A stretch of 64,000 nucleotides of DNA from Thecamonas trahens ATCC 50062 (GCF_000142905.1 NW_013657624.1:103782-167781); one strand, 5' to 3'. Shown: positions 1-64,000, counted from the stretch's first letter. Numbers and translations: made by a program. Notes: generated from the sequence alone by a model not told the origin.

Positions 1-2
1 GT

Positions 3-164
3 CTCGCCGTCAAGCCCAAGGACGACGCCGCCGCCGCCCGTGAGCGTGCCATCAAGGATCGCATGGAGGCCGAGCGCCGCGCCCACCTCGCCGCCATGCA
101 CGAGGCACTCCGCAACGCCGGCGACGGCGAGGCCGACGACTTTGTCTTTGCCGAGGACGCGTAG
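3..164 (+). CDS. 3' end of an upstream gene (partial, unknown product)
   Basis: Open frame LAVKPKDDAAAARERAIKDRMEAERRAH...FVFAEDA* with host-like C/G-ending codons, TAG at 162-164. Confidence 0.6.
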   Translation, partial: LAVKPKDDAAAARERAIKDRMEAERRAHLAAMHEALRNAGDGEADDFVFAEDA

Positions 165-208
165 CCCACGCACACCCGTAAACGTCGCCCTGTGCACTTG
201 TCTCGCCC

Positions 209-1282
209 ATGTTGCTCTCGATCGTCTCGACCGCGGCCTCTGCCGTCCTCTACCCCGCCGCCGCTGCATGCCTCCTCGCCGCCATCTGGGCCATAACCCT
301 CGCACTCGCCGAAGCCCGGACCGCGCCCGGCCTCGCCGCCCGACTCGCCCCTCCGCCTGCTGATGGTGCCACGCCATCCGCCGATGACACGCCGTCCCGC
401 CCGTGGGTCCTTGTCACCGGCACCTCGTCAGGCATCGGCCTGGCCACAGCCGCCGAGCTCGTCACCCGCGGCTTTGGCGTCTACGCCACAGTCCGGCGAG
501 CGGATGACGGCGATGCGCTGCGTGCGGCCGTGGGCGGACCGGCGAGCGAGGCGCTGGTGCGGACCGTGGTGTGCGACGTGACGCGGGAGGAGGAGATGGC
601 GGCGGTGGGAGAGCAGCTCGCGCAGGGTGGCCGGCTTTGGGGCCTCGTCGCCTGCGCAGGCGTGTCGGTGACCGGGACGGTGGAGGAGACGCCCGCCGCC
701 GCCTGGGCCGCCCAGCTCGAGGTCAACGTCGTCGGCACCGTCCGGACCATCCATGCTGCCCTCCCGGCTCTCCGGGCCTCGCCGGGCGCACGTATCGTGG
801 TCGTCGGCTCGCTCTTTGGCCTCCTGGCAGAGTTCCCGGGCTTTGGGCCCTACGCAGCCTCCAAGTTTGCCCTCGAGGCCCTTGTCCGCACCCTCCGCGA
901 AGAGCTCGCCCCGGCTGGCATCGCCGTCACCATGATCAATCCGGCCGGCATCGCCACCCCGTTCATCCGCAAGCTCGCCGCCGCTCCGCCACCCGACTCT
1001 CCGCTCGCTGCTCACTACGCGCCTGCCCATGCCCGCTTCCGCGCCTTTGTTGCACACACCTCGACTGGATCGCCCGTCCACGTCGCCCGTACCATCGCCC
1101 GCGCCATCTCCTCCGCCCGCCCCTTTGCATCGTATCCAGTCGGCCCGCAGGCGCAGCTCATCGCCTGGTCCGCCGCCCTCCTCCCGGCTCCTCTCCTCCA
1201 GCTCATGGCCCGCACAGGCTTCCCGCAGCACCTCCTCTTCCACGTCAACGCCTTCCTCGCCCGCATCGGCCTCCCTCAGTGA
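209..1282 (+). CDS. Short-chain dehydrogenase/reductase (17beta-HSD/retinol dehydrogenase-like) with N-terminal hydrophobic anchor
   Basis: VLVTGTSSGIG Rossmann motif, CDVT, EVNVVG, catalytic YAASK. Confidence 0.92.
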   Translation: MLLSIVSTAASAVLYPAAAACLLAAIWAITLALAEARTAPGLAARLAPPPADGATPSADDTPSRPWVLVTGTSSGIGLATAAELVTRGFGVYATVRRADDGDALRAAVGGPASEALVRTVVCDVTREEEMAAVGEQLAQGGRLWGLVACAGVSVTGTVEETPAAAWAAQLEVNVVGTVRTIHAALPALRASPGARIVVVGSLFGLLAEFPGFGPYAASKFALEALVRTLREELAPAGIAVTMINPAGIATPFIRKLAAAPPPDSPLAAHYAPAHARFRAFVAHTSTGSPVHVARTIARAISSARPFASYPVGPQAQLIAWSAALLPAPLLQLMARTGFPQHLLFHVNAFLARIGLPQ

Positions 1283-1488
1283 TCGCCCTGCCGGCCATTG
1301 CTGCCATCGTCGCCCGCCGGCCATTGCCGCCATCGTCGCCGCCATCGTCAGCCAGCTATTAAGCCATTACAGTCTCCACCCCCATCCCCATCCCCATCCC
1401 CATCCCCATCCCCATCCCCTCCCCCTCCCCCTCCCCCCACCACCCCTCTCCCCTCCCGTCCCCCCCCTCCCCACCCCCCTCCCTTCTC

Positions 1489-3010
1489 ATGGCCGACATC
1501 GACTCCACCGCCGCTATCGTCGCTGTCCACGCCGCCCTTGCCACCGCCGACCCGGTCGCCATGGCCGACGCCGTCGCCTTGGCCGGTGCCACGCCCTGGC
1601 TCCCTCTCCGCCCGCCACCTGCTGCTGCGGACGGAGAGCCGCCGCCGCCGCGGGGTCCGAGTCGTGTCCCGGTGGACTTGGCGCAAAAATTTATGCCTAC
1701 TCCCAGAAACCGCCCCACCTTGTCCCTGCCCTCGTCCTTGCCGCCCAGTGCCCCGATCCCAGACTCGTCGCCGCCCTCGCTGCGCCACATGCGTTTGCCC
1801 TCGCTCCGCTCGCTCGGCACCACTCGGTCGCGGTCTCCGCGCTGGCTGCCGCCGCCGCCGCGGGCAACGTCGACGTCGTCGCCGCCATCGCCGCCATCGC
1901 CACCATTGACCCCAACGCCGCCGTTGGCCTCCCGCTCCCGCTGCTGCTCATCGCTGTTGATGAAGGCCACGCCGCGCTTGTTGACGCCCTCTGCACTGCC
2001 TCCTTCCCGCACGCAGGCCCTGTCGCCGCAGGTGCCACTCTCCCGGACATCGCCCCGGCCTCGCCGCGCCTCCGCAACTCTGCTGGCTGGCCGGCCCTCC
2101 TGCTCGCCGCCCACGCCGGGCACGCCGCCGTAGTCTCTGTCCTCCTCCGCCATGGTGCGCCTGTGGACGAATCCGCCTCTGCTGAGCAGATCACTCCGCT
2201 CTGGGCCGCCGCCTGGGCAGGCCACCCGGACATTGTCGCCCTCCTTCTCGATGCCGGCGCCGATCCGGCCGTCGCCAACCCCGCCGCCGCCACCCCGCTC
2301 TTTGCCGCCGCCCAACGCGGCCATGCCCACGTCATTACTCTCCTTCTTGCCGCCGGCGCAAGCCCCGCTGCGTCCATGGCCTCGCAGTCGCCGCTTTGGA
2401 TCGCCGCCGCAGGCGGTCATCTCGACGCTGTCATCACCCTCCTCGACGCCGGCGCCGATCCCGCCGCCGCAGACGCCCAGGGCAACACTCCGCTTTTTGC
2501 TGCCGCCATGCGCGGCCATCTGCATGTCATGCAGCATCTTGTGGCGCTTACGCCGCCCGAAGTCCTCGCCGCCCGCAACACCCTCGGTGCCCACCTCCTG
2601 CTCCTCGCCGCCTTCTCAGGATCGCTTCCGGTCGTCCGCTACGTCGTCGACGGCCTCGGCTTTGACGTCAACGAGACTAGCCATCCGCAGGGCCTCACCG
2701 CTCTTGCCACCGCTGCTCTGCAAGGCGCGCTCCCACTCGTCGCCTACCTCGTCGACGCCGGGGCAGACATCTCTGCCGCTACCGATCCCGCCGCAACGCC
2801 CATTGCTCTCGCCACCCTCAACGGCCATTCACACGTCGTCGACTACCTCGCCGCCCGCGCCCGCCCGAGCCGCAGACCCCAGCCCAGCAGCCGTCATCGC
2901 TCCTCGCCCTCCCTGCCTCTGCTGCTTCTGCCCTCGCTGCTGCCTCCCACACCGCTTCGGCCGCTCTCGCTTGGTTCTTTACCTCTGCGCCTACGCCAGA
3001 TCGGGGTTGA
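1489..3010 (+). CDS. Ankyrin-repeat protein (two apparent frameshifts, near 1650-1700 and near 2862)
   Basis: About 8 ankyrin repeats (TPLWAAAWAGHPDIVALLLDAGAD, TPLFAAAQRGH, GNTPLFAAAMRGH). ATG at 1489 follows a C-rich leader. The C-terminal frame PEPQTPAQQ...PDRG* ends at TGA 3008-3010. Confidence 0.8.
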
Positions 3011-6000
3011 GCGCAAAGATGATGACCTTGCCGTCGTCGAGGCCCACGATCAGGTGGTCCTCCTTCTCGGTCAGCGCCACAGTGGTGATCGGCCGGTGGA
3101 CCGGGAATCGGTACACCGCCTCGAGCGTGTGGACCGCTCGGACAACCACCACTCCGCGCTCGCCACCACTCACCACATACTCGCCAGTCTTGTTGACCAC
3201 CACCGCGCTCAGCCGCTCGGTCGTGTCCACCGACGCCAGCAGCACGCCGTTGATCGAGAACTGGTACAGCACAAGATCCGCCAGCGAGTACATCAAGATC
3301 TCGCCGTCCGGCGAGACGGCCACGTGCGTCACCGGCGACGCCCGCGGGTGCGTCAGCGTGCGTACGTAGCTCCCGTCAGACACCTTATGCACCATGCACG
3401 TCCCATCGAGCGAGCCCGAGACAATGACGTCCAGGTCGCTCGACAGCGCCACTGCGCTCACCTCGTCGTCGTGTCCGTACAGCACATGCCGCGGGAACGT
3501 CGCCACACGCACCCCGACGAGCCCGTCTCCAACTCCCACACCATCAGCGATGCGTCCTTCGACCCGGTCACAACAACGCGCCCGCCGGCATCGGTCGCCA
3601 GGCACGACACCACGTCCGAGTGCATCGTCACAGACTGCACGCTCCGCCCAGACTCGAGCAGAGAGACCTTGAACGACGAGTCCCAGTAACCGCACGAGAG
3701 CACAGACTTGCCATCGTCCAGCAGCGCAAAACACGCCGCAGAGACGCGGAGCCCGTTGGCCAGCGGCACGCCCATCCGCTTCCGTGCCCCGCCGCTCTTG
3801 GCAAGCGCAAGTCCAGGATCGCGCTCAAAAGAAAACGGCGCGCCCTGTGCGTTGGCCGTCCCGGGCAGCCACCGGTGCGACGCAACCACACGCGACCGCG
3901 ACACCGTCACAATCCGGTCATCGCTCGACCCGATGAGCGACGCCACACGCGAGCTCACCGCGCTCGACGGCACTCCAAGGAACAGGATCTCCTCGTCCAT
4001 CACCTGCACAAAGAACGCCTTGAGCGCGCCCGGTGTGTCAAACAGCACCCGCGCACGCGCGCCCTTGGGCTTGATTCCTGCCGCTGCACGCAGCGTCACA
4101 AGTGTACTCGGCAGCACCTCGGGGTGCGGCTTGTCCAGCAGCTGCGACGGCGTCTGCCCAAACTCGGATATCTGCGACTCGTACGATGCACGCATCGTCT
4201 CGTCCTCCACAGCGTCGATGTCGATCGCGCCCTCGTACGTGAGAAAGTAGAAGATGTTGTGCGCCTCGACAGCCGCAGGCCCGCGCTGCTGGAATCCAAA
4301 CACAAGGTTGATCCACTCGTGCAGGTGCGCCGTCACGTACGGTGACTCGAGCGCGAGCCGGTGCAGCCGTACAAACTCATGCGCCGAGCCGTGCGCCCAC
4401 GGCGGGAGGTGCACGTCACCGATCGCCCGTGGCGCCCCAAACACCCCGTCAGAGCTCCGCTGTCCCAGATCAAACCCGTTCGTGTTGAGGAACATCTCCG
4501 GCAGGTAGTACCACTCGGGGATAAGTTCCTTGGGGTCCGTTCCGGCCGTCTTGCAGTTGGCCCACGTCGCTGCCACACTCGAGAACACTCGGTCTGCGTG
4601 GTCAAACTTGCCGCCCTGCAGCTGCACATGCAGAGAGGTAAACGGCTCGACCCGGATCATGTAGTACAGCACCGCTCCGCCCGACGAGTAGTGCGAGCCC
4701 CAGTGGAACTTGGGAATCATCTCGTCGTCAAACGAGTACCGCTCCAGTCCGCGCGCAAGCGACCGCTCGTCAAGCGCGCCCACAGGCCTTGACAAGTCAC
4801 GGAACGTTGCCGGGTTGTCCAGGTCCAGTTCATCCGACGTGTAGTCGTCAAGAACCCACGGAAAGACCGGATACTGGTTGATGTCGTTGTAGCTCCGCCC
4901 AGCCATCGTGTTCAGCAGCATCAAATACTCAAAGTTCGACAGCTCCCCGCGCTGCCACGCTGCCGTAGCCGACGACCGCCGGAACACCTCGCGCGGTGCG
5001 CGTATGCCGTGGAAGACAAGCTGCGGCGGCTTGAGCCGCACAATCCGCCGTGCCACCTCGTTGCGCACCTTGCGCGAGGGGAACGCAATAAAGTAGTTGG
5101 TCCGGTCAGCCAGAAACACCTCGAGCGCTGCGTCACGGAACCGGTACCGTCGCACATGCACCTCGCGTAGTGCTTCCAGCGGCCACACAAGATCCTCGTA
5201 CATCGAGAGCAGCACCTCGGGCGTGTCGTCGTCGTCCGCCTGCGCCTCCGCTCGCACATCCTTCGCCACACGGAACGCCACAGATCGCGCGCTCAGCTCG
5301 AGCACACCCTTCACCACAGACATGAGCGTCACACGCTCTGCTCCTGTCGCGTACACCACCTTGGCCTCTCGCTCGCCGCTCTCCTCACTGGCCTCGCCGC
5401 CCACAAGCTCAAGCACGCCACTCTCGCCACTCGACTCCGAGTCCGAGGCGCCGGCCTCGTCGCCGTCGTCGTCCAAAAGCGTCCAGTCGACAAGCCCGCC
5501 CTCGCCCTCGGCGCCGGGCACCACCGCAGAGCCTGGATCAAGCTTGGCGCCCGGGCCCATCGGGCCCAGCTCCTCCGCCGAAGACAGTGCCCGACGTGCC
5601 TCAGCGCTCACCACGCGCTTGTCCCGTCGCGCCGCAGCAAGTGCGTGCGTGTCAAACTCGTAGTTGCGCTCCATCTTGCGCCGCATCCGCAGCCCGTTCT
5701 CCGCAGCGTCCAGCTTCCAGTGGTCGTGCTCTACATCCGCCATCGCGCCCGACCATGGGTCGCGCGCCTGCGAAATCGCCCGCAGTGTCCGCCGCCACGC
5801 CCGCCCGCTCCGCCGCGCACTCTCCTCTAGCTTGATCGACGCCTGCGACCGCCGGTTGATCTCCCCGTACTTGGTCTGCGCCACAAACTCGGCAAGCTCC
5901 ATGTGCAGCGTCTTGACCTGCCGCACCTCCTCCTGCCGCACACGCCGCGTCGCGAGCAGCACCCCGGCTTCGCTCTTGATCCGCCGTGCACGAGTTCGCT

Positions 6001-9000
6001 CGCGGACTTCGCTCAGCTCGGCCTCAAGCGCCTGCCCGATCACGCCAAACACCCGCTCCTGGATGCGGGGCTCCCGTAGCCCAGCAGAGAGCTCCGAGAA
6101 CGCGTGCGCCGCCCCGGCAGGCGTGTTGACCTTCTCTACAGCGTCAAGCAGTGGCTCCACCTCGGGTGCCGTCGCCAGCAGCCACCGCAGCGCTGCATCG
6201 TTCGACCGCGCAATCCACGCCAGCCCGCCCATCACCTCTGCAGGCACCTGCGCCGGAGGCGAGAAGCTCCCCAGCCGCGAGCCCGCAACCATGAGTGCTT
6301 CCAGCAGCAGAACGAGCCACATCGAGACACTGGTGCTTCCCGACCCACCCGACTCGCCCTCGCCGCTCTCGTCGACCTCCACCATTCCGCCGCATCCGCC
6401 GCAGGTAGCCTCAAGGGCGCTCAGTAGCCGCGGTACCGCGTCGGCGTACGCCGCAGCCTCGCCGCGCGACGCAAGCGCCAGTCCGGTCATCACCGTCGTC
6501 ACAGTTGCGCGCGCAAGCTCGCATACTACAGACTTGTTCGCCAGACACATCAGGTTGGTGTCCAGCACAAGCGTGACCAGCGCCAAGCCGAGCCCGGCGT
6601 CAAGCCACATGCCGCTAGTAGGCTCGATGTGGACCACCGGTACAGTCGCCGAGTACTCGGCAAGCGTGCTCGGTGTCGCAAAGAGGAACGCCTCGCACAG
6701 CAGCACGATGTGGACAACGTTGTCAAGTACAGCGTTCTCGCTCAGTGAGAACATGTGGTCGGCATCAAGGTGGAACCGCGACGCCGCGTGCGCAAGCACA
6801 CTCCGGCTCACACCCAGCCCGTCGCACCCACCCGACGCCGCAGCGTGGTGGACCGCAATCAGAACGTCCTGCACCAGCCGCCACGATCCCTTGTTCGTCA
6901 CGCACGCTTCCAGCGCCGCACCTACAACTGCCACAACAAGCTCGGTCAGCGCTTCGCCGCCATCCTCGTCAGGCCGCGGCAGCAGCGCTGCTAGCCGCTC
7001 GGCCCACAGCGCGTCTGCCACCAGTACATCTGCATTCCTCGGCGCCTCCTTCAGGAGCGTCCGCAGATGGGCCAGTAGCGGCAGTCTCGACGGCACAGGC
7101 AACGCCGCAAGCTGTGCAAGCAGCGGCTGCAGCGCGCCCGGCAGCACGACGTTGAGCTCCTCGGGAAGAACCTCGTACGGGAGCGACGCCAGCTGGTCGA
7201 GCTCTGATGCCACCTCGGCCTTGTCGGCAATCGCGATGGCCGGCAGGTCGCGAATCCGGCCCAACGCAAGGTCCAAGAGCGCATGCAAAGTCGGGACTCC
7301 AGGAGAGTGCATACTAAGAATGTTCGTCACGCCTGCCCACCCCAGGTGCTCAGCACGGAAGCTCTTGGCCACGCTTGGCACCTCGAGGACGAGGCAGCCC
7401 AAGAGGCGGAGGGCAGCTACGCGCACAATCTCATGAGCCGATCCGAGCAAGTCGAAGCAAAGGTAGATTCCGCCGGCTGCTGCAAGCGTGTCGCGAAGCG
7501 CGTCGCGGAACGGGGGCCGCGGCGCACCGGTCAGCCAGTGGACCAGCGTCTGCACAAGGTCAAACAGCTGACGCCAGTCCTGTGCATCGAGGAGGAAGGC
7601 AACCATGGCGTCGACCTCGGCGCGGGTAAACTGCGGGACGACCATACATGCGATAAGTGCCTTAATGTCCTTGCGCAGGAGCATGATGTGTGCCCGCGGC
7701 GGGCGATGCGCCACCACTGTTCCGGTCACTGGATGCAAGAACGGCCTGCGGGCCAGAGACGCATGGTCTGTCGAGAACCAGTAGTACTGCCGAAGCGCGT
7801 CAAGAAGGAACTGGACGCCCACAAGCGACCGGAAAAAAGCCGGCAGGTTGACCACATACTCGGTGAGCAGGTGGATGAGCTCGGCCTGAACAGAGACGTG
7901 TGCATAGATGAAGAGTGCAGGCTGGAAGAGAATGTGCTTGAAGCACTCGGCCGCGAGCTCGCGTCGCAGCCGGTACACCGACCGCGCAAGCGTGTCCACC
8001 AGCGCCAACGACATGTTGCCCGGCGTAAGGCTCTTGAGCAAGTGACCCAGGACTCGCGCACCTGAGATCTGAAGAAACGCCTCCTGCTCGGCCGGCGCAG
8101 CAAGGAGGAGCTCGAAAATGAGTGTGAGCAGCGCGTTGAGAAGCTCCGGCTGCGGCAAAGGCGGCGCTTCGGCACCCGCCTCAGCGCCCACTACAGGCAT
8201 GTCCAGCTGACGGAGAAGCGGGAAGAGGACCTTGACTCCCCCAAGGTTGGTGATGGTCTTGGCGATTGGTCGCGCAACACACGGCGTCACGTCCGCGAGC
8301 ACCGCATTCGACGACCGCTCGCCGTCGGGGTGCAGGGCGTTGTCCGTCACCACACCGTCGGCCGTGCTTGCCGCCCGCGCGTTATACGCAAACACAATCC
8401 ACCGCTTGAGCTCGCCCGAGAACAGCGATGCCGTGCTTTCGGGCATGGTGTGCGGCGAATAGTCTGTCTCATGAAACGGCCCACCGTACTCGGGCCCGAG
8501 CGAGTAGATGTCGGCAACAGTCGTCGCCGGCAGTGCGCTCCGCAACAGGTACACTGGTCCAAGCTGCCCGCAGTACGGCAGCGTCTCGCTCCCCGGTCCG
8601 ACTGCCGCTGCAACCGCTGCCGCCGCGGTCGACGACGACGCCGCTGCAGACGCTGCCGCCGCAGACCCACCCGGGACGCTCGACCCGATATAGCAGAATG
8701 GCAGCTCACGTCGCGCAGCGTCGCCGTCCGGATCTAGCGCGCGCAGCTGCGGCGACGCCGACGCTCTGTCACCAAGCAGCGCGCTCGGTGACGACGGCCC
8801 AGCCGCGGCCGCAGCCGCAGCAGCTGCAGCCGCAGACGTTGCAGACGGCGGCAGCGAGTTGGTCCGCCCGCCGCCCGAGCTTGTCGGCGACGACGGCGGC
8901 ACAAGCGCGAGGGGGCGGAGTGAGGCCGAGCGGAGCGCGGGCTCTGGAGAGGACTTGGCAGCCAGTGCCAGCGCTGCAGACGTTGCCGCGCTCGACGAGG

Positions 9001-12000
9001 CGCTGCCCAGAGACGGAATGCGGAGCGGCTTTTTGGCCACGAGCTCGCCGTTGACGTACAGCGCGAGCTCCGAAGTCGACCACGGCACTCGCGAGTGCGA
9101 GTGGACCAGCGCCACATGATACCACTCTCCAGCCGCAAACTTGAACTCGGGGAACGAAGCCCGCTGGATTTTGGTGGCGCCCACGTGTGAGACGCAGGTC
9201 AGCTCGCCGGCCTGGATGTACGCCTCCACCCCGAGCCCCGCTTCGGAAAGGAACGAGAACAGCCATCGCGGTGGTGAGCGCGCCTTGGCCGCACGCACAG
9301 ACTCGCGTGACGGAGTCCGTGCCAGCGAGGTCGACCACGAGCGCACAGGCAGCGCCGACGCAGGTGTCGGCAATGGTGAGCCGATGGTGGTCAAAGGACC
9401 CTCCCGCCCCTGCGGAAGCGAGATCGATGACGCCGAGATCGAGAGGTCGTCGGTCGACGCCGACAGGGTCCGCTGGCCCAGCGCGGCGTGTCCAAGGCCC
9501 TCGTCATCGTCGCCGTCACCGCCGCCACTGGCGCTGTCTGCGCCGATGTCTCCCGGCTCAGCGTCGGCGTCCTCAATGCGGAGCCAGGTGTAAAAAGTGT
9601 AGCCTGAGCCAATGACGTTGGGCAGCGGTGCAACAGCAAGCCGGGCGCCGCGCCCGTCAAAGTGGAAGAACGACGACGGACCCTTGCGGATGGTCATGCC
9701 GACTAACGCGTTGAGGAGCGGCGCAAAGAGCGGTGACCGGTGGCCATCTCGCGGGTGCAGGAGTCGGACAAGCAGCCGCAGCTCCTTGACGGTCACATTG
9801 TGTCGGCCCAGGATCTCCACCAGCTGGACAAGAAGCGGCACAAGCGGTGCCGATGGCGCGCCAGTTTCGAGAATGTCTAGGATGCGCTCAAGCAGCTTTT
9901 CGCCGCAGCAGAGCTGGACGTTGATGGTAGTCTTGGAAACAATGGTGAGGACGGTGTTGAGGACGAGAGTCTGGAGCTTGGGCGAAGCCGAGCCCAGCAG
10001 GTCAAAGATGACGCGGATGCAAGCCGGATTGCGGATGGTGTAACGGGTCTTGGTGGAGAAGCCGCCGTCAACGAGCATGTCGAATACATGCTTAAAGTCG
10101 CGCCGCGATGGCGCGTTGCCCGAGGTGTGCATAAACATCGAGGTCAGCTGCGGATAGCCTATGATTTCGCCAAAGGCAGCCTTGGCACTCGCATTACTCG
10201 CCATCAGCGCCATAAACGCCTTGAACATAGCCTCCCACAACGTGGCAACCTGCGCCTCGTCACCGCGCAGCGCCTGGTGCATGGCGTGCATGCATTTGAC
10301 AAAGGAGTCGACCGCGAGAAACCGGCCCTGGTGCAAAACCTGCGAGCGCCGGAGCACGTACCGGATTCCGGCTAAAAGTTGCAGCTGGAGCTCGGCAGTC
10401 TCGGCGTCGCGCGACGCCTCGGAAGGAAAGGCCTCCAGGTAGCGGTTGTAGAGAAAGAGCACTCGCGACGACGGTAGGTGGGCGGCAGCGCGGATGAGCC
10501 GAGCATAGTGGGTGATGCCAAAGACGGCCAGCCGCGGCGACGACATGTGATCCAGCAGCACGTCTAGAAGCGCCGGGAGCGCCGGACCCGAGCTCCCTTC
10601 CTCGGGCGATGCCTCCATCTCGTCGAGAATCCGGACCAGCGAGTCGTAGTAGATCTCGTCTGATGGGGCAAAGTATGCGTCGACCACCTGCATTAACGAG
10701 TGCTGCGCCGTAAAAGTGTACGCTCGCGGCGGCGTCTCGGCGCTCTCGGTCGTGACAAAGTACGCCTTGAGCAGCGAGGTGATGACCGCGAGTGTATCCA
10801 CTGCCCGCAGCCGCGGCGCGTACGTCCCACGTTCGACGCACAGGACCGCGAGGATGGCCATGCACACGTTGTGGACAAGGACCGGGACGTGCGCGTGCGC
10901 AGCAAGCACGTACAACAACTTGCGGAGAACGGCCGATGTCGCCTTGTGCGAGCTCGATGTGACGAGGTAGACCAGGAGCCAGAGCGAGAGCTGCTCCAGC
11001 TCGGTCTGGCAGGGAACCGTCTCGTGCGATGTCGGGTCAGTATCCGCGCCAGCGTTCGGGTCAAGTGCATGCGGCGGAACAGCCACAAAGTAGAAGAACG
11101 GACCCATGAGAAAGTCTAGGGCGTCAGATGCAAGCAGGGCCTCCGGCGCGCGGTCAGGTGCAGCACCAAGAAGCCGGGTGAGCAGCGAGAGCACTGCTGT
11201 CTGCAGCAGTGGGCGCCGAGTGGCGAGGAGACGGGCCTCGATCGGCGAAAGTGTGGCCTCGTTGAAAAGAGAAAATAGTGCGTCGATGACAACGGTGTTG
11301 AAGCCAAAGGCGGCGGGGCCATCATTCTTGTCGTCTGACTTGGGCGGTTCGGGTCCGACGTGGTGCGGGTCTTCGCGCATGCTGCCTGCCGAGCAGAGGA
11401 GGGTGAGCAAGTCAAAGACACCACCAAGCCATGGCGCCGACGCCATCAGTGCCGCCTGGCTCCGCGAAAGGCACGGCGGAGCAAGCGGCGGGCCAGTCGG
11501 CTTCTCGCGGACAGGCGTGTACTTGGCAGCGAGCGCGGCGGCGAGAGACTCGGCCTCGGTGCCCACATCAGCGACAACAGCAGCAGCCAGCGGAATGCAG
11601 TCGAGGATGGCCGCGGGTGGCGCAGCGCCATCAGCGGCGGCTGCATCAAGTGCGGCGTCGAGCGTGGCCTGCGGGACCGCGGCCGCCGGCAGGCTGAACT
11701 CGTAGAGGCCAGTCAGGCCGCGAACCAGCGTCTCAGCCTCTGCATCCGACACCGGCGAGTCGACCAGCTCATGGGTGAGGCTCAAGAGCCAGAGGAGGGC
11801 ATGTGTGAGCGCGTCAGAGAGACCAGCAGCGGCGAGGTCTCGCCAGGGCATGGCGCCGGTTGCGTTGATGCGGGCCATGACCAGAAGGACAACCTTGTGG
11901 AGCGCGGCGGTGCGGAGGATGATTTGCGGGTCTGGCCGCGGGCTGACCGGCGGCGTATGAGCGAGGAGCATGCAGACACGTGCGAGTGGCGACGTGGCAT

Positions 12001-13357
12001 GCGCCGACGAGCCGAGAGCCTTGCGGCCGTACGACGAGCCGGCGAGCAGGCAGACGGTGGAGAGAATGAGCGCCTGCAGCTGGACAGGTTCAGGCGCGTC
12101 CAGCGCACCGGATGCGGCATAGAGAAGCTCGGCCAGGGCTGGGAGAGCGGCAATAACGCCTGGCGAGTCGACTACTCGTGCACGAGGCATCCACGCCCAG
12201 TCGTCGGCCAAGTAGTGTGATTGGATCTGGCGCGGCGTGCTTGGGTGCAGAGCAAGCGTACGCAGGCAAAACACAAGCGTGTGCGCGAGGCAGATCTCGG
12301 GACCGGGTGCAATAAGGCCACTTGGCGCTGCGGCAAGCGTTGTGCATGCGGTCGCCAGTGCACCCAGCAGCGGGTGGTAGCGACAGACGACCGAAGAGGC
12401 CGGGGCCAGCACAAGAGGGAGGAGCAGAGCATGGAGCGCAGCCTCAAACTCGGATGCTTCGTGACAGCCACCGGCCAGTCGCGGCACGACCGAGTACCAC
12501 GACCGCAGCAGGGTGACGGTGACCGGGTACGGCAGCTCCAGAGCAGCGTACGCTGCCAGCGCCGCATCGGGCACGACCGGGCCGCGATGCGCAGTGACGT
12601 CGTCAGGCCCAAAGGCTGGGCGCCACGCCGGCGGACAGAGCACAGCAGCAAGCGCCACAGTGAACGCCCGCAGCGCGAACGCAGCCTCTTCCAGCGGCGT
12701 CTCTGGCACGTCTGGCGGATCGAGCAGCATCCGGACCGGAATGGAGATGGCTATCAGAGCCAAATCAAGTTGAGAAAAGCGGCCATTGCTGCTGTTCTCA
12801 TCAGCAGCCTCCATGGAGCTCGTCGCCGCCGCCGCCGCCGCCGCCGCCGCAGTGGCCGACGACGACTCGGGATTCGATCGCGAGATGCGCGAACGCAGCG
12901 AGCGGCGCGGCTTGCCCTTTGTCTTCTCCTTGCCTTTGCTCTTTTCCTTGTCCTTGCCCTTGCTCTTGCTCTTGCCCTTGCCCTTGTGGGTGCTCCTCAT
13001 CGAGACGGCAGTGGCCTGATCGGGCGACGATGGCCCCGGTGATGGCGACGGCGAAGCATGCGAGGAGCGAGCCGAGGAGCGACGACGAGCACCCGTAGCA
13101 GCAGGAGTAGATGCAGGCGTACATGGGTCCGAGTCGGGCGTAGCGGCGTTAGTGGCAGCCATGGCAGCGCGGACATAGGCCTTCCAGAGGGAAGCAGCAG
13201 CAGAGGGCAGAGGCGGATGCGGTGATGACGAAAGGACACCAGGTCGAGGAGGACTGGCCAGAGAGACCAGAAACGGCTGCTCGTGGGGGGAGACAGGCAC
13301 CGCCGCTGCCTCCCGCCGTCCGAATAGAGACTTGGCCGCACGAAACAAGGACGACAT
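2991..13357 (-). CDS. Neurobeachin/LRBA/NBEAL-like BEACH-domain protein (ConA-like, PH-BEACH, WD40); frameshift near 3515
   Basis: WQRGELSNFEYLMLLNTMAGRSYNDINQYPVFPWVL, HWGSHYSS, ELIPEWYYLPEMF, FGQTPSQL. WD40 repeats continue in ORF 2991-3734 (HVLYGHDDEVSAVA...SGSLDGT). Confidence 0.95.
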
Positions 13358-13597
13358 CCTGTTCGGGAAAGGGGAGGGGGGAGGGGAGGGGGGAGAGAGA
13401 GAGAGAGTGGTGTGCGAAGAGGGGAGGGGAAGGGGTGGTGTGTCGTGTGACGCCGCCTGTCGATTCGGCCCGGTTGACGAGCGGCGACGAGTGACGGGCA
13501 GAGATGGGCCTTGGGCAGAGGCGGATGGTGGTGGAAGAGGGCTGGAGTCGGTGATCGGTGGCAGAGGAGGGGGAAGGGGGGGGGGGGAGGGACTGTG

Positions 13598-14782
13598 TTA
13601 TGTTTGAGTGGATGGGGCTGGGGTTGGGGTTGGGGTTGGGCTCGGAGGCAGCGGACGGGATCGAGGGACGGGCGTTGGGCGTGGAGGTGGGTCGGGTCGG
13701 GTGACAGGAGCGGAGGTAGTTGGAGTGGTCGTAGTCAAAGTGGTGGGTGGAGGCGGATAGCCATCTTCATCGTCATTATCAGAGGAAGAGGAAGAGACCG
13801 AGGTAGGCGGCGAGATGACAGCGCTGTCGGTATCGCCATCAGACTCGGACTCGGTCCAGTCCATGACAAATGAAGAGACCGAGACCGGACGTGAGAGGCG
13901 GGATCGAGCCCGAGGGATAGGGAGGCCTGAGCGAGGGGGCGGGCTGGAGGTGGTGGACGAGGCCGAGGCAACAGAGAGGGTCGACGTGGTACGCGTGCGA
14001 TGCCCGGCAGCAGTGTCGAGGCGAAGCACGTCTTCGGCGATGAGCGAGTCAGAGACGTCGAGCGAGTCATCTTGGACGTCCCACGGCGACGGCGAGTCGC
14101 TGTAGTCTGGCAGGGCTAGCGAGCCGTCGTCGATACCGTCGAGCGTCAGCGCAGAGGCCTTGAACGGATTGGTAGGAACAGCCGGAACGTCGGCGAGTAC
14201 AACGTGCGAGGCCAAATCCGAGAGATAGGCGTCGCGGAGGACTGCGGCCATGTAGACCTGGGCCCGGGCAATACAGTCAAAGACAGGGGCAAGCCAGGAG
14301 TGGGAGCGGGCGAGAAAGGCGTCGAGATCGGCCTTGGCGGTCTCGTTGAAGGCAGAAAAGGAGGACCAAGCCGCATCCGCCTCGCCGCGAGCAATCTTGC
14401 CCTTGGCCACGGCCTTGGACGCCGACTTGTGGGCGTAAAACAGCTGGGCCCGCTTACGGACGAGGCGCTTGATCTCTGCATATGAGGCAAGGAAGGCGTC
14501 GAGGACGGGACGGGCAGCCTCCAACTGAGCCGAGAGGCGGGCCTTTCTGGCATCGACCAACAATGCCCCCTTGCGCATGGAGGCAGCAGCCATACCGTAG
14601 GCCGAGACCGGCTCAAAGTATGCCTCAAACAGCGAGGCGATCTTTGCCGAGCGTGAGGCCAGAGCCGAGAGATCATCAATGAGGAGAGGGAGATGAAAAG
14701 CAACGTCCTTGGCCAGCGTCTCCAGCGAGACCACCTCTCTCCCAGGCAGCCGCGTGTACTCTTCGTCATACCCTTGATGCGG
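13598..14782 (-). CDS. BAR-domain (amphiphysin/Rvs-like) protein with Ser/Pro-rich tail; 5' end in gap
   Basis: EIKRLVRKRAQL...FSAFNETAKADLDAFLARSHSWLAPVFDCIARAQ resembles BAR helices 2-3. Confidence 0.6.
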   Translation of the reverse strand, partial: PHQGYDEEYTRLPGREVVSLETLAKDVAFHLPLLIDDLSALASRSAKIASLFEAYFEPVSAYGMAAASMRKGALLVDARKARLSAQLEAARPVLDAFLASYAEIKRLVRKRAQLFYAHKSASKAVAKGKIARGEADAAWSSFSAFNETAKADLDAFLARSHSWLAPVFDCIARAQVYMAAVLRDAYLSDLASHVVLADVPAVPTNPFKASALTLDGIDDGSLALPDYSDSPSPWDVQDDSLDVSDSLIAEDVLRLDTAAGHRTRTTSTLSVASASSTTSSPPPRSGLPIPRARSRLSRPVSVSSFVMDWTESESDGDTDSAVISPPTSVSSSSSDNDDEDGYPPPPTTLTTTTPTTSAPVTRPDPPPRPTPVPRSRPLPPSPTPTPTPAPSTQT

Positions 14783-15780
14783 NNNNNNNNNNNNNNNNNN
14801 NNNNNNNNNNNNNNNNNNNNNNNNNNNNNNNNNNNNNNNNNNNNNNNNNNNNNNNNNNNNNNNNNNNNNNNNNNNNNNNNNNNNNNNNNNNNNNNNNNNN
14901 NNNNNNNNNNNNNNNNNNNNNNNNNNNNNNNNNNNNNNNNNNNNNNNNNNNNNNNNNNNNNNNNNNNNNNNNNNNNNNNNNNNNNNNNNNNNNNNNNNNN
15001 NNNNNNNNNNNNNNNNNNNNNNNNNNNNNNNNNNNNNNNNNNNNNNNNNNNNNNNNNNNNNNNNNNNNNNNNNNNNNNNNNNNNNNNNNNNNNNNNNNNN
15101 NNNNNNNNNNNNNNNNNNNNNNNNNNNNNNNNNNNNNNNNNNNNNNNNNNNNNNNNNNNNNNNNNNNNNNNNNNNNNNNNNNNNNNNNNNNNNNNNNNNN
15201 NNNNNNNNNNNNNNNNNNNNNNNNNNNNNNNNNNNNNNNNNNNNNNNNNNNNNNNNNNNNNNNNNNNNNNNNNNNNNNNNNNNNNNNNNNNNNNNNNNNN
15301 NNNNNNNNNNNNNNNNNNNNNNNNNNNNNNNNNNNNNNNNNNNNNNNNNNNNNNNNNNNNNNNNNNNNNNNNNNNNNNNNNNNNNNNNNNNNNNNNNNNN
15401 NNNNNNNNNNNNNNNNNNNNNNNNNNNNNNNNNNNNNNNNNNNNNNNNNNNNNNNNNNNNNNNNNNNNNNNNNNNNNNNNNNNNNNNNNNNNNNNNNNNN
15501 NNNNNNNNNNNNNNNNNNNNNNNNNNNNNNNNNNNNNNNNNNNNNNNNNNNNNNNNNNNNNNNNNNNNNNNNNNNNNNNNNNNNNNNNNNNNNNNNNNNN
15601 NNNNNNNNNNNNNNNNNNNNNNNNNNNNNNNNNNNNNNNNNNNNNNNNNNNNNNNNNNNNNNNNNNNNNNNNNNNNNNNNNNNNNNNNNNNNNNNNNNNN
15701 NNNNNNNNNNNNNNNNNNNNNNNNNNNNNNNNNNNNNNNNNNNNNNNNNNNNNNNNNNNNNNNNNNNNNNNNNNNNNNNN

Positions 15781-15940
15781 GATGACCATGGATCATGGTG
15801 ATGATCATGGTGATAGTGATGGTGGTAGTGATGGTGATGACCATGGATCATGGTGATGATCATGGTGGTAGTGATGGTGGTAGTGATGGTGATGACCATG
15901 GATCATGGTGATGATCATGGTGATAGTGATGGTGATCACC
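15781..15940. repeat. 55-bp tandem repeat (~2.8 copies) abutting the gap
   Basis: Unit gatgaccatggatcatggtgatgatcatggtg(a/g)tagtgatggtggtagtgatggt starts at 15781, 15836 and 15891. Confidence 0.9.
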
Positions 15941-16021
15941 GTGATCGTCATGCCCACCATGATCATGTAGACTACACTCTCTACGCATACTCACGCCATC
16001 GCTCCGCCGCAACCCGCACAG

Positions 16022-16608
16022 ACATCAAGGCCATCGATTGGAAGACCTTGGCATCGGCAGGTGTCCGCGGCGTGGTCCTCGACAAGGACAACACAATCAC
16101 TCTTCCCTACTCGCGGACTGTCTACCTCCCGCTGGTCAACTCGGTCCGCGCCGCTCTGTCGGCCTTTGGCACGGACAACGTCGTTGTCTTCTCCAACTCG
16201 GCCGGATCCGCCGACGATGTTGGCTTTGCCGAGGCTGACTCGCTCTCGGCCATGCTCGGCATCCCGGTCCTCAAGCACGGTGGAAAGAAGCCCGATGGCG
16301 CCGACGCGCTCAAGGCCCACTTTGGCCTGCCCGACGCAAGCGACGACGGCCTGGCCTCATACGCCATGATCGGCGACCGCCACCTGACCGACGTCGTTTT
16401 TGGCAACGCCAACGGCATGCTCACCATCAAGACCGAGCTTCTCTCCACAGAGAACGACAACCAGGTTGCCTCGATCATGCGCCGCTACGAGGCCAAGTAC
16501 GCCGCCAAGCTCGTCGCCGACGGCCTCTCCGCCCCCGATCATCCGCTCGCAAACCACCCGGACATCGTCACCATGCTCTCCACCACGCCGCCGCCACCCA
16601 AGCCGTGA
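16022..16608 (+). CDS. GEP4: GEP4-like phosphatidylglycerophosphatase (HAD IIIA), last exon; 5' end uncertain
   Basis: IDWKTL..GVRGVVLDKDNTIT, VFSNSAGS, HGGKKP, MIGDRHLTDVVFGN. Candidate acceptor cgcacag at 16021. Confidence 0.85.
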
Positions 16609-16908
16609 TCCTCCCTCACCCGCCATCGCCCACCATCGCCGTGCCGTGCCATCGCAAGCCTTGCCGCTGGCCCCAGGGCAACACTGTGTTGCCCGGCCTT
16701 CGGGCGCCCCCTCCCCCCCCCCCCAAACACCCAACACACGCACAGGAACACACATTCCCCCTTCCACCTGCTTACCCCCACCCCCTTGCCCGAACCACTG
16801 GATGACTCTCGGCGCTGCCAACGCGTCACAAGCAGCCATAAAACGGCGTCCGTTTCGGCCACCGGAACTCGCCGCTCTGCACCCACAGCAACCAATCACC
16901 ACCTTTAC

Positions 16909-17166
16909 ATGGAGACCAGACAACAACCTCGGCGCGCTCCACAGTGGCTTTATCTCGGTCCGGTTCTCGGCGCCCCGCTGGCGCACATCGGAGTTACGCT
17001 GTACAAGAAAGCGACGCCAACAGCCAGGCGATGGCTCGTTGGCTTCGTCGCTGCCGCCACAGTCTCGACCGTCGCCACCCGGCTCGTTCTCATGCACCAC
17101 GCCGTCAACTTTACCGACGTCTCGGGGCGAGCCCATGACGACCGCTACATCGATCGGCGGCAGTAG
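16909..17166 (+). CDS. Small (85 aa) putative two-TM protein
   Basis: METRQQPRRAPQWLYLGPVLGAPLAHIGVTLY...WLVGFVAAATVSTVATRLVLM; host-like codon usage. Confidence 0.5.
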   Translation: METRQQPRRAPQWLYLGPVLGAPLAHIGVTLYKKATPTARRWLVGFVAAATVSTVATRLVLMHHAVNFTDVSGRAHDDRYIDRRQ

Positions 17167-17211
17167 CAGCAGCAAGTGAGCGTGAGTGCTTCTCGCGCGA
17201 GTCTAGCCATA

Positions 17212-20200
17212 TCACCAGAACAGGAAGCCGCGCTTGCTTGCCCGGCTAGAGTGGCGCTTGCCCGGCTTGAACCTGTGCCGCTTGCGGCCGGCTGTCTTGG
17301 GCGCCTGCGGCTGCCCGACAAGGACAAACGATGACGACGACCACGAGTGCGGCAGGTCCAAGCCGCCAGGACCAGACTTTGAGTGGGACGGCAAGAGGTG
17401 CGGAACGTCCGATTCGTGCTTGAACTTGGCGTGCCGGTGAAAGAGAAGGTTCATGACCAGGTTCCGCGGCGACCAGCCCGGCGGCTCGACCAGGAGCGAG
17501 GCGCGCGCCTGGTCCTTGACATCCATTAGCAGCGCAGCATTGGTCACAAACTCGGCCACAACTGGGACAATGTGCAGCCGGTACGGGTACTCGCTGTACG
17601 ACGCAAGCATCGAGAGGTGTTTGAGCGTCACCGGGTGCGTCCGGTACTCGGCCTGCTCCGATCGCACCATTTGCATGGCCCGCAAGTGAGGCGCGAGCAG
17701 CGGCACGACAGGCGGCGTTGCCTTCTTCACAGCCTTAAAGTACAGCCGCGGATTGGTTTTGGAAATGAGGTGTCGAAAGATCTCGAGCTGCGACCGGTAC
17801 GCCTCGGGCAGGAGCGCAAAGGTATGCTCCAGCCGCTGGACCGGCGAACCCGGCCGGAGCAGGCCCGAGACAATGGCTTCGACAGAGCCAAAGTTGTTGA
17901 GCAGTAGGCAGCACGCAGCAATGTCCAGCAGCATGCATAGCCGGTGCGCCCGCGACTCCAGCTCAGAGTCAAGATCCATCTTGGCCGCGTCGTACCGCAG
18001 CAGCATCGAAGCCGCCCACTGCCGCTCAAACGCGTGCCGCGCACGCAAGGCTTCCACAGCCGGCGCCGGCTGCGCCTCTACAGCCGCAAAGAACTGCTCC
18101 TCCGGAATAGCCGAGTACAGGTCAAACGCCACCAGTGACATCTGGCGCGCAATCTCTAACACGTGGACCGAGTCCAGCGAAGAGAGCGGTGGCGGCGCTG
18201 TGATCGTGTACGGCTCCGGGAACTCGGCAGCCTGCGACCGGACCGTCAGCGACGTCCCGGTCTCGGAAAAGACCGGCTTGACAATGTTGGCCATTTCCGG
18301 TGGCGACTCGACTTCCACCTCGCCATCATCCGAGTCAGAGCCTAGCGCCGAGAACGGGTCCAGCAACGCCGCCGCAGCGTCTAGCGCCTCGGCTGCAATC
18401 GACTTGTCCTCGCCCGACATGCTCGCTGCGTTGAGCTCTTTGAACGTTCCTGACCGCATCCGTGCCTGCTGGCTCTCAGTCGTACTCTTGCCATGCGCCC
18501 GCGGCTGTAGTGCGTTCGACGCGTCCAGCTGCTGGTTGTCGGTCAGCCCCGGGGAGAACTGGAGGAACTTCTCCACCATGGTCACCGGCTGAATGGCGTA
18601 GACCGGCGCAGTCTGCCACCGCAGCACGGCGCTGATCTCCTTGGAAATGGCCTCAAACTTGGAGACGTCGAGCAGGCCCTCGTCAAAACTCTCCATGTTG
18701 GCCTCAATCGCCGCAAGCTTGCTCTCAAACGGCCCGGTGTACGGTACAGCAGGCGCGGCGACGTATCGCAGCACGCGCTGGTACTCGAGCCACGGCGGTT
18801 GAATGAGCCGCTCCAGTTCCGCGAGGCTGTCGCGATAGTCTTGCGGGAGGAGCTCAAACGTGTGCGTCAGTCGCGACACGGTTGTCTTGACAAGCGCCGT
18901 CGTGATGGCAAAGCACGAGAGGTAGTTGTCGAGCGCCTTGCAGGCTCGTGCAGAGTCAATGAGTCGACAGATGACCAACACTCGCTGGCGGAGCTGCCGG
19001 GTCAGCAGAATCTGCGACGCCGCAAACGCCTCAGTCGCGTTGAACCGCGCCGTGAGTGCGTCGAGCGCCGCACGCGGCTGCTTCTTGAGAAACTCACTTG
19101 GTCGGACGCTGCGATAGACGGCGTAGTCGTGGTATGTCAGTTGGCGCGCAAGCTCCAGCGGCGAGAGCTGCAGAATCCGGTTGAGCGAGTGCAGATTGCC
19201 GGAGGGGAGAATCGGCGCAGGTGTCTGCTCGCGCATGCCGGCCACATTGTAGACGGTGCACGGCTCGGCCGCCACACGCTCAAATGCTGCCACACTTCGC
19301 TGCAGCTCACCGAGCACGTCATCGGCGCGTTGGATAACCTCGGCCGCGAGATTGTGCGATGGCACCGCGCCAGCCACAAACTTGAGAAAGTCCTCCAACT
19401 CGGCACGCGGCGACGGATAAGCCTTGTCCAGCACCGCCCGCATCTCTGGCTTTCCGCGCTCGCCGAGCTCGACCTCCGAGCCATTGTCCTCGTCTGACGA
19501 CGAGCTGATAGCCGACCTGGAGGCGCCCGCTGCAACCGCCAGGTCGCTCGCCGAGTATACCACGTCGGATCCAAAGTCGTGGGCATGGCCAGCTACCCAC
19601 TCGGCCACAAAGTCGAGAACCTCCATCCGAATGGCCACCTGGTGAGTGTCAAAGACTTTGCGCGGCATCGACGCCACCGGCTCGCACCAGAACCGCTCCT
19701 TGAGCACCCGCAGCAGGTCGACCGTCGGAAGGAAGCGGCGGTGGGTGAGCAGGAGCACGTCGCGGAGATCCTCATCGTACCGCCCAGGCTCGAGCACCCG
19801 CCGCAGCAGCAGTTCTAGGTTCATCGTTTCTACCGATGAGTGCAGGTACTTGTTCGAGTAGAGGCCGTTGAAGTACGGAAAGTAGACCTGAAGGTCAGGC
19901 GCCGCCTGCGCCGGCGTGTACGCGCCCGATCCGAGACCAAGCTGTGCGTGTGTTGCCGGGGAGACCGGCGTCACCATCTCCATCATAACCACCTTTTCCG
20001 CCGAGCGCGCTTCAGACATGGTCTGCAGCCCTCGCCGCGCCAAGAGCCCAGACTCGCTCGCCCCGTCCTCGGGCTCGTAATCGCTCACCACGGACGCCGG
20101 GACGGACGCCGAAAACGACGACGACACCGACGATGACGACGACATTGATGAAGAGAGCGTGAGCCCCGACGCTAACGCCACACTCCTCAGCGTCTGCATC

Positions 20201-21042
20201 AGGCCCTCCATCGACGCCGAGAGCTCGAGAACCTCAGACGCCTCCGGATTGGCCTTGCGCAGAGCGCGGAGCAGTGTCTGCATCTCCAGTCGCCGCTTGG
20301 TGATAGCAGCGAGGATCTTGTCCTTGGTCACCTTTGACTTGGCTTTTGAACCGGCGGCAGCGACAGCAGAAGCGTCGGCGAGGGCTGAAGCTGAGGACGC
20401 CGACGACGACGACGACGGCCCGTCTGGCTGCCGCCGCTTGACCTTGCGGACACGCCGCTTCTTCTTTCCCCTGCTCTGCTTGCGAGCAGGCGACTTGGAA
20501 GGCAGCAGAGCTTTGGCGGACGGCGGAGCATGCGCGGGACGAGCGATGTGAGCAGAATTATGGCGCTCAAGATGCAGGCGCAGGGCACGCTTGATGCCCT
20601 CGTCGGAGCCGTGGAGAACCCACCAGGCGACAAACTCGCGGAGATCGATGTGGGCGTTGTCGTCCTTGTTGACACGAGCAAAAGTGGCGTCGAGCTCAGC
20701 CGGATCCAAGGCGTGGCCGGCGAGGAGGGTGAAGACGGTGGCAAACTCAGCCTTGTTGATGAGGCGGTCGCCGTCCGAGTCGAAGAGGGCAAAGGCGTTC
20801 TTGGCCTCGGTCGCCTTGAGCTCGCGGATGACCGACGAGGTGTCCGCCACTCGCGCCCGCAGTGCAGCCAGCACCTCTGCGTTCGCGCCCTCGGCCTCCA
20901 TCCGTCGCAACTTCTTCCGCAGCACCCGCTTCTCGCGCAGCAGCTTCTTCAGGCGCACCTCCATGTCCGGCACCAGCGCCGCCTCGCCCGCCGCAGGCCC
21001 TGCTTCTGCTGCCGTACACGACGCAAGCCCACCACCGTCCAT
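17212..21042 (-). CDS. RasGEF with an EF-hand pair, REM domain and two tandem CDC25 domains
   Basis: EF hands DSDGDRLINKAEF and NKDDNAHIDLREF; REM LLTHRRFL..DLLRVLKERF; CDC25 domains start at LSPLELARQLT and VLEIARQMSL. Confidence 0.9.
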   Translation of the reverse strand: MDGGGLASCTAAEAGPAAGEAALVPDMEVRLKKLLREKRVLRKKLRRMEAEGANAEVLAALRARVADTSSVIRELKATEAKNAFALFDSDGDRLINKAEFATVFTLLAGHALDPAELDATFARVNKDDNAHIDLREFVAWWVLHGSDEGIKRALRLHLERHNSAHIARPAHAPPSAKALLPSKSPARKQSRGKKKRRVRKVKRRQPDGPSSSSSASSASALADASAVAAAGSKAKSKVTKDKILAAITKRRLEMQTLLRALRKANPEASEVLELSASMEGLMQTLRSVALASGLTLSSSMSSSSSVSSSFSASVPASVVSDYEPEDGASESGLLARRGLQTMSEARSAEKVVMMEMVTPVSPATHAQLGLGSGAYTPAQAAPDLQVYFPYFNGLYSNKYLHSSVETMNLELLLRRVLEPGRYDEDLRDVLLLTHRRFLPTVDLLRVLKERFWCEPVASMPRKVFDTHQVAIRMEVLDFVAEWVAGHAHDFGSDVVYSASDLAVAAGASRSAISSSSDEDNGSEVELGERGKPEMRAVLDKAYPSPRAELEDFLKFVAGAVPSHNLAAEVIQRADDVLGELQRSVAAFERVAAEPCTVYNVAGMREQTPAPILPSGNLHSLNRILQLSPLELARQLTYHDYAVYRSVRPSEFLKKQPRAALDALTARFNATEAFAASQILLTRQLRQRVLVICRLIDSARACKALDNYLSCFAITTALVKTTVSRLTHTFELLPQDYRDSLAELERLIQPPWLEYQRVLRYVAAPAVPYTGPFESKLAAIEANMESFDEGLLDVSKFEAISKEISAVLRWQTAPVYAIQPVTMVEKFLQFSPGLTDNQQLDASNALQPRAHGKSTTESQQARMRSGTFKELNAASMSGEDKSIAAEALDAAAALLDPFSALGSDSDDGEVEVESPPEMANIVKPVFSETGTSLTVRSQAAEFPEPYTITAPPPLSSLDSVHVLEIARQMSLVAFDLYSAIPEEQFFAAVEAQPAPAVEALRARHAFERQWAASMLLRYDAAKMDLDSELESRAHRLCMLLDIAACCLLLNNFGSVEAIVSGLLRPGSPVQRLEHTFALLPEAYRSQLEIFRHLISKTNPRLYFKAVKKATPPVVPLLAPHLRAMQMVRSEQAEYRTHPVTLKHLSMLASYSEYPYRLHIVPVVAEFVTNAALLMDVKDQARASLLVEPPGWSPRNLVMNLLFHRHAKFKHESDVPHLLPSHSKSGPGGLDLPHSWSSSSFVLVGQPQAPKTAGRKRHRFKPGKRHSSRASKRGFLFW

Positions 21043-21086
21043 GGGAGTGGGGAGTGGGGGGAGTGGAGTGGGGTCATTGGCTGTGA

Positions 21087-21326
21087 CGGTGGCTGTGGCG
21101 GGTCACGCGCAGGCAGGGTGTGCTGGCAGTGGGAGTGCCTGAGGGCGGGGGGGGGGGGGAGTAGGGAATAGGGTGCGGGGACTGGCATCGGGCAAGGGAG
21201 GGGGGAGATCAGGGGGAGGGCATCGGGCCGGGAGGAGTGGGGTGCGGTCATCTGCTATGGCGGTGGCTGTGGCGGGTCACGCGCAGGCAGTGTGTGCTGG
21301 CAGCAGTGGCAGTGCCTGAGGCGGGG
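21087..21326. repeat. ~65-bp direct repeat upstream of the RasGEF
   Basis: cggtggctgtggcgggtcacgcgcaggcag..tgctggcag..agtgcctgag at 21087-21150 and 21261-21326. Confidence 0.85.
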
Positions 21327-21348
21327 AGGGGGGGAGCAACATGGAGAG

Positions 21349-21884
21349 TTCTCTGGCGCCGGCTAGAGTCTAAGTATATCACCAGTAACAGCGGCATTCG
21401 TCAGATCGGGATGGTTGGGAGAGTGTAGAGAGTGCTGCCGTGTGTAGACGAGGATCACATTGGCTCTCAGGTTCGATGCTGTGGTGCAGCACGGTTTTCT
21501 TGATCTACATCTTTTCATCTAGGGCAGCAGGAAGCAAGAGACCATGAGAGGCTCGTAGTCTTTTGAGCCACAGAACATGATCGCAGCTGCCACCACCAGC
21601 ACAGCTCAAAGAGCTTACCCATGCATTTCGCAACGATTATCAACAAAGGATGCGGTCTGTCCGCCTCTCTGCGTATGTGATGGAAGCAACTGATCCGAGC
21701 TGATCTACGCTGATGCGCTGATGCGCTGAGTACGCACACAGGCAAGCAGACCAAACACTGCTGTTGCCAAAGCTAATGGACATGCCGATATAGAAGCGAT
21801 TGGCAGCATCCCAGACGACAAGACGGGCTGGTGTGGGGGGGCGGCTTGCCGGTGCGAGGGTCTGGCGACAGCACCTGGTGGACC
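21349..21884 (+). mobile_element. Putative non-autonomous Helentron relic (HINE-like)
   Basis: 21349-21369 matches the 5' end of the 31.5-35.5 kb element at 20/21 nt. The interior is non-coding and lower in GC. A degenerate 3' end-like motif lies at 21861-21884. Confidence 0.5.
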
Positions 21885-22040
21885 GAGATAAATATTATAT
21901 TTTTTTGACCTAGTCATTCCGCCGGCCAGGCCATTGGAAGGACGGCAGGCGGAGCAAGTGCGGCGGGTGCGGGGGGGAAAGGGGAGGCGGAGAGCGGGGA
22001 GGATACATTTGACGCCAAAGGGGCGTGTGCAGGCAGCAGG

Positions 22041-23343
22041 ATGGCGGACCCTGCAGGACCGGGTATGCGTATGTGTGAAGGGAGTGTGCGTATGTGTGTG
22101 TGTGGGGGGGATGGGAGTGTGTGGCTGAGGAAGGGAACGGCATGTGTAGGGTGGGTGGGGAGGTGGCTCTCTGGCTGGTGGGCAAGTGGTTGCTGGTGGT
22201 GGTGGTGGTGGTGGTGGTCAGGAACACCTTTTTTTTGTGGCTGGCCGTTGCGAACAAGGGGGGTGGTTGGGGGAAAGGGGAGGAGGAGGTGGGCATGGCG
22301 TGGGGTGGGACGGGGGAAGGGCCGGTACTTATGTGTGTGTGTGTGTACCTGTGTGTGTGGTTGTGGTTGGTCTCGTATGGCTGTGGCGGTGGCTGTGGTG
22401 TGGCTCCCGTTCGGGTTGGCTGACTGGCGCGTTGGGCGGGCGGGTGGTGGCGGTGGCGGGGGCAGGTGGGGCGGGGGAGGGCAAGCGTGGCTTCCTGACC
22501 AAGCAGGGCGGCGGGAACAAGGCCAAGACGTGGAAGAAGCGGCTGTTTGTGCTGGAGGGCCATACTTTGTCGTACTACAAGAATAGCAAAGCGACGGCAC
22601 CGCTGGGGATCATTTCGCTCTCGGGATGCACTATCTCGCCGGCGGACTCGATCAAGAAGAAGAACTGCTTCCAGGTCTACCACCCCATTCGGCGGACGTT
22701 CTACATTTACGCGGAGAGCCAGGAGGAGATGCTGGACTGGATGACGGCCATCCGGGAACACGTCCCGCGTAGCGATTCTTCACTGTTGACGTACAAGATC
22801 GTTATGCTGGGCGCAGGTGGTGTGGGCAAGTCGGCGCTGACGCTGCAGTTTGTCAACAACATGTTCCTGGCCGACTACGAGCCGACCATCGAAGACTCGT
22901 TCCTGAAGCAGCTGACAGTGGACGGGCAGTCGTGCAGACTATCGATCCTCGATACGGCGGGCCAGGAAGAGTACACCACCATCACCGACCAGTACATTGA
23001 GGTTGGCGAGGGCTTTGTACTCGTCTTTGACATCACCTCGGCGGCCTCGTTTGAGGACGTCAAGAAGGTCCACTCCAAGGTTCGCCGGGTCACTGAGGCC
23101 ATGGACGACCTGCCGCCGATGGTGCTTGTGGGCAACAAGGTTGACCTGGTCGACTTGCGCCAGGTGGAGAAGGAGACCGCCGAGTCGCTCGCCGCACAAT
23201 TTGGCTGCCCGTACTTTGAGGCGTCAGCCCTTACTCGGGAGAACGTCGAGAACGTCTTCCACGAGATCACTCGCATCATGCGTGCCAACGATGCCGAAGA
23301 CGATGTCAACATCAAGCGCGACAAGAAATGCATCATCTCATGA
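22041..23343 (+). CDS. PH domain-Ras family GTPase fusion with CaaX; exons 22041-22062 and 22466-23343
   Basis: PH: KRGFLTKQGGGNKAKTWKKRLFVL...EEMLDWMTAI. Ras: GAGGVGKS, YEPTIEDS, DTAGQEE, NKVD, EASA. C-terminus KKCIIS. The intron GTATGC...GCAG (22063-22465) splices in frame. Confidence 0.92.
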
Positions 23344-24290
23344 CTCTCCACGTGTTCCTCCCGTGCACAAACAAAAAATCGTGTCCAGGGACCTGATTCT
23401 GCCAAAGCCCAATCGAGCACAGAGAGGGGGGGGGGGGGAGAGGCTAGAAAGTGAGTGCGGGGAAATGAAGCAGCGGTGCGTGGAGCAAGCGAGGCATGCA
23501 CTGCTCATGCTCGAGCGGCGCTGGCTTGTCTGTGTGATGGCTCCTGGGAGCCCTGGCGTGGCCAAGACTCCTTCCCCCAAGGCAAACGAACGAACGAGTG
23601 AATGAACGAATTGGCAGCCGGAGGCGGCAGCTGGCTGTGGCCGGCGATGGGGCGATGGGGTGACGGGGTGACGGAGCGACGGGGCACCCGACTCTTGCCA
23701 CCATCGCCATCAGGCCCATGGCGATGCGCACGATGGACGGACCAGCGGACGGGGGCGGTGCTGGGCAGGCGATGCCACGGGATGCGGACGCGGCTGTCAG
23801 CGTATCGTCGCCCGGGCGGGGCTCACGGGCGCGGGCACGGGCGCGGGCACGTGCCCAGGCGCGGGCGGCGGAGCGGGCGCAGGGCGGCGGGACAGCGGCG
23901 GCGGCGGCAGCGGCCGACAAGCCACCCTCCCGCCCTCTCGACGGATGGGTCGAGGTGGTGCCGTTGCCGGGACTGGACCTGCCCGAGCTGGAGGCCGGGC
24001 ATGGCGGTGAGCGCGGCAATGGCGGCAGCAGCCGGGGCGGGCGCGATGGCGCCGATGGCAGTGATGGCGCGAGCGATGACGTGAGCAGTGGTGATTGGAC
24101 GGGCGGTGGTGATGGGACGGGCAGCGGTGGTGGCGCGGGCGGCGGTGGTGGCGCGGGCGGCGGTGGTGGCGTGGGCGGTGCGGCTGCCCGCGGCAAGACG
24201 CCCGCGGTGTTGGCGGAGCCGTTAGCGACTCTCAACTATGGCTGGTGATGGTGAGCTCTGCGCTGGGACTGTCGCGCTGGCTCTCTACCA

Positions 24291-25558
24291 ATGCTTAGGA
24301 ACCTGACTCAAGGAGAGACGCCCGCGGCGTTGGCGGTGCCGGGAGCGACTCGCAATCTATGGCTGGTGGTGGTGGCATCGGCGCTGGCACTGTCGTGCTG
24401 GTTCTCGACCAATGCGGTGGCACCTGCGCTCGAGGCGGAGGAGGGCTACAGCACGAGCGAGGTGGCCTGGCTCTCGTCGGCCGTCCAGCTGGGCTTTGTG
24501 GCGGGCACACTCGCGCTGGCTACGATCAACGTGGCCGATGTGATGCGGACGCGGACGCTGTTTGCAGTGTCAGCGGCGGCGACGGCAGCGTCGAACCTGG
24601 CGGTGGCCTTTGTGGCGCCCAAGGACGTCGGCGGCTTTGGCGCGCTGCTGGTGCTGCGGGCGCTGACAGGCATGTTCCTGGGCGGCGTCTACCCCCCGGC
24701 ATGAAGATTGTGTGTGGGTGGTACGTCCGCAACCGCGGCCTGGCCATCGGGCTCATGATTGGGGCGCTCTCGCTCGGCTCTGGCTCGCCACATCTGTTGC
24801 GGTCGATCTTCACCCGGGCGTGGCGGACCACGATCTACCTCTCGTCAGCGAGCGCTCTACTGAGTGCAGTCGTAGTCCGCGGGGCCGTCGGCGACGGGCC
24901 ATACGAGCCGGCGCCAGCGGTCCTGCATCCAGGTATTCTGCTGCAGGCGTTTTCCAAGCCGGCGCCGCGGCTGGCGGTGCTCGGCTACGTCGGGCACATG
25001 TGGGAGCTGTACGCCATGTGGGCGTGGCTGCCCAAGTACTTTGAGGACGTGCATGGCGAGGCGCGGATTGCAGCACTGGGCTCGATCCGGCTCTCGTCGC
25101 TACTCTCGTTTGCCGTCTTTGTGGCTGGCGCTCTCGGCTGTGTCGGCGGCGGCGTGCTGTCGGAGATGTACGGGCGGACGGCGGTGACGTCTGCAGCGAT
25201 GGTCATCTCGGGCACCTGCGCCGCCATCTTTGGGTTCATTCCGCGCTCGCTCGACATCATTGTCGTTATCCTCGCCCTCGTCTGGGGCGTCAGCGTGGTG
25301 GCCGACTCGGCCCAGTTCTCCACTGCCGTTACCGAGCTCACCGACCCGCGCTACCGCGGCACGCTCCTCACCATCTCGACCTCGGTCGGCTTCCTCGTCT
25401 CGGCCATCACCATTCTTGTCACGCCTGTCATTGAGGATGCTGCAGGCTGGGGCGTCGCCTTTCTCGTTCTTGCCATCGGCCCGCTCGGCGGCACTGCTGC
25501 AATGCTCGCCCTCCGCCTTCGGCCCGAGGCCCGCAACATGGCCGGCGGTAAGCGGTAG
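24291..25558 (+). CDS. MFS transporter (bacterial-type); frameshift at the C-run near 24695
   Basis: About 12 TM segments across ORFs 24291-24704 and 24359-25558: WFSTNAV, VQLGFVAGT, GVYPP/GMK, GYVGHMWELYAMWAW, VVADSAQFST. The true start may be upstream (23718). Confidence 0.85.
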
Positions 25559-25779
25559 CATCTGGGCGTGTGTGACCGCGTGTGGGTGTTGATGCAGTGA
25601 GCAGTGATTACAATGATTGAGATGAGAGAGAGAGGGGGGGATGAGGCGGGCGATGACGGGGTGGGCGAGGCAGCCGTGTGGGCGAGGCAGCCGTGCGGGC
25701 GAGTCAGCCGGCGGCCGGCGGCACGACTCGACTCGCCAGAGGAGGCCGGGCGGAGCAGGTGGAGCAGGCGGAGCAGCAG

Positions 25780-26775
25780 ATGTCGTCGACAGGCACCGGG
25801 CAGGACGAAGGCAGCAGGCAGGACGGAGGTGGCCGTGCGCCGACCGGCTTCGAGGCCGCGGTGGCCCGGGGCATGACCTCGGCCACCTTTGACACGGCGG
25901 CGGCCAACGTGGCCCGCGGCGACACACGCGCCGGCTTCACCGACGCCGGCGACAGGGTGGCCGAACTCATGGCCGGCGGCCTCGACTTTGATGCCGCCCG
26001 CCTGCAGCTGGTGTGCGAGCAGATGCGCGCCGCGGGCATCGATCCCGAGACGGGCCTTGCCCTGCCGCCGGCCTCGGCGACGTCGCTGCCGGCCTCGGCG
26101 CCACTAACCCGCGAGAGGGCGTCGTCGCGCTCGCGCCACGGACCGGGCTTTGTCAACATCATCCTGCTCCTGGATCTGGGCTTTCCCGAGGCCGACGCCC
26201 GCGCCGCCATGGCCGCCGCCGACAACAATCTCGCCCAGGCCCTGCTGTCGCTCGTCAACAGCCTGCCGCCGGACAAGGCCTCCTCTGTCAACAGAGGCTT
26301 TGCCCTTGAGCTGCTGGACTCGCTGCAAGAGGCCGAGATGGCCCGTGCCCGCGCCCGCGCCCAAGCTGTTGTATGTACCTCGAGCGAGCCATTGCCTCGA
26401 CCGCCACGACCGCTCATCGATCTTGATGACCTTGCGCCGCCGCTGCCTGCGACGGCCGTGCCTGCCTCTGCTGCGCCAGCCGCTGCTGCGACGTTTGGCG
26501 ACCTGGATCCGCTGGCACAAGCGCCGCCTCTGTCAGCAACACCGGTAGGGGTCAGAGGAGCCGACTGGATGGCCGATCTAAGTTCGGTCTTTGCCGCGCC
26601 GACTGTGTCGGTGTCGGCGCCGGCGCCGGCGCCGGCGCCGGCCACCGCCGCCGAGCTGATGACCAGGTCTGTGGCGGAGCTCAAGGCACTTGCGGCTGCA
26701 GCCGGAGTCGACGTCTCGACGTTTCGCGACAAGCAGCTGCTGGCGCAGCACCTGGCACAGATTACACACCTTTAA
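25780..26775 (+). CDS. Protein with DUF2015/UPF0357-like N-terminal motif, UBA domain and C-terminal SAP/HeH-like motif
   Basis: GMTSATFD..ANVARGDTRAG...MAGGLDFDAARL...GIDPETG; UBA LDLGFPEADARAAMAAADNNLAQA; SVAELKALAAAAGVDVSTFRDKQLL. Confidence 0.7.
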   Translation: MSSTGTGQDEGSRQDGGGRAPTGFEAAVARGMTSATFDTAAANVARGDTRAGFTDAGDRVAELMAGGLDFDAARLQLVCEQMRAAGIDPETGLALPPASATSLPASAPLTRERASSRSRHGPGFVNIILLLDLGFPEADARAAMAAADNNLAQALLSLVNSLPPDKASSVNRGFALELLDSLQEAEMARARARAQAVVCTSSEPLPRPPRPLIDLDDLAPPLPATAVPASAAPAAAATFGDLDPLAQAPPLSATPVGVRGADWMADLSSVFAAPTVSVSAPAPAPAPATAAELMTRSVAELKALAAAAGVDVSTFRDKQLLAQHLAQITHL

Positions 26776-29231
26776 TACCCATAGTAGCGCTGGATGAAGA
26801 CCGGTGACGGCGCCGAGTCCTTGTGCGGAAACTGTGACGGGCGGGTCCGGAGCCGCGACGGCGGCGTTGAGATCTTGGGCGTCGGCGTCGAGTTAAGCGA
26901 GGTCTCGTGGGCGACAATGGAAGCCCAGCGGACCTTGGCGGCCGAGTTGCGGGCGGCGTTGGCGCGGGCCAGCCGCGCAGCCACAATCGACGACTTGGAC
27001 ACCTTGGGCTTGCGCTGCAGGATGCGGACGCGAGAGATCGAGTTGATGGTGGTGTTGCGCGCGACAAGACGGGCGAGCTCTTCGCGCGATTCGTCGTCAA
27101 AAGCCTCCACCAGGCCAAACGCCGACCGGTTGCCAGCCTCGGCTGCCTCGGCCTCATCGTCGCTGAAATCAAAGTCGTACGCAGAGACCGATGCCACACC
27201 GCTGTCGTCGGTGCTGTGGGATGACCGGGTGCCGGCCGGCTCAGCGCATGCGCGGTCAATGAGCTCGCGCTCCAGGTCAGAGAGCTCAGCCTGGATCGCG
27301 GCCTTACTCGCTGGGTCGGCGATGAGCGGTGCGGGTGCGGGCGCGGGCGCGGGCGCGGACGCTTCCGCCGGCGCCTTGTCTGCAGGCACGGCAGCAGGGC
27401 TTGGTGCAGCAGAAAGAGTGGCCGCAGCGGCGGCAACAGGTGCGGTCGCCGGCGTCGATGCCAATGCCTCGGTGTGCGCCGCCGCCGGTAGTTGCGGACT
27501 CGCTGTCGCAGTCCGCGACGCTGCAAGGCCCGACTGAAGCCGCGCGCGCTCGGCGCGGATGAGCTCGAGCTTGCGCTTCTTCTCGTGCAGCGCCTGGAGG
27601 ATCGAGTGCGACTTCTTCGACGAGGTTGTGCTAAACGTACGGGTTGACGCCACCGGCTGGCGCGGCGCCAGCTTGGCGCGGGGAGCGAGCGCGGACGTCG
27701 GAGCGGGTGCCGGCGCGGGAGCGGGCGCCGGCGCGGGAGCGGGCGCAGACGCCAGAGTAGGCACAGCAGCCGGCGCGACAGCGGCAGGCTTGGCGACGGC
27801 GGGACGAGCGGTGCTCTTGACGGGCGACCGCTGGGTGCACTTGATGAGCGAGCGGATCTTGGCCATGGTCGAGTCCTGCTTGCGGCGGCGGGCGCCCGAC
27901 ATGGCCGAGCCGATGGCATAGTTGATGGACATGTTGGCCATGACTTGCTGCTTGTAGCGAAGGACGGTGGCGATGCCGCGGTACCAGCGCTGGATTTTGG
28001 TAGCAGCGGCGGCGGCGACGCGGAGTTTCGCGCGGACGGCCTCGCCGCGGAACCACGACTGGATGCAAACGGCAGCAGCAAGACGGCGGCGGGCAGCACA
28101 ACGAGCGAGCCATCCGCGCGCCAGCGCCTGGAGCTTTGGTGCCAGCAAGCGCGTATTGCGCCATGCGGTCCGCGCAAGCATGCCGCGAACGTGAGTCTGG
28201 ATGCAGGTGGCAGCACGGGTCCGAGTCTGGTGGTCGACTCTGACAACGTGGTTAGCGGCCCAGGAGCCAATGACGGCGGCAAGTGCGGCGCGCCGCTGGG
28301 CGCGGAGACGAGCGCGACAGGAGACGCCGCGGAACCAGGCCTGAATGGTGAGTGCAGCTGCGGCCTGGGCACGGGCATGGGCAATAGAGGCAACGAGTCG
28401 TGCTCCGGCGGCGCGGTAGGTGTTGCGCATGACAACAGCGGTGGCAAGATAAGCTCGGAGCGCGACGGGCGCACCAGCGCACGCCTCGATGAGCACGCCT
28501 GTCGGTGTTTCGAGCTCGAGCTCGGGCGCAAAGGCGATGTGTGCGTCCACCGAGCGCGGTGCGAGCGGACCGACCACAAGCGCTGGTTCTGGGAACCAGG
28601 TGCGGACAACTGGCGCAGGCGGCGAGGGCGGGAGCGGGCCCGGCGAGAGCGAAGGCGAGCCGAACGAGAGGCGGGCGGGCGTGATGGGCGAGACCGAGGC
28701 CGAGGCCGGGGTGGCGACCATGCGGCTGAGCGAGGGCGACGCCGTCGGCGAGGGTGACGATGCCGGCGACGGCGCAGCGGGCGGGTCGTGGTAGAGCGCA
28801 AAGGGCGGTGGCGGACGGCGGACAGCGCGCGGGGTCGGCGCCGAGCCAAGGGCGGCGGCGGCGCGCTTCTCGGCCGAGCCGACGGGGCCGATGAAAACCT
28901 CGTCGTCGATGGCGAGGGCAGCAGCGGCAGCAGCAGCACGCATGGCGAGGGCGGGCCGCACAGCAGCGGGGTCGGCGGTAGCGGCAGCGGCAGCGACAGC
29001 GGGGCGCTTGGCAGCAGCGGCGGCGGCGGTGGGCGGCTGGCCGGCGGCGACGTTGGCGGCCAGCGGGGCGAGCGGGGTGCGTGCAAGGCGCGGCAGCGGC
29101 TTTCCGGCAGAGTGCAGGCGGGGGTGCGGCGAGCACTGCACAGTGGGTGCGGGTGGTGCGGCAGGCACAGCATGGTGCATGTGTACGGGGCGGGGGAGCA
29201 GGGCACCCGGCCCGGCTCGGGGGCTCGCCAT
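26772..29231 (-). CDS. Multi-IQ-motif (calmodulin-binding) low-complexity protein
   Basis: IQAWFRG, IQTHVRG, LQALARG, IQSWFRG, IQRWYRG; ATG at 29231. Confidence 0.8.
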   Translation of the reverse strand: MASPRAGPGALLPRPVHMHHAVPAAPPAPTVQCSPHPRLHSAGKPLPRLARTPLAPLAANVAAGQPPTAAAAAAKRPAVAAAAATADPAAVRPALAMRAAAAAAALAIDDEVFIGPVGSAEKRAAAALGSAPTPRAVRRPPPPFALYHDPPAAPSPASSPSPTASPSLSRMVATPASASVSPITPARLSFGSPSLSPGPLPPSPPAPVVRTWFPEPALVVGPLAPRSVDAHIAFAPELELETPTGVLIEACAGAPVALRAYLATAVVMRNTYRAAGARLVASIAHARAQAAAALTIQAWFRGVSCRARLRAQRRAALAAVIGSWAANHVVRVDHQTRTRAATCIQTHVRGMLARTAWRNTRLLAPKLQALARGWLARCAARRRLAAAVCIQSWFRGEAVRAKLRVAAAAATKIQRWYRGIATVLRYKQQVMANMSINYAIGSAMSGARRRKQDSTMAKIRSLIKCTQRSPVKSTARPAVAKPAAVAPAAVPTLASAPAPAPAPAPAPAPAPTSALAPRAKLAPRQPVASTRTFSTTSSKKSHSILQALHEKKRKLELIRAERARLQSGLAASRTATASPQLPAAAHTEALASTPATAPVAAAAATLSAAPSPAAVPADKAPAEASAPAPAPAPAPLIADPASKAAIQAELSDLERELIDRACAEPAGTRSSHSTDDSGVASVSAYDFDFSDDEAEAAEAGNRSAFGLVEAFDDESREELARLVARNTTINSISRVRILQRKPKVSKSSIVAARLARANAARNSAAKVRWASIVAHETSLNSTPTPKISTPPSRLRTRPSQFPHKDSAPSPVFIQRYYGY

Positions 29232-29295
29232 TTGCAAACTTTTGAAAGGCGACGGATGTGTGGCGCCAAACGGGCAGCCGCGGCGAACGGCCGCC

Positions 29296-29380
29296 AACGA
29301 ACGAACGAACGAACGAACGAACGAACATGACGAACGAACGAGCACAACGAACGAACGAACACAACGAACGAATGAGCGAA
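29296..29380. repeat. (AACG)n microsatellite
   Basis: Imperfect run of aacgaacgaacg. Confidence 0.9.
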
Positions 29381-29608
29381 CGGCGCCAACCAGCCGCCGG
29401 CCTGCGCCACCCGCCCTGCAGCCGATGGCGCCCGAGTTGGCGCCCCGCCCACCCGCCACCCGACCCCCTCCCCCACCCGNNNNNNNNNNNNNNNNNNNNN
29501 NNNNNNNNNNNNNNNNNNNNNNNNNNNNNNNNNNNNNNNNNNNNNNNNNNNNNNNNNNNNNNNNNNNNNNNNNNNNNNNCCCCCCCCCCCCCCCCCCCCT
29601 CCCCCGCC

Positions 29609-31054
29609 ATGAATCCGGCTGCATCGACTCGGGCCATTGCCCTCAGCCACGTCCTGCACTCGGGCTCGTACTTGGAGGCGGCCTCCCGCCTCGCCGACCC
29701 GCGCCACGACCACGACGCCGTTGTCCGCGCTGCCGCCGCTCGCTCGCGCGCCCCGCCGCCGCCGCGTCCCCGCGCTGCCCGCCCCGGCGCCCACGTCCAT
29801 GGCATGGAGCCGGCACTGGCCTTTGTGCCTGCCGCCGATGGATCGCGCGAGGCGGTGCTCGCGCTGCCCGAGGCCGGCGAGGCGGTGCTGGCGCGGATGG
29901 CGGCGCGCGAGGAGGCGGCCGAGGCGGCTGCGACGGCGACGCTCGGTCCGAGCACGCTCGGTGCCGCGCACACCGAGCAGCGGGCGGCAGTCCACACCCT
30001 CGTTCCGCCGTTTGCCTTTTCGTCCGACGCCGGATCGCCGGCCCGCCGCGCTGAAGTCGCGCTGCGCAAAGCTCAGCACTGGCACTCGCTCGGGCAGATG
30101 CGGGCGTCATTGGCGTCGGCTATGGCGCCAGCCGCCTCCGACTCGGCCTCTCACGCCATGAGCGTCACCACCGCCGCCTCGGTCCGGGCCGTTGTCGACG
30201 CCATGACAGAGGCCTCACTGTCGCCGTCAAAGCGGCGCCGCAGCTCGCCACGCCGCTCCGCCGCCGCAGGCGTGGAGACCGACTCGGACGAGTCGGACGA
30301 GGGCGACTGGCGCGAGGCCGAAGGCGACGCAGTCATGATGTCACAGGCAGAGCGCTTGCCACAGCGCGATGTATGGGGCGCTGCCTCACTGGTTCTCGAG
30401 CGCGACACCGAGCTCGAGCACGCGCTCAACTCGCCACCGGAGAAGCTTGCTCTTCCGAGCGCGGCGCCAGTGGCAGCTGCCGCTCGTAAGCGAGTCCCAT
30501 TTAACTACCGCATTGCAGAGCCAATGGACAATGCCGGCAACGTCTTGCCGCAGCCATCAGCCCTGCTCGACAAGCTCAAGGCTCACCAGCGGTCCAACTC
30601 GCGGTCGGCGGCCACGCGGCGGATGCGGACGCTCGAGGTCCGCCTGCACCCTCGCGCCAGCGATGCAGTCCACAACGCACTCAACGCTCACCTTGCGGAG
30701 GCCGCAGCGCTACATGCACAGCTGCAAGCCGGCGCTGGCCTTGCCGATGGCACCACTGTCGACGTCGATCCCGAGCTCGTTGCTGCGCTCTCGGCCACGC
30801 CGGCACTCTCTTCTCATCCCGTCGCCGGCGCGGACACTGATGAAAACTCGAAGTTGGCCCAGAGCAACACACATTTTGCGCCACTCAACCCGTACTTTGC
30901 CGGCGCGCTTGGCGAGCTCTCGATTCCAGATGCGGCGCGACGCGCTGTCTCCAACCGGCTCGGCCGCCTTGTCCGCGAGCGCGCCGCACCCAAGCACCAC
31001 GCCCCCATCTCGGGTCTACAGGGCTTACTGGCCAACGCTCGCCTCCGGGTGTAA
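29609..31054 (+). CDS. Hypothetical protein (481 aa)
   Basis: Long ORF with host-like codon usage, ATG after a poly-C tract; no recognised domain. Confidence 0.7.
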   Translation: MNPAASTRAIALSHVLHSGSYLEAASRLADPRHDHDAVVRAAAARSRAPPPPRPRAARPGAHVHGMEPALAFVPAADGSREAVLALPEAGEAVLARMAAREEAAEAAATATLGPSTLGAAHTEQRAAVHTLVPPFAFSSDAGSPARRAEVALRKAQHWHSLGQMRASLASAMAPAASDSASHAMSVTTAASVRAVVDAMTEASLSPSKRRRSSPRRSAAAGVETDSDESDEGDWREAEGDAVMMSQAERLPQRDVWGAASLVLERDTELEHALNSPPEKLALPSAAPVAAAARKRVPFNYRIAEPMDNAGNVLPQPSALLDKLKAHQRSNSRSAATRRMRTLEVRLHPRASDAVHNALNAHLAEAAALHAQLQAGAGLADGTTVDVDPELVAALSATPALSSHPVAGADTDENSKLAQSNTHFAPLNPYFAGALGELSIPDAARRAVSNRLGRLVRERAAPKHHAPISGLQGLLANARLRV

Positions 31055-31424
31055 TAGCTTGCCGGCGCAAGAGTACCGCTGTGATAAACGGAGCCTGTGA
31101 TTGCTGTCCAAACGCATTGGAACCTCCCAGCCTCGCTGATAGACATGGGATTCTGGGCCGTAACTTGTGAAGTACGTAAGCTGCAACAACGCGAGCAAGT
31201 TCATATGATAGAACAGACAGAGGACAACATGTCTAGCTGCGTCTTTACTTTGTTGTCATGAGTATGCCAGGTAGAGGACGAGAAAACTGATCCTCGTAGA
31301 AAGAGAGGGTAATCTCAGACAATTCACTCCCAATGTCAATTAAACATATATAAATCTATTCTGATACAATAATAAAATAGATCAAATTGTGTTTATTCAA
31401 AAATACACACGCACACATTATAAT

Positions 31425-31564
31425 TAAATAAATATTGAATATATTCCACATGTGAGTGTTTTTTTTTATATTTTTGTATTGCAGTCTCTCGGCCGAACAT
31501 CGGCTTCGATCTGGCGTTATCACGGTCATGGGAAGTTACTCGCATTTAGCTCTGAACGCAAATT
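31425..31564. repeat. Segment A of tandem duplication (second copy at 35895-36033)
   Basis: taaataaatattgaat...tctgaacgcaaatt is near-identical in both places. Confidence 0.95.
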
Positions 31565-31693
31565 GGTCCCACCCGGAGGGTGGAGTACTCTGGCGCCGGA
31601 GATCGTCGGGACTGTGATGGTTGATGCTGCAGGTACGGTATTAGGTTGCGGTTGTGAGCACGCGCGGCGTGTGACACTGATCGGAGGCTGTGA

Positions 31694-31739
31694 CGAGGTC
31701 TCATCCGTGCGCAACAAGTTGCGCACGGATGAGACCTCG
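31694..31739. repeat. Perfect 22-bp inverted repeat with 2-nt loop
   Basis: cgaggtctcatccgtgcgcaac-aa-gttgcgcacggatgagacctcg. Confidence 0.95.
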
Positions 31740-31827
31740 GCGGGGGCCTACGGCCGCCCGCTGCATCCCGAGTCACGCGGTCTTTCCCCCCAGGTATAGG
31801 TTGCGAGTTCATTGATGCTGGATCTCT

Positions 31828-34800
31828 CTACTGGGTGAGTGGCGGGGCGACGTCGTTGGCTGTGGTGCGCTGCAACTCGCGTTTGAGGTTGTCAGGCAAC
31901 TTGAGGCGGTTGAGATAGTTGAATGTGGGCGACTGGAAGAAGATGAGGCCACTGCTGGTTCGTGCTCTGGACATGGCGACGTAGAGAGCCTGAGCAGAGA
32001 GAGTCGCGTGGGGTGAGTTGGTCTTCTCGGCAAAGGCGGGGATGATGGCGACGGAGAGGCTAGTGCCTTGGACCTTGTGGACGGTGGAGGCAAAAGCGGC
32101 GACAATGGGCAGTTGGCGAAGGGAGAAGTTGATCTTGGTTGGGGCATGTGCGGTTCTGTTGGCTGAGGGGACGGTGAGCCGGCATCCAGAAGCGGCGCGG
32201 GGCACGACAGCGACGACGGACGTGGGGAAGGTGTCGGGGACGCCTGGTAGGTGGGAGGTGCGGCCACGGAGGGACGGAACGTCGACGTAGACCACAGCAG
32301 GAAGGGTGTTGGGGATGCGTACGACCGAGTTGGGGACGGAGCGAGAGAGGATCTTGTGTACGAATGTGACGTTGTCAGGGAAGACGACGCCGACGACGAT
32401 ACCAGTTGTGCCGTTGCAGATGGCAGCGGAGGTGGCGATGTTGTCGATGAACATGACGGGAGTTCCGATGGCGAGCGGGACACGCATGTCGTAGTAGCAA
32501 GTGGCGCTTGAGCCGGGAAGGCGAAGGAGAAGGTCGCGGGTTGAGTCGCGAGGTGGGGAGCGAGCGATGGAGATGACGGCTTCAACCATGATGGGCGGCG
32601 GGGCTTCGGCAGCGTGTGCAGCTGCGGCGATGCGAGCGTACACTGTTGTCGTCGCCAGGAACACGATCGTTCGCTGGATCAATACGCGTTCCGAATAGGT
32701 CAAGCCAGAGAGCTGATCAGGAACCGGACCAAGCCACAGGCCGTTGGCGATGGCCAAGCGGGGGGGTGGTGGCGGCTGGTCTGTGTTTTGGCTGGCACGC
32801 GATGGCTCGGAGAGCAGCGATGTGAAGCAGAAGCGGCAGCACTGGAGGACAAAGTCCGGCGTCCCTCCGTTTGACCTATACACATGTGGCATGAAGACGT
32901 CGCTGTCCGCGTCCTCACGCTGGGGTTGGGCGCGCCTGAGGCCGGCTGGGTCGAGGAGGACCTTGGACAGGTAGGGACAGACGTCGGCAATGGAGTAGTG
33001 ATTGACCAAACTAGCTGGCAGCTGGGCAGCAGTGGGCACTGTGAGCTTGCGGACCATCTGGTACATGACAAGACCACATTTGGGACCCTTCCGGACTGAA
33101 CGGGGCGGTCTGCGTGACCAGCATGGCGTGCGGTCTGGGCGCTCGACAAAGGCCGGCGGAGGGTTGGCGAGAGAGATGAGCTCGACGTCGGACGCTGCGA
33201 CCGAGCGCGAGCAGACGGCACACGCAACGCTGTCGGTGGCGTCCGTGATGGCCTGCACCGCACTGTTGACTAGGTCTTGCTCGTCCTCTCTTGAGAGCGC
33301 GTCGGGGAAGGCCGAGGCCGGGGAGTTGGGCGGGCAAGGGGCCCGGGTGTGGTGGACACTGTCCAGGCCGAGCTTGGCAAAGCACTCACCAAGCATGGCG
33401 ACCGCGTCGCCATGCAGGTCGTTCCACCATGCGTCGTGCAGGCCCACCGCGACCACCTGATCAAGGGTGCGTGTGTCCACAGCAGGATTGGCGCTTAAGT
33501 GCTCGGCACGCAACTGGGCCTCTTGGTCATCTAGCCAGCGCCGCGTGGCGAGGTCGAGACCTGCCTGCTCCTGGCGGCGCTGGAGAGCCATCATCGTACG
33601 GACACGGACCCGCTCCTGTATGTCCTCAATAACGGCAGCAAACACGGCCTCGAGCGTGGTTTCGGGCTCGATGTCGCTCGCATCAGCGGCGCATTCGATG
33701 GCGGCGGTGCTTGCTGCGCTCGCGCTACTTGCCGCGGTTGCGGTGGTCTCGGCCCTTGTCGCACCAGGCGCAGGAGCAACAACAATCTCGCCTGGTCGCG
33801 GGGCCCTGGTTTGCTGCGCAAGTCCTGGCCCTTGTTGCGGTTGAGTCCTTGGACGACCACGACGATCACGACGACGCCGACTCTTTGTGATGCCGCGGCC
33901 GATGACCTCATCCCGGATGCGAGTGGCCGCCATCGTCGGCCATGCTGCAGGCGCTGGTAACGACGCCGGACCGGTCCGGCTGTCCCGAGGTGGTTGGGGC
34001 GCGGTGCGCGCCGGGTTGGGGGTGCGAGCAGGTGCGGCACGAGGCGGTGCAAGTTGGGTGGCTCCGGTGGACGCCGGCAGGACATCTGCCGCAGGATCGG
34101 GCGGGGCAGTGCCGGCGACATCCATGGGGGTCAAGCCTTCGTTGGTTGTTGCCTGCGACGACGGGACCAGGGTCATCGGTGATGGGCACGCACGGTTGCT
34201 GTCGTCGTCGTCGTCGGAATAGTCGTCCGAGGAGTCGCGCGGTACCTCTATCGGAGACAGCAGATAGTCGTTGCCGTCGAGTAGGCATTTCTCTCGGAAT
34301 GCCGGGTAGAGGAGATGAAGCCGAAGACGGTCCATGTCGGGTCGTTCAGGGTGCCACTCGGGCCACCAGGGCACCGATCCACGCTGGGTCAGTCTTGGGA
34401 TATCATCTTGTGTTGGTTCGGCTGCCATGACCCGGGATACGTACTCGTCATCGTCGAAGCTGTTGCCGAGGGGTACCTCTTTGACGAACTCGATCTTGAG
34501 GCGCAGTTGCGCGAAGAGGCGCCCCTTTGCCGACCTTTTCCGCTCGCGCTCGACACGTTTGCGGGCAGCGGCCCTGGCGGCCTTGTCTGTGTGAGCCTTG
34601 TCCCTGGCGGCCTTGTCTGTGTGAGCCTTGTCCCTGGCCCGCTGCGCGGCCTTCTTAGCTGCTTGTGCCTTTTTGCTGGTTGTCCACTCCCCCGCTTTAG
34701 CCAGGGCCTTGGCGGCTTTCTTGGCAAGACGGGAGGCCAATGTTTTCATCTTCCTGGCGTTCCTGACTGTTATGGTCGGGTCGGTGCTGTTGAGCGCGTC

Positions 34801-35199
34801 GTCGATAACGCGGGCGCCAGTTTTCAGGTCTTCGAGGTTGCGATTTTGCTTTGCAAGTTGTCCTGCAAGCCTTCGTGACAGACGAATGGCCGAGAAGTCG
34901 TTCAGGGCGGCAGCCGTCGCCGCGAGCCTCTGCATGGCCAGGGCGTAGGAGTTGCGGGCGGATTCCAGGTGGGCGTTGGCTCTGCGAGCGTTTTCTCTTG
35001 CACGGTGCCTCGCCCGCGCCGCAGCCTGTGAGGACGCGTGTGTACGGCCCTGGGATGGCGTGTTTTCGAGATGCTTCGACTTCTTGTCCGGGGGTGGGGG
35101 TTGTTCGCAGCCGCCGTCGTCATCACGGGGTCGCTTGCGTGAGCTTTGACCTTGTCTTGGACGTGCCGAGGAGCTTGTGGACGACCTGTTCTTGTCCAT
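31828..35199 (-). CDS. Truncated RepHel-like protein (CxxC/DUF6570 region joined to PIF1 helicase C-terminus)
   Basis: CAVC...CRFC...LAIANGLWLGPVPDQLSGLTYSERVLI, then LAIGTPVMFIDNI..ICNGTTG, RQLPIVAAFASTVHKVQGTSL, LYVAMSRARTSSGL. No HUH motif or Walker A visible. Confidence 0.85.
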   Translation of the reverse strand: MDKNRSSTSSSARPRQGQSSRKRPRDDDGGCEQPPPPDKKSKHLENTPSQGRTHASSQAAARARHRARENARRANAHLESARNSYALAMQRLAATAAALNDFSAIRLSRRLAGQLAKQNRNLEDLKTGARVIDDALNSTDPTITVRNARKMKTLASRLAKKAAKALAKAGEWTTSKKAQAAKKAAQRARDKAHTDKAARDKAHTDKAARAAARKRVERERKRSAKGRLFAQLRLKIEFVKEVPLGNSFDDDEYVSRVMAAEPTQDDIPRLTQRGSVPWWPEWHPERPDMDRLRLHLLYPAFREKCLLDGNDYLLSPIEVPRDSSDDYSDDDDDSNRACPSPMTLVPSSQATTNEGLTPMDVAGTAPPDPAADVLPASTGATQLAPPRAAPARTPNPARTAPQPPRDSRTGPASLPAPAAWPTMAATRIRDEVIGRGITKSRRRRDRRGRPRTQPQQGPGLAQQTRAPRPGEIVVAPAPGATRAETTATAASSASAASTAAIECAADASDIEPETTLEAVFAAVIEDIQERVRVRTMMALQRRQEQAGLDLATRRWLDDQEAQLRAEHLSANPAVDTRTLDQVVAVGLHDAWWNDLHGDAVAMLGECFAKLGLDSVHHTRAPCPPNSPASAFPDALSREDEQDLVNSAVQAITDATDSVACAVCSRSVAASDVELISLANPPPAFVERPDRTPCWSRRPPRSVRKGPKCGLVMYQMVRKLTVPTAAQLPASLVNHYSIADVCPYLSKVLLDPAGLRRAQPQREDADSDVFMPHVYRSNGGTPDFVLQCCRFCFTSLLSEPSRASQNTDQPPPPPRLAIANGLWLGPVPDQLSGLTYSERVLIQRTIVFLATTTVYARIAAAAHAAEAPPPIMVEAVISIARSPPRDSTRDLLLRLPGSSATCYYDMRVPLAIGTPVMFIDNIATSAAICNGTTGIVVGVVFPDNVTFVHKILSRSVPNSVVRIPNTLPAVVYVDVPSLRGRTSHLPGVPDTFPTSVVAVVPRAASGCRLTVPSANRTAHAPTKINFSLRQLPIVAAFASTVHKVQGTSLSVAIIPAFAEKTNSPHATLSAQALYVAMSRARTSSGLIFFQSPTFNYLNRLKLPDNLKRELQRTTANDVAPPLTQ

Positions 35200-35506
35200 A
35201 TGTGTGTGTGCTTGTGTGTATGTGTGTGTGCATGTGTGTGGAGATCGGTGAAGGTCCTAACGAACGGCACCTGCGTTTGTTCGCTCGCAGTTGTGGGCGG
35301 GAGTGCTCGCGTGACTGTCGGCGGCTGTTGGGCAGTCCAAAAAAGGTCGTAGTTTGGGGGGGTGAACGTGTGCTGGAGGGAGTGAAACCCATAAATGCTG
35401 GGGCGGCGACGCGAGCATTTAGTCTCCCACGTTTTGTAGCCATTTTGGGCGAAAGTGTGTGACGTCACAAAAGGGACGGCTGGTTAAACTCTAGCTGGCG
35501 CCAGAG

Positions 35507-35875
35507 AATTTATGTCCCGGCGGCACTGGAGACATACACACGCTACGCGTGCCCCAGAGCGGGATCAAGCTTGAAAGCGATGCGATACAAGCGCATGGCC
35601 TCGGCCATGTCGCCTGCATCCTCAGCATTGCCTGCGGCATTGAAAAGATCGAGCGCTCGCCGCTTGTCGGGATCGCGAACAGCGCTTGAGCCAGCGACGC
35701 GGGCGTACATGACATCAGTCCGCAGGATGTACTTGCGGCCGGCTTCCGGTCCGAGCTGCTCACCCTCGTGCATGATGTGGTGGTTAAAGATGATGGCGCA
35801 ACCAGACGTGGGCGAAAGTGTGCAGGTACACAGCCTCATCGGGTGCACGGTAGATGTGGCGCTCCTCGTCGCGGA
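35507..35875 (-). pseudogene. Duplicated 3' fragment of the 2OG-Fe(II) oxygenase gene (segment B')
   Basis: Near-identical to 36030-36397 with a 1-bp insertion (gtgtgcagg vs gtgtgagg); lacks the 5' part of the gene. Confidence 0.92.
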
Positions 35876-36065
35876 TGGAATGGGCCGTGTGCACTAAATA
35901 AATATTGAATATATTCCACATGTGAGTTGTTTTTTTATATTTTTGTATTGCAGTCTCTCGGCCGAACATCGGCTTCGATCTGGCGTTGTCACGGTCATGG
36001 GAAGTTACTCGCATTTAGCTCTGAACGCAAATTTATGTCCCGGCGGCACTGGAGACATACACACG

Positions 36066-37064
36066 CTACGCGTGCCCCAGAGCGGGATCAAGCTTGAAAG
36101 CGATGCGATACAAGCGCATGGCCTCGGCCATGTCGCCTGCATCCTCAGCATTGCCTGCGGCATTGAAAAGATCGAGCGCTCGCCGCTTGTCGGGATCGCG
36201 AACAGCGCTTGAGCCAGCGACGCGGGCGTACATGACATCAGTCCGCAGGATGTACTTGCGGCCGGCTTCCGGTCCGAGCTGCTCACCCTCGTGCATGATG
36301 TGGTGGTTAAAGATGATGGCGCAACCAGACGTGGGCGAAAGTGTGAGGTACACAGCCTCATCGGGTGCACGGTAGATGTGGCGCTCCTCGTCGCGGAAGA
36401 GCGGTAGGCTGTCGTCGAGAAAGTTGGTGGCGCCGCCGTCGGCCACGGCGTTGAGGTACAGCATGCAGGTCTTGAACGAGGCCGTCTCGGCGTCGACCAC
36501 AAACTGGCCGTCGTAGTGCGGCGCAAAGTGGGCGCCGGGTTCGTATCTGCACAGTCGAAACAGTGGATTGAGCCCGGTCGGCCGCCATGTCCCATCCTGA
36601 CCGATGGCGCCGCCTCGCCCGAGCGACGGCCGCGGCGGCTCGCCTGGGCCCGGGACGACGATCTCCGGCTCGAGGTGCGGCGCGAGACGGGCGTACAGCT
36701 CGTCCGCCAGCCGTGGCGAGTAGAATCGCAGCCGCGTGTTCGAGCGGATGTCCTTGCGGCGGGTCGGCTCCTCGGCGATGCCGACGGCCTCGCCCCACGC
36801 CATCAGCGCCTCGGCCTCCTCGGCCGAGATGAGCGGGCTGAGCGTCATGCCGCGGACCAGATCCGCGCCTCCCGCCTCCGCATCCACACCTTCTTCTTCG
36901 TCTCCATCTCCGCCTCCGCGAAGCGCCAGAACAGTGCGGACGCACTCGGCCGGCGGCGGCGCGGCGAGCGACGGCAGAGGCGGCCCGCCCGGTGTCTCGG
37001 GGTCGTATGCTCCAGCGGGCGTCTCGGCCTCCTGCACCAGCGTGCGCTGCAGCTCTGGGTCCAT
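36066..37064 (-). CDS. 2OG-Fe(II) oxygenase, prolyl-4-hydroxylase-like
   Basis: FRLCRYEPGAHFAPHYDG (HxD), MLYLN, GGATNF, HEG, KYILRTDVMY; short TPR-like tail. Confidence 0.9.
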   Translation of the reverse strand: MDPELQRTLVQEAETPAGAYDPETPGGPPLPSLAAPPPAECVRTVLALRGGGDGDEEEGVDAEAGGADLVRGMTLSPLISAEEAEALMAWGEAVGIAEEPTRRKDIRSNTRLRFYSPRLADELYARLAPHLEPEIVVPGPGEPPRPSLGRGGAIGQDGTWRPTGLNPLFRLCRYEPGAHFAPHYDGQFVVDAETASFKTCMLYLNAVADGGATNFLDDSLPLFRDEERHIYRAPDEAVYLTLSPTSGCAIIFNHHIMHEGEQLGPEAGRKYILRTDVMYARVAGSSAVRDPDKRRALDLFNAAGNAEDAGDMAEAMRLYRIAFKLDPALGHA

Positions 37065-37256
37065 AGCACAGTCGCGGACTCGTGGGCGGTTCGGCTCGCA
37101 GTTCTGGCGGTGGAGAGGCTGCGAGGCGTGCGGCGTGTTCCAGCTGGGTTTTCTGCTGGCGGTGCCCTGCCGGCCTTCCATTGTGGTCGAGAAGCACACG
37201 ATGCAGGGCGCGGGGAGTTTATGACGGCAGCGCCAGGCCAGGTCGTGTGCGGCGCA

Positions 37257-38574
37257 CTACTCCGAGTCGTCCATGGCAGTGAGGATCTGCCAGTCATCGG
37301 AGCCCTGGATCTCTTCGGCAAAGTGGTTGGTGTAGAGCTTGGGGTCGTACGTGCCCTCCTCGGGGTGGAACCGCAGTGTCTCGTTGTAGATGAGGGCGCG
37401 GATGACGTCAATGGGGAGGTCGTCGGCGAGCTCAAAGTCAAAGGTGGGGAACTCGGCGTCGGCGACGATTTCTGACGCCGGCTTGCGGATCTTGGCAAAG
37501 AACGGATGGGCAAGGGCGTCAGCGGCAGAGATGCGGACACGCCAGTCGACAGCGAGCATGCGCTCGAGCAGGTCGATGAGCTCGGGCTCGGCCTCGGGAA
37601 AGTGCTCGGCGAGCGGGCGGGGGGCCGGGTACTCGTAGTCGTGGACGTAGGCCTGGGCCTTCGGGTAGCGGTACATGGCGACCAGGTCCTCGGGCGGCGG
37701 GCCAAAGGTGTCGAGGATGAGGTTGAGCTGGTGTGAGTCAGAGATGCCGCGGAGCCACGGCTTGCCGCAGAGAAACTCGGTGAGGATCATGCCGACCGAC
37801 CACATGTCGATCGACTCGTTGTAGTTGAGTGGGTCAAGGAAGAGCTCGGGCGCCCGGTAGTAGCGGGTCACCACGACAGCCGCGTATGAGATGGCCATGT
37901 GCTGCCGCGCGAGGCCAAAGTCACAGACCTTAAGGAAGCACTTGGCGTTTGAGAGGCAGTTGGCCGGCTTGAGATCACGGTGCATGCAGTTGGCCGAGTG
38001 CAGGTACTTGAGTGCCTTGACCAGCTGGTAAATATAGTACCGGTAGTGGTCCTGCGTCAGCGGCTGGCCCGACGAAATGATAAAGTGCAGATCGACCTTC
38101 ATGAGGTCGACCACAAGATAGATCTCGTTGAACGTCGTCTGCTCCGTCTTGTCGACCACCATGATGTCGTGCACCTCCAGAATGTTCGGATGCTTGAGGA
38201 ACGAGTGAATCTTGAGCTCGCGGAGCGACCGCTTGGCCGACAGCGGATGCGCAAACACTGTGCATCCCCACCGTATTCAGTGCCCCCCCCCCCCATCGCA
38301 ACTCGCACAGCGTGAGTCTCACGGCCATGAGCACACCCTTCCTCTTCCTCTCCTCTCCTTCTCACCCTCTCTCCCACGTACGGTCAAGCAGCTTCTTGAT
38401 CGCCACCTTCTTTCCCGTCACCAGATCCAGGCCTTCGGCGACAACGCCGTACGCGCCCTTGCCGAGGATCTTGTCGACCCGATAGCGGGCGTCGACCGTC
38501 ATTTCCACCGTCGTGCGTTTGTACGTCAGATGAAACGTCGTCTTTCCCGACGGGATCGACTGCGAGATGTCCAT
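37257..38574 (-). CDS. MAP kinase-family Ser/Thr kinase, atypical activation loop; intron 38258-38381
   Basis: GKGAYGVV, VAIKK, AKRSLRELK, HRDLKPAN, DFGLAR, TRYYRAPE, IDMWSVG; GTACGT...CAG intron splices in frame. Confidence 0.92.
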
Positions 38575-38782
38575 GTCTGCACCCAATCACCACCGTAAGT
38601 CCGCATTGCCACCACCAGTCGCATCCCTGCCGGCCAGACCAGCCTTTCCTGTCAACATGCCCCGCCTTCGCCCCCCCCCCCCNNNNNNNNNNNNNNNNNN
38701 NNNNNNNNNNNNNNNNNNNNNNNNNNNNNNNNNNNNNNNNNNNNNNNNNNNNNNNNNNNNNNNNNNNNNNNNNNNNNNNNNN

Positions 38783-41700
38783 TCCCCCCCCCCCCCCCCA
38801 CCCTGGCAGACCACTGTGCAGAGGCCGCCCTCGCCATCGCCACAGTCCTCGGCCTTGTCCCCTCGCCACTGACGCCAACCGCAGCCACGCCCGGCCGCGT
38901 CCTCGCCGCCCTTGCTGACGGCACCCTCCTGGTAGACCTCGCCGCCGCCCTCCCCCTCGCCTCGCCGCTGGCCCCGCACGCGGCTCCGGCCCTCGCCGAC
39001 CCGCCACCGCACCTCGCCCTGCTTGCTGCCGCCGCGTCCACCGCCGCTGCCCACCTGCGCCCCTGGCTTCACACCCTCCCGCGCCCGCTCCCGCGCGAGC
39101 TGCCGGACTCCCGCCCCGATCCGGCCGCGTCTGTCGACCTCGCTACCGCCCCGCTTGTCGGCCTTGCCGCTGCCCTCATCGCCGCCGCACACATCGTCCA
39201 CTCGCCGCCCGCCCTCCGCCTCCCGCCGCCCCCCACCTCGCGCTCGCCTACCTCTGCTGTCGTCGACGCCGTCGCCGGCCTCTCGCCGACCGCCCGCGCC
39301 GCGCTCACTTCCGTCTTCACCGCCCACCTCGGGCCGGTCCTTGCTGCTCTCCCGCGCTCGACGCCCGAGCCCAAGCTGCCGCCACCGCCGGGCCCCGGGC
39401 TTGCCCGTGCCGTCGCCATGCGCGCCGCCATCATCGACGTGCACGTCCGCGAGGCCCGCGGCCTGCGCGAGCCGCCGGCATCGGCTGCCTCGGAGCTCCG
39501 CGACGGCGCCGTCCATGCCTCCATCCGCCTCCACCTCGTCCGTTCCACTCGCGCTGGCATGCTCGTTGACACCTTGCTCGAGCCGGGCTCGTCCAACGTC
39601 GTCTCCCACGTCTACGAGACCGCCACTGTCGCCGCCTCGTGGGCGCCGTCGTACGACGAGCGCTTCGAGTTTGCCACCACCCACGTCGACGGCAAGGCCA
39701 TCCTTTTCCACGTCCTCCACCACTCGCACACCGCAGGCAAGATCTTTCCCATTGGCTGGGTCGTCCTCCCGCTCCTTGACGCCTTCCCGCACCCACTGCC
39801 GGGCGTCCGCGGCGAGTGGGACGGCTGGCTCGACATCCTTCCGCTCGCCGCATTTGACCGCGACGATGACCGCGACTTTGAGGCAGACTCCTCGCCAGTT
39901 GCCCCCGTTGGCAAGCTCTCGCTCGTCATCGGCCTCACCCTCGCCGGTGAGCCCGACTGCAGCTCGGCAGCATCGTCATCGTCTGCAGACTCGTCGCGGA
40001 CTGACCTGCCGCACCCGGCCACCCTCGCCTTTCGCGCCGGCCTGCTCAGGGTCACCATCCTCTCTGCTGCAGGCCTCCCCGCCATGGACTACCGCGGCAT
40101 GTCAGACCCGTACTGTGAGATGCACCTTGTCACTCAACTCCCGTCCTCTGTGGACGGCAACGTGGCCCCATCCGCCATCACGCTCACCCACACTACTCGG
40201 ACCATCGCCTCGTCGCTCGAGCCGGTCTGGGACCAGACGTTTGAGCTGGAACTCGACTCGCCGTCATCGTTTCTTGTCTTTCGACTGTGGGACAAGGACC
40301 GCAACACCCGCGACCTCCTCGCCTTTGTCATCGAGCCGGTCGTCACCCTCACCACCGACGTCCTCGGCAACGCCCGTGGCCGGTCCAAGCAAGTCTACCA
40401 GTTGCGCATCCCGCCGTCAGTCCCCAAGGCCGCTGCTGCTGCCGCCGCACCCACCCTCACCGTTCTCTACGACTGGGCGCCCGAGACAGGCATGGTGGCT
40501 TCGGCGTCGGGCACCCTCGTTGGCGCTCCCTCCAATTTGAATCTTGCCTCGCCTACGTCGTCGCCCTCGCCGCAGCCCGGCCGGACCAACGACCTCAAGT
40601 TTGCTCCCGACGAGCCCGCATCTACCAAGTCCCACTTTGTGCCCGGCACGCTCTACGTCACTGTTGTCAACGCCGTTGAGCTCGCCGCCCGAGACTCCAG
40701 CGGAACCTCGGACCCGCTCGCCGTCGTCTTTCTCCTGCATCCCGACTCGCCACCGCTCGACGCCTCGCGTACCGCCGCTGTCTCGCCCGAGATCGCTGCC
40801 GCCACCTCAGGCATTGTCTCGTTTGAGACTGATGTCGTACCGCGGTCGTGCAATCCGGTGTGGAATGCTACCTTCCGCTTTGCCGTCGACGTTCCGGACT
40901 CTACCCTCCTCTTCCGCCTCTTTGACGAGGACACCATGCGTCGCCAGTTCCTCGGCCAGGCCCAGCTCGACCTCGCCGAGCTGACCTCCTCCGCCGCCGC
41001 ACTCGTTGTCCACAGTGACGGCGAGGAGATCAAGCGTTGGCTCCCGCTTGGACCCATGGACGCGCCTGCCTCCGACGCTCCACCCTCTCCCTCGGCCTTC
41101 CTCCCCTCGGGCTCGGTCCTCGTCAAGCTCCGCTACGCACCCGACCCGTCCGCCGTCAAGGCGCTCGCCGCTGCCACACACGCCGGGCCGGGCAAGGTCA
41201 TCGTCCACATCCACGCCGCCAACCACGTTGTGCCGACACAAATCGGTTTCCCCACCACCAAGGTCGAGGCGTGGGTAACTCGGACCGCCGGCGCCGGCGC
41301 CGGCACTGAGCTGCCAAAGCCAACAGACCGTGACGCGGTTGGTACGACTCGGACCGCCATGCCGTCGCATGCCCCACACTTTGGCTCGCACCTCGAGTTC
41401 AGCATGCCGTCGGCCGAGGCTTCAGCCGCCTCGTACCTTCATCTCCAGCTGCTGAACACCTCGGTCTCGCCGCCAGCTGTTCTCGGCGCAACCTCGCTCT
41501 CGCTGCGGCCGCTGATGGCCCGCTTGCGGGTCGCCTCCGAGTGGTATGCTCTTCATCCGCCACCAGCAGCAGCGTCGTCGCCGGCCAAGGTCTCGGCTCG
41601 GTCACCTTCGCGGCTCCGCCCGACGGTGCCATCTCTACAGCTCGGCCTCGAGTGGGCGGCCGCTGCCGCCACCGCGGCTCGCCCGGCTCGGGCCGGCGGC

Positions 41701-43329
41701 CCGCCAGCACGCACGACCGGCGCAGCTCTTCGGCCGACAGCCTTTGCTGGCTCCATTCTCCTCGATGACTCGATGGTATCCGGCCATCTCGTGGTCAGCG
41801 TCGTCTCGTCCAAGTCCCTCGGTGTCTCGCTCGGCTTCCGCGGCAATCGACACGTTGTGCTCGCGGTCGCCGATGGCAACGGTCGCGAGCGCGAGAGCCA
41901 CGCCACGCCGTCTGTGGCCAAGGTCGTCAATCCCTCGTGGGGCTCGACGCACGTGTTTTCGACGCTCCCGCGGTATGGCGCGCTTGTCGGCCGGGTCTAC
42001 GACACCGACTCGCTAGGCGAGTCACTGCTCGGCACCTTCTCTATCGAGCTCATCAAGTTTATCAACGCTGCCGGCACCACCATCGACGACCTCGTTCGCC
42101 TCGTTCTCCCGGCCGAGGCGCAGCAGACCGCCGCGTTGCCGGATATGGCCACCGGCGCGCTACGGCTCAAGGTGGTGTACAAGACCTCGCCGGCGCCGGC
42201 CGCACCGGCCGTGGCCTCCTCGCTTCTGGATGGCACCGGCGAAAGTGGCGAGCTTGTGCCAGGCTCACCGTTCCCGTCGGCCGTCCCAGTCCTGCCCCCG
42301 ATCGGCATCTCGCCCATTTCCGCGCGGTCGACCGAGAGTGGTACGCGTGGGTCGGCGCCGCCACCGACCCTCACACCGCAGCGGTCGTCGTCGCTGCAGC
42401 GCATCACTGCGGCCTCGCGACAGCTGGCGTACCCCGACGCTGGGGCCGGAGCGCTCTCCGCGCTGGGCCATCGCGCACAGCCGTGGCTTGCCGACCTCCG
42501 CAAACGGGTGACCCGGTTCTCCAAGACGGTGTCAGAGCTCTCGGGCGCCGCTCTGCTTGGTGCTATTGGTGTCGAGACGCTCAAGGTGGCAGCAACGCTC
42601 TCGCTCCGTTCGCCGCTTGTCTTTGCGCATGCTTTTGGTCTCGCGCTCGGTCCGCTGCAATCGCTCCTGGATGGGCTTCTCCCCGAGGCGGTGAGCCAGG
42701 TACATGTGGCCGATCTTGTCTCGGCACCCGGCAGCTCACATGTCGTGCTGCGAGCGCGGCTTGACGACGAGTTGGCGATCATTGTCCTTGGGCTCACTCC
42801 GTTTGCAGGCCTCAGTCACGCCCATACCAAGCTGTACGCAGCGCTCGGGGCGCTGGCCTCAGTAGCGGACTCGGACGTGGAGCGGGTGGTGACGGTCTAT
42901 CTCAACCAGCTCTCGCATCCGAGCCTCTTTGGCGCCGCTGACCAGTACGCCGTCACAACCCGACTGACCGAGCTGCCGGAAAACGCGGCGGCGGGTGGGC
43001 CGAGCGACGAGGGCAACAACGGCCCGCTCCCGCTCGTCGATGCCCACTTTGTCTGCCTTGACCGGTACGAGAGAACGCCCGGCGCTTCGCGGGCCATGGG
43101 CAAGGACTTGGCCCGGCTACTTTACTTTATCCTGCACTCTGATGAGCACGGTCGGGTCGAGTCGTGGACCTCGCTCCTCCTCTCGCCGGATGTTCTGGTT
43201 CTAGTCAAGGCGCTGTCACTGCTGGCAATGGAGCCGGCCTTTGTCCACGCAGTGGCCATGGACGAGCTGGTGGTCGTCGGAAGCATCCAGACGGGAGAAC
43301 AGCTCATTGCGCTCATGAGCGAAAGGTAG
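38783..43329 (+). CDS. Multiple (about 5) C2-domain protein; frame open from the gap to 43329
   Basis: VHVREARGL, VTILSAAGLPAMDYRGMSDPYC, VVNAVELAARDSSGTSDP, NPVWNATF, NPSWGSTHVF. The same frame is open upstream of ATG 39418. Confidence 0.85.
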
Positions 43330-43338
43330 AGAAAGACT

Positions 43339-45687
43339 TTACGACGATGACGAGGCCGACGAAGAGGCCGACGACGAAGTCGGCGACGAGGCCGACGACG
43401 AGGCTGACGCCCCCGACGAGGCTGACGCCCCCGACGAGGCTGACGAATCGTCCGAGTCGCGCGACTTGATGTCGATCGAGTCGACGACCGAGTCGTCGCC
43501 GACGTAGTCGTACTCGTAGTGGTAGTTGTCGGTGGCGTTGCGGAGGAGGGCCTCGTGGTCGACCGACGACTTTGCGCGAACAGCAATGGTCTTCTTGCGG
43601 GCCTGGTAGCGCTTGGGTGGTAGAACCACCAGATGTTGCCGCGCGAGTAAAGGCGGTAGAGGACAAAGATCATGAGACAGAAGAGAATGAGCCAGATGCT
43701 GAGGATGACGATGGCCGGGAGGAGGCCGAGGAAGCCAGAGGTCTCGTTGTCCTCAGTGAGGCCGTAGCCGAGGAAGGCGACGACGTTAGCGGCGAGGGCG
43801 GCAAACATCATGAACGTCCGCACAATGTTGAAGAACGGGACGGTAGTCGGCCCGTAGATGCGGTGCAGGTAGAGGAGGCCGAGGTTGGTGATCAGCTGGG
43901 TGGCGAGCGACGCCCACTCAAACGAGGAGAAAAAGGTAGTGACGAGGACGAGGAAGAGCTTGAACTGGAGCGAGAGGAGCTTCATAGCCGGGTAGTACCG
44001 CAGCTTGCCCTCCTCGACCTTGAGCGTCTGGCGCGAGAGGAAAGTGGAGAAGCCGATGTGGAAGAACATGGCGGCGATGAGAGCGGACCAGATGTAGTGC
44101 CGGTGGTCACCGCGGTAGCACGAGATGGAGGTCGAAGGCGAGCCGTCGGCGTTCTCCTCGGCGTCAAAGGTCCAGCGCGCCTGCTCGGTGTTCTGGGTGC
44201 AGTCAAGAGCGGCAAAGAGAATGCCAAAGAGCGGGACGTAGACAAGGCCGATGACGGCATCTGCCAGCTCATCAAGCGCGTTGAACTTATCCCACCGCTC
44301 GAGGAAGAGGCGCACAAAGAAGAGGACGACGCCAAAGCCGATGACGGCGTAAAAGGTGGTGATAAAGTCGAGCGAAAAGTTGTCGGCAAAGTCGGTAAAG
44401 TTGAGCGTGGAGAAGGCCGTGACGTCGCGAGTCGTCTGTGCGCCGGTCGACTGGATGGAGGGAATGATGGCAAGGTTGACAAGCTGCATAAACTCGACAA
44501 TGAGGGCGCCGGTGAAGAGCAGGTTGAGGATGTCAAAGCTAAAGGTGGTCCGGTCGACAAAGCGCTTCTGGAAGAGCGAGGCAAAGAGCGACTTGAACTC
44601 GAGGACCGAGTTGGCGGTGAGGTTGATCCTGCGGGCCCGCCGCGTGTGCTCAAACTGCTCACCGGTCTGGGCCACCACGTTGTTCGACGCCCTCTCGGCC
44701 GTGTTCTCGTTGCGCGTCGACTCGGAGCCGCCGAGAATGTAGACGCAGAGCGAGGAGACAAGGTATATCGAGACGAGAACGAGCGTGGTAAAGGTGGCCA
44801 CCACCAGCCGCGACGGATTGTCCTCCTTGTGGATGGCAATGATGGAGACGACGAGCGTCGGAATCATGAGCAGGAGAAGCTGGACAACGACAACGCCGGT
44901 GATGACCGCAAAGTGCGCCACCGAGGCGTAGATGAACCGAGAAATGGCAAAGACAGCAACGTCAAGCACAAAGAGCGCGCCGAGGAAGACGTACAGGGCG
45001 GTGACCGCCCACTGGTGGTGCGACCACCCGTCCTCGCGCCAGAGGAAGCCGTAGGCGGCAAAAGCAAAGAGCGTGGAGAAGATGACAGCGGTGAGCGGGA
45101 CCGAGCAGAGCATGGCGAGAAGAAGCTTGCCTGAGACGGCCTCGTTCTCGCGGAGCTTGTCGTTGGCGACAACAAGCTGGCCAAACTCGTCGCCTTCGGA
45201 AAACTCGATGATCTCGCCGTCGTCGCCGAGCACGTCGGCTTCGGCGAGGAGCTCACGCGGGCGGAGGATGACGCCCACTAGGTGCATGCGTGGGTGCGAG
45301 TCACCCGCAAAGCCGTTGAGCGCCAGCTCGAGGTTGTGGACGCCGGCAGTGAGCCGGAACGAGGCCACCCGGTAGCGGCGCCGAGTCATTTCGGGCGTTG
45401 TCGCCGCACCCATCCGTTGGCGCTGGGCGAGCGCCTCCACATCCAGGTAGTCGTCGTCGTTGAAGCCTCCGGTGGCAGCATCAAAGATCGCGTCGGTGGT
45501 GTCGACGGTCACGTCCAGTGCAGTCGCACCAAACCGCGAGAAGGCATTGTTGACCGTGGCCGTCATCCCGGTGCCTTCCGCCTGCGAGTGCGGTGTCGCT
45601 TGCGCCTTTGGCGCCGTCTCGTCCTTTGTCTCGGTGACAAACTCCTGCTCTTCGTCGGCAGTGGTGCCTGAGAGGGTAGCGGCGAGG

Positions 45688-45724
<37 letters not shown>

Positions 45725-46666
45725 AGCGGAAGAGGAGGAGGACGAGGCCAAGGTCGACTCAGAGTCTTCATCCGAGTCCATTGAGGTCGAGACAGTGCCG
45801 AGCGAAGCAGCCTCGGCCAGCGGGGTGGTGTCCGCGGGCGCGTCCTTGGAAGGCACGTCGGCGGCAGCAGGAGCAACAGCAGGAGCGGCGGCGGCGGCGG
45901 GGTCGGCGTCGGTGCCATTGTTCGCCTTGGCAGCCTTGGCCTTTTTCGAGAACGGGTTGGACAAGCCAAAGCGCGACTTCTTGGTGTTGGCGTCATCGCC
46001 GGCGCAGGAAGAGTCCGCAGTCTGAGCGTTGTAGCGGCCGTCCTCTGCGGTCTCTGTGCCGTCTGTGGCGGTGAGCGACGACGAGCCTGCCGAGGAGCGG
46101 TCGGCGGCAGAGCCAGAGGCGGAGGACGAGGAGTACGACGACGACGACGGGTCGGCGGAGAAGAGCGAGGCCGGGTCTGAGATGTTGTCGTCGTCGGACG
46201 AGGCCGAGTTGTCGCAGTCGGTGGTGACCTCGTCAAAGTTGCCCGGATGGACGTCAAAGTAGTCCTTGTGGTCGAGGTAGAAGCCAGCGCGGGCGCGGCG
46301 CGCGTTCTCCAGCTCGGTCCGGTGCTTGGCGATGCGCTTGTTGATGGCGGCCCGCGAGAGCGAGTGGGCAATGAGCTCGTCGCGGCGGCGGCCGCGGAGG
46401 GCGACCACCCGGTCAAAGCGGTCGTTGAACGTCAGACTGACCTCGATTGGCTCGTCGACCAGCGGCTGGTAGTGGACATACACATCCCACACCGCCTGCG
46501 ACGGCACCGTGATGTTGTCCCACGCCACAGAGTCGCCCGGCCGCAGGTCGACCACGGCGTCACCGTCGCGCCGAGCCGTCTCGAACCAGCCGAGCTCCGT
46601 CGACGCAGGCGCCGCATTCAGTCGTGCAGACGTGGCCGGGAGCCGGACAGACCGAACATCTGCCAT
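43339..46666 (-). CDS. Multi-pass membrane protein with N-terminal beta-sandwich-like region; frameshifts near 45720 and 43625
   Basis: Three abutting ORFs (45563-46666, 43122-45566, 43339-43629). About 11 TM helices, with the Cys loop ALDCT...ISCYRGDH. Confidence 0.7.
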
Positions 46667-46943
46667 GGTGTTGCAATGCGAGTGAGGTGTGTGCCCTGGT
46701 CGCAGTGGCGGGCCGGTCCCGCTGGGTGGGCGGGGGTGGTGGGCGGCGCTGGGGGGGGGGGGGAAGGATGGAATAAAAAAACGGGGCAGGGAAGGGGTGG
46801 GTGGGGGGTGTTTTCCATTTTTTTTTTGCGACTGGAGGAAACAGCGATGGGGACCCGGAGGGGAGGGGGGGCTGGGGGGCTGGTGGGGGATGACGATGGT
46901 GATTTAGGGATCGGTGGTGACGGCGGCGCACGCGGGGGGGGGG

Positions 46944-48439
46944 CTAGTTGGTTGAAGTGCTGGCGGCGGCGAGGACGGTAGAGGGTGCGCGGGCGGCAAC
47001 ACGCTTGGTACGGTCGGTGGGCGAGTGGACCTTCTTGCGCTTACGGAGCTGGTTGAGCGGGATGCCAACCGAGAGAGGGTCCTGGCCGGCCTGGAAGTCG
47101 CGCGGGATGGAGGCGGCGACAGCGATGGCGGCGAGGGTGGCGGCGATGGGCGAGTCGGCGGCGACGTGGGCCATGGGCGCGTTGGGCTCGGGGCGCTCGA
47201 AGCATGCCATCAGCGGGGTGCCCGGGGCGTCGGTGTAGAGCGAGGTCCAGAGGCGACCGGCGGCGTCAAAGGTGACGCTGAGCGGCTGGACGTCGGCGGC
47301 GAGGACGGTGCCGTCGGGGAGGGTCGCGCCGCCGAGCTCGACAGAGCCGGCGGGAGCGAGGCCTGCGGCCGAGTCCATGGCAAAGAGGTAGACGGTCGGA
47401 TGGCCCGAGACGATGGCGGCGACGAGGGCTGCGTCGGGAGCGACGGCGACGCAAGTGACCATCGAGTCGGACTCGGGATCGGTGTGGGTGCAGTGGCCGA
47501 CAGGCACAAACGGCTCGCCGGAGGCCATGTCGTGGTTGTGGACGGCAAGAGGCGTCGGCTTAGTGCCGGAGATGGCGTGGAGCATGGGGCCGACCTGCTC
47601 GCCCGTCGGAACCCGCCACACGGCCACGTTCCCGTCGCCACCGCCAGAGATCAGCAGCGGCGCGCCCGGGACGGTGGCAAGGCAGGCCACAAACTGGGTG
47701 TGACCGAGGCAGTACTCAGCAATGTTGTACGACTTGGGGTACTCGGAGAGGCGGACCTTCTCATCGCGGTCGGCCGAGGCGAGGAAGAGGCCGGCGCAGC
47801 GTCGGGCGCGGCCACAAAGGCCACATCGGTCACCATCGACACGTGCCCGACAATGCGGTGTCCGCGATCGGCCTCGCCCATGTCTGTCCTCCGCACCAGG
47901 CCCGGCAGCGAAAAGGCAAAGACGTCGCCGACCTTGTCGCACACCACCACCTCGCTGCCGTCGGGCGAGATCGCCACGCCCGAGGCCTTGCGGTCGACGG
48001 CCGACGTGGCCAGCAGCTCCAGCGCCGGCAGCTTCCACGCCGCAATACTCTTATCCGCAGCCACCGAGACCAGCACATCGCCTTCTCCGGTCGCTGCCAT
48101 GGCCACCACACGCTTGCCGTGCGGGTGCGACTCGGCCGTCGTCGTCGTCCCGGTCGTTGTCTCGCTGTGGGATGGGGGGCAGGAGGGCACGAGGGGGTGT
48201 GGGGAGGGTGTGGGGGAGAGGGGGGGGGGGGGATGGGGGGGGTGGGTGTGAGTGAGAGGGGGGAGGGTGGTAGCAGAGGAGGGGCACATGGTCAGGGAGG
48301 AGGGCACAGGGGGGACAGCGAGGGCGTACCCAAAGGTGGCCACAAGGTGCTTGCCAACAGCGGTGACTACGACCGAGGCCTTGGTGACGCAGAACAGAGA
48401 GACAGGCTCGAAGCAGCCGTCGCCCTCTTCGCAGCTCAT
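46944..48439 (-). CDS. TRM82: tRNA m7G46 methyltransferase non-catalytic WD40 subunit (TRM82/WDR4); one intron, frameshift near 47795
   Basis: VCDKVGDVF, GHVSMVTDV, SADRDEKVRLSEYPKSYNIAEYCLGHTQFV; intron about 48166-48329. Confidence 0.88.
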
Positions 48440-48613
48440 GTTGACGTAGGCAGAGGGAGGGGTTGGGGTGTGTGGGGGTTGGGGGTGGGTGGGGGTGTGG
48501 GTGGGTGGAGGGGCGTAGTGGTGTGTGGGTGGGTGGAGGGGAGGGGAGGGGGGGGGTGGCGAGGGGAGGATGGGCAGGAGTAAGTGGGCGAGAGGGAAGG
48601 GGGGGGAGGGATA

Positions 48614-48646
48614 GCTCATCGCTGGCTCATCGCTGGCTCATCGGTG
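48614..48646. repeat. 11-bp tandem repeat x3 in the divergent TRM82/Bin3 intergenic region
   Basis: gctcatcgctg gctcatcgctg gctcatcggtg. Confidence 0.8.
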
Positions 48647-48848
48647 GACATGGGGGGGCATCGAGTGGTGGGTGTGCTGGGAGGGGAGGGGGGGGGGAGG
48701 GGATGGCCAGCCATTGGTCTTGCTCTGTTCCTGGTGGTGTCCCTGGATTACCCACCACCAGCGGGGCGGGAGGGGTTGGAGGGGAGGGCCAGTGCCAGTG
48801 CCAGGGCTATGGCCAGGGCCATGGTCAGGGCCATGAGTTGGAGGCCAC

Positions 48849-48885
<37 letters not shown>

Positions 48886-48953
48886 GTCCTACCTCTTGCA
48901 CGCGTGCGATCCTTCCCCGGCTGATACGGAATCGCACCGAGCTGGCTGGGCAT

Positions 48954-49921
48954 ATGGCTGCCGCAGGCGACGAGGTGCGAGCTGCTGGCTGTGCCGGAGA
49001 CGACGAGTCGGGCAAGGTGGAGGCTGCGGGCGAGAGCGTGGCGGCGGCGCAGGCGGGCAGCAGACAGACCAGGAGCGAGTCGGACGAGGCAGGGCCGAGC
49101 AGGAAGCGGCGCAAGGGACTCGGCGGCGGCGATGCCGGACGAAGCGGCAGGGGTCGGGCAAAGGCAGAGGGAAGAGCAAGAAGCAGGCGACAAACGCGTA
49201 CGGCAACTACCGCGGGTACTACAAGACAAGCTATCGCGATGGCGCAGCCGATGCGCGGCCGGAGCTGATCCCGGTCTCGGCGGTTGCCGGCAAGTCGCTG
49301 CTGGACATCGGGTGCAACTCGGGCTTGCTCACGCTCAAGCTCCTCGCCTCGCACGGCCCGGCAAGCGTGCTCGGCATCGACGTTGACCAGCGGCTTATTG
49401 CGCATGCTAGGCAGCGGCTGCGTGAGATGGAGCCGGAGCTGGCGGCAAACGCTCGCTTTGCCTGCTGTGATATCATGGCGGTCGCCGCCGGCAAGCCGGT
49501 GCCGTCGGCACTGCTGCCTCAGGCCTACGTCATGCCCGAGCGCAAGCTGCGTTCGCAAGACGTCAAGTCATCGTCGGCCGTCCAGCGTGGCAAGACCAAG
49601 TTTGGCGTTGTCCTTGCGCTCTCGGTCAGCAAGTGGATCCACGTCCATCACGGCGACGCCGGCCTGATCTCCTTCTTTGAGCTCGTCTACGACCTGCTCG
49701 ACGGGCCGGGCTCGGTCTTTGTTCTCGAGCCGCAGCCGTGGTCATCGTACCGCAAGCGCTGCCGCTTCCTCCCGGGGCTCTCGGACGTCATCCACACGCT
49801 GCAACTCCGTCCAGATGGCTTCGAACGCCTTCTCCTCGACACCATCGGCTTTACGGCCTGCTCGCGGCTGACGAACGAGGGCAACTTTGGCAAGCGCGAG
49901 ATGCTCATGTTTATCAAGTAG
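48954..49921 (+). CDS. MEPCE: Bin3/MePCE-family RNA methylphosphate capping methyltransferase; frameshift near 49152
   Basis: YGNYRGYY, LDIGCNSG, GIDVD, LSVSKWIHVHHGDAGL, LEPQPWSSY. Confidence 0.88.
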
Positions 49922-49936
49922 AAGGAAGCTGCGAGG

Positions 49937-50773
49937 TCACGCCGTCCCGTGCCACTTGGCCAGCTGCGGCCACCATGCCGCATCGAGCGGCGCGTCCCAG
50001 ATGCCAATGCGGGTCACGCCCTTGGCGGCAATGGCCGCAAACCGGCGCTCAAGATCGGCGGGAGTGAGCGGCTGGCCGGTGGTCGGGTTGGTGGTCATGA
50101 GACCGACGCCGAGCTTGCGGACGCCAACCTGGGTCACTGCAGTCTCGAGAGCAGTCTCAAACGCGGACCACTCGCCGGCGTAGGTGGCCATAGTAAAGAC
50201 GGTGTCGACCCGCGACTCGCCAAGCGCCGTGTAGTTCCACACATACGACCACTGCGCGGCGTCAACCGAGAGCCGCATGCCCTCGGCGTGAAGCGCGTCG
50301 GCAAAGCGCGAGAGAAAGGCGGCAAAGGCGAGGCCATCGTCATGGGTCGTCGGCGCTGTCGGCTCAAAGTCGATGTTGTAGCCGGTGAAGCCGCCAGCCT
50401 TGCCGGCAGCCACAGCCTGCGCAATAAAGCCGTCTGGCGAGGCAAAGACCTTGCGCATCCACTCGATCTCCACCGTCGTGATCATGGGAAAGGTCTCCAG
50501 CCCGGCGCTCGCCAGAGCAGGCGCCACCACTGAGAACGAGTTGTTGATCAGGTTCGCCGAGCTACCCAGATCAAAGGCCTCGAATGAGACCGCGCCCAGC
50601 TCTGTCGCATGCGCCACCATCTCGGCAAGGTTTGCCGCCACCGGCTCCGAGCACCGCTCCAAGCACATCCACGGCATGGCCCACCGCTGCCGGCCACCGC
50701 CCATGTCGCCTTCCGCTGCCACCACCACCGCCGCAAGCGCCAGCACCACCACTAACACCCTCGGCATCACCAT
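49937..50773 (-). CDS. Secreted glycoside hydrolase family 18-like protein
   Basis: Signal peptide MVMPRVLVVVLALAAVVVAA; GFTGYNIDFEP catalytic motif; MATY; IGIW. Confidence 0.8.
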   Translation of the reverse strand: MVMPRVLVVVLALAAVVVAAEGDMGGGRQRWAMPWMCLERCSEPVAANLAEMVAHATELGAVSFEAFDLGSSANLINNSFSVVAPALASAGLETFPMITTVEIEWMRKVFASPDGFIAQAVAAGKAGGFTGYNIDFEPTAPTTHDDGLAFAAFLSRFADALHAEGMRLSVDAAQWSYVWNYTALGESRVDTVFTMATYAGEWSAFETALETAVTQVGVRKLGVGLMTTNPTTGQPLTPADLERRFAAIAAKGVTRIGIWDAPLDAAWWPQLAKWHGTA

Positions 50774-50957
50774 GTCGTCCAACAGCTACAGTGTGAGGAG
50801 GAGTGGAGTGAGGCTAGTGACTGTGGCCGAGCCAACAGCTCCATGCCATGCACACGCCGTCACGTACACATACCTGGCGAACTCGCAGGCCGACACACAG
50901 GCGCAGCGCAGACCGACCGACCCCCCTTGCACATCCTTGCTCACCACACCCCTTCCA

Positions 50958-51047
50958 CCCACGTCGCCCCTCGCCCCGTCCACGTTGCCCCATCCACGTC
51001 GCCCCGTCCACGTCGCCCCGCCCACGTCGCCCCGTCCACGTCGCCCC
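50958..51047. repeat. 14-bp tandem repeat (ccacgtcgccccgt) in the GH18/vinculin divergent intergenic region
   Basis: About 6 imperfect copies. Confidence 0.8.
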
Positions 51048-51275
51048 ATTTCTCCGCACCCCTCTTCCCCTTCCCCTTCCCCTTCCCCTTCCCCTCCCCC
51101 CCCCCCCCCTCGCGTGACAACCAAAAAAAAAAGGTCGTGGAAAAAGCAGCGTCCTCCACACTCTGATTCGCCAGAAACAAGTACAGGTGAAACGCCAGCC
51201 GTTGCCGGCCTCCCCTCCTCCACGCCCTCGCCCTCGCCACACACGTCTCACACACGCTTGCAGCACTCACGCAAG

Positions 51276-54200
51276 ATGGTGCAAGTGGATGCTATTCTGG
51301 AGCCTGTGGCCGATGCGGTCTCGCAGCTCATTGTGTTCTCGGCCGACTGTGAGGAGCAGGGCATTCCCATGCCTGACCTGACCGAGCTTTCGGGCATGGT
51401 TCTCGGAGCAACGACGCCGCTGGTGCAGGTGGCCATGGAGATGGCGCAGTCTTCACGGGATGCCAAGCTGAAGGATGCGCTTCCGCAGGCGGCATCTTCG
51501 GTCCAGGGCGCGGCGCAGCGGCTCGACGGCTTCTGCCAGCAGCTTCTGGCCACGCCCAACGACTCGGGCGCCCGCGACGGCATGGTCGCCTCGTGCAAGG
51601 TCATCCTCGATGGCATGCGTGAGCTGCTGGAGGCGACCAACGACTCGGAGGTCCGCCGCATCCTCAAGGCCTGCCAGGAGTCGGCCAAGTTCACCAAGAT
51701 GGTGACCCAGACGGCGGTCGAGTCGGACTTTCTCTCTGTCGCCCAGCATTTTTCCACCGCCTCCACCACCCTTGTCCGCCTCACCAACGCCCGCCTGGAG
51801 GAGCTCTCCCATCCCGAGCTCGTCACCCGGCTCTCTGCCGCCGTCGAGCTTGTTCGCACCAACGCCCCGCTCGTCATCTCCTCCCACAAGTCGGTCCTGC
51901 AGACCTCGGGCGCCGCGGCCATCAAGACCCGCGAGTTTGTCGTCTCGGACATGGCCGCCGCCATCCAGGAGATCGCCACTGTTGTTCAGATCCGCATGTC
52001 CTCGATCTCTACGGTCTCAGCCCAAGACGCCCGCATGCTCAACCTCGCCTCCATCCAGTCGAACCTGCGGACCTGCCTCGCTGCCGCCCTCGCCGGTGAC
52101 GCCGCCGCCCTCGCCGCCGCGCAGGCCCAGCTCGACGCCGACTTTTCCGAGCTCATCGCCCGCGCCCGCGCCGCCGCTGCCGCCTGTACCGACCAGGCCC
52201 TCAAGACCGAGCTTCTCACGCTCGCCAAGGAGGTCGAGGCCGCGCTGACGCGGACCAAGGCTGCGCAAAACGCACTCTGCGCCGACCCGGACTCGTCGGC
52301 CAAGCTTGCCGCCGCTCGCTCGGCCCAAGCTGAGCTCGAGCGCCTCGCCGCTGCCCTCACTGGTGTGGTCAAGGACGCGCTGCTGCTGCAGGCCAAGTCG
52401 GCCCTCGGCGCCATGCCGACCGAGCTGACCTCGGTGTTCAAGGCTGCGCAGGCGGCCGACGCTGCAGGCTTCCGTTCGGCCTCGATGTCCATGGGTGGCC
52501 AGTCGAAGCTCATGCTCACCGGCGCCCGCCAGTGGTCCGACTACGTCGAAGCGCAGTCGATCGTCACTGGCATCACCGCCGTCACCCGCATCCTTGAGCG
52601 CAACCTTCCACAGGTTGTCACTGCGGCGTCGACCATTCTGCAGGAGCCAAGCAACGGGCCAGCCAAGGAGCACCTCGCGGCACTCACCAAGGGCTACCAG
52701 AGCCAGCTCGTCGAGCTCGAAAAGTACCTTGTCGACGACGAGGCTCTCGACGCCCGTATCCTCGCGCTCCTCGACCGCATTGCCGGCCAGTTTACGGTCC
52801 TCTCCTCGAACGTCGCCGCCGGCTCGGCCACCCTCCAGGTGCTGGCCACCACTTCGCTCGTCACCAAGCACGAGACGCTCTTTGACCTCGCGGCGACGTA
52901 CGCCAGCGGCGAGCTCGAGGCCGGCTCGCGCGAAGCAGGCGCCGTAAGCGACGCCATCGCAAGTATTCGCCCGCTCCTCGCCCCGCTCCAGTCGCAGGCG
53001 GGCACTGCTGCGGCAGCACCCAGCGACCAGGCCGCAGCCCGCGCGCTCGGCGCCACCATCTCGGAGATCAAGTTCCAGAACTACACCATCGAGTGCGTCG
53101 TCCGCGGCCGGGACCTGCCCAACCAGGCGTCGGCAATGGCGTCGGCGCGCGAGGCGGCGATTGCCGCGATGGGCGGCATGCTTGCCGCGGCCGCGCTTGG
53201 CGATGTGCCGGCCACCATGGCGCTGCTCCGCCAGGGCGACGAGGCGTACCGCCGCCAGATCGCACTCGCTCGCGAAGCTGCCTCAGGCATGGACTCGCTC
53301 CTTCAGCGCAAGGCCGTTCTCGAGGCTTGCGACGCGCTCGAGGCCGATCTCGAGGTGCTGGCGCCGGCCGCGGCTGCCGCGGCTGCCGCACCCGGCGACG
53401 CCGCCGCCCAGACTGAGCTCGCCCGCGCCGTCGAGGCCTGCGAGGCCGACTCGGCCGCCATCGAGCACCACCTCAACAACAAGCCGACCGAGAAGGAGGA
53501 GGTTGCCGAGCTGCTGGACGTCGCGCCGCGGACGCTCGACGCCATGGAGGCCGCAGTCCGCCGCGGCGACGCCGCCGAAGCCCAGGTCGCCGCCAGCGAC
53601 GCCGCCGCCCAGTACCAGCGCATTGGCGAGCTTGCACAGTCGATCGACGTCGACGACCCGAGCAAGGCGGCGCGAGCGCAGGTGGCAGCCCAGAACATCG
53701 CGACCGCGTCGCAAGGGCTCGAGGCGGCGGCGGTGGCCGCGGCGAGCGAGCCGGCCAACACGGCGACCCAGGACACGCTCGGGGCGCTGACCCAGGCGCT
53801 GCGGTACAACGCAGGCGTTGTCGACGCGGCGCTCAAGCGCGAGCTGCAGCCAGAGCAGGAGATGGCCGAGCTGCGGACCGCGGTCGAGGCCACCTACCAG
53901 GCAATGCAGGCGTCGGCCGAGGCTGGCCAGCCTGCGACTACCGCCGAGTATGCCAAACAGATCCAGGATCTCAACACCCGCTACGCCGAGCTTGGGCGCC
54001 AGGTTGCCGAGTCCAAGCTCGGGAGCAACCCGGCGGCGCACGAGGCGGCGTGTGCGGCGTGCACCGACCTCACTGCCGAGACGTCCAACGCCGGCCCGGC
54101 GTCGGCGGCGGCGGCGGCCGACCCCAGCGACGCAGCCAAGCGCGACGAGCTGGCGACAGTTGTTGTGGCCATGCGCGATGCGCAGGACCGCATCGAGCGT

Positions 54201-56336
54201 GCGCTGGCCATGCCGGCGCCACAGTCTGCCGAAGCCGCGTTCTCGGCCCACCAGGTGCGCGGCGCCAACGCGCTCGACCTCATGGTCGAGGCCGCCAAGG
54301 AGCACCAGCCCAAGGTTGCGGCTCAGTACGCCAAGCAGGCCAAGCGCGAGTACGGCGGGGTGCTGGAGAACGCGCGGACGCGGGCAGCTGGGGCCGACGC
54401 AGTCTCCAAGTCTGTGGCCGAGGCCAACATTGGCGAGGTTGAAGCGGCGCTGGCGAGCCTCGACGAGGCGCATGCGGCGTATCAGGCGGCGCCGGACGAC
54501 GCGGGTGCGGTGGCGGCGCTCGAAGCCGCAGCTGACCAGGTCAAGGCGAGCACCGCGACGCTCGAGGCGACGCTCAACGGCGAGATGAACCCGCAGCAGG
54601 AGTACGCCAACACGGTGATTCACGCCGAGGCCACCATGGAGCAGCTGGCGCGGGCGGTCAAGGCCGGCGACGTGGCCAAGGCTGACGCGCTGGCGGCAGT
54701 TGCCGAGGAGCAGAACCGCCGGCTGGCAACGCTGGCCCAGGCGCTGGCGCAGGAGCAGGACCCGCAGCAGGCGGCGATTGTGAACGCGGCATGCGGGCGG
54801 CTCAACGAGCAGCTCGACTCGATGGCGACGGTGGTGACTGCTGCGGCATCGGATCCCAACAACATCCACGCCATGGACGCGTTCGAGGCCATGGTGGCGT
54901 CGATTGCGGCGGAGAAGGAGAAGATATCCAGCGTGCTCGGCGACGACGGAACCGGCGCAGTGGCGGCGGCAGCAGCTGGCGGTGCGGTCATGACCGCGGC
55001 GTACCTGGCAACGTCAGGCGACAACTCGCCCGAGGCCGTGGCGGCGCGGGCAGCCCTCATCGAGACGCTCATGGGCGAGACCGACGCGCTGCTCGACGAC
55101 ATCAAGGCGGCGGCGACAGCCGGCAAGGTCCAGCTGACCAAGGTGCTCACGGCGCAGGGCGAGGAGAAGTATGACAGCCTCGCGGCGCTGGTCGAGGCCC
55201 AGGCTGGCGCGCTGGACGATCCGCTGGCGGCGTCAATTGTGGCGGCCAAGGCCGCGCACATCCGCCCGCAGATGGCGGCGGTGACGGCGGCAGCCAACGC
55301 AACCGCAGCCGATCCAGAGTCGGCCGACAAGGCCGAGACGTTGGACACGTCCATTCGCGAGCTGCAGGGCACGGTGGCGTCGATCGACGACGGGCTCAAG
55401 GGAAAGCTCGACGCGCAGGAGATTGTGGCCACGCTTGTCAGCTCAGGCGCGACCAACCTCGATGCGCTCGAGACAGCGGCGGGTGCCGGCGACTCACAGC
55501 AGGCGCTTGCGCGGCGCAAGCAGGCCGAAAAGGACTACGGGCAGCTGCTCGAGGCTGCCGCTAGCCTGGAGTCGAGCCTCGCATCGCAGGACGCCAAGGA
55601 CGACTACAACGACGCGCTGGAGACGATCAAGGAGCAGCTGGGCGAGCTCAAGCTGGTGGCGTCGCGAGCAGCGGCAGCGCCCGGTGACGAGGACGCGCAG
55701 GACGAGCTGGCGGACGCGACTCACCTCATCAAGCACAACGCCAACAACGTGGCGCGGATTCTGCGCGGACAGGAGCCGCTGCCGGACCCGCTTGCGCCCG
55801 AGGAGGAGGAGGAGGAGCTCTCGCAGGACCCGCTGATGGCGGCGGCACAGCAGGTTTCGCGGTCGGCCAACAAGTGGGATGCGTCCGAGAACGAGATGGT
55901 GGCACTCGCGCAGCAGATCGGCGACCTCATGGCCGCCATGGCCGAGGCGCAGAAGGCTGGCGACAAGAAGGGCCTCATCGAGGCTGCGCGCGCCATCAAC
56001 AAGCTCTGCGCCAAGATCCACACCATGGCCGCCGAGGTCCACAAGACGTGCGGCGACCCGCGGCTCAAGCGCGACCTCGAAGTTGTCATGGAGATGCTGC
56101 CCACCATCGGCGTGCAGCTCAAGATCATGTCGACTGTCCAGGCCTCGGCCCTCGCCGGCGACCGCCCGGACCCCGAGGCGCTGCACTCGCTCATTGTCTG
56201 CGCGCAGAACCTCTCCAACGCCGTCTCTCAGTGCATCTCGGCCTCGCAGTCGGCGTCGATCAAGTCGATGAAGACCGCCGTCACCGTGGTGGCCGCCGCC
56301 CTTAAGTGGAAGAAGCTCCGCAAGAAGAAGCGCTAG
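51276..56336 (+). CDS. VCL: Vinculin/alpha-catenin family protein, expanded (1686 aa)
   Basis: N-terminal ILEPVADAVSQL...MPDLT head and EVRRILKAC. C-terminal tail PLMAAAQQ..KWDASENEMV...CGDPRLKRDL..LPTIGVQLKIMSTV. Confidence 0.9.
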   Translation: MVQVDAILEPVADAVSQLIVFSADCEEQGIPMPDLTELSGMVLGATTPLVQVAMEMAQSSRDAKLKDALPQAASSVQGAAQRLDGFCQQLLATPNDSGARDGMVASCKVILDGMRELLEATNDSEVRRILKACQESAKFTKMVTQTAVESDFLSVAQHFSTASTTLVRLTNARLEELSHPELVTRLSAAVELVRTNAPLVISSHKSVLQTSGAAAIKTREFVVSDMAAAIQEIATVVQIRMSSISTVSAQDARMLNLASIQSNLRTCLAAALAGDAAALAAAQAQLDADFSELIARARAAAAACTDQALKTELLTLAKEVEAALTRTKAAQNALCADPDSSAKLAAARSAQAELERLAAALTGVVKDALLLQAKSALGAMPTELTSVFKAAQAADAAGFRSASMSMGGQSKLMLTGARQWSDYVEAQSIVTGITAVTRILERNLPQVVTAASTILQEPSNGPAKEHLAALTKGYQSQLVELEKYLVDDEALDARILALLDRIAGQFTVLSSNVAAGSATLQVLATTSLVTKHETLFDLAATYASGELEAGSREAGAVSDAIASIRPLLAPLQSQAGTAAAAPSDQAAARALGATISEIKFQNYTIECVVRGRDLPNQASAMASAREAAIAAMGGMLAAAALGDVPATMALLRQGDEAYRRQIALAREAASGMDSLLQRKAVLEACDALEADLEVLAPAAAAAAAAPGDAAAQTELARAVEACEADSAAIEHHLNNKPTEKEEVAELLDVAPRTLDAMEAAVRRGDAAEAQVAASDAAAQYQRIGELAQSIDVDDPSKAARAQVAAQNIATASQGLEAAAVAAASEPANTATQDTLGALTQALRYNAGVVDAALKRELQPEQEMAELRTAVEATYQAMQASAEAGQPATTAEYAKQIQDLNTRYAELGRQVAESKLGSNPAAHEAACAACTDLTAETSNAGPASAAAAADPSDAAKRDELATVVVAMRDAQDRIERALAMPAPQSAEAAFSAHQVRGANALDLMVEAAKEHQPKVAAQYAKQAKREYGGVLENARTRAAGADAVSKSVAEANIGEVEAALASLDEAHAAYQAAPDDAGAVAALEAAADQVKASTATLEATLNGEMNPQQEYANTVIHAEATMEQLARAVKAGDVAKADALAAVAEEQNRRLATLAQALAQEQDPQQAAIVNAACGRLNEQLDSMATVVTAAASDPNNIHAMDAFEAMVASIAAEKEKISSVLGDDGTGAVAAAAAGGAVMTAAYLATSGDNSPEAVAARAALIETLMGETDALLDDIKAAATAGKVQLTKVLTAQGEEKYDSLAALVEAQAGALDDPLAASIVAAKAAHIRPQMAAVTAAANATAADPESADKAETLDTSIRELQGTVASIDDGLKGKLDAQEIVATLVSSGATNLDALETAAGAGDSQQALARRKQAEKDYGQLLEAAASLESSLASQDAKDDYNDALETIKEQLGELKLVASRAAAAPGDEDAQDELADATHLIKHNANNVARILRGQEPLPDPLAPEEEEEELSQDPLMAAAQQVSRSANKWDASENEMVALAQQIGDLMAAMAEAQKAGDKKGLIEAARAINKLCAKIHTMAAEVHKTCGDPRLKRDLEVVMEMLPTIGVQLKIMSTVQASALAGDRPDPEALHSLIVCAQNLSNAVSQCISASQSASIKSMKTAVTVVAAALKWKKLRKKKR

Positions 56337-56377
56337 GCAGAGTAAAGGTGGTGTTTATGGTCGAGCTCTCCATGGCG

Positions 56378-59300
56378 TCACATGAACCCAGGCTGACTTT
56401 GTCCCCTGCGGCGCCTGCCGCGCTTGCCGCGCTTGCCGCGCTTCTTGGTCGCCGTCCGCTGAGCAGAGGACTGGCTGAGGCGTGCGCGCATGGGCGAGCT
56501 TGTCGCCGACGAAGGCTGCGACCGGCGGCGGACCGGCGAGAGAGCCATTGGGCTCGGCGGCGGGCCGCGATGCTGACCAAAGAGTGGCTGCGAGGCCTGC
56601 GAGTCTTGAGAGGCCTGAGAGGCCTGAGAGGCCTGGGATGCCTGAGAGGCCTGCGAGGCCTGAGAGGCTTGCGAGACCTGAGAGGCTTGCGAGGCCGATG
56701 CCTGCGAGGCCGAGGCCGGATGGCGCCTCTTGCGCTTCTTGCGCGGGCGAAGGGGTGAGGGCAGGAAGCCCGAGAGTAGATCCATGGCGCGCTCTTTGGC
56801 CTGGCTGTGGACCTCGAGCTGGCTGGGCCCCTCGTCGACGACTGCAGTGACCTTGCGCGTGCGGGCCTGGCTCTCGTACAGCCTGTCCTCGAGATCATTG
56901 TCCCAGATGGCACGCAGATTGTCGGCAAGACCATACGAGGCGACGGGGTCGGCGTCGGCACGGACCGGCTTGTCGGGAACGGCGACGCGGACGTAGATGA
57001 GGGCGTCGCGGCGCGGATGAACGTTGAGCAGGGCAGCAGCCCCGGCCGACGACATGCACGCGTGCTGGAAGCGCAACTGCTCCTCTACGACGACACCGGC
57101 ACGGCGGCCGAGCATGTGGATGGTGGAGAGCAGCTCGGTGCTGTCGATGCCGTAAACTGTGTCTAGGAGCGGGCGCGGGAGGATGGCGATGAGGCGGTGG
57201 CGGGCAAGGTGGAGCGAGCCGTCTCGGATGACAAACATTGCGAGGCGGAGACGCATAGAGGCAAGAGAGCGCCAGCGGCCGGTGCAGAACGCTATGGCCT
57301 TGTCGGCCAGGGTCGGGTGCGAAGCGAGGAGCGAGGCGAGATCGAGCGGGCGCCACCAGGCCCATGCGACGCTCGAGACACCCGCGGCGGCAGCAGCATC
57401 GGGATGGAGGTACGGGCAATGCTCGTGAAAGGCAAGGATGCGGGCCGGGTGCGGCGAGAAGGCTGCGTCGACGGCGTACTTGCAGCCGGTGTGGCGGCAG
57501 GTGAGGAGCGGTGCCTTGGCGGCGGCGGCGGAGGCGAGGACGGCGCGGGAGGCACGCCATGAGGCTCGGGTCGGCGGCATCAGCATCCACAGCAAGGCGT
57601 GCGTTCGCAGTCTGGTGCGGACCCTGGTGCGAGCCGGCGGGCGGACATCGGGGTGGCGCATCTGGTAGATAAATGGCCACGTGAGAGGGCGGATCGGATC
57701 GGTCTCGCGGCGCTCGGAGCGGAAGGAGACGAGCGCAGAGGGCTCGACAAACGGCTCGATGTCACCCGGGACGTGCGAGGCAAAGACCACGTCCTTGGCG
57801 AGAGGAAGTTGAGTGTCAAAGAAGATGTTGGACGATGCTGGTGGAGGCTTGTCGGTCCGCGGCGGGCGGAGCGAGGAGGCGAGGCCGGCAGGGTTGGAGA
57901 TGGAGATGTGGGAGAGATGCGGAGAGAAGGACTGGGCGGCAGCGGCCGGGGCGGCGTGCGCCTTGTATAGCGCCTCGTGGCGAACGAGCGACGATGGGCC
58001 GTGCCAGATGTCGCCATCAGACTCAGCAGCGAGCGACGAGGCGGAAAAGATGGAGTAGAAGACGCGGCCGGACCAGGTGGCGGAGACGGCGAGTAGCTCG
58101 TCGTCGCTGACGGCGGCGATGTCGAGGCCGGCGAGCTTGGTCGAGACGGGCTGGATGCGGGCGACCGAGGGCGGGATGACGTCGGCTGGACCGGGCATGC
58201 GGAGTGGCGACGGGGCAAGAGCGACGGCGGTGGCGCCGCGGCCGGCGGTCGGGGTGGAGAGCGAGGGAACGGAGAGGCCGGCGGGCGTCCACGCGCCGGT
58301 GTTGGAGGCGATGGGGTAGCAGATGAGGTTGCTCGAGGACTGGTGGCCGGTGACGACCGCGGTGACGCCGCCATCGACGGCGGGCACCCGCAGCGAAGCG
58401 GCGGCGGAGAGGTGCGGAATGATGCGGGTGGCCTCGAGAGTGTGGTAAAAGTGGGCAAGAAGCGGCTCGCGAGGCATGCGGACGTCGTAAAGGTGGATCG
58501 ATTGCGAGGTGGCGACGACTGCAGCATGCGGGAGGTGTGGGGCGGCAGGGTGAATGCCGAGCACCTCGTAGCGGCCTGAGTGGAGGGTGGTCCGCGGAAG
58601 CATGGCGCTCGAGTGGCCGAAGGAGTGCGACTCTGCCAGCGAGAAGAAAATAGATCGGCCGGTGGAGCGCTGGCGGAGGTCAACTAGGCGGATGTGGCGG
58701 CCGCCGCGGCCCGAGGCATGGAGCATCAACATGCCCGAGGTGTCGACGGGCGCGAGGTGAAGGCGCGAGTCAAAGCTGGAGCAGGCAGAGTCTGGCAGGT
58801 CGACCTTGTGGTCGTAGAGCGCGTCTCGGAGGCCGAGATGAATCTGGCCGGCCGAGTCGAGGACGGCAAAGCCGCCGTCGGACCATGATGCCTGGCCAAA
58901 GACGGCAGCGTCGACGTAGGCGAGGCGGGCACGGTCAAAGGCCGGCGCAGCGAGGAGGCTGACCGCACCGTCGCGGACGATGCCGACGTCGGCGGGCGAG
59001 ACGGCAAGCCGGACCGGAGTCTCGCAGGAAAGCGCGCGATGGGCGAGGTAGTATGCGCGCTCGAGCGGCGACGACGATGGCCAGGCGACGGTGGCACTGC
59101 CAGAGGGCGAGGCGGCCCAGGTCCGCTCCTCGTAGCCGAGGGCAGACGGTGGCGAGTGAGGAGCGGGATCTCGTGCGGCGCGGGTGAGGCGGAACTCGTG
59201 GAGGGCAAACGGGTCGACGCGGGAAATGTAGGCGGCGGCCGAGCCAGCGCGTGGATCGCGGGCGACAGCAATGGTGGAGGCGAGGCGCGGTGTGGGCTCG

Positions 59301-60361
59301 GCGTAGCTGATCAGCATGTTGCTCTGTGCGGCGAGCGAGGGGCGGGCCTGGACGCCATCATGGACGTTTTTGAAAGCTGTGGGATGGTCTGCCAACTTTG
59401 CAGCATCTAAAGGGAGATCATCGTCACCAAAGATGGCGTCGTAGTCGACGCGGCCCTGGCCGTCATCGTTGCCGGCGACTATGCGAGTGAGGTCGATGTT
59501 GGACGAGTGCGACATGGCGGTGCCTTGGAAGACGATGGAGCCAAACTGGCCAGCGTCGTCGTCGTCGTCGTTGTCAAGCAGCTCAGCAGCGAGGTGCTTG
59601 GACTCTGCAGCTTGACGATACTCGCACCAGAACATGGTCTCGTCGTCGAGCTGCGGCTGGAGGGCGGCGATCTCGGAGAGTGTGGGCTTTGCGATGGCAG
59701 ACTCGTCGTCGTCGTCGTCGTCGTCACCGCTCGATGAGGGAAGCGGCTTTGCAGCATCGGTGTCTGCAGCTGGGTTGTTGAAGCCCTGACTGAGGGCGAT
59801 GGAGCGCGGGACGACGACGTCGTGGGTCTTCCGCGAGACGAGGGCCGAGTACTCGAGCTGAGCAGCGCGAAGAGCAAGCTTCGCACTACGCTGGCCCCAC
59901 TTTGCCTTTGCCTCGTACTGCATGGACGAGCTGATCTTCCGCCAGGGGCGTTCATCGCTGACGGCAGCGACGGGAATGGAGGTGAAGCCCGTGGTGACGT
60001 AGCCATCAAACTCGCCCTCGACGTCGAGATGACCGACCTGAGTCCGGACCACCCGATGGGCCCGGGTCCCCTTGAGCTGAGCCATGTCCTCCATGTCGCG
60101 CTCGGCCTGACTCCGTGCCAGCTCCTCTACCGGCAGCTCTGCGATGAAGCCATGGTTGGTCACCGTCACCAGATCGCGGCTCTGCGCTCCTTGCCGAGGC
60201 TCCAGCGGGACGCCCGCCAGCAGCCTTCCGGCCAGTGCCGCTGCTTCCCCGCTCCCGCCGCCGCGTCCCAGCCATGGTGCCTCGTCTGACGACCGTGGCC
60301 AGGGGTACGTCGCCCAGTAAGCTGTGTTGTCTGTCTCGGTGGCCTTGCTGGCTGACGCCAT
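56378..60361 (-). CDS. Putative TAF1C/RRN6-like RNA polymerase I initiation factor subunit
   Basis: Beta-propeller-like IRLVDLR and ATSQSIHLYDVRMPREPLL..H; SQ-rich and basic C-terminus ending GFM. Confidence 0.45.
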   Translation of the reverse strand: MASASKATETDNTAYWATYPWPRSSDEAPWLGRGGGSGEAAALAGRLLAGVPLEPRQGAQSRDLVTVTNHGFIAELPVEELARSQAERDMEDMAQLKGTRAHRVVRTQVGHLDVEGEFDGYVTTGFTSIPVAAVSDERPWRKISSSMQYEAKAKWGQRSAKLALRAAQLEYSALVSRKTHDVVVPRSIALSQGFNNPAADTDAAKPLPSSSGDDDDDDDESAIAKPTLSEIAALQPQLDDETMFWCEYRQAAESKHLAAELLDNDDDDDAGQFGSIVFQGTAMSHSSNIDLTRIVAGNDDGQGRVDYDAIFGDDDLPLDAAKLADHPTAFKNVHDGVQARPSLAAQSNMLISYAEPTPRLASTIAVARDPRAGSAAAYISRVDPFALHEFRLTRAARDPAPHSPPSALGYEERTWAASPSGSATVAWPSSSPLERAYYLAHRALSCETPVRLAVSPADVGIVRDGAVSLLAAPAFDRARLAYVDAAVFGQASWSDGGFAVLDSAGQIHLGLRDALYDHKVDLPDSACSSFDSRLHLAPVDTSGMLMLHASGRGGRHIRLVDLRQRSTGRSIFFSLAESHSFGHSSAMLPRTTLHSGRYEVLGIHPAAPHLPHAAVVATSQSIHLYDVRMPREPLLAHFYHTLEATRIIPHLSAAASLRVPAVDGGVTAVVTGHQSSSNLICYPIASNTGAWTPAGLSVPSLSTPTAGRGATAVALAPSPLRMPGPADVIPPSVARIQPVSTKLAGLDIAAVSDDELLAVSATWSGRVFYSIFSASSLAAESDGDIWHGPSSLVRHEALYKAHAAPAAAAQSFSPHLSHISISNPAGLASSLRPPRTDKPPPASSNIFFDTQLPLAKDVVFASHVPGDIEPFVEPSALVSFRSERRETDPIRPLTWPFIYQMRHPDVRPPARTRVRTRLRTHALLWMLMPPTRASWRASRAVLASAAAAKAPLLTCRHTGCKYAVDAAFSPHPARILAFHEHCPYLHPDAAAAAGVSSVAWAWWRPLDLASLLASHPTLADKAIAFCTGRWRSLASMRLRLAMFVIRDGSLHLARHRLIAILPRPLLDTVYGIDSTELLSTIHMLGRRAGVVVEEQLRFQHACMSSAGAAALLNVHPRRDALIYVRVAVPDKPVRADADPVASYGLADNLRAIWDNDLEDRLYESQARTRKVTAVVDEGPSQLEVHSQAKERAMDLLSGFLPSPLRPRKKRKRRHPASASQASASQASQVSQASQASQASQASQASQASQASQDSQASQPLFGQHRGPPPSPMALSPVRRRSQPSSATSSPMRARLSQSSAQRTATKKRGKRGKRGRRRRGQSQPGFM

Positions 60362-60527
60362 GTCGGGGGTGGGGGAGGGGGGGGGGGGAAGAGTGGGGGG
60401 GTGGAGAGGAGGGGGAGGATGGGGTGATCATGGGGAGCGGCAGCGTCAACAGGATGGCGCTTGGGCCTGGTCAGAAGACAGAGCTCTGCTTGAGCCTGGG
60501 GATGGGGTGAGGGATCGTGGACACCTA

Positions 60528-60732
60528 CTACTTCAATTTCGAGTTGTGGTGCGAGCCGCGCTCCGACTGGACCAGATTACGGATCTTGTTCTGGACGCGA
60601 CGCGAGCGGTTCGAGGCCTCGGTGCGCTCGCGGTTGCCGCTGGGCACGACGCGCGACTGGGGCCGGACGTAAAAGTCGCGCGGCTCGGCGGCGGGGACGC
60701 GGGCGCGGACAAGGGCCGGCGAGACCTTGGAG
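60528..60732 (-). CDS. 3' end of an unknown basic protein (5' in gap)
   Basis: Open frame from the gap to TAG at 60528-60530. Confidence 0.4.
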
Positions 60733-61574
60733 NNNNNNNNNNNNNNNNNNNNNNNNNNNNNNNNNNNNNNNNNNNNNNNNNNNNNNNNNNNNNNNNNNNN
60801 NNNNNNNNNNNNNNNNNNNNNNNNNNNNNNNNNNNNNNNNNNNNNNNNNNNNNNNNNNNNNNNNNNNNNNNNNNNNNNNNNNNNNNNNNNNNNNNNNNNN
60901 NNNNNNNNNNNNNNNNNNNNNNNNNNNNNNNNNNNNNNNNNNNNNNNNNNNNNNNNNNNNNNNNNNNNNNNNNNNNNNNNNNNNNNNNNNNNNNNNNNNN
61001 NNNNNNNNNNNNNNNNNNNNNNNNNNNNNNNNNNNNNNNNNNNNNNNNNNNNNNNNNNNNNNNNNNNNNNNNNNNNNNNNNNNNNNNNNNNNNNNNNNNN
61101 NNNNNNNNNNNNNNNNNNNNNNNNNNNNNNNNNNNNNNNNNNNNNNNNNNNNNNNNNNNNNNNNNNNNNNNNNNNNNNNNNNNNNNNNNNNNNNNNNNNN
61201 NNNNNNNNNNNNNNNNNNNNNNNNNNNNNNNNNNNNNNNNNNNNNNNNNNNNNNNNNNNNNNNNNNNNNNNNNNNNNNNNNNNNNNNNNNNNNNNNNNNN
61301 NNNNNNNNNNNNNNNNNNNNNNNNNNNNNNNNNNNNNNNNNNNNNNNNNNNNNNNNNNNNNNNNNNNNNNNNNNNNNNNNNNNNNNNNNNNNNNNNNNNN
61401 NNNNNNNNNNNNNNNNNNNNNNNNNNNNNNNNNNNNNNNNNNNNNNNNNNNNNNNNNNNNNNNNNNNNNNNNNNNNNNNNNNNNNNNNNNNNNNNNNNNN
61501 NNNNNNNNNNNNNNNNNNNNNNNNNNNNNNNNNNNNNNNNNNNNNNNNNNNNNNNNNNNNNNNNNNNNNNNCCA

Positions 61575-61659
61575 TGTGTACACAGACATATGTATATATA
61601 TACATATATATATGTATGTATGGTTAGTGTGTATGTGCATGTACGTGTGTGTATGTATG

Positions 61660-61700
<41 letters not shown>
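61575..61700. repeat. (TA)/(TG)n microsatellite
   Basis: tatata and tgtgtg runs beside the gap. Confidence 0.9.
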
Positions 61701-61703
<3 letters not shown>

Positions 61704-61888
61704 ACCGTGTGTTCAAGGGGAGGGGGGTCAAGTGGTGGCTGGCGCTGGTGGCTGGTGGTGGTGATCACTCGGACGAAGCGACAGACGGATATGCATGACG
61801 AGCCCACCACCCCCCCCTCCCCTCCTTCCCCCCTCGTCCCACACCACACCACACCACACAAACTCCAACCCACACTGTCTTCCCCACC

Positions 61889-63412
61889 ATGGCCACCAGT
61901 CCACCAGTCTCCCCCATCCAAGTCAGTGAGTATACCCCGTTCGGAGAGAGTGGCAACCACGAGGACGACAACGAGGTCGACCGCCACCACCATGGTGACC
62001 ACCATCACCTCGACGACCTCGATGACGAGGGGAAGAACGAGATTGACTATACAGCATCGCCAGGAGGCCCTGCTTGGGATGGCGCAGAGTCGGACGGTGG
62101 CTTGTCAGTCGACTCCGGATCGAGCTCCGGATCGGGCTCGGGCTCGGGATCGGGATCAGGCTCGTCGGCCTTTGAGGTTGATCCGGCAGTGGTGTACTCG
62201 GCAGAGGTGATGGCGGCGTTTGGGGCCTTGTCTGAGGAGCAGCGGCTGCGGTCGCTGGCAGAGTACCGGCATACCAATAATGTACTGATGGAGAGGCTCG
62301 AACGCGCCCATCAGCTGCTGGAGATCGAGGCTGAGTTCAAGGCCGTCGCCCATGAGGAGCTTAATGCGCTCCACGCCGAGAATCGCGGGCTGGAGGCCCA
62401 GCTGAGCGAGGCTAACACCATGATCGAGGCGCTGCAGGCCGAGCTCGATGCCGCACTTGCGTCCAAGGCCGCCATCACCAAGGAGAAGCTCCGGGTGTCG
62501 ACCCAGCTGAGCGAAGCCAACCTGTCGATGGCGGCGCTGGCAGATGGCGGCGACGACGGCGGAGTCAGCGATGCGGCCGAGGTAGTGAGCAGCGTGGGAA
62601 GCGCGTCACCAAAGGCAGAGGCAGCGGCTGGTGTGCTCAGTGCAGCAAGCAGCGGGCCGTCGATGATGGACAAGTACCTCAGCGCCAAGGAAGAGACGCT
62701 CGAGCTCAAGGCGCAGATCAAGGCGCTGGGCGGCGAAGTGGAGGCGGCGCGGGCGGCGTGCGCGCGAGCGGAGAGCGAGCGCGAAACTGCGCTGGAGGAC
62801 AACGCCTGGCTCCGGTTCAACGCGCACTGCATTCCGTACCGCAAGCGAATGCGCAGCCTGGGGCTCGAGGCGCAGGCGCTGTATGCCCAGGCCAAGGCGC
62901 GGCAGCTGGCGCCCGAGGGCTGGGGCGAGTTTGTGTATGGGCATGTACATGCCGGGCTTGAGTCTGGCAAGATCCGCGACTCGGAGTCTGACGACGGGAG
63001 CAGCGGCGGCGGGCGGGCGCGGCGGGTTGACTCGCCGCTGTACGAAACAGTGAGCTCGGACGGGGCGGACGAGTCGGTGCCTGTGGGAGCGTCGGCAGGC
63101 GGAACGCCGATCCGGTATGGCGGGCGGGCGGATCTGCTCGCTGGCGGCGGGAACAATAGCTCGATGGAGGGCCACATTTCGAACGCGTGGGTCCCGGACA
63201 AGCTGGTGACGCGGTGTACGCACTGCACGGCCAAGTTCACGCTCTTCCGCCGCAAGCACCACTGCCGGCACTGCCTTCAGATCTACTGCTCGGCGTGCTC
63301 ATCCAACTTTATGACCATCCCTGCGCTCAACTTTCTGGAGCCTGTGCGAGTCTGCGACGTGTGCGTCTTTCTTATCACGCCGACGATGCACGGCCTGCCG
63401 CCGGACGCCTGA
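61889..63412 (+). CDS. Coiled-coil plus C-terminal FYVE-domain protein
   Basis: WVPD..CTHC..FTLFRRKHHCRHCLQIYCSACS..VRVCDVC. Confidence 0.9.
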   Translation: MATSPPVSPIQVSEYTPFGESGNHEDDNEVDRHHHGDHHHLDDLDDEGKNEIDYTASPGGPAWDGAESDGGLSVDSGSSSGSGSGSGSGSGSSAFEVDPAVVYSAEVMAAFGALSEEQRLRSLAEYRHTNNVLMERLERAHQLLEIEAEFKAVAHEELNALHAENRGLEAQLSEANTMIEALQAELDAALASKAAITKEKLRVSTQLSEANLSMAALADGGDDGGVSDAAEVVSSVGSASPKAEAAAGVLSAASSGPSMMDKYLSAKEETLELKAQIKALGGEVEAARAACARAESERETALEDNAWLRFNAHCIPYRKRMRSLGLEAQALYAQAKARQLAPEGWGEFVYGHVHAGLESGKIRDSESDDGSSGGGRARRVDSPLYETVSSDGADESVPVGASAGGTPIRYGGRADLLAGGGNNSSMEGHISNAWVPDKLVTRCTHCTAKFTLFRRKHHCRHCLQIYCSACSSNFMTIPALNFLEPVRVCDVCVFLITPTMHGLPPDA

Positions 63413-63414
63413 GG

Positions 63415-64000
63415 TTAGGCTTGAGAGGACGGCCCGGCAGGCGCGGGTACAGCCGCAACTGCAGCCGCAGCTTCAGGCGGAGAGCTCGACGCGGTCATCG
63501 TTGCGGGCTCAACGTCGGGCTCGAGGATGTGGAAGACCGACGGAGTTTCGGCGGTTGAGACCTTGGGCGGCGAGTACGAGGCGTAGTCTTGGTCGATGAC
63601 GGACTGGAGGACGGCGACCCACTGGGCGGCCATGTCGGGGGTGGGCGCGACGAGAGTGTAGGTCCTGCTGACCGTGACGAGCGTGAAGCACGAGCCGCGC
63701 GCGACGCCGAGCTTGCCCTCGAGCGAGGCGTCCGAGGTCGGGGCGACTTCGGAGGCCTCGGCCATGGGGATGACGCCCTTGGGCTTGGTCACACTTGTGA
63801 CTGGCTCGTAGTACGAGAGCTTGATGTGCGAGATGGGCGTCGAGTCTGTGGGCACGATAAGAACAAACATGCGCTTCTTAAAGTTCTTGCGGACGCCGCC
63901 GCGCTTGTAAAGAAAGCCAATGTAGCGGGCGTTGCCGATAAACTGCGGAAGGACCGAGGCGACAGTTCGCGACTCTTCCTTGAGGCACTTCCACTTGTGC
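63415..64000 (-). CDS. C-terminal PH-domain protein (partial, 5' beyond window)
   Basis: GFLYKRGGVRKNFKKRMFVL..LSYYE..KPKGVIPM..RTYTLVA..AAQWVAVL. Confidence 0.85.
   Translation of the reverse strand, partial: HKWKCLKEESRTVASVLPQFIGNARYIGFLYKRGGVRKNFKKRMFVLIVPTDSTPISHIKLSYYEPVTSVTKPKGVIPMAEASEVAPTSDASLEGKLGVARGSCFTLVTVSRTYTLVAPTPDMAAQWVAVLQSVIDQDYASYSPPKVSTAETPSVFHILEPDVEPATMTASSSPPEAAAAVAAVPAPAGPSSQA

Follow-up and report, generated by a model that had tools for sequence, protein, structure and literature searches.

The window analysed here, a 64,000-nucleotide stretch of the Thecamonas trahens ATCC 50062 genome, carries on its minus strand an open reading frame of 1123 codons (31828-35199) that equals AMSG_10318 of the same strain except for one 10-residue repeat unit and encodes the remnant of a RepHel protein. 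This frame lies within a 3947-nt element (31562-35508, minus strand; the length includes one ambiguous terminal T), delimited by means of an empty site and independent junctions, and its stop codon falls directly after the helicase, 266 nt before the element end. The encoded protein begins with a unique low-complexity N-terminus, followed by a Cys-rich region, the start of a DUF6570 domain, a deletion junction, and the C-terminal part of a helicase. The DUF6570 match covers only profile positions 5-48 of 133 (aa 813-856; 32632-32763, minus strand; E 4.8e-9; 37.2 bits versus a cut-off of 24.3) and is ended by an internal deletion, whose junction was placed at approximately 32637 (minus strand) through comparison with a second copy on contig C53. 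From here toward its 3' end, the window copy and the helicase end of the C53 copy are collinear, at 97%. Missing from the window copy are the remaining DUF6570, the whole Rep, and helicase motifs I-III; a domain search of what is left of the helicase returned a Pif1 2B domain (aa 909-937) and UvrD_C_2 (aa 1035-1085; together 31945-32475, minus strand). No Exo_endo_phos match was obtained for the window ORF or the scanned C53 ORFs. Without Rep and the ATPase core, the window copy is therefore non-autonomous.

On the minus strand, the element starts with (T)TCTCTGGCGCCAGCTAGAG at 35508 and finishes with CCGGCGCCAGAG-TACT-CCACCC-TCC-GGGTGG-GACCAAT at 31562. The 5' subterminal inverted repeat, CTCTGGCGCC (35497-35506, minus strand), lies 1-2 nt inside the 5' end and does not vary between the window copy and two metagenomic copies, L037 and L038. 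Its core, CTGGCGCCAG, is a palindrome in itself, and the repeat together with the subsequent AGCTAGAG could form a 7-bp hairpin. The 3' subterminal inverted repeat, GGCGCCAGAG (31588-31597, minus strand), stops 26 nt short of the 3' end. The shared 10-mer thus occupies 35497-35506 on the minus strand and 31588-31597 on the plus strand, with an extended match of 12/14, and both repeats are unchanged in all copies. At 10 perfect base pairs, the repeat is below the usual 12-16 nt and the 11-nt search floor of HELIANO. On the two strands of the 64-kb window together, the 10-mer occurs three times (0.68 expected); a rightly oriented occurrence about 60 nt or less from the 3' end would thus rarely arise by chance (roughly 1e-3 to 1e-2).

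Beyond the right repeat, folding revealed a stem-loop, CCACCC-TCC-GGGTGG (31569-31583, minus strand), with a 6-bp stem and a 3-nt loop, starting 4 nt past the repeat and ending 7 nt from the 3' end. It is identical in the C53 copy and in the metagenomic copies L037, L038, and L044, and is thus kept wherever the 3' end of a copy is complete (five copies); these five also have the terminal heptamer GACCAAT in common (31562-31568, minus strand). The folding energies of the small hairpins are unexceptional (z -1.1 for the 3' hairpin and -1.5 for the 5' one); these hairpins carry weight through their position and conservation, not through folding energy alone. The initial annotation had described a rolling-circle transposon with intact termini in a protist genome. 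Its ends, coordinates, 5' repeat, subterminal 3' repeat, and hairpin are all present as quoted, and the host is indeed a protist; the termini are intact as well, but the copy that they enclose is an internally deleted derivative.

Next to the element lies an empty copy of its target (35895-36397), one unit of a tandem duplication of about 0.5 kb that was recognized through alignment to the element flanks. Positions 35895-36033 align with 31425-31564 at 97.9% and positions 36030-36397 with 35507-35875 at 99.7%, the two alignments overlapping by four bases (36030-36033). The empty site reads CATAAATTTGCG, and the filled site reads CATAAATT, then CTCTGG...GGGACC, then AATTTGCG. Copies whose flanks differ share sequence only from TTCTCTGG to GACCAAT. 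Owing to the adjoining empty site and these independent copies with differing flanks, the element boundaries are exact. Every junction has the form T, then TCTCTGG...GACCAAT, then T or C: the -1 base is T at all five readable junctions and the +1 base is T or C at six of six, with T, T, C, or C found after GACCAAT and L044 repeating the C53 flank. Two registers fit these data, namely TCTCTGG...GACCAAT inserted at T^T or T^C, or TTCTCTGG...GACCAA inserted at R^T, so that the ends are ambiguous by one T. The register is not fixed by the data, as an element TTC...CAA before an invariant T fits equally.

No target-site duplication was seen at the five junctions compared with empty sites. In the window, AATT stands on both sides of CTCTGG...GGGACC and is single in the empty site, as a cut-and-paste transposon with terminal inverted repeats and a 4-bp target-site duplication would leave it. 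This holds in the window only: the corresponding bases at two other junctions differ between sides (AGTT versus AATT, and AGTT versus AATC), and AAT follows GGGACC at every 3' end regardless of the flank. Moreover, the right repeat is set back 26 nt from the end, and the family codes for a Rep and a helicase instead of a DDE transposase. A cut-and-paste origin is thus scarcely credible, and the 4-bp AATT duplication, which the initial annotation had kept as an alternative, is rejected by the other junctions. Its preferred proposal, insertion of the T^T type without target-site duplication, holds up, no variable-sequence duplication being found at the other junctions.

The genome contains three copies of the element, each with a different internal deletion; of their termini, two 5' ends are present, along with three 3' ends, of which two are complete and one is truncated. 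A genome search with both termini, allowing three or fewer mismatches, yielded no short non-autonomous copies besides these three. Helitron_like_N has a single match in the genome, in the C53 copy (E 7e-15), where the HUH motif is interrupted by an insert of about 1.1 kb; the same copy has an LHAHILIW motif, a YYAAKYAFK motif, and a PIF1 domain. At the family level, the RepHel combination of an HUH/two-tyrosine Rep and a PIF1-like helicase is thus present through the C53 copy. DUF6570 likewise has one match in the genome, in the window copy. The parent element was probably longer than 10 kb. No intact autonomous copy was seen in this genome or on the outside contigs, and the window copy is at present stranded, because this assembly holds no working partner.

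Other copies sharing both termini, as befits the transposon family initially proposed, are found not only in this genome but also on three metagenome contigs from near-identical Thecamonas strains, which carry the same element at 99.1-99.7%. The ENA contigs L037 and L038 contain the full 3947-nt deletion form, ungapped, at 99.1% and 99.5%, respectively, and the JGI contig L044 matches at 99.7% over the 3' 3.3 kb present on the contig. When mapped to the present genome, the L037 and L038 flanks fall on contigs C59, C75, C33, and C38, where all four sites are empty; the two 5' flanks match at 91-92% only. For each ENA contig, the 5' and 3' flanks map to different contigs here, and L044 consists of a window-type body joined to the C53 flank. 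All three may be assembly-graph chimeras; their junctions are therefore informative singly but not pairable, and the body at each flank is not proven. Because four further junction sites occur on contigs with the same deletion form throughout, the 3.95-kb element very probably spread after the deletion had arisen. Together, the empty sites and the insertion differences between strains show recent movement.

These copies also bear on whether AMSG_10318 could be a domesticated, Helitron-derived gene with a host function. Its 1123-codon frame is open across an in-frame deletion and the same ORF is intact in L037, as domestication would predict. However, the window and L037 ORFs differ at 11 nucleotides, seven of which change the amino acid, and this comparison, limited to those 11 differences, therefore gives no sign of constraint and no signal of purifying selection. 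The copies reside at different loci with transposon ends and are therefore mobile sequence instead of a fixed gene; the catalytic Rep and ATPase motifs are gone; and long open frames are easily kept at 63-65% G+C. Domestication is accordingly very improbable, and the RefSeq 'uncharacterized protein' AMSG_10318 is better regarded as transposon debris.

Taken together, we consider the window element (31562-35508, minus strand) to be a non-autonomous, internally deleted copy of a low-copy, endonuclease-less Helitron2-type (HLE2) rolling-circle transposon of T. trahens, with a probability of about 0.85. The HLE2 placement would follow from a marker domain, the architecture of the nearest relatives, and the end structure. 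DUF6570, located upstream of Rep, was reported to be specific to the Helitron2/Helentron clade by the HELIANO study (PMC11417382), which also gives the canonical HLE2 layout as short terminal inverted repeats, a stem-loop beyond the right one, and insertion between T and T; a similar layout is given in PMC4067079 and PMC5148889. In the Thecamonas family, DUF6570, slightly short inverted repeats, and a stem-loop after the right repeat are all found, along with insertion at T-T (T or C in Helitron2) without target-site duplication. Among the 25 longest top matches, drawn from 1.8 billion representatives, Helitron_like_N occurs in 23 and DUF6570 in 17, and an AP endonuclease domain in none. The nearest non-self proteins show 31-35% identity by phmmer and 28-30% by BLASTP. 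The helicase scores 140-169 bits against RepHel proteins, versus 55 bits against the host PIF1, about 33-38 bits against solved cellular PIF1s, and 30.8 bits against Helraiser; as initially supposed, it is thus much nearer to RepHel proteins than to cellular PIF1 or the canonical Helitron transposase. Comparison of the C53 Rep part with solved structures gave low-complexity noise only and no Helraiser match.

Insertion of a canonical Helitron (HLE1/Helitron1) between A and T would agree with the hairpin close to the 3' end, with the window target AAATTT, and with an element start that is readable as TC, albeit in one register only. Yet the 3' end, ...GACCAAT, shows no CTRR, and if the register is chosen so that T stands 3' of the insertion point, the base 5' of this point is A at one site but G at four, which would make those four G^T; for these two reasons the canonical reading was rejected. 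The subterminal inverted repeats and DUF6570, reportedly specific to HLE2 (PMC11417382), likewise speak against it, as do the 30.8 bits for Helraiser compared with 100-140 bits in phmmer for DUF6570-bearing RepHel proteins. A canonical Helitron is therefore highly unlikely. Within the HLE2 type, the C-terminal AP endonuclease that strictly defines Helentrons is absent, and the element is therefore a Helitron2, not a Helentron. Of the joint Helentron/Helitron2 label in the initial annotation, the Helitron2 half stands; the Helentron half falls with the missing endonuclease domain.

The closest parallels are Helitron2 of Chlamydomonas reinhardtii and FoHeli1 and FoHeli2 of Fusarium oxysporum (PMC5148889). 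Like the Thecamonas family, these elements encode a RepHel without AP endonuclease but with an N-terminal Cys-rich region and DUF6570, carry asymmetric inverted repeats, one at the extreme 5' end and the other set back from the 3' end by tens of nucleotides, possess palindromes or hairpins at both ends, and insert after T without target duplication; in FoHeli1 and FoHeli2, the 5' start is likewise ambiguous between TC and TTC. In contrast, the Thecamonas repeat is only 10 bp long, its 3' end is GACCAAT instead of ATTTT, its parent was presumably longer than 10 kb, its protein reaches only about 30% identity to the relatives that were found, and its host is an apusomonad with no known intact autonomous copy. 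Helentrons and HINE/DINE-1 elements, their non-autonomous derivatives (PMC4067079), share palindromic subterminal inverted repeats, at a distance of 2-4 nt from the 5' terminus, a short palindrome near the 3' terminus (some 8-35 nt away), a TT-type target, and deletion derivatives that keep the ends of the coding element, whereas the Thecamonas element lacks both an AP endonuclease after the helicase and terminal T runs, and has a very low copy number. With canonical HLE1 elements (Helraiser/Helibat, PDB 7LCC), it shares a rolling-circle HUH-Y2 Rep with a fused PIF1-like helicase, a 3' hairpin, and the absence of target duplication; it differs in its inverted repeats and DUF6570 and in lacking CTRR and a consistent A^T target.

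By analogy with work on Helraiser and FoHeli, the element would move by a rolling-circle mechanism. RepHel supplied in trans would nick one strand at the 5' end through its HUH/two-tyrosine nuclease, and the PIF1-like helicase would peel this strand off in the 5' to 3' direction up to a stop point marked by the 3' inverted repeat and stem-loop. The ends would then be joined into a circle, to be pasted beside a T (T^T or T^C) without duplication of the target. The finding leaves the understanding of how Helitron2-type elements work unchanged; it represents a probably new family of an already known transposon class, and among the papers searched none covers both Thecamonas and Helitron. Its value lies in a cleanly bounded Helitron2-type family from an apusomonad; hardly any mobile elements have been described in this lineage, which lies close to the root of animals and fungi. 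The case also supports DUF6570 and the layout of inverted repeat, stem-loop, and T target as dependable HLE2 markers far beyond fungi and animals.

The duplicated target itself permits two further readings. Over about 510 bp, the filled and empty units show only four differences, a level that two alleles could display; the tandem could thus be an assembly artefact in which two alleles of a heterozygous insertion were stitched together. The boundaries would then remain valid, but the duplication would not be real. The 19-nt filler between the units, typical of genuine tandem duplications, and the location of another copy, on contig C58, likewise between direct repeats (68 bp) make such an artefact unlikely. 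More doubtful still is a mechanistic coupling of element integration or repair to local tandem duplication of the target, suggested by the finding that two of the three copies in the genome lie at duplication junctions: the window copy occupies one 0.5-kb unit, with the other unit empty, and the C58 copy is truncated at both ends. If true, such coupling would imply a non-canonical, break-repair-linked route for Helitron2 DNA beside normal rolling-circle pasting, active in a family still mobile in wild Thecamonas.

Finally, the 3' untranslated part of the element contains a perfect 46-nt palindrome with 22-bp arms and a 2-nt spacer (31694-31739, minus strand). Present in all copies and folding at -30.2 kcal/mol (z -11.2), it may serve as a terminator or protein-binding site.

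On the minus strand, the element starts TTCTCTGGCGCCAGCTAGAG at its 5′ end (35508) and reads CCGGCGCCAGAG TACT CCACCC TCC GGGTGG GACCAAT at its 3′ end (31562). The terminal motifs and 3′ hairpin lie where the initial annotation had placed them, and the hairpin (6-bp stem, 3-nt loop) folds, as does a hairpin at the 5′ end, both with ordinary energies (z -1.1 and -1.5, respectively); a perfect 46-nt palindrome at 31694-31739 is highly stable (z -11.2). The inverted repeat is the 10-mer CTCTGGCGCC, located at 35497-35506 (minus strand, 5′ end) and found again as its reverse complement at 31588-31597; counting both strands, the 64-kb window contains it three times, against 0.68 expected. Most of the element's length is taken up by a single ORF of 1123 codons (31828-35199, minus strand).

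Self-comparison of the region revealed a tandem duplication around the element, in which 31425-31564 matches 35895-36033 (97.9%) and 35507-35875 matches 36030-36397 (99.7%). Because these duplicated flanks match, the layout is flank A, element, flank B, a 19-nt filler (35876-35894) between the two units of the 0.5-kb duplication, flank A′ and flank B′. A′B′ is a copy of the target that lacks the element: this empty site has the sequence CATAAATTTGCG, the filled site CATAAATT, CTCTGG...GGGACC, AATTTGCG. Their comparison fixes the insertion point to within a 4-base ambiguity, bearing out the one noted in the initial annotation. The duplicated sequence also takes in the 3′-terminal part of a 2OG-Fe(II) oxygenase gene (36066-37199, minus strand), and the element lies downstream, approximately 35 nt past the stop codon that was duplicated.

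A search of the whole genome (28.7 Mb, 131 contigs) identified three copies in total. The check for further copies with the same termini, proposed initially, was answered by a 7.5-kb copy on contig C53, which carries element nt 5-42 of the 5′ end and whose final 1.08 kb, with the 3′ end in full, matches that of the window copy at 97%. It holds the only Helitron_like_N match in the genome and a PIF1 domain distinct from the single cellular PIF1 (contig C6). Its Rep nuclease, the sole one among the copies, is broken (L031:7100-8980, plus strand, an extracted stretch of C53): the HUH motif is split between ...IETQGRGCL and ...LHAHILIW by about 1.1 kb bearing an antisense coiled-coil ORF, with the tyrosine motif YYAAKYAFK following later. 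A long PTDAAA-type repeat also follows the split. The third copy, on contig C58 (L032:1033-4964), is truncated at both ends: it begins at element nt 68, stops within the 3′ hairpin and has a perfect 68-bp direct repeat on either side. It looks like a captured fragment rather than a clean transposition, resembling filler sequence at a junction produced by tandem duplication or break repair. The internal deletions differ in all three copies: the start of DUF6570 is fused to the late helicase in the window copy, in C58 an earlier point is fused to a position in the helicase some 630 nt farther upstream, and the 5′ end is fused to mid-Rep in C53. Thus, no copy in this genome is autonomous, and the parent element must have been longer than 10 kb. 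A possible remnant is an isolated 49-nt stretch on contig C87 (L033:1091-1139) that matches element nt 89-137 at 92%.

The ORF corresponds to AMSG_10318 (XP_013753788.1) of Thecamonas trahens ATCC 50062, the sole difference being a 30-bp tandem repeat within the ORF (34572-34631; 10 aa), of which the window has two units and the RefSeq protein one; the host is therefore the apusomonad protist. Its DUF6570 match exceeds the curated cut-off, and this domain is specific to the HLE2 clade (PMC11417382). When all 1.8 billion representatives were searched with HMMER, the C53 helicase recovered, besides itself, only relatives at 31-35% identity; among the 25 longest, 23 carry Helitron_like_N, 17 carry DUF6570 and none carries an AP endonuclease. 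In BLAST, these transposase (RepHel) relatives scored 140-169 bits, whereas the PIF1 of the host itself reached 55 bits, and in the PDB, cellular PIF1s scored roughly 33-38 bits and Helraiser, a canonical Helitron transposase, 30.8 bits. In non-autonomous elements of the Helentron type, the subterminal repeats are palindromic and begin 2-4 nt from the 5′ end, and a palindrome of 5-10 bp lies 8-35 nt from the 3′ end (PMC4067079). In Helitron2, the inverted repeats are asymmetric, each end has a hairpin and an endonuclease is lacking (PMC5148889). The element fits these published structures at every point, although its repeat, at 10 bp, is short. Its assignment to endonuclease-less HLE2, that is, Helitron2, has good indirect support. 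Since HLE2 elements are already on record from 19 phyla (PMC11417382) and a literature search found no paper mentioning both Thecamonas and Helitron, the element is a new, divergent HLE2 member, its newness being judged from the literature. On contig C67, an ORF of 794 aa that matches no Pfam family (L043:2795-5179, minus strand; about 35794-38178 of the contig) contains a module of around 180 aa matching aa 143-304 of the element ORF (35% identity, E 1e-24), with common motifs including LRLKIE, RVMAAEPT, SVPWWPEWHP and LYPAF; this module represents either a piece of a host gene that the transposon took up into its N-terminus or part of a second mobile family.

The 90% cluster of the ORF protein includes two proteins from ENA metagenome assemblies, and both contigs, L037 (ERZ27274872, k141_72824) and L038 (ERZ505273, NODE_2442), carry the gap-free 3947-nt deletion form, at 99.1% and 99.5% identity, in flanks unrelated to those of the window. 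The ORF shows no sign of constraint, 7 of the 11 differences between the window and L037 ORFs being non-synonymous. In this genome, the four flanks of L037 and L038 correspond to sites on contigs C59, C75, C33 and C38 (92%, 99%, 91% and 99%), where the element is absent; the two flanks of each ENA contig map to different contigs here. Scanning for exact matches to the 3′ end yielded a JGI contig, L044 (Ga0208059_1001435; 99.7% over its 3.3 kb of element), in which a window-type body leads into the 3′ flanking sequence of the C53 locus, reflecting either an assembly-graph chimera or, in another strain, a different occupant at this locus. As all three short-read contigs may be graph-path chimeras, junctions were used singly, never paired, and the assignment of bodies to flanks is likewise tentative. 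Throughout, the contigs reaching the four sites empty here have exactly this deletion form, of which this genome contains a single copy; the deletion form was thus very probably mobilised after the deletion arose, and recently (≤1% divergence).

Every 5′ junction reads ...T|TCTCTGG, the preceding context being AAAT, CAGT or AAGT, and at every 3′ junction GACCAAT is followed by T or C (GACCAAT|T, GACCAAT|C). Without the element, the target sequences are AAAT^TTGC, CAGT^CGGC, AAGT^CTGC, GTGT^TTGG and GTGT^CGAA. No target duplication was found at the junctions compared with empty sites. Of the two readings offered initially, insertion between two Ts without duplication holds for the T preceding the element, the following base being T or C, and a 4-bp AATT duplication is ruled out by other junctions (AGTT versus AATT; AGTT versus AATC). 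One T is assignable to element or target alike, giving T^[TC...AAT]Y or R^[TTC...CAA]T. An ambiguity of the same sort was reported for FoHeli1 and FoHeli2, and the Helitron2 target is summarised in a figure as ‘TTTT’ then ‘T’ or ‘C’ (PMC5148889).

By analogy with published results for Helraiser and FoHeli, transposition would begin with a nick by the Rep nuclease at the 5′ end, the helicase would unwind 5′ to 3′, the 3′ repeat and stem-loop would signal termination, and the joined ends would form a circle that then inserts next to a T. With Rep and helicase motifs I-III missing, the window copy could move only with help; a helper is absent from this assembly, and no intact family member turned up among the 1.8 billion representatives searched. 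Elsewhere in the window, sharp A+T-rich islands at 15001-16000 (10% G+C) and 61001-62000 (24% G+C) interrupt a background of approximately 65% G+C.
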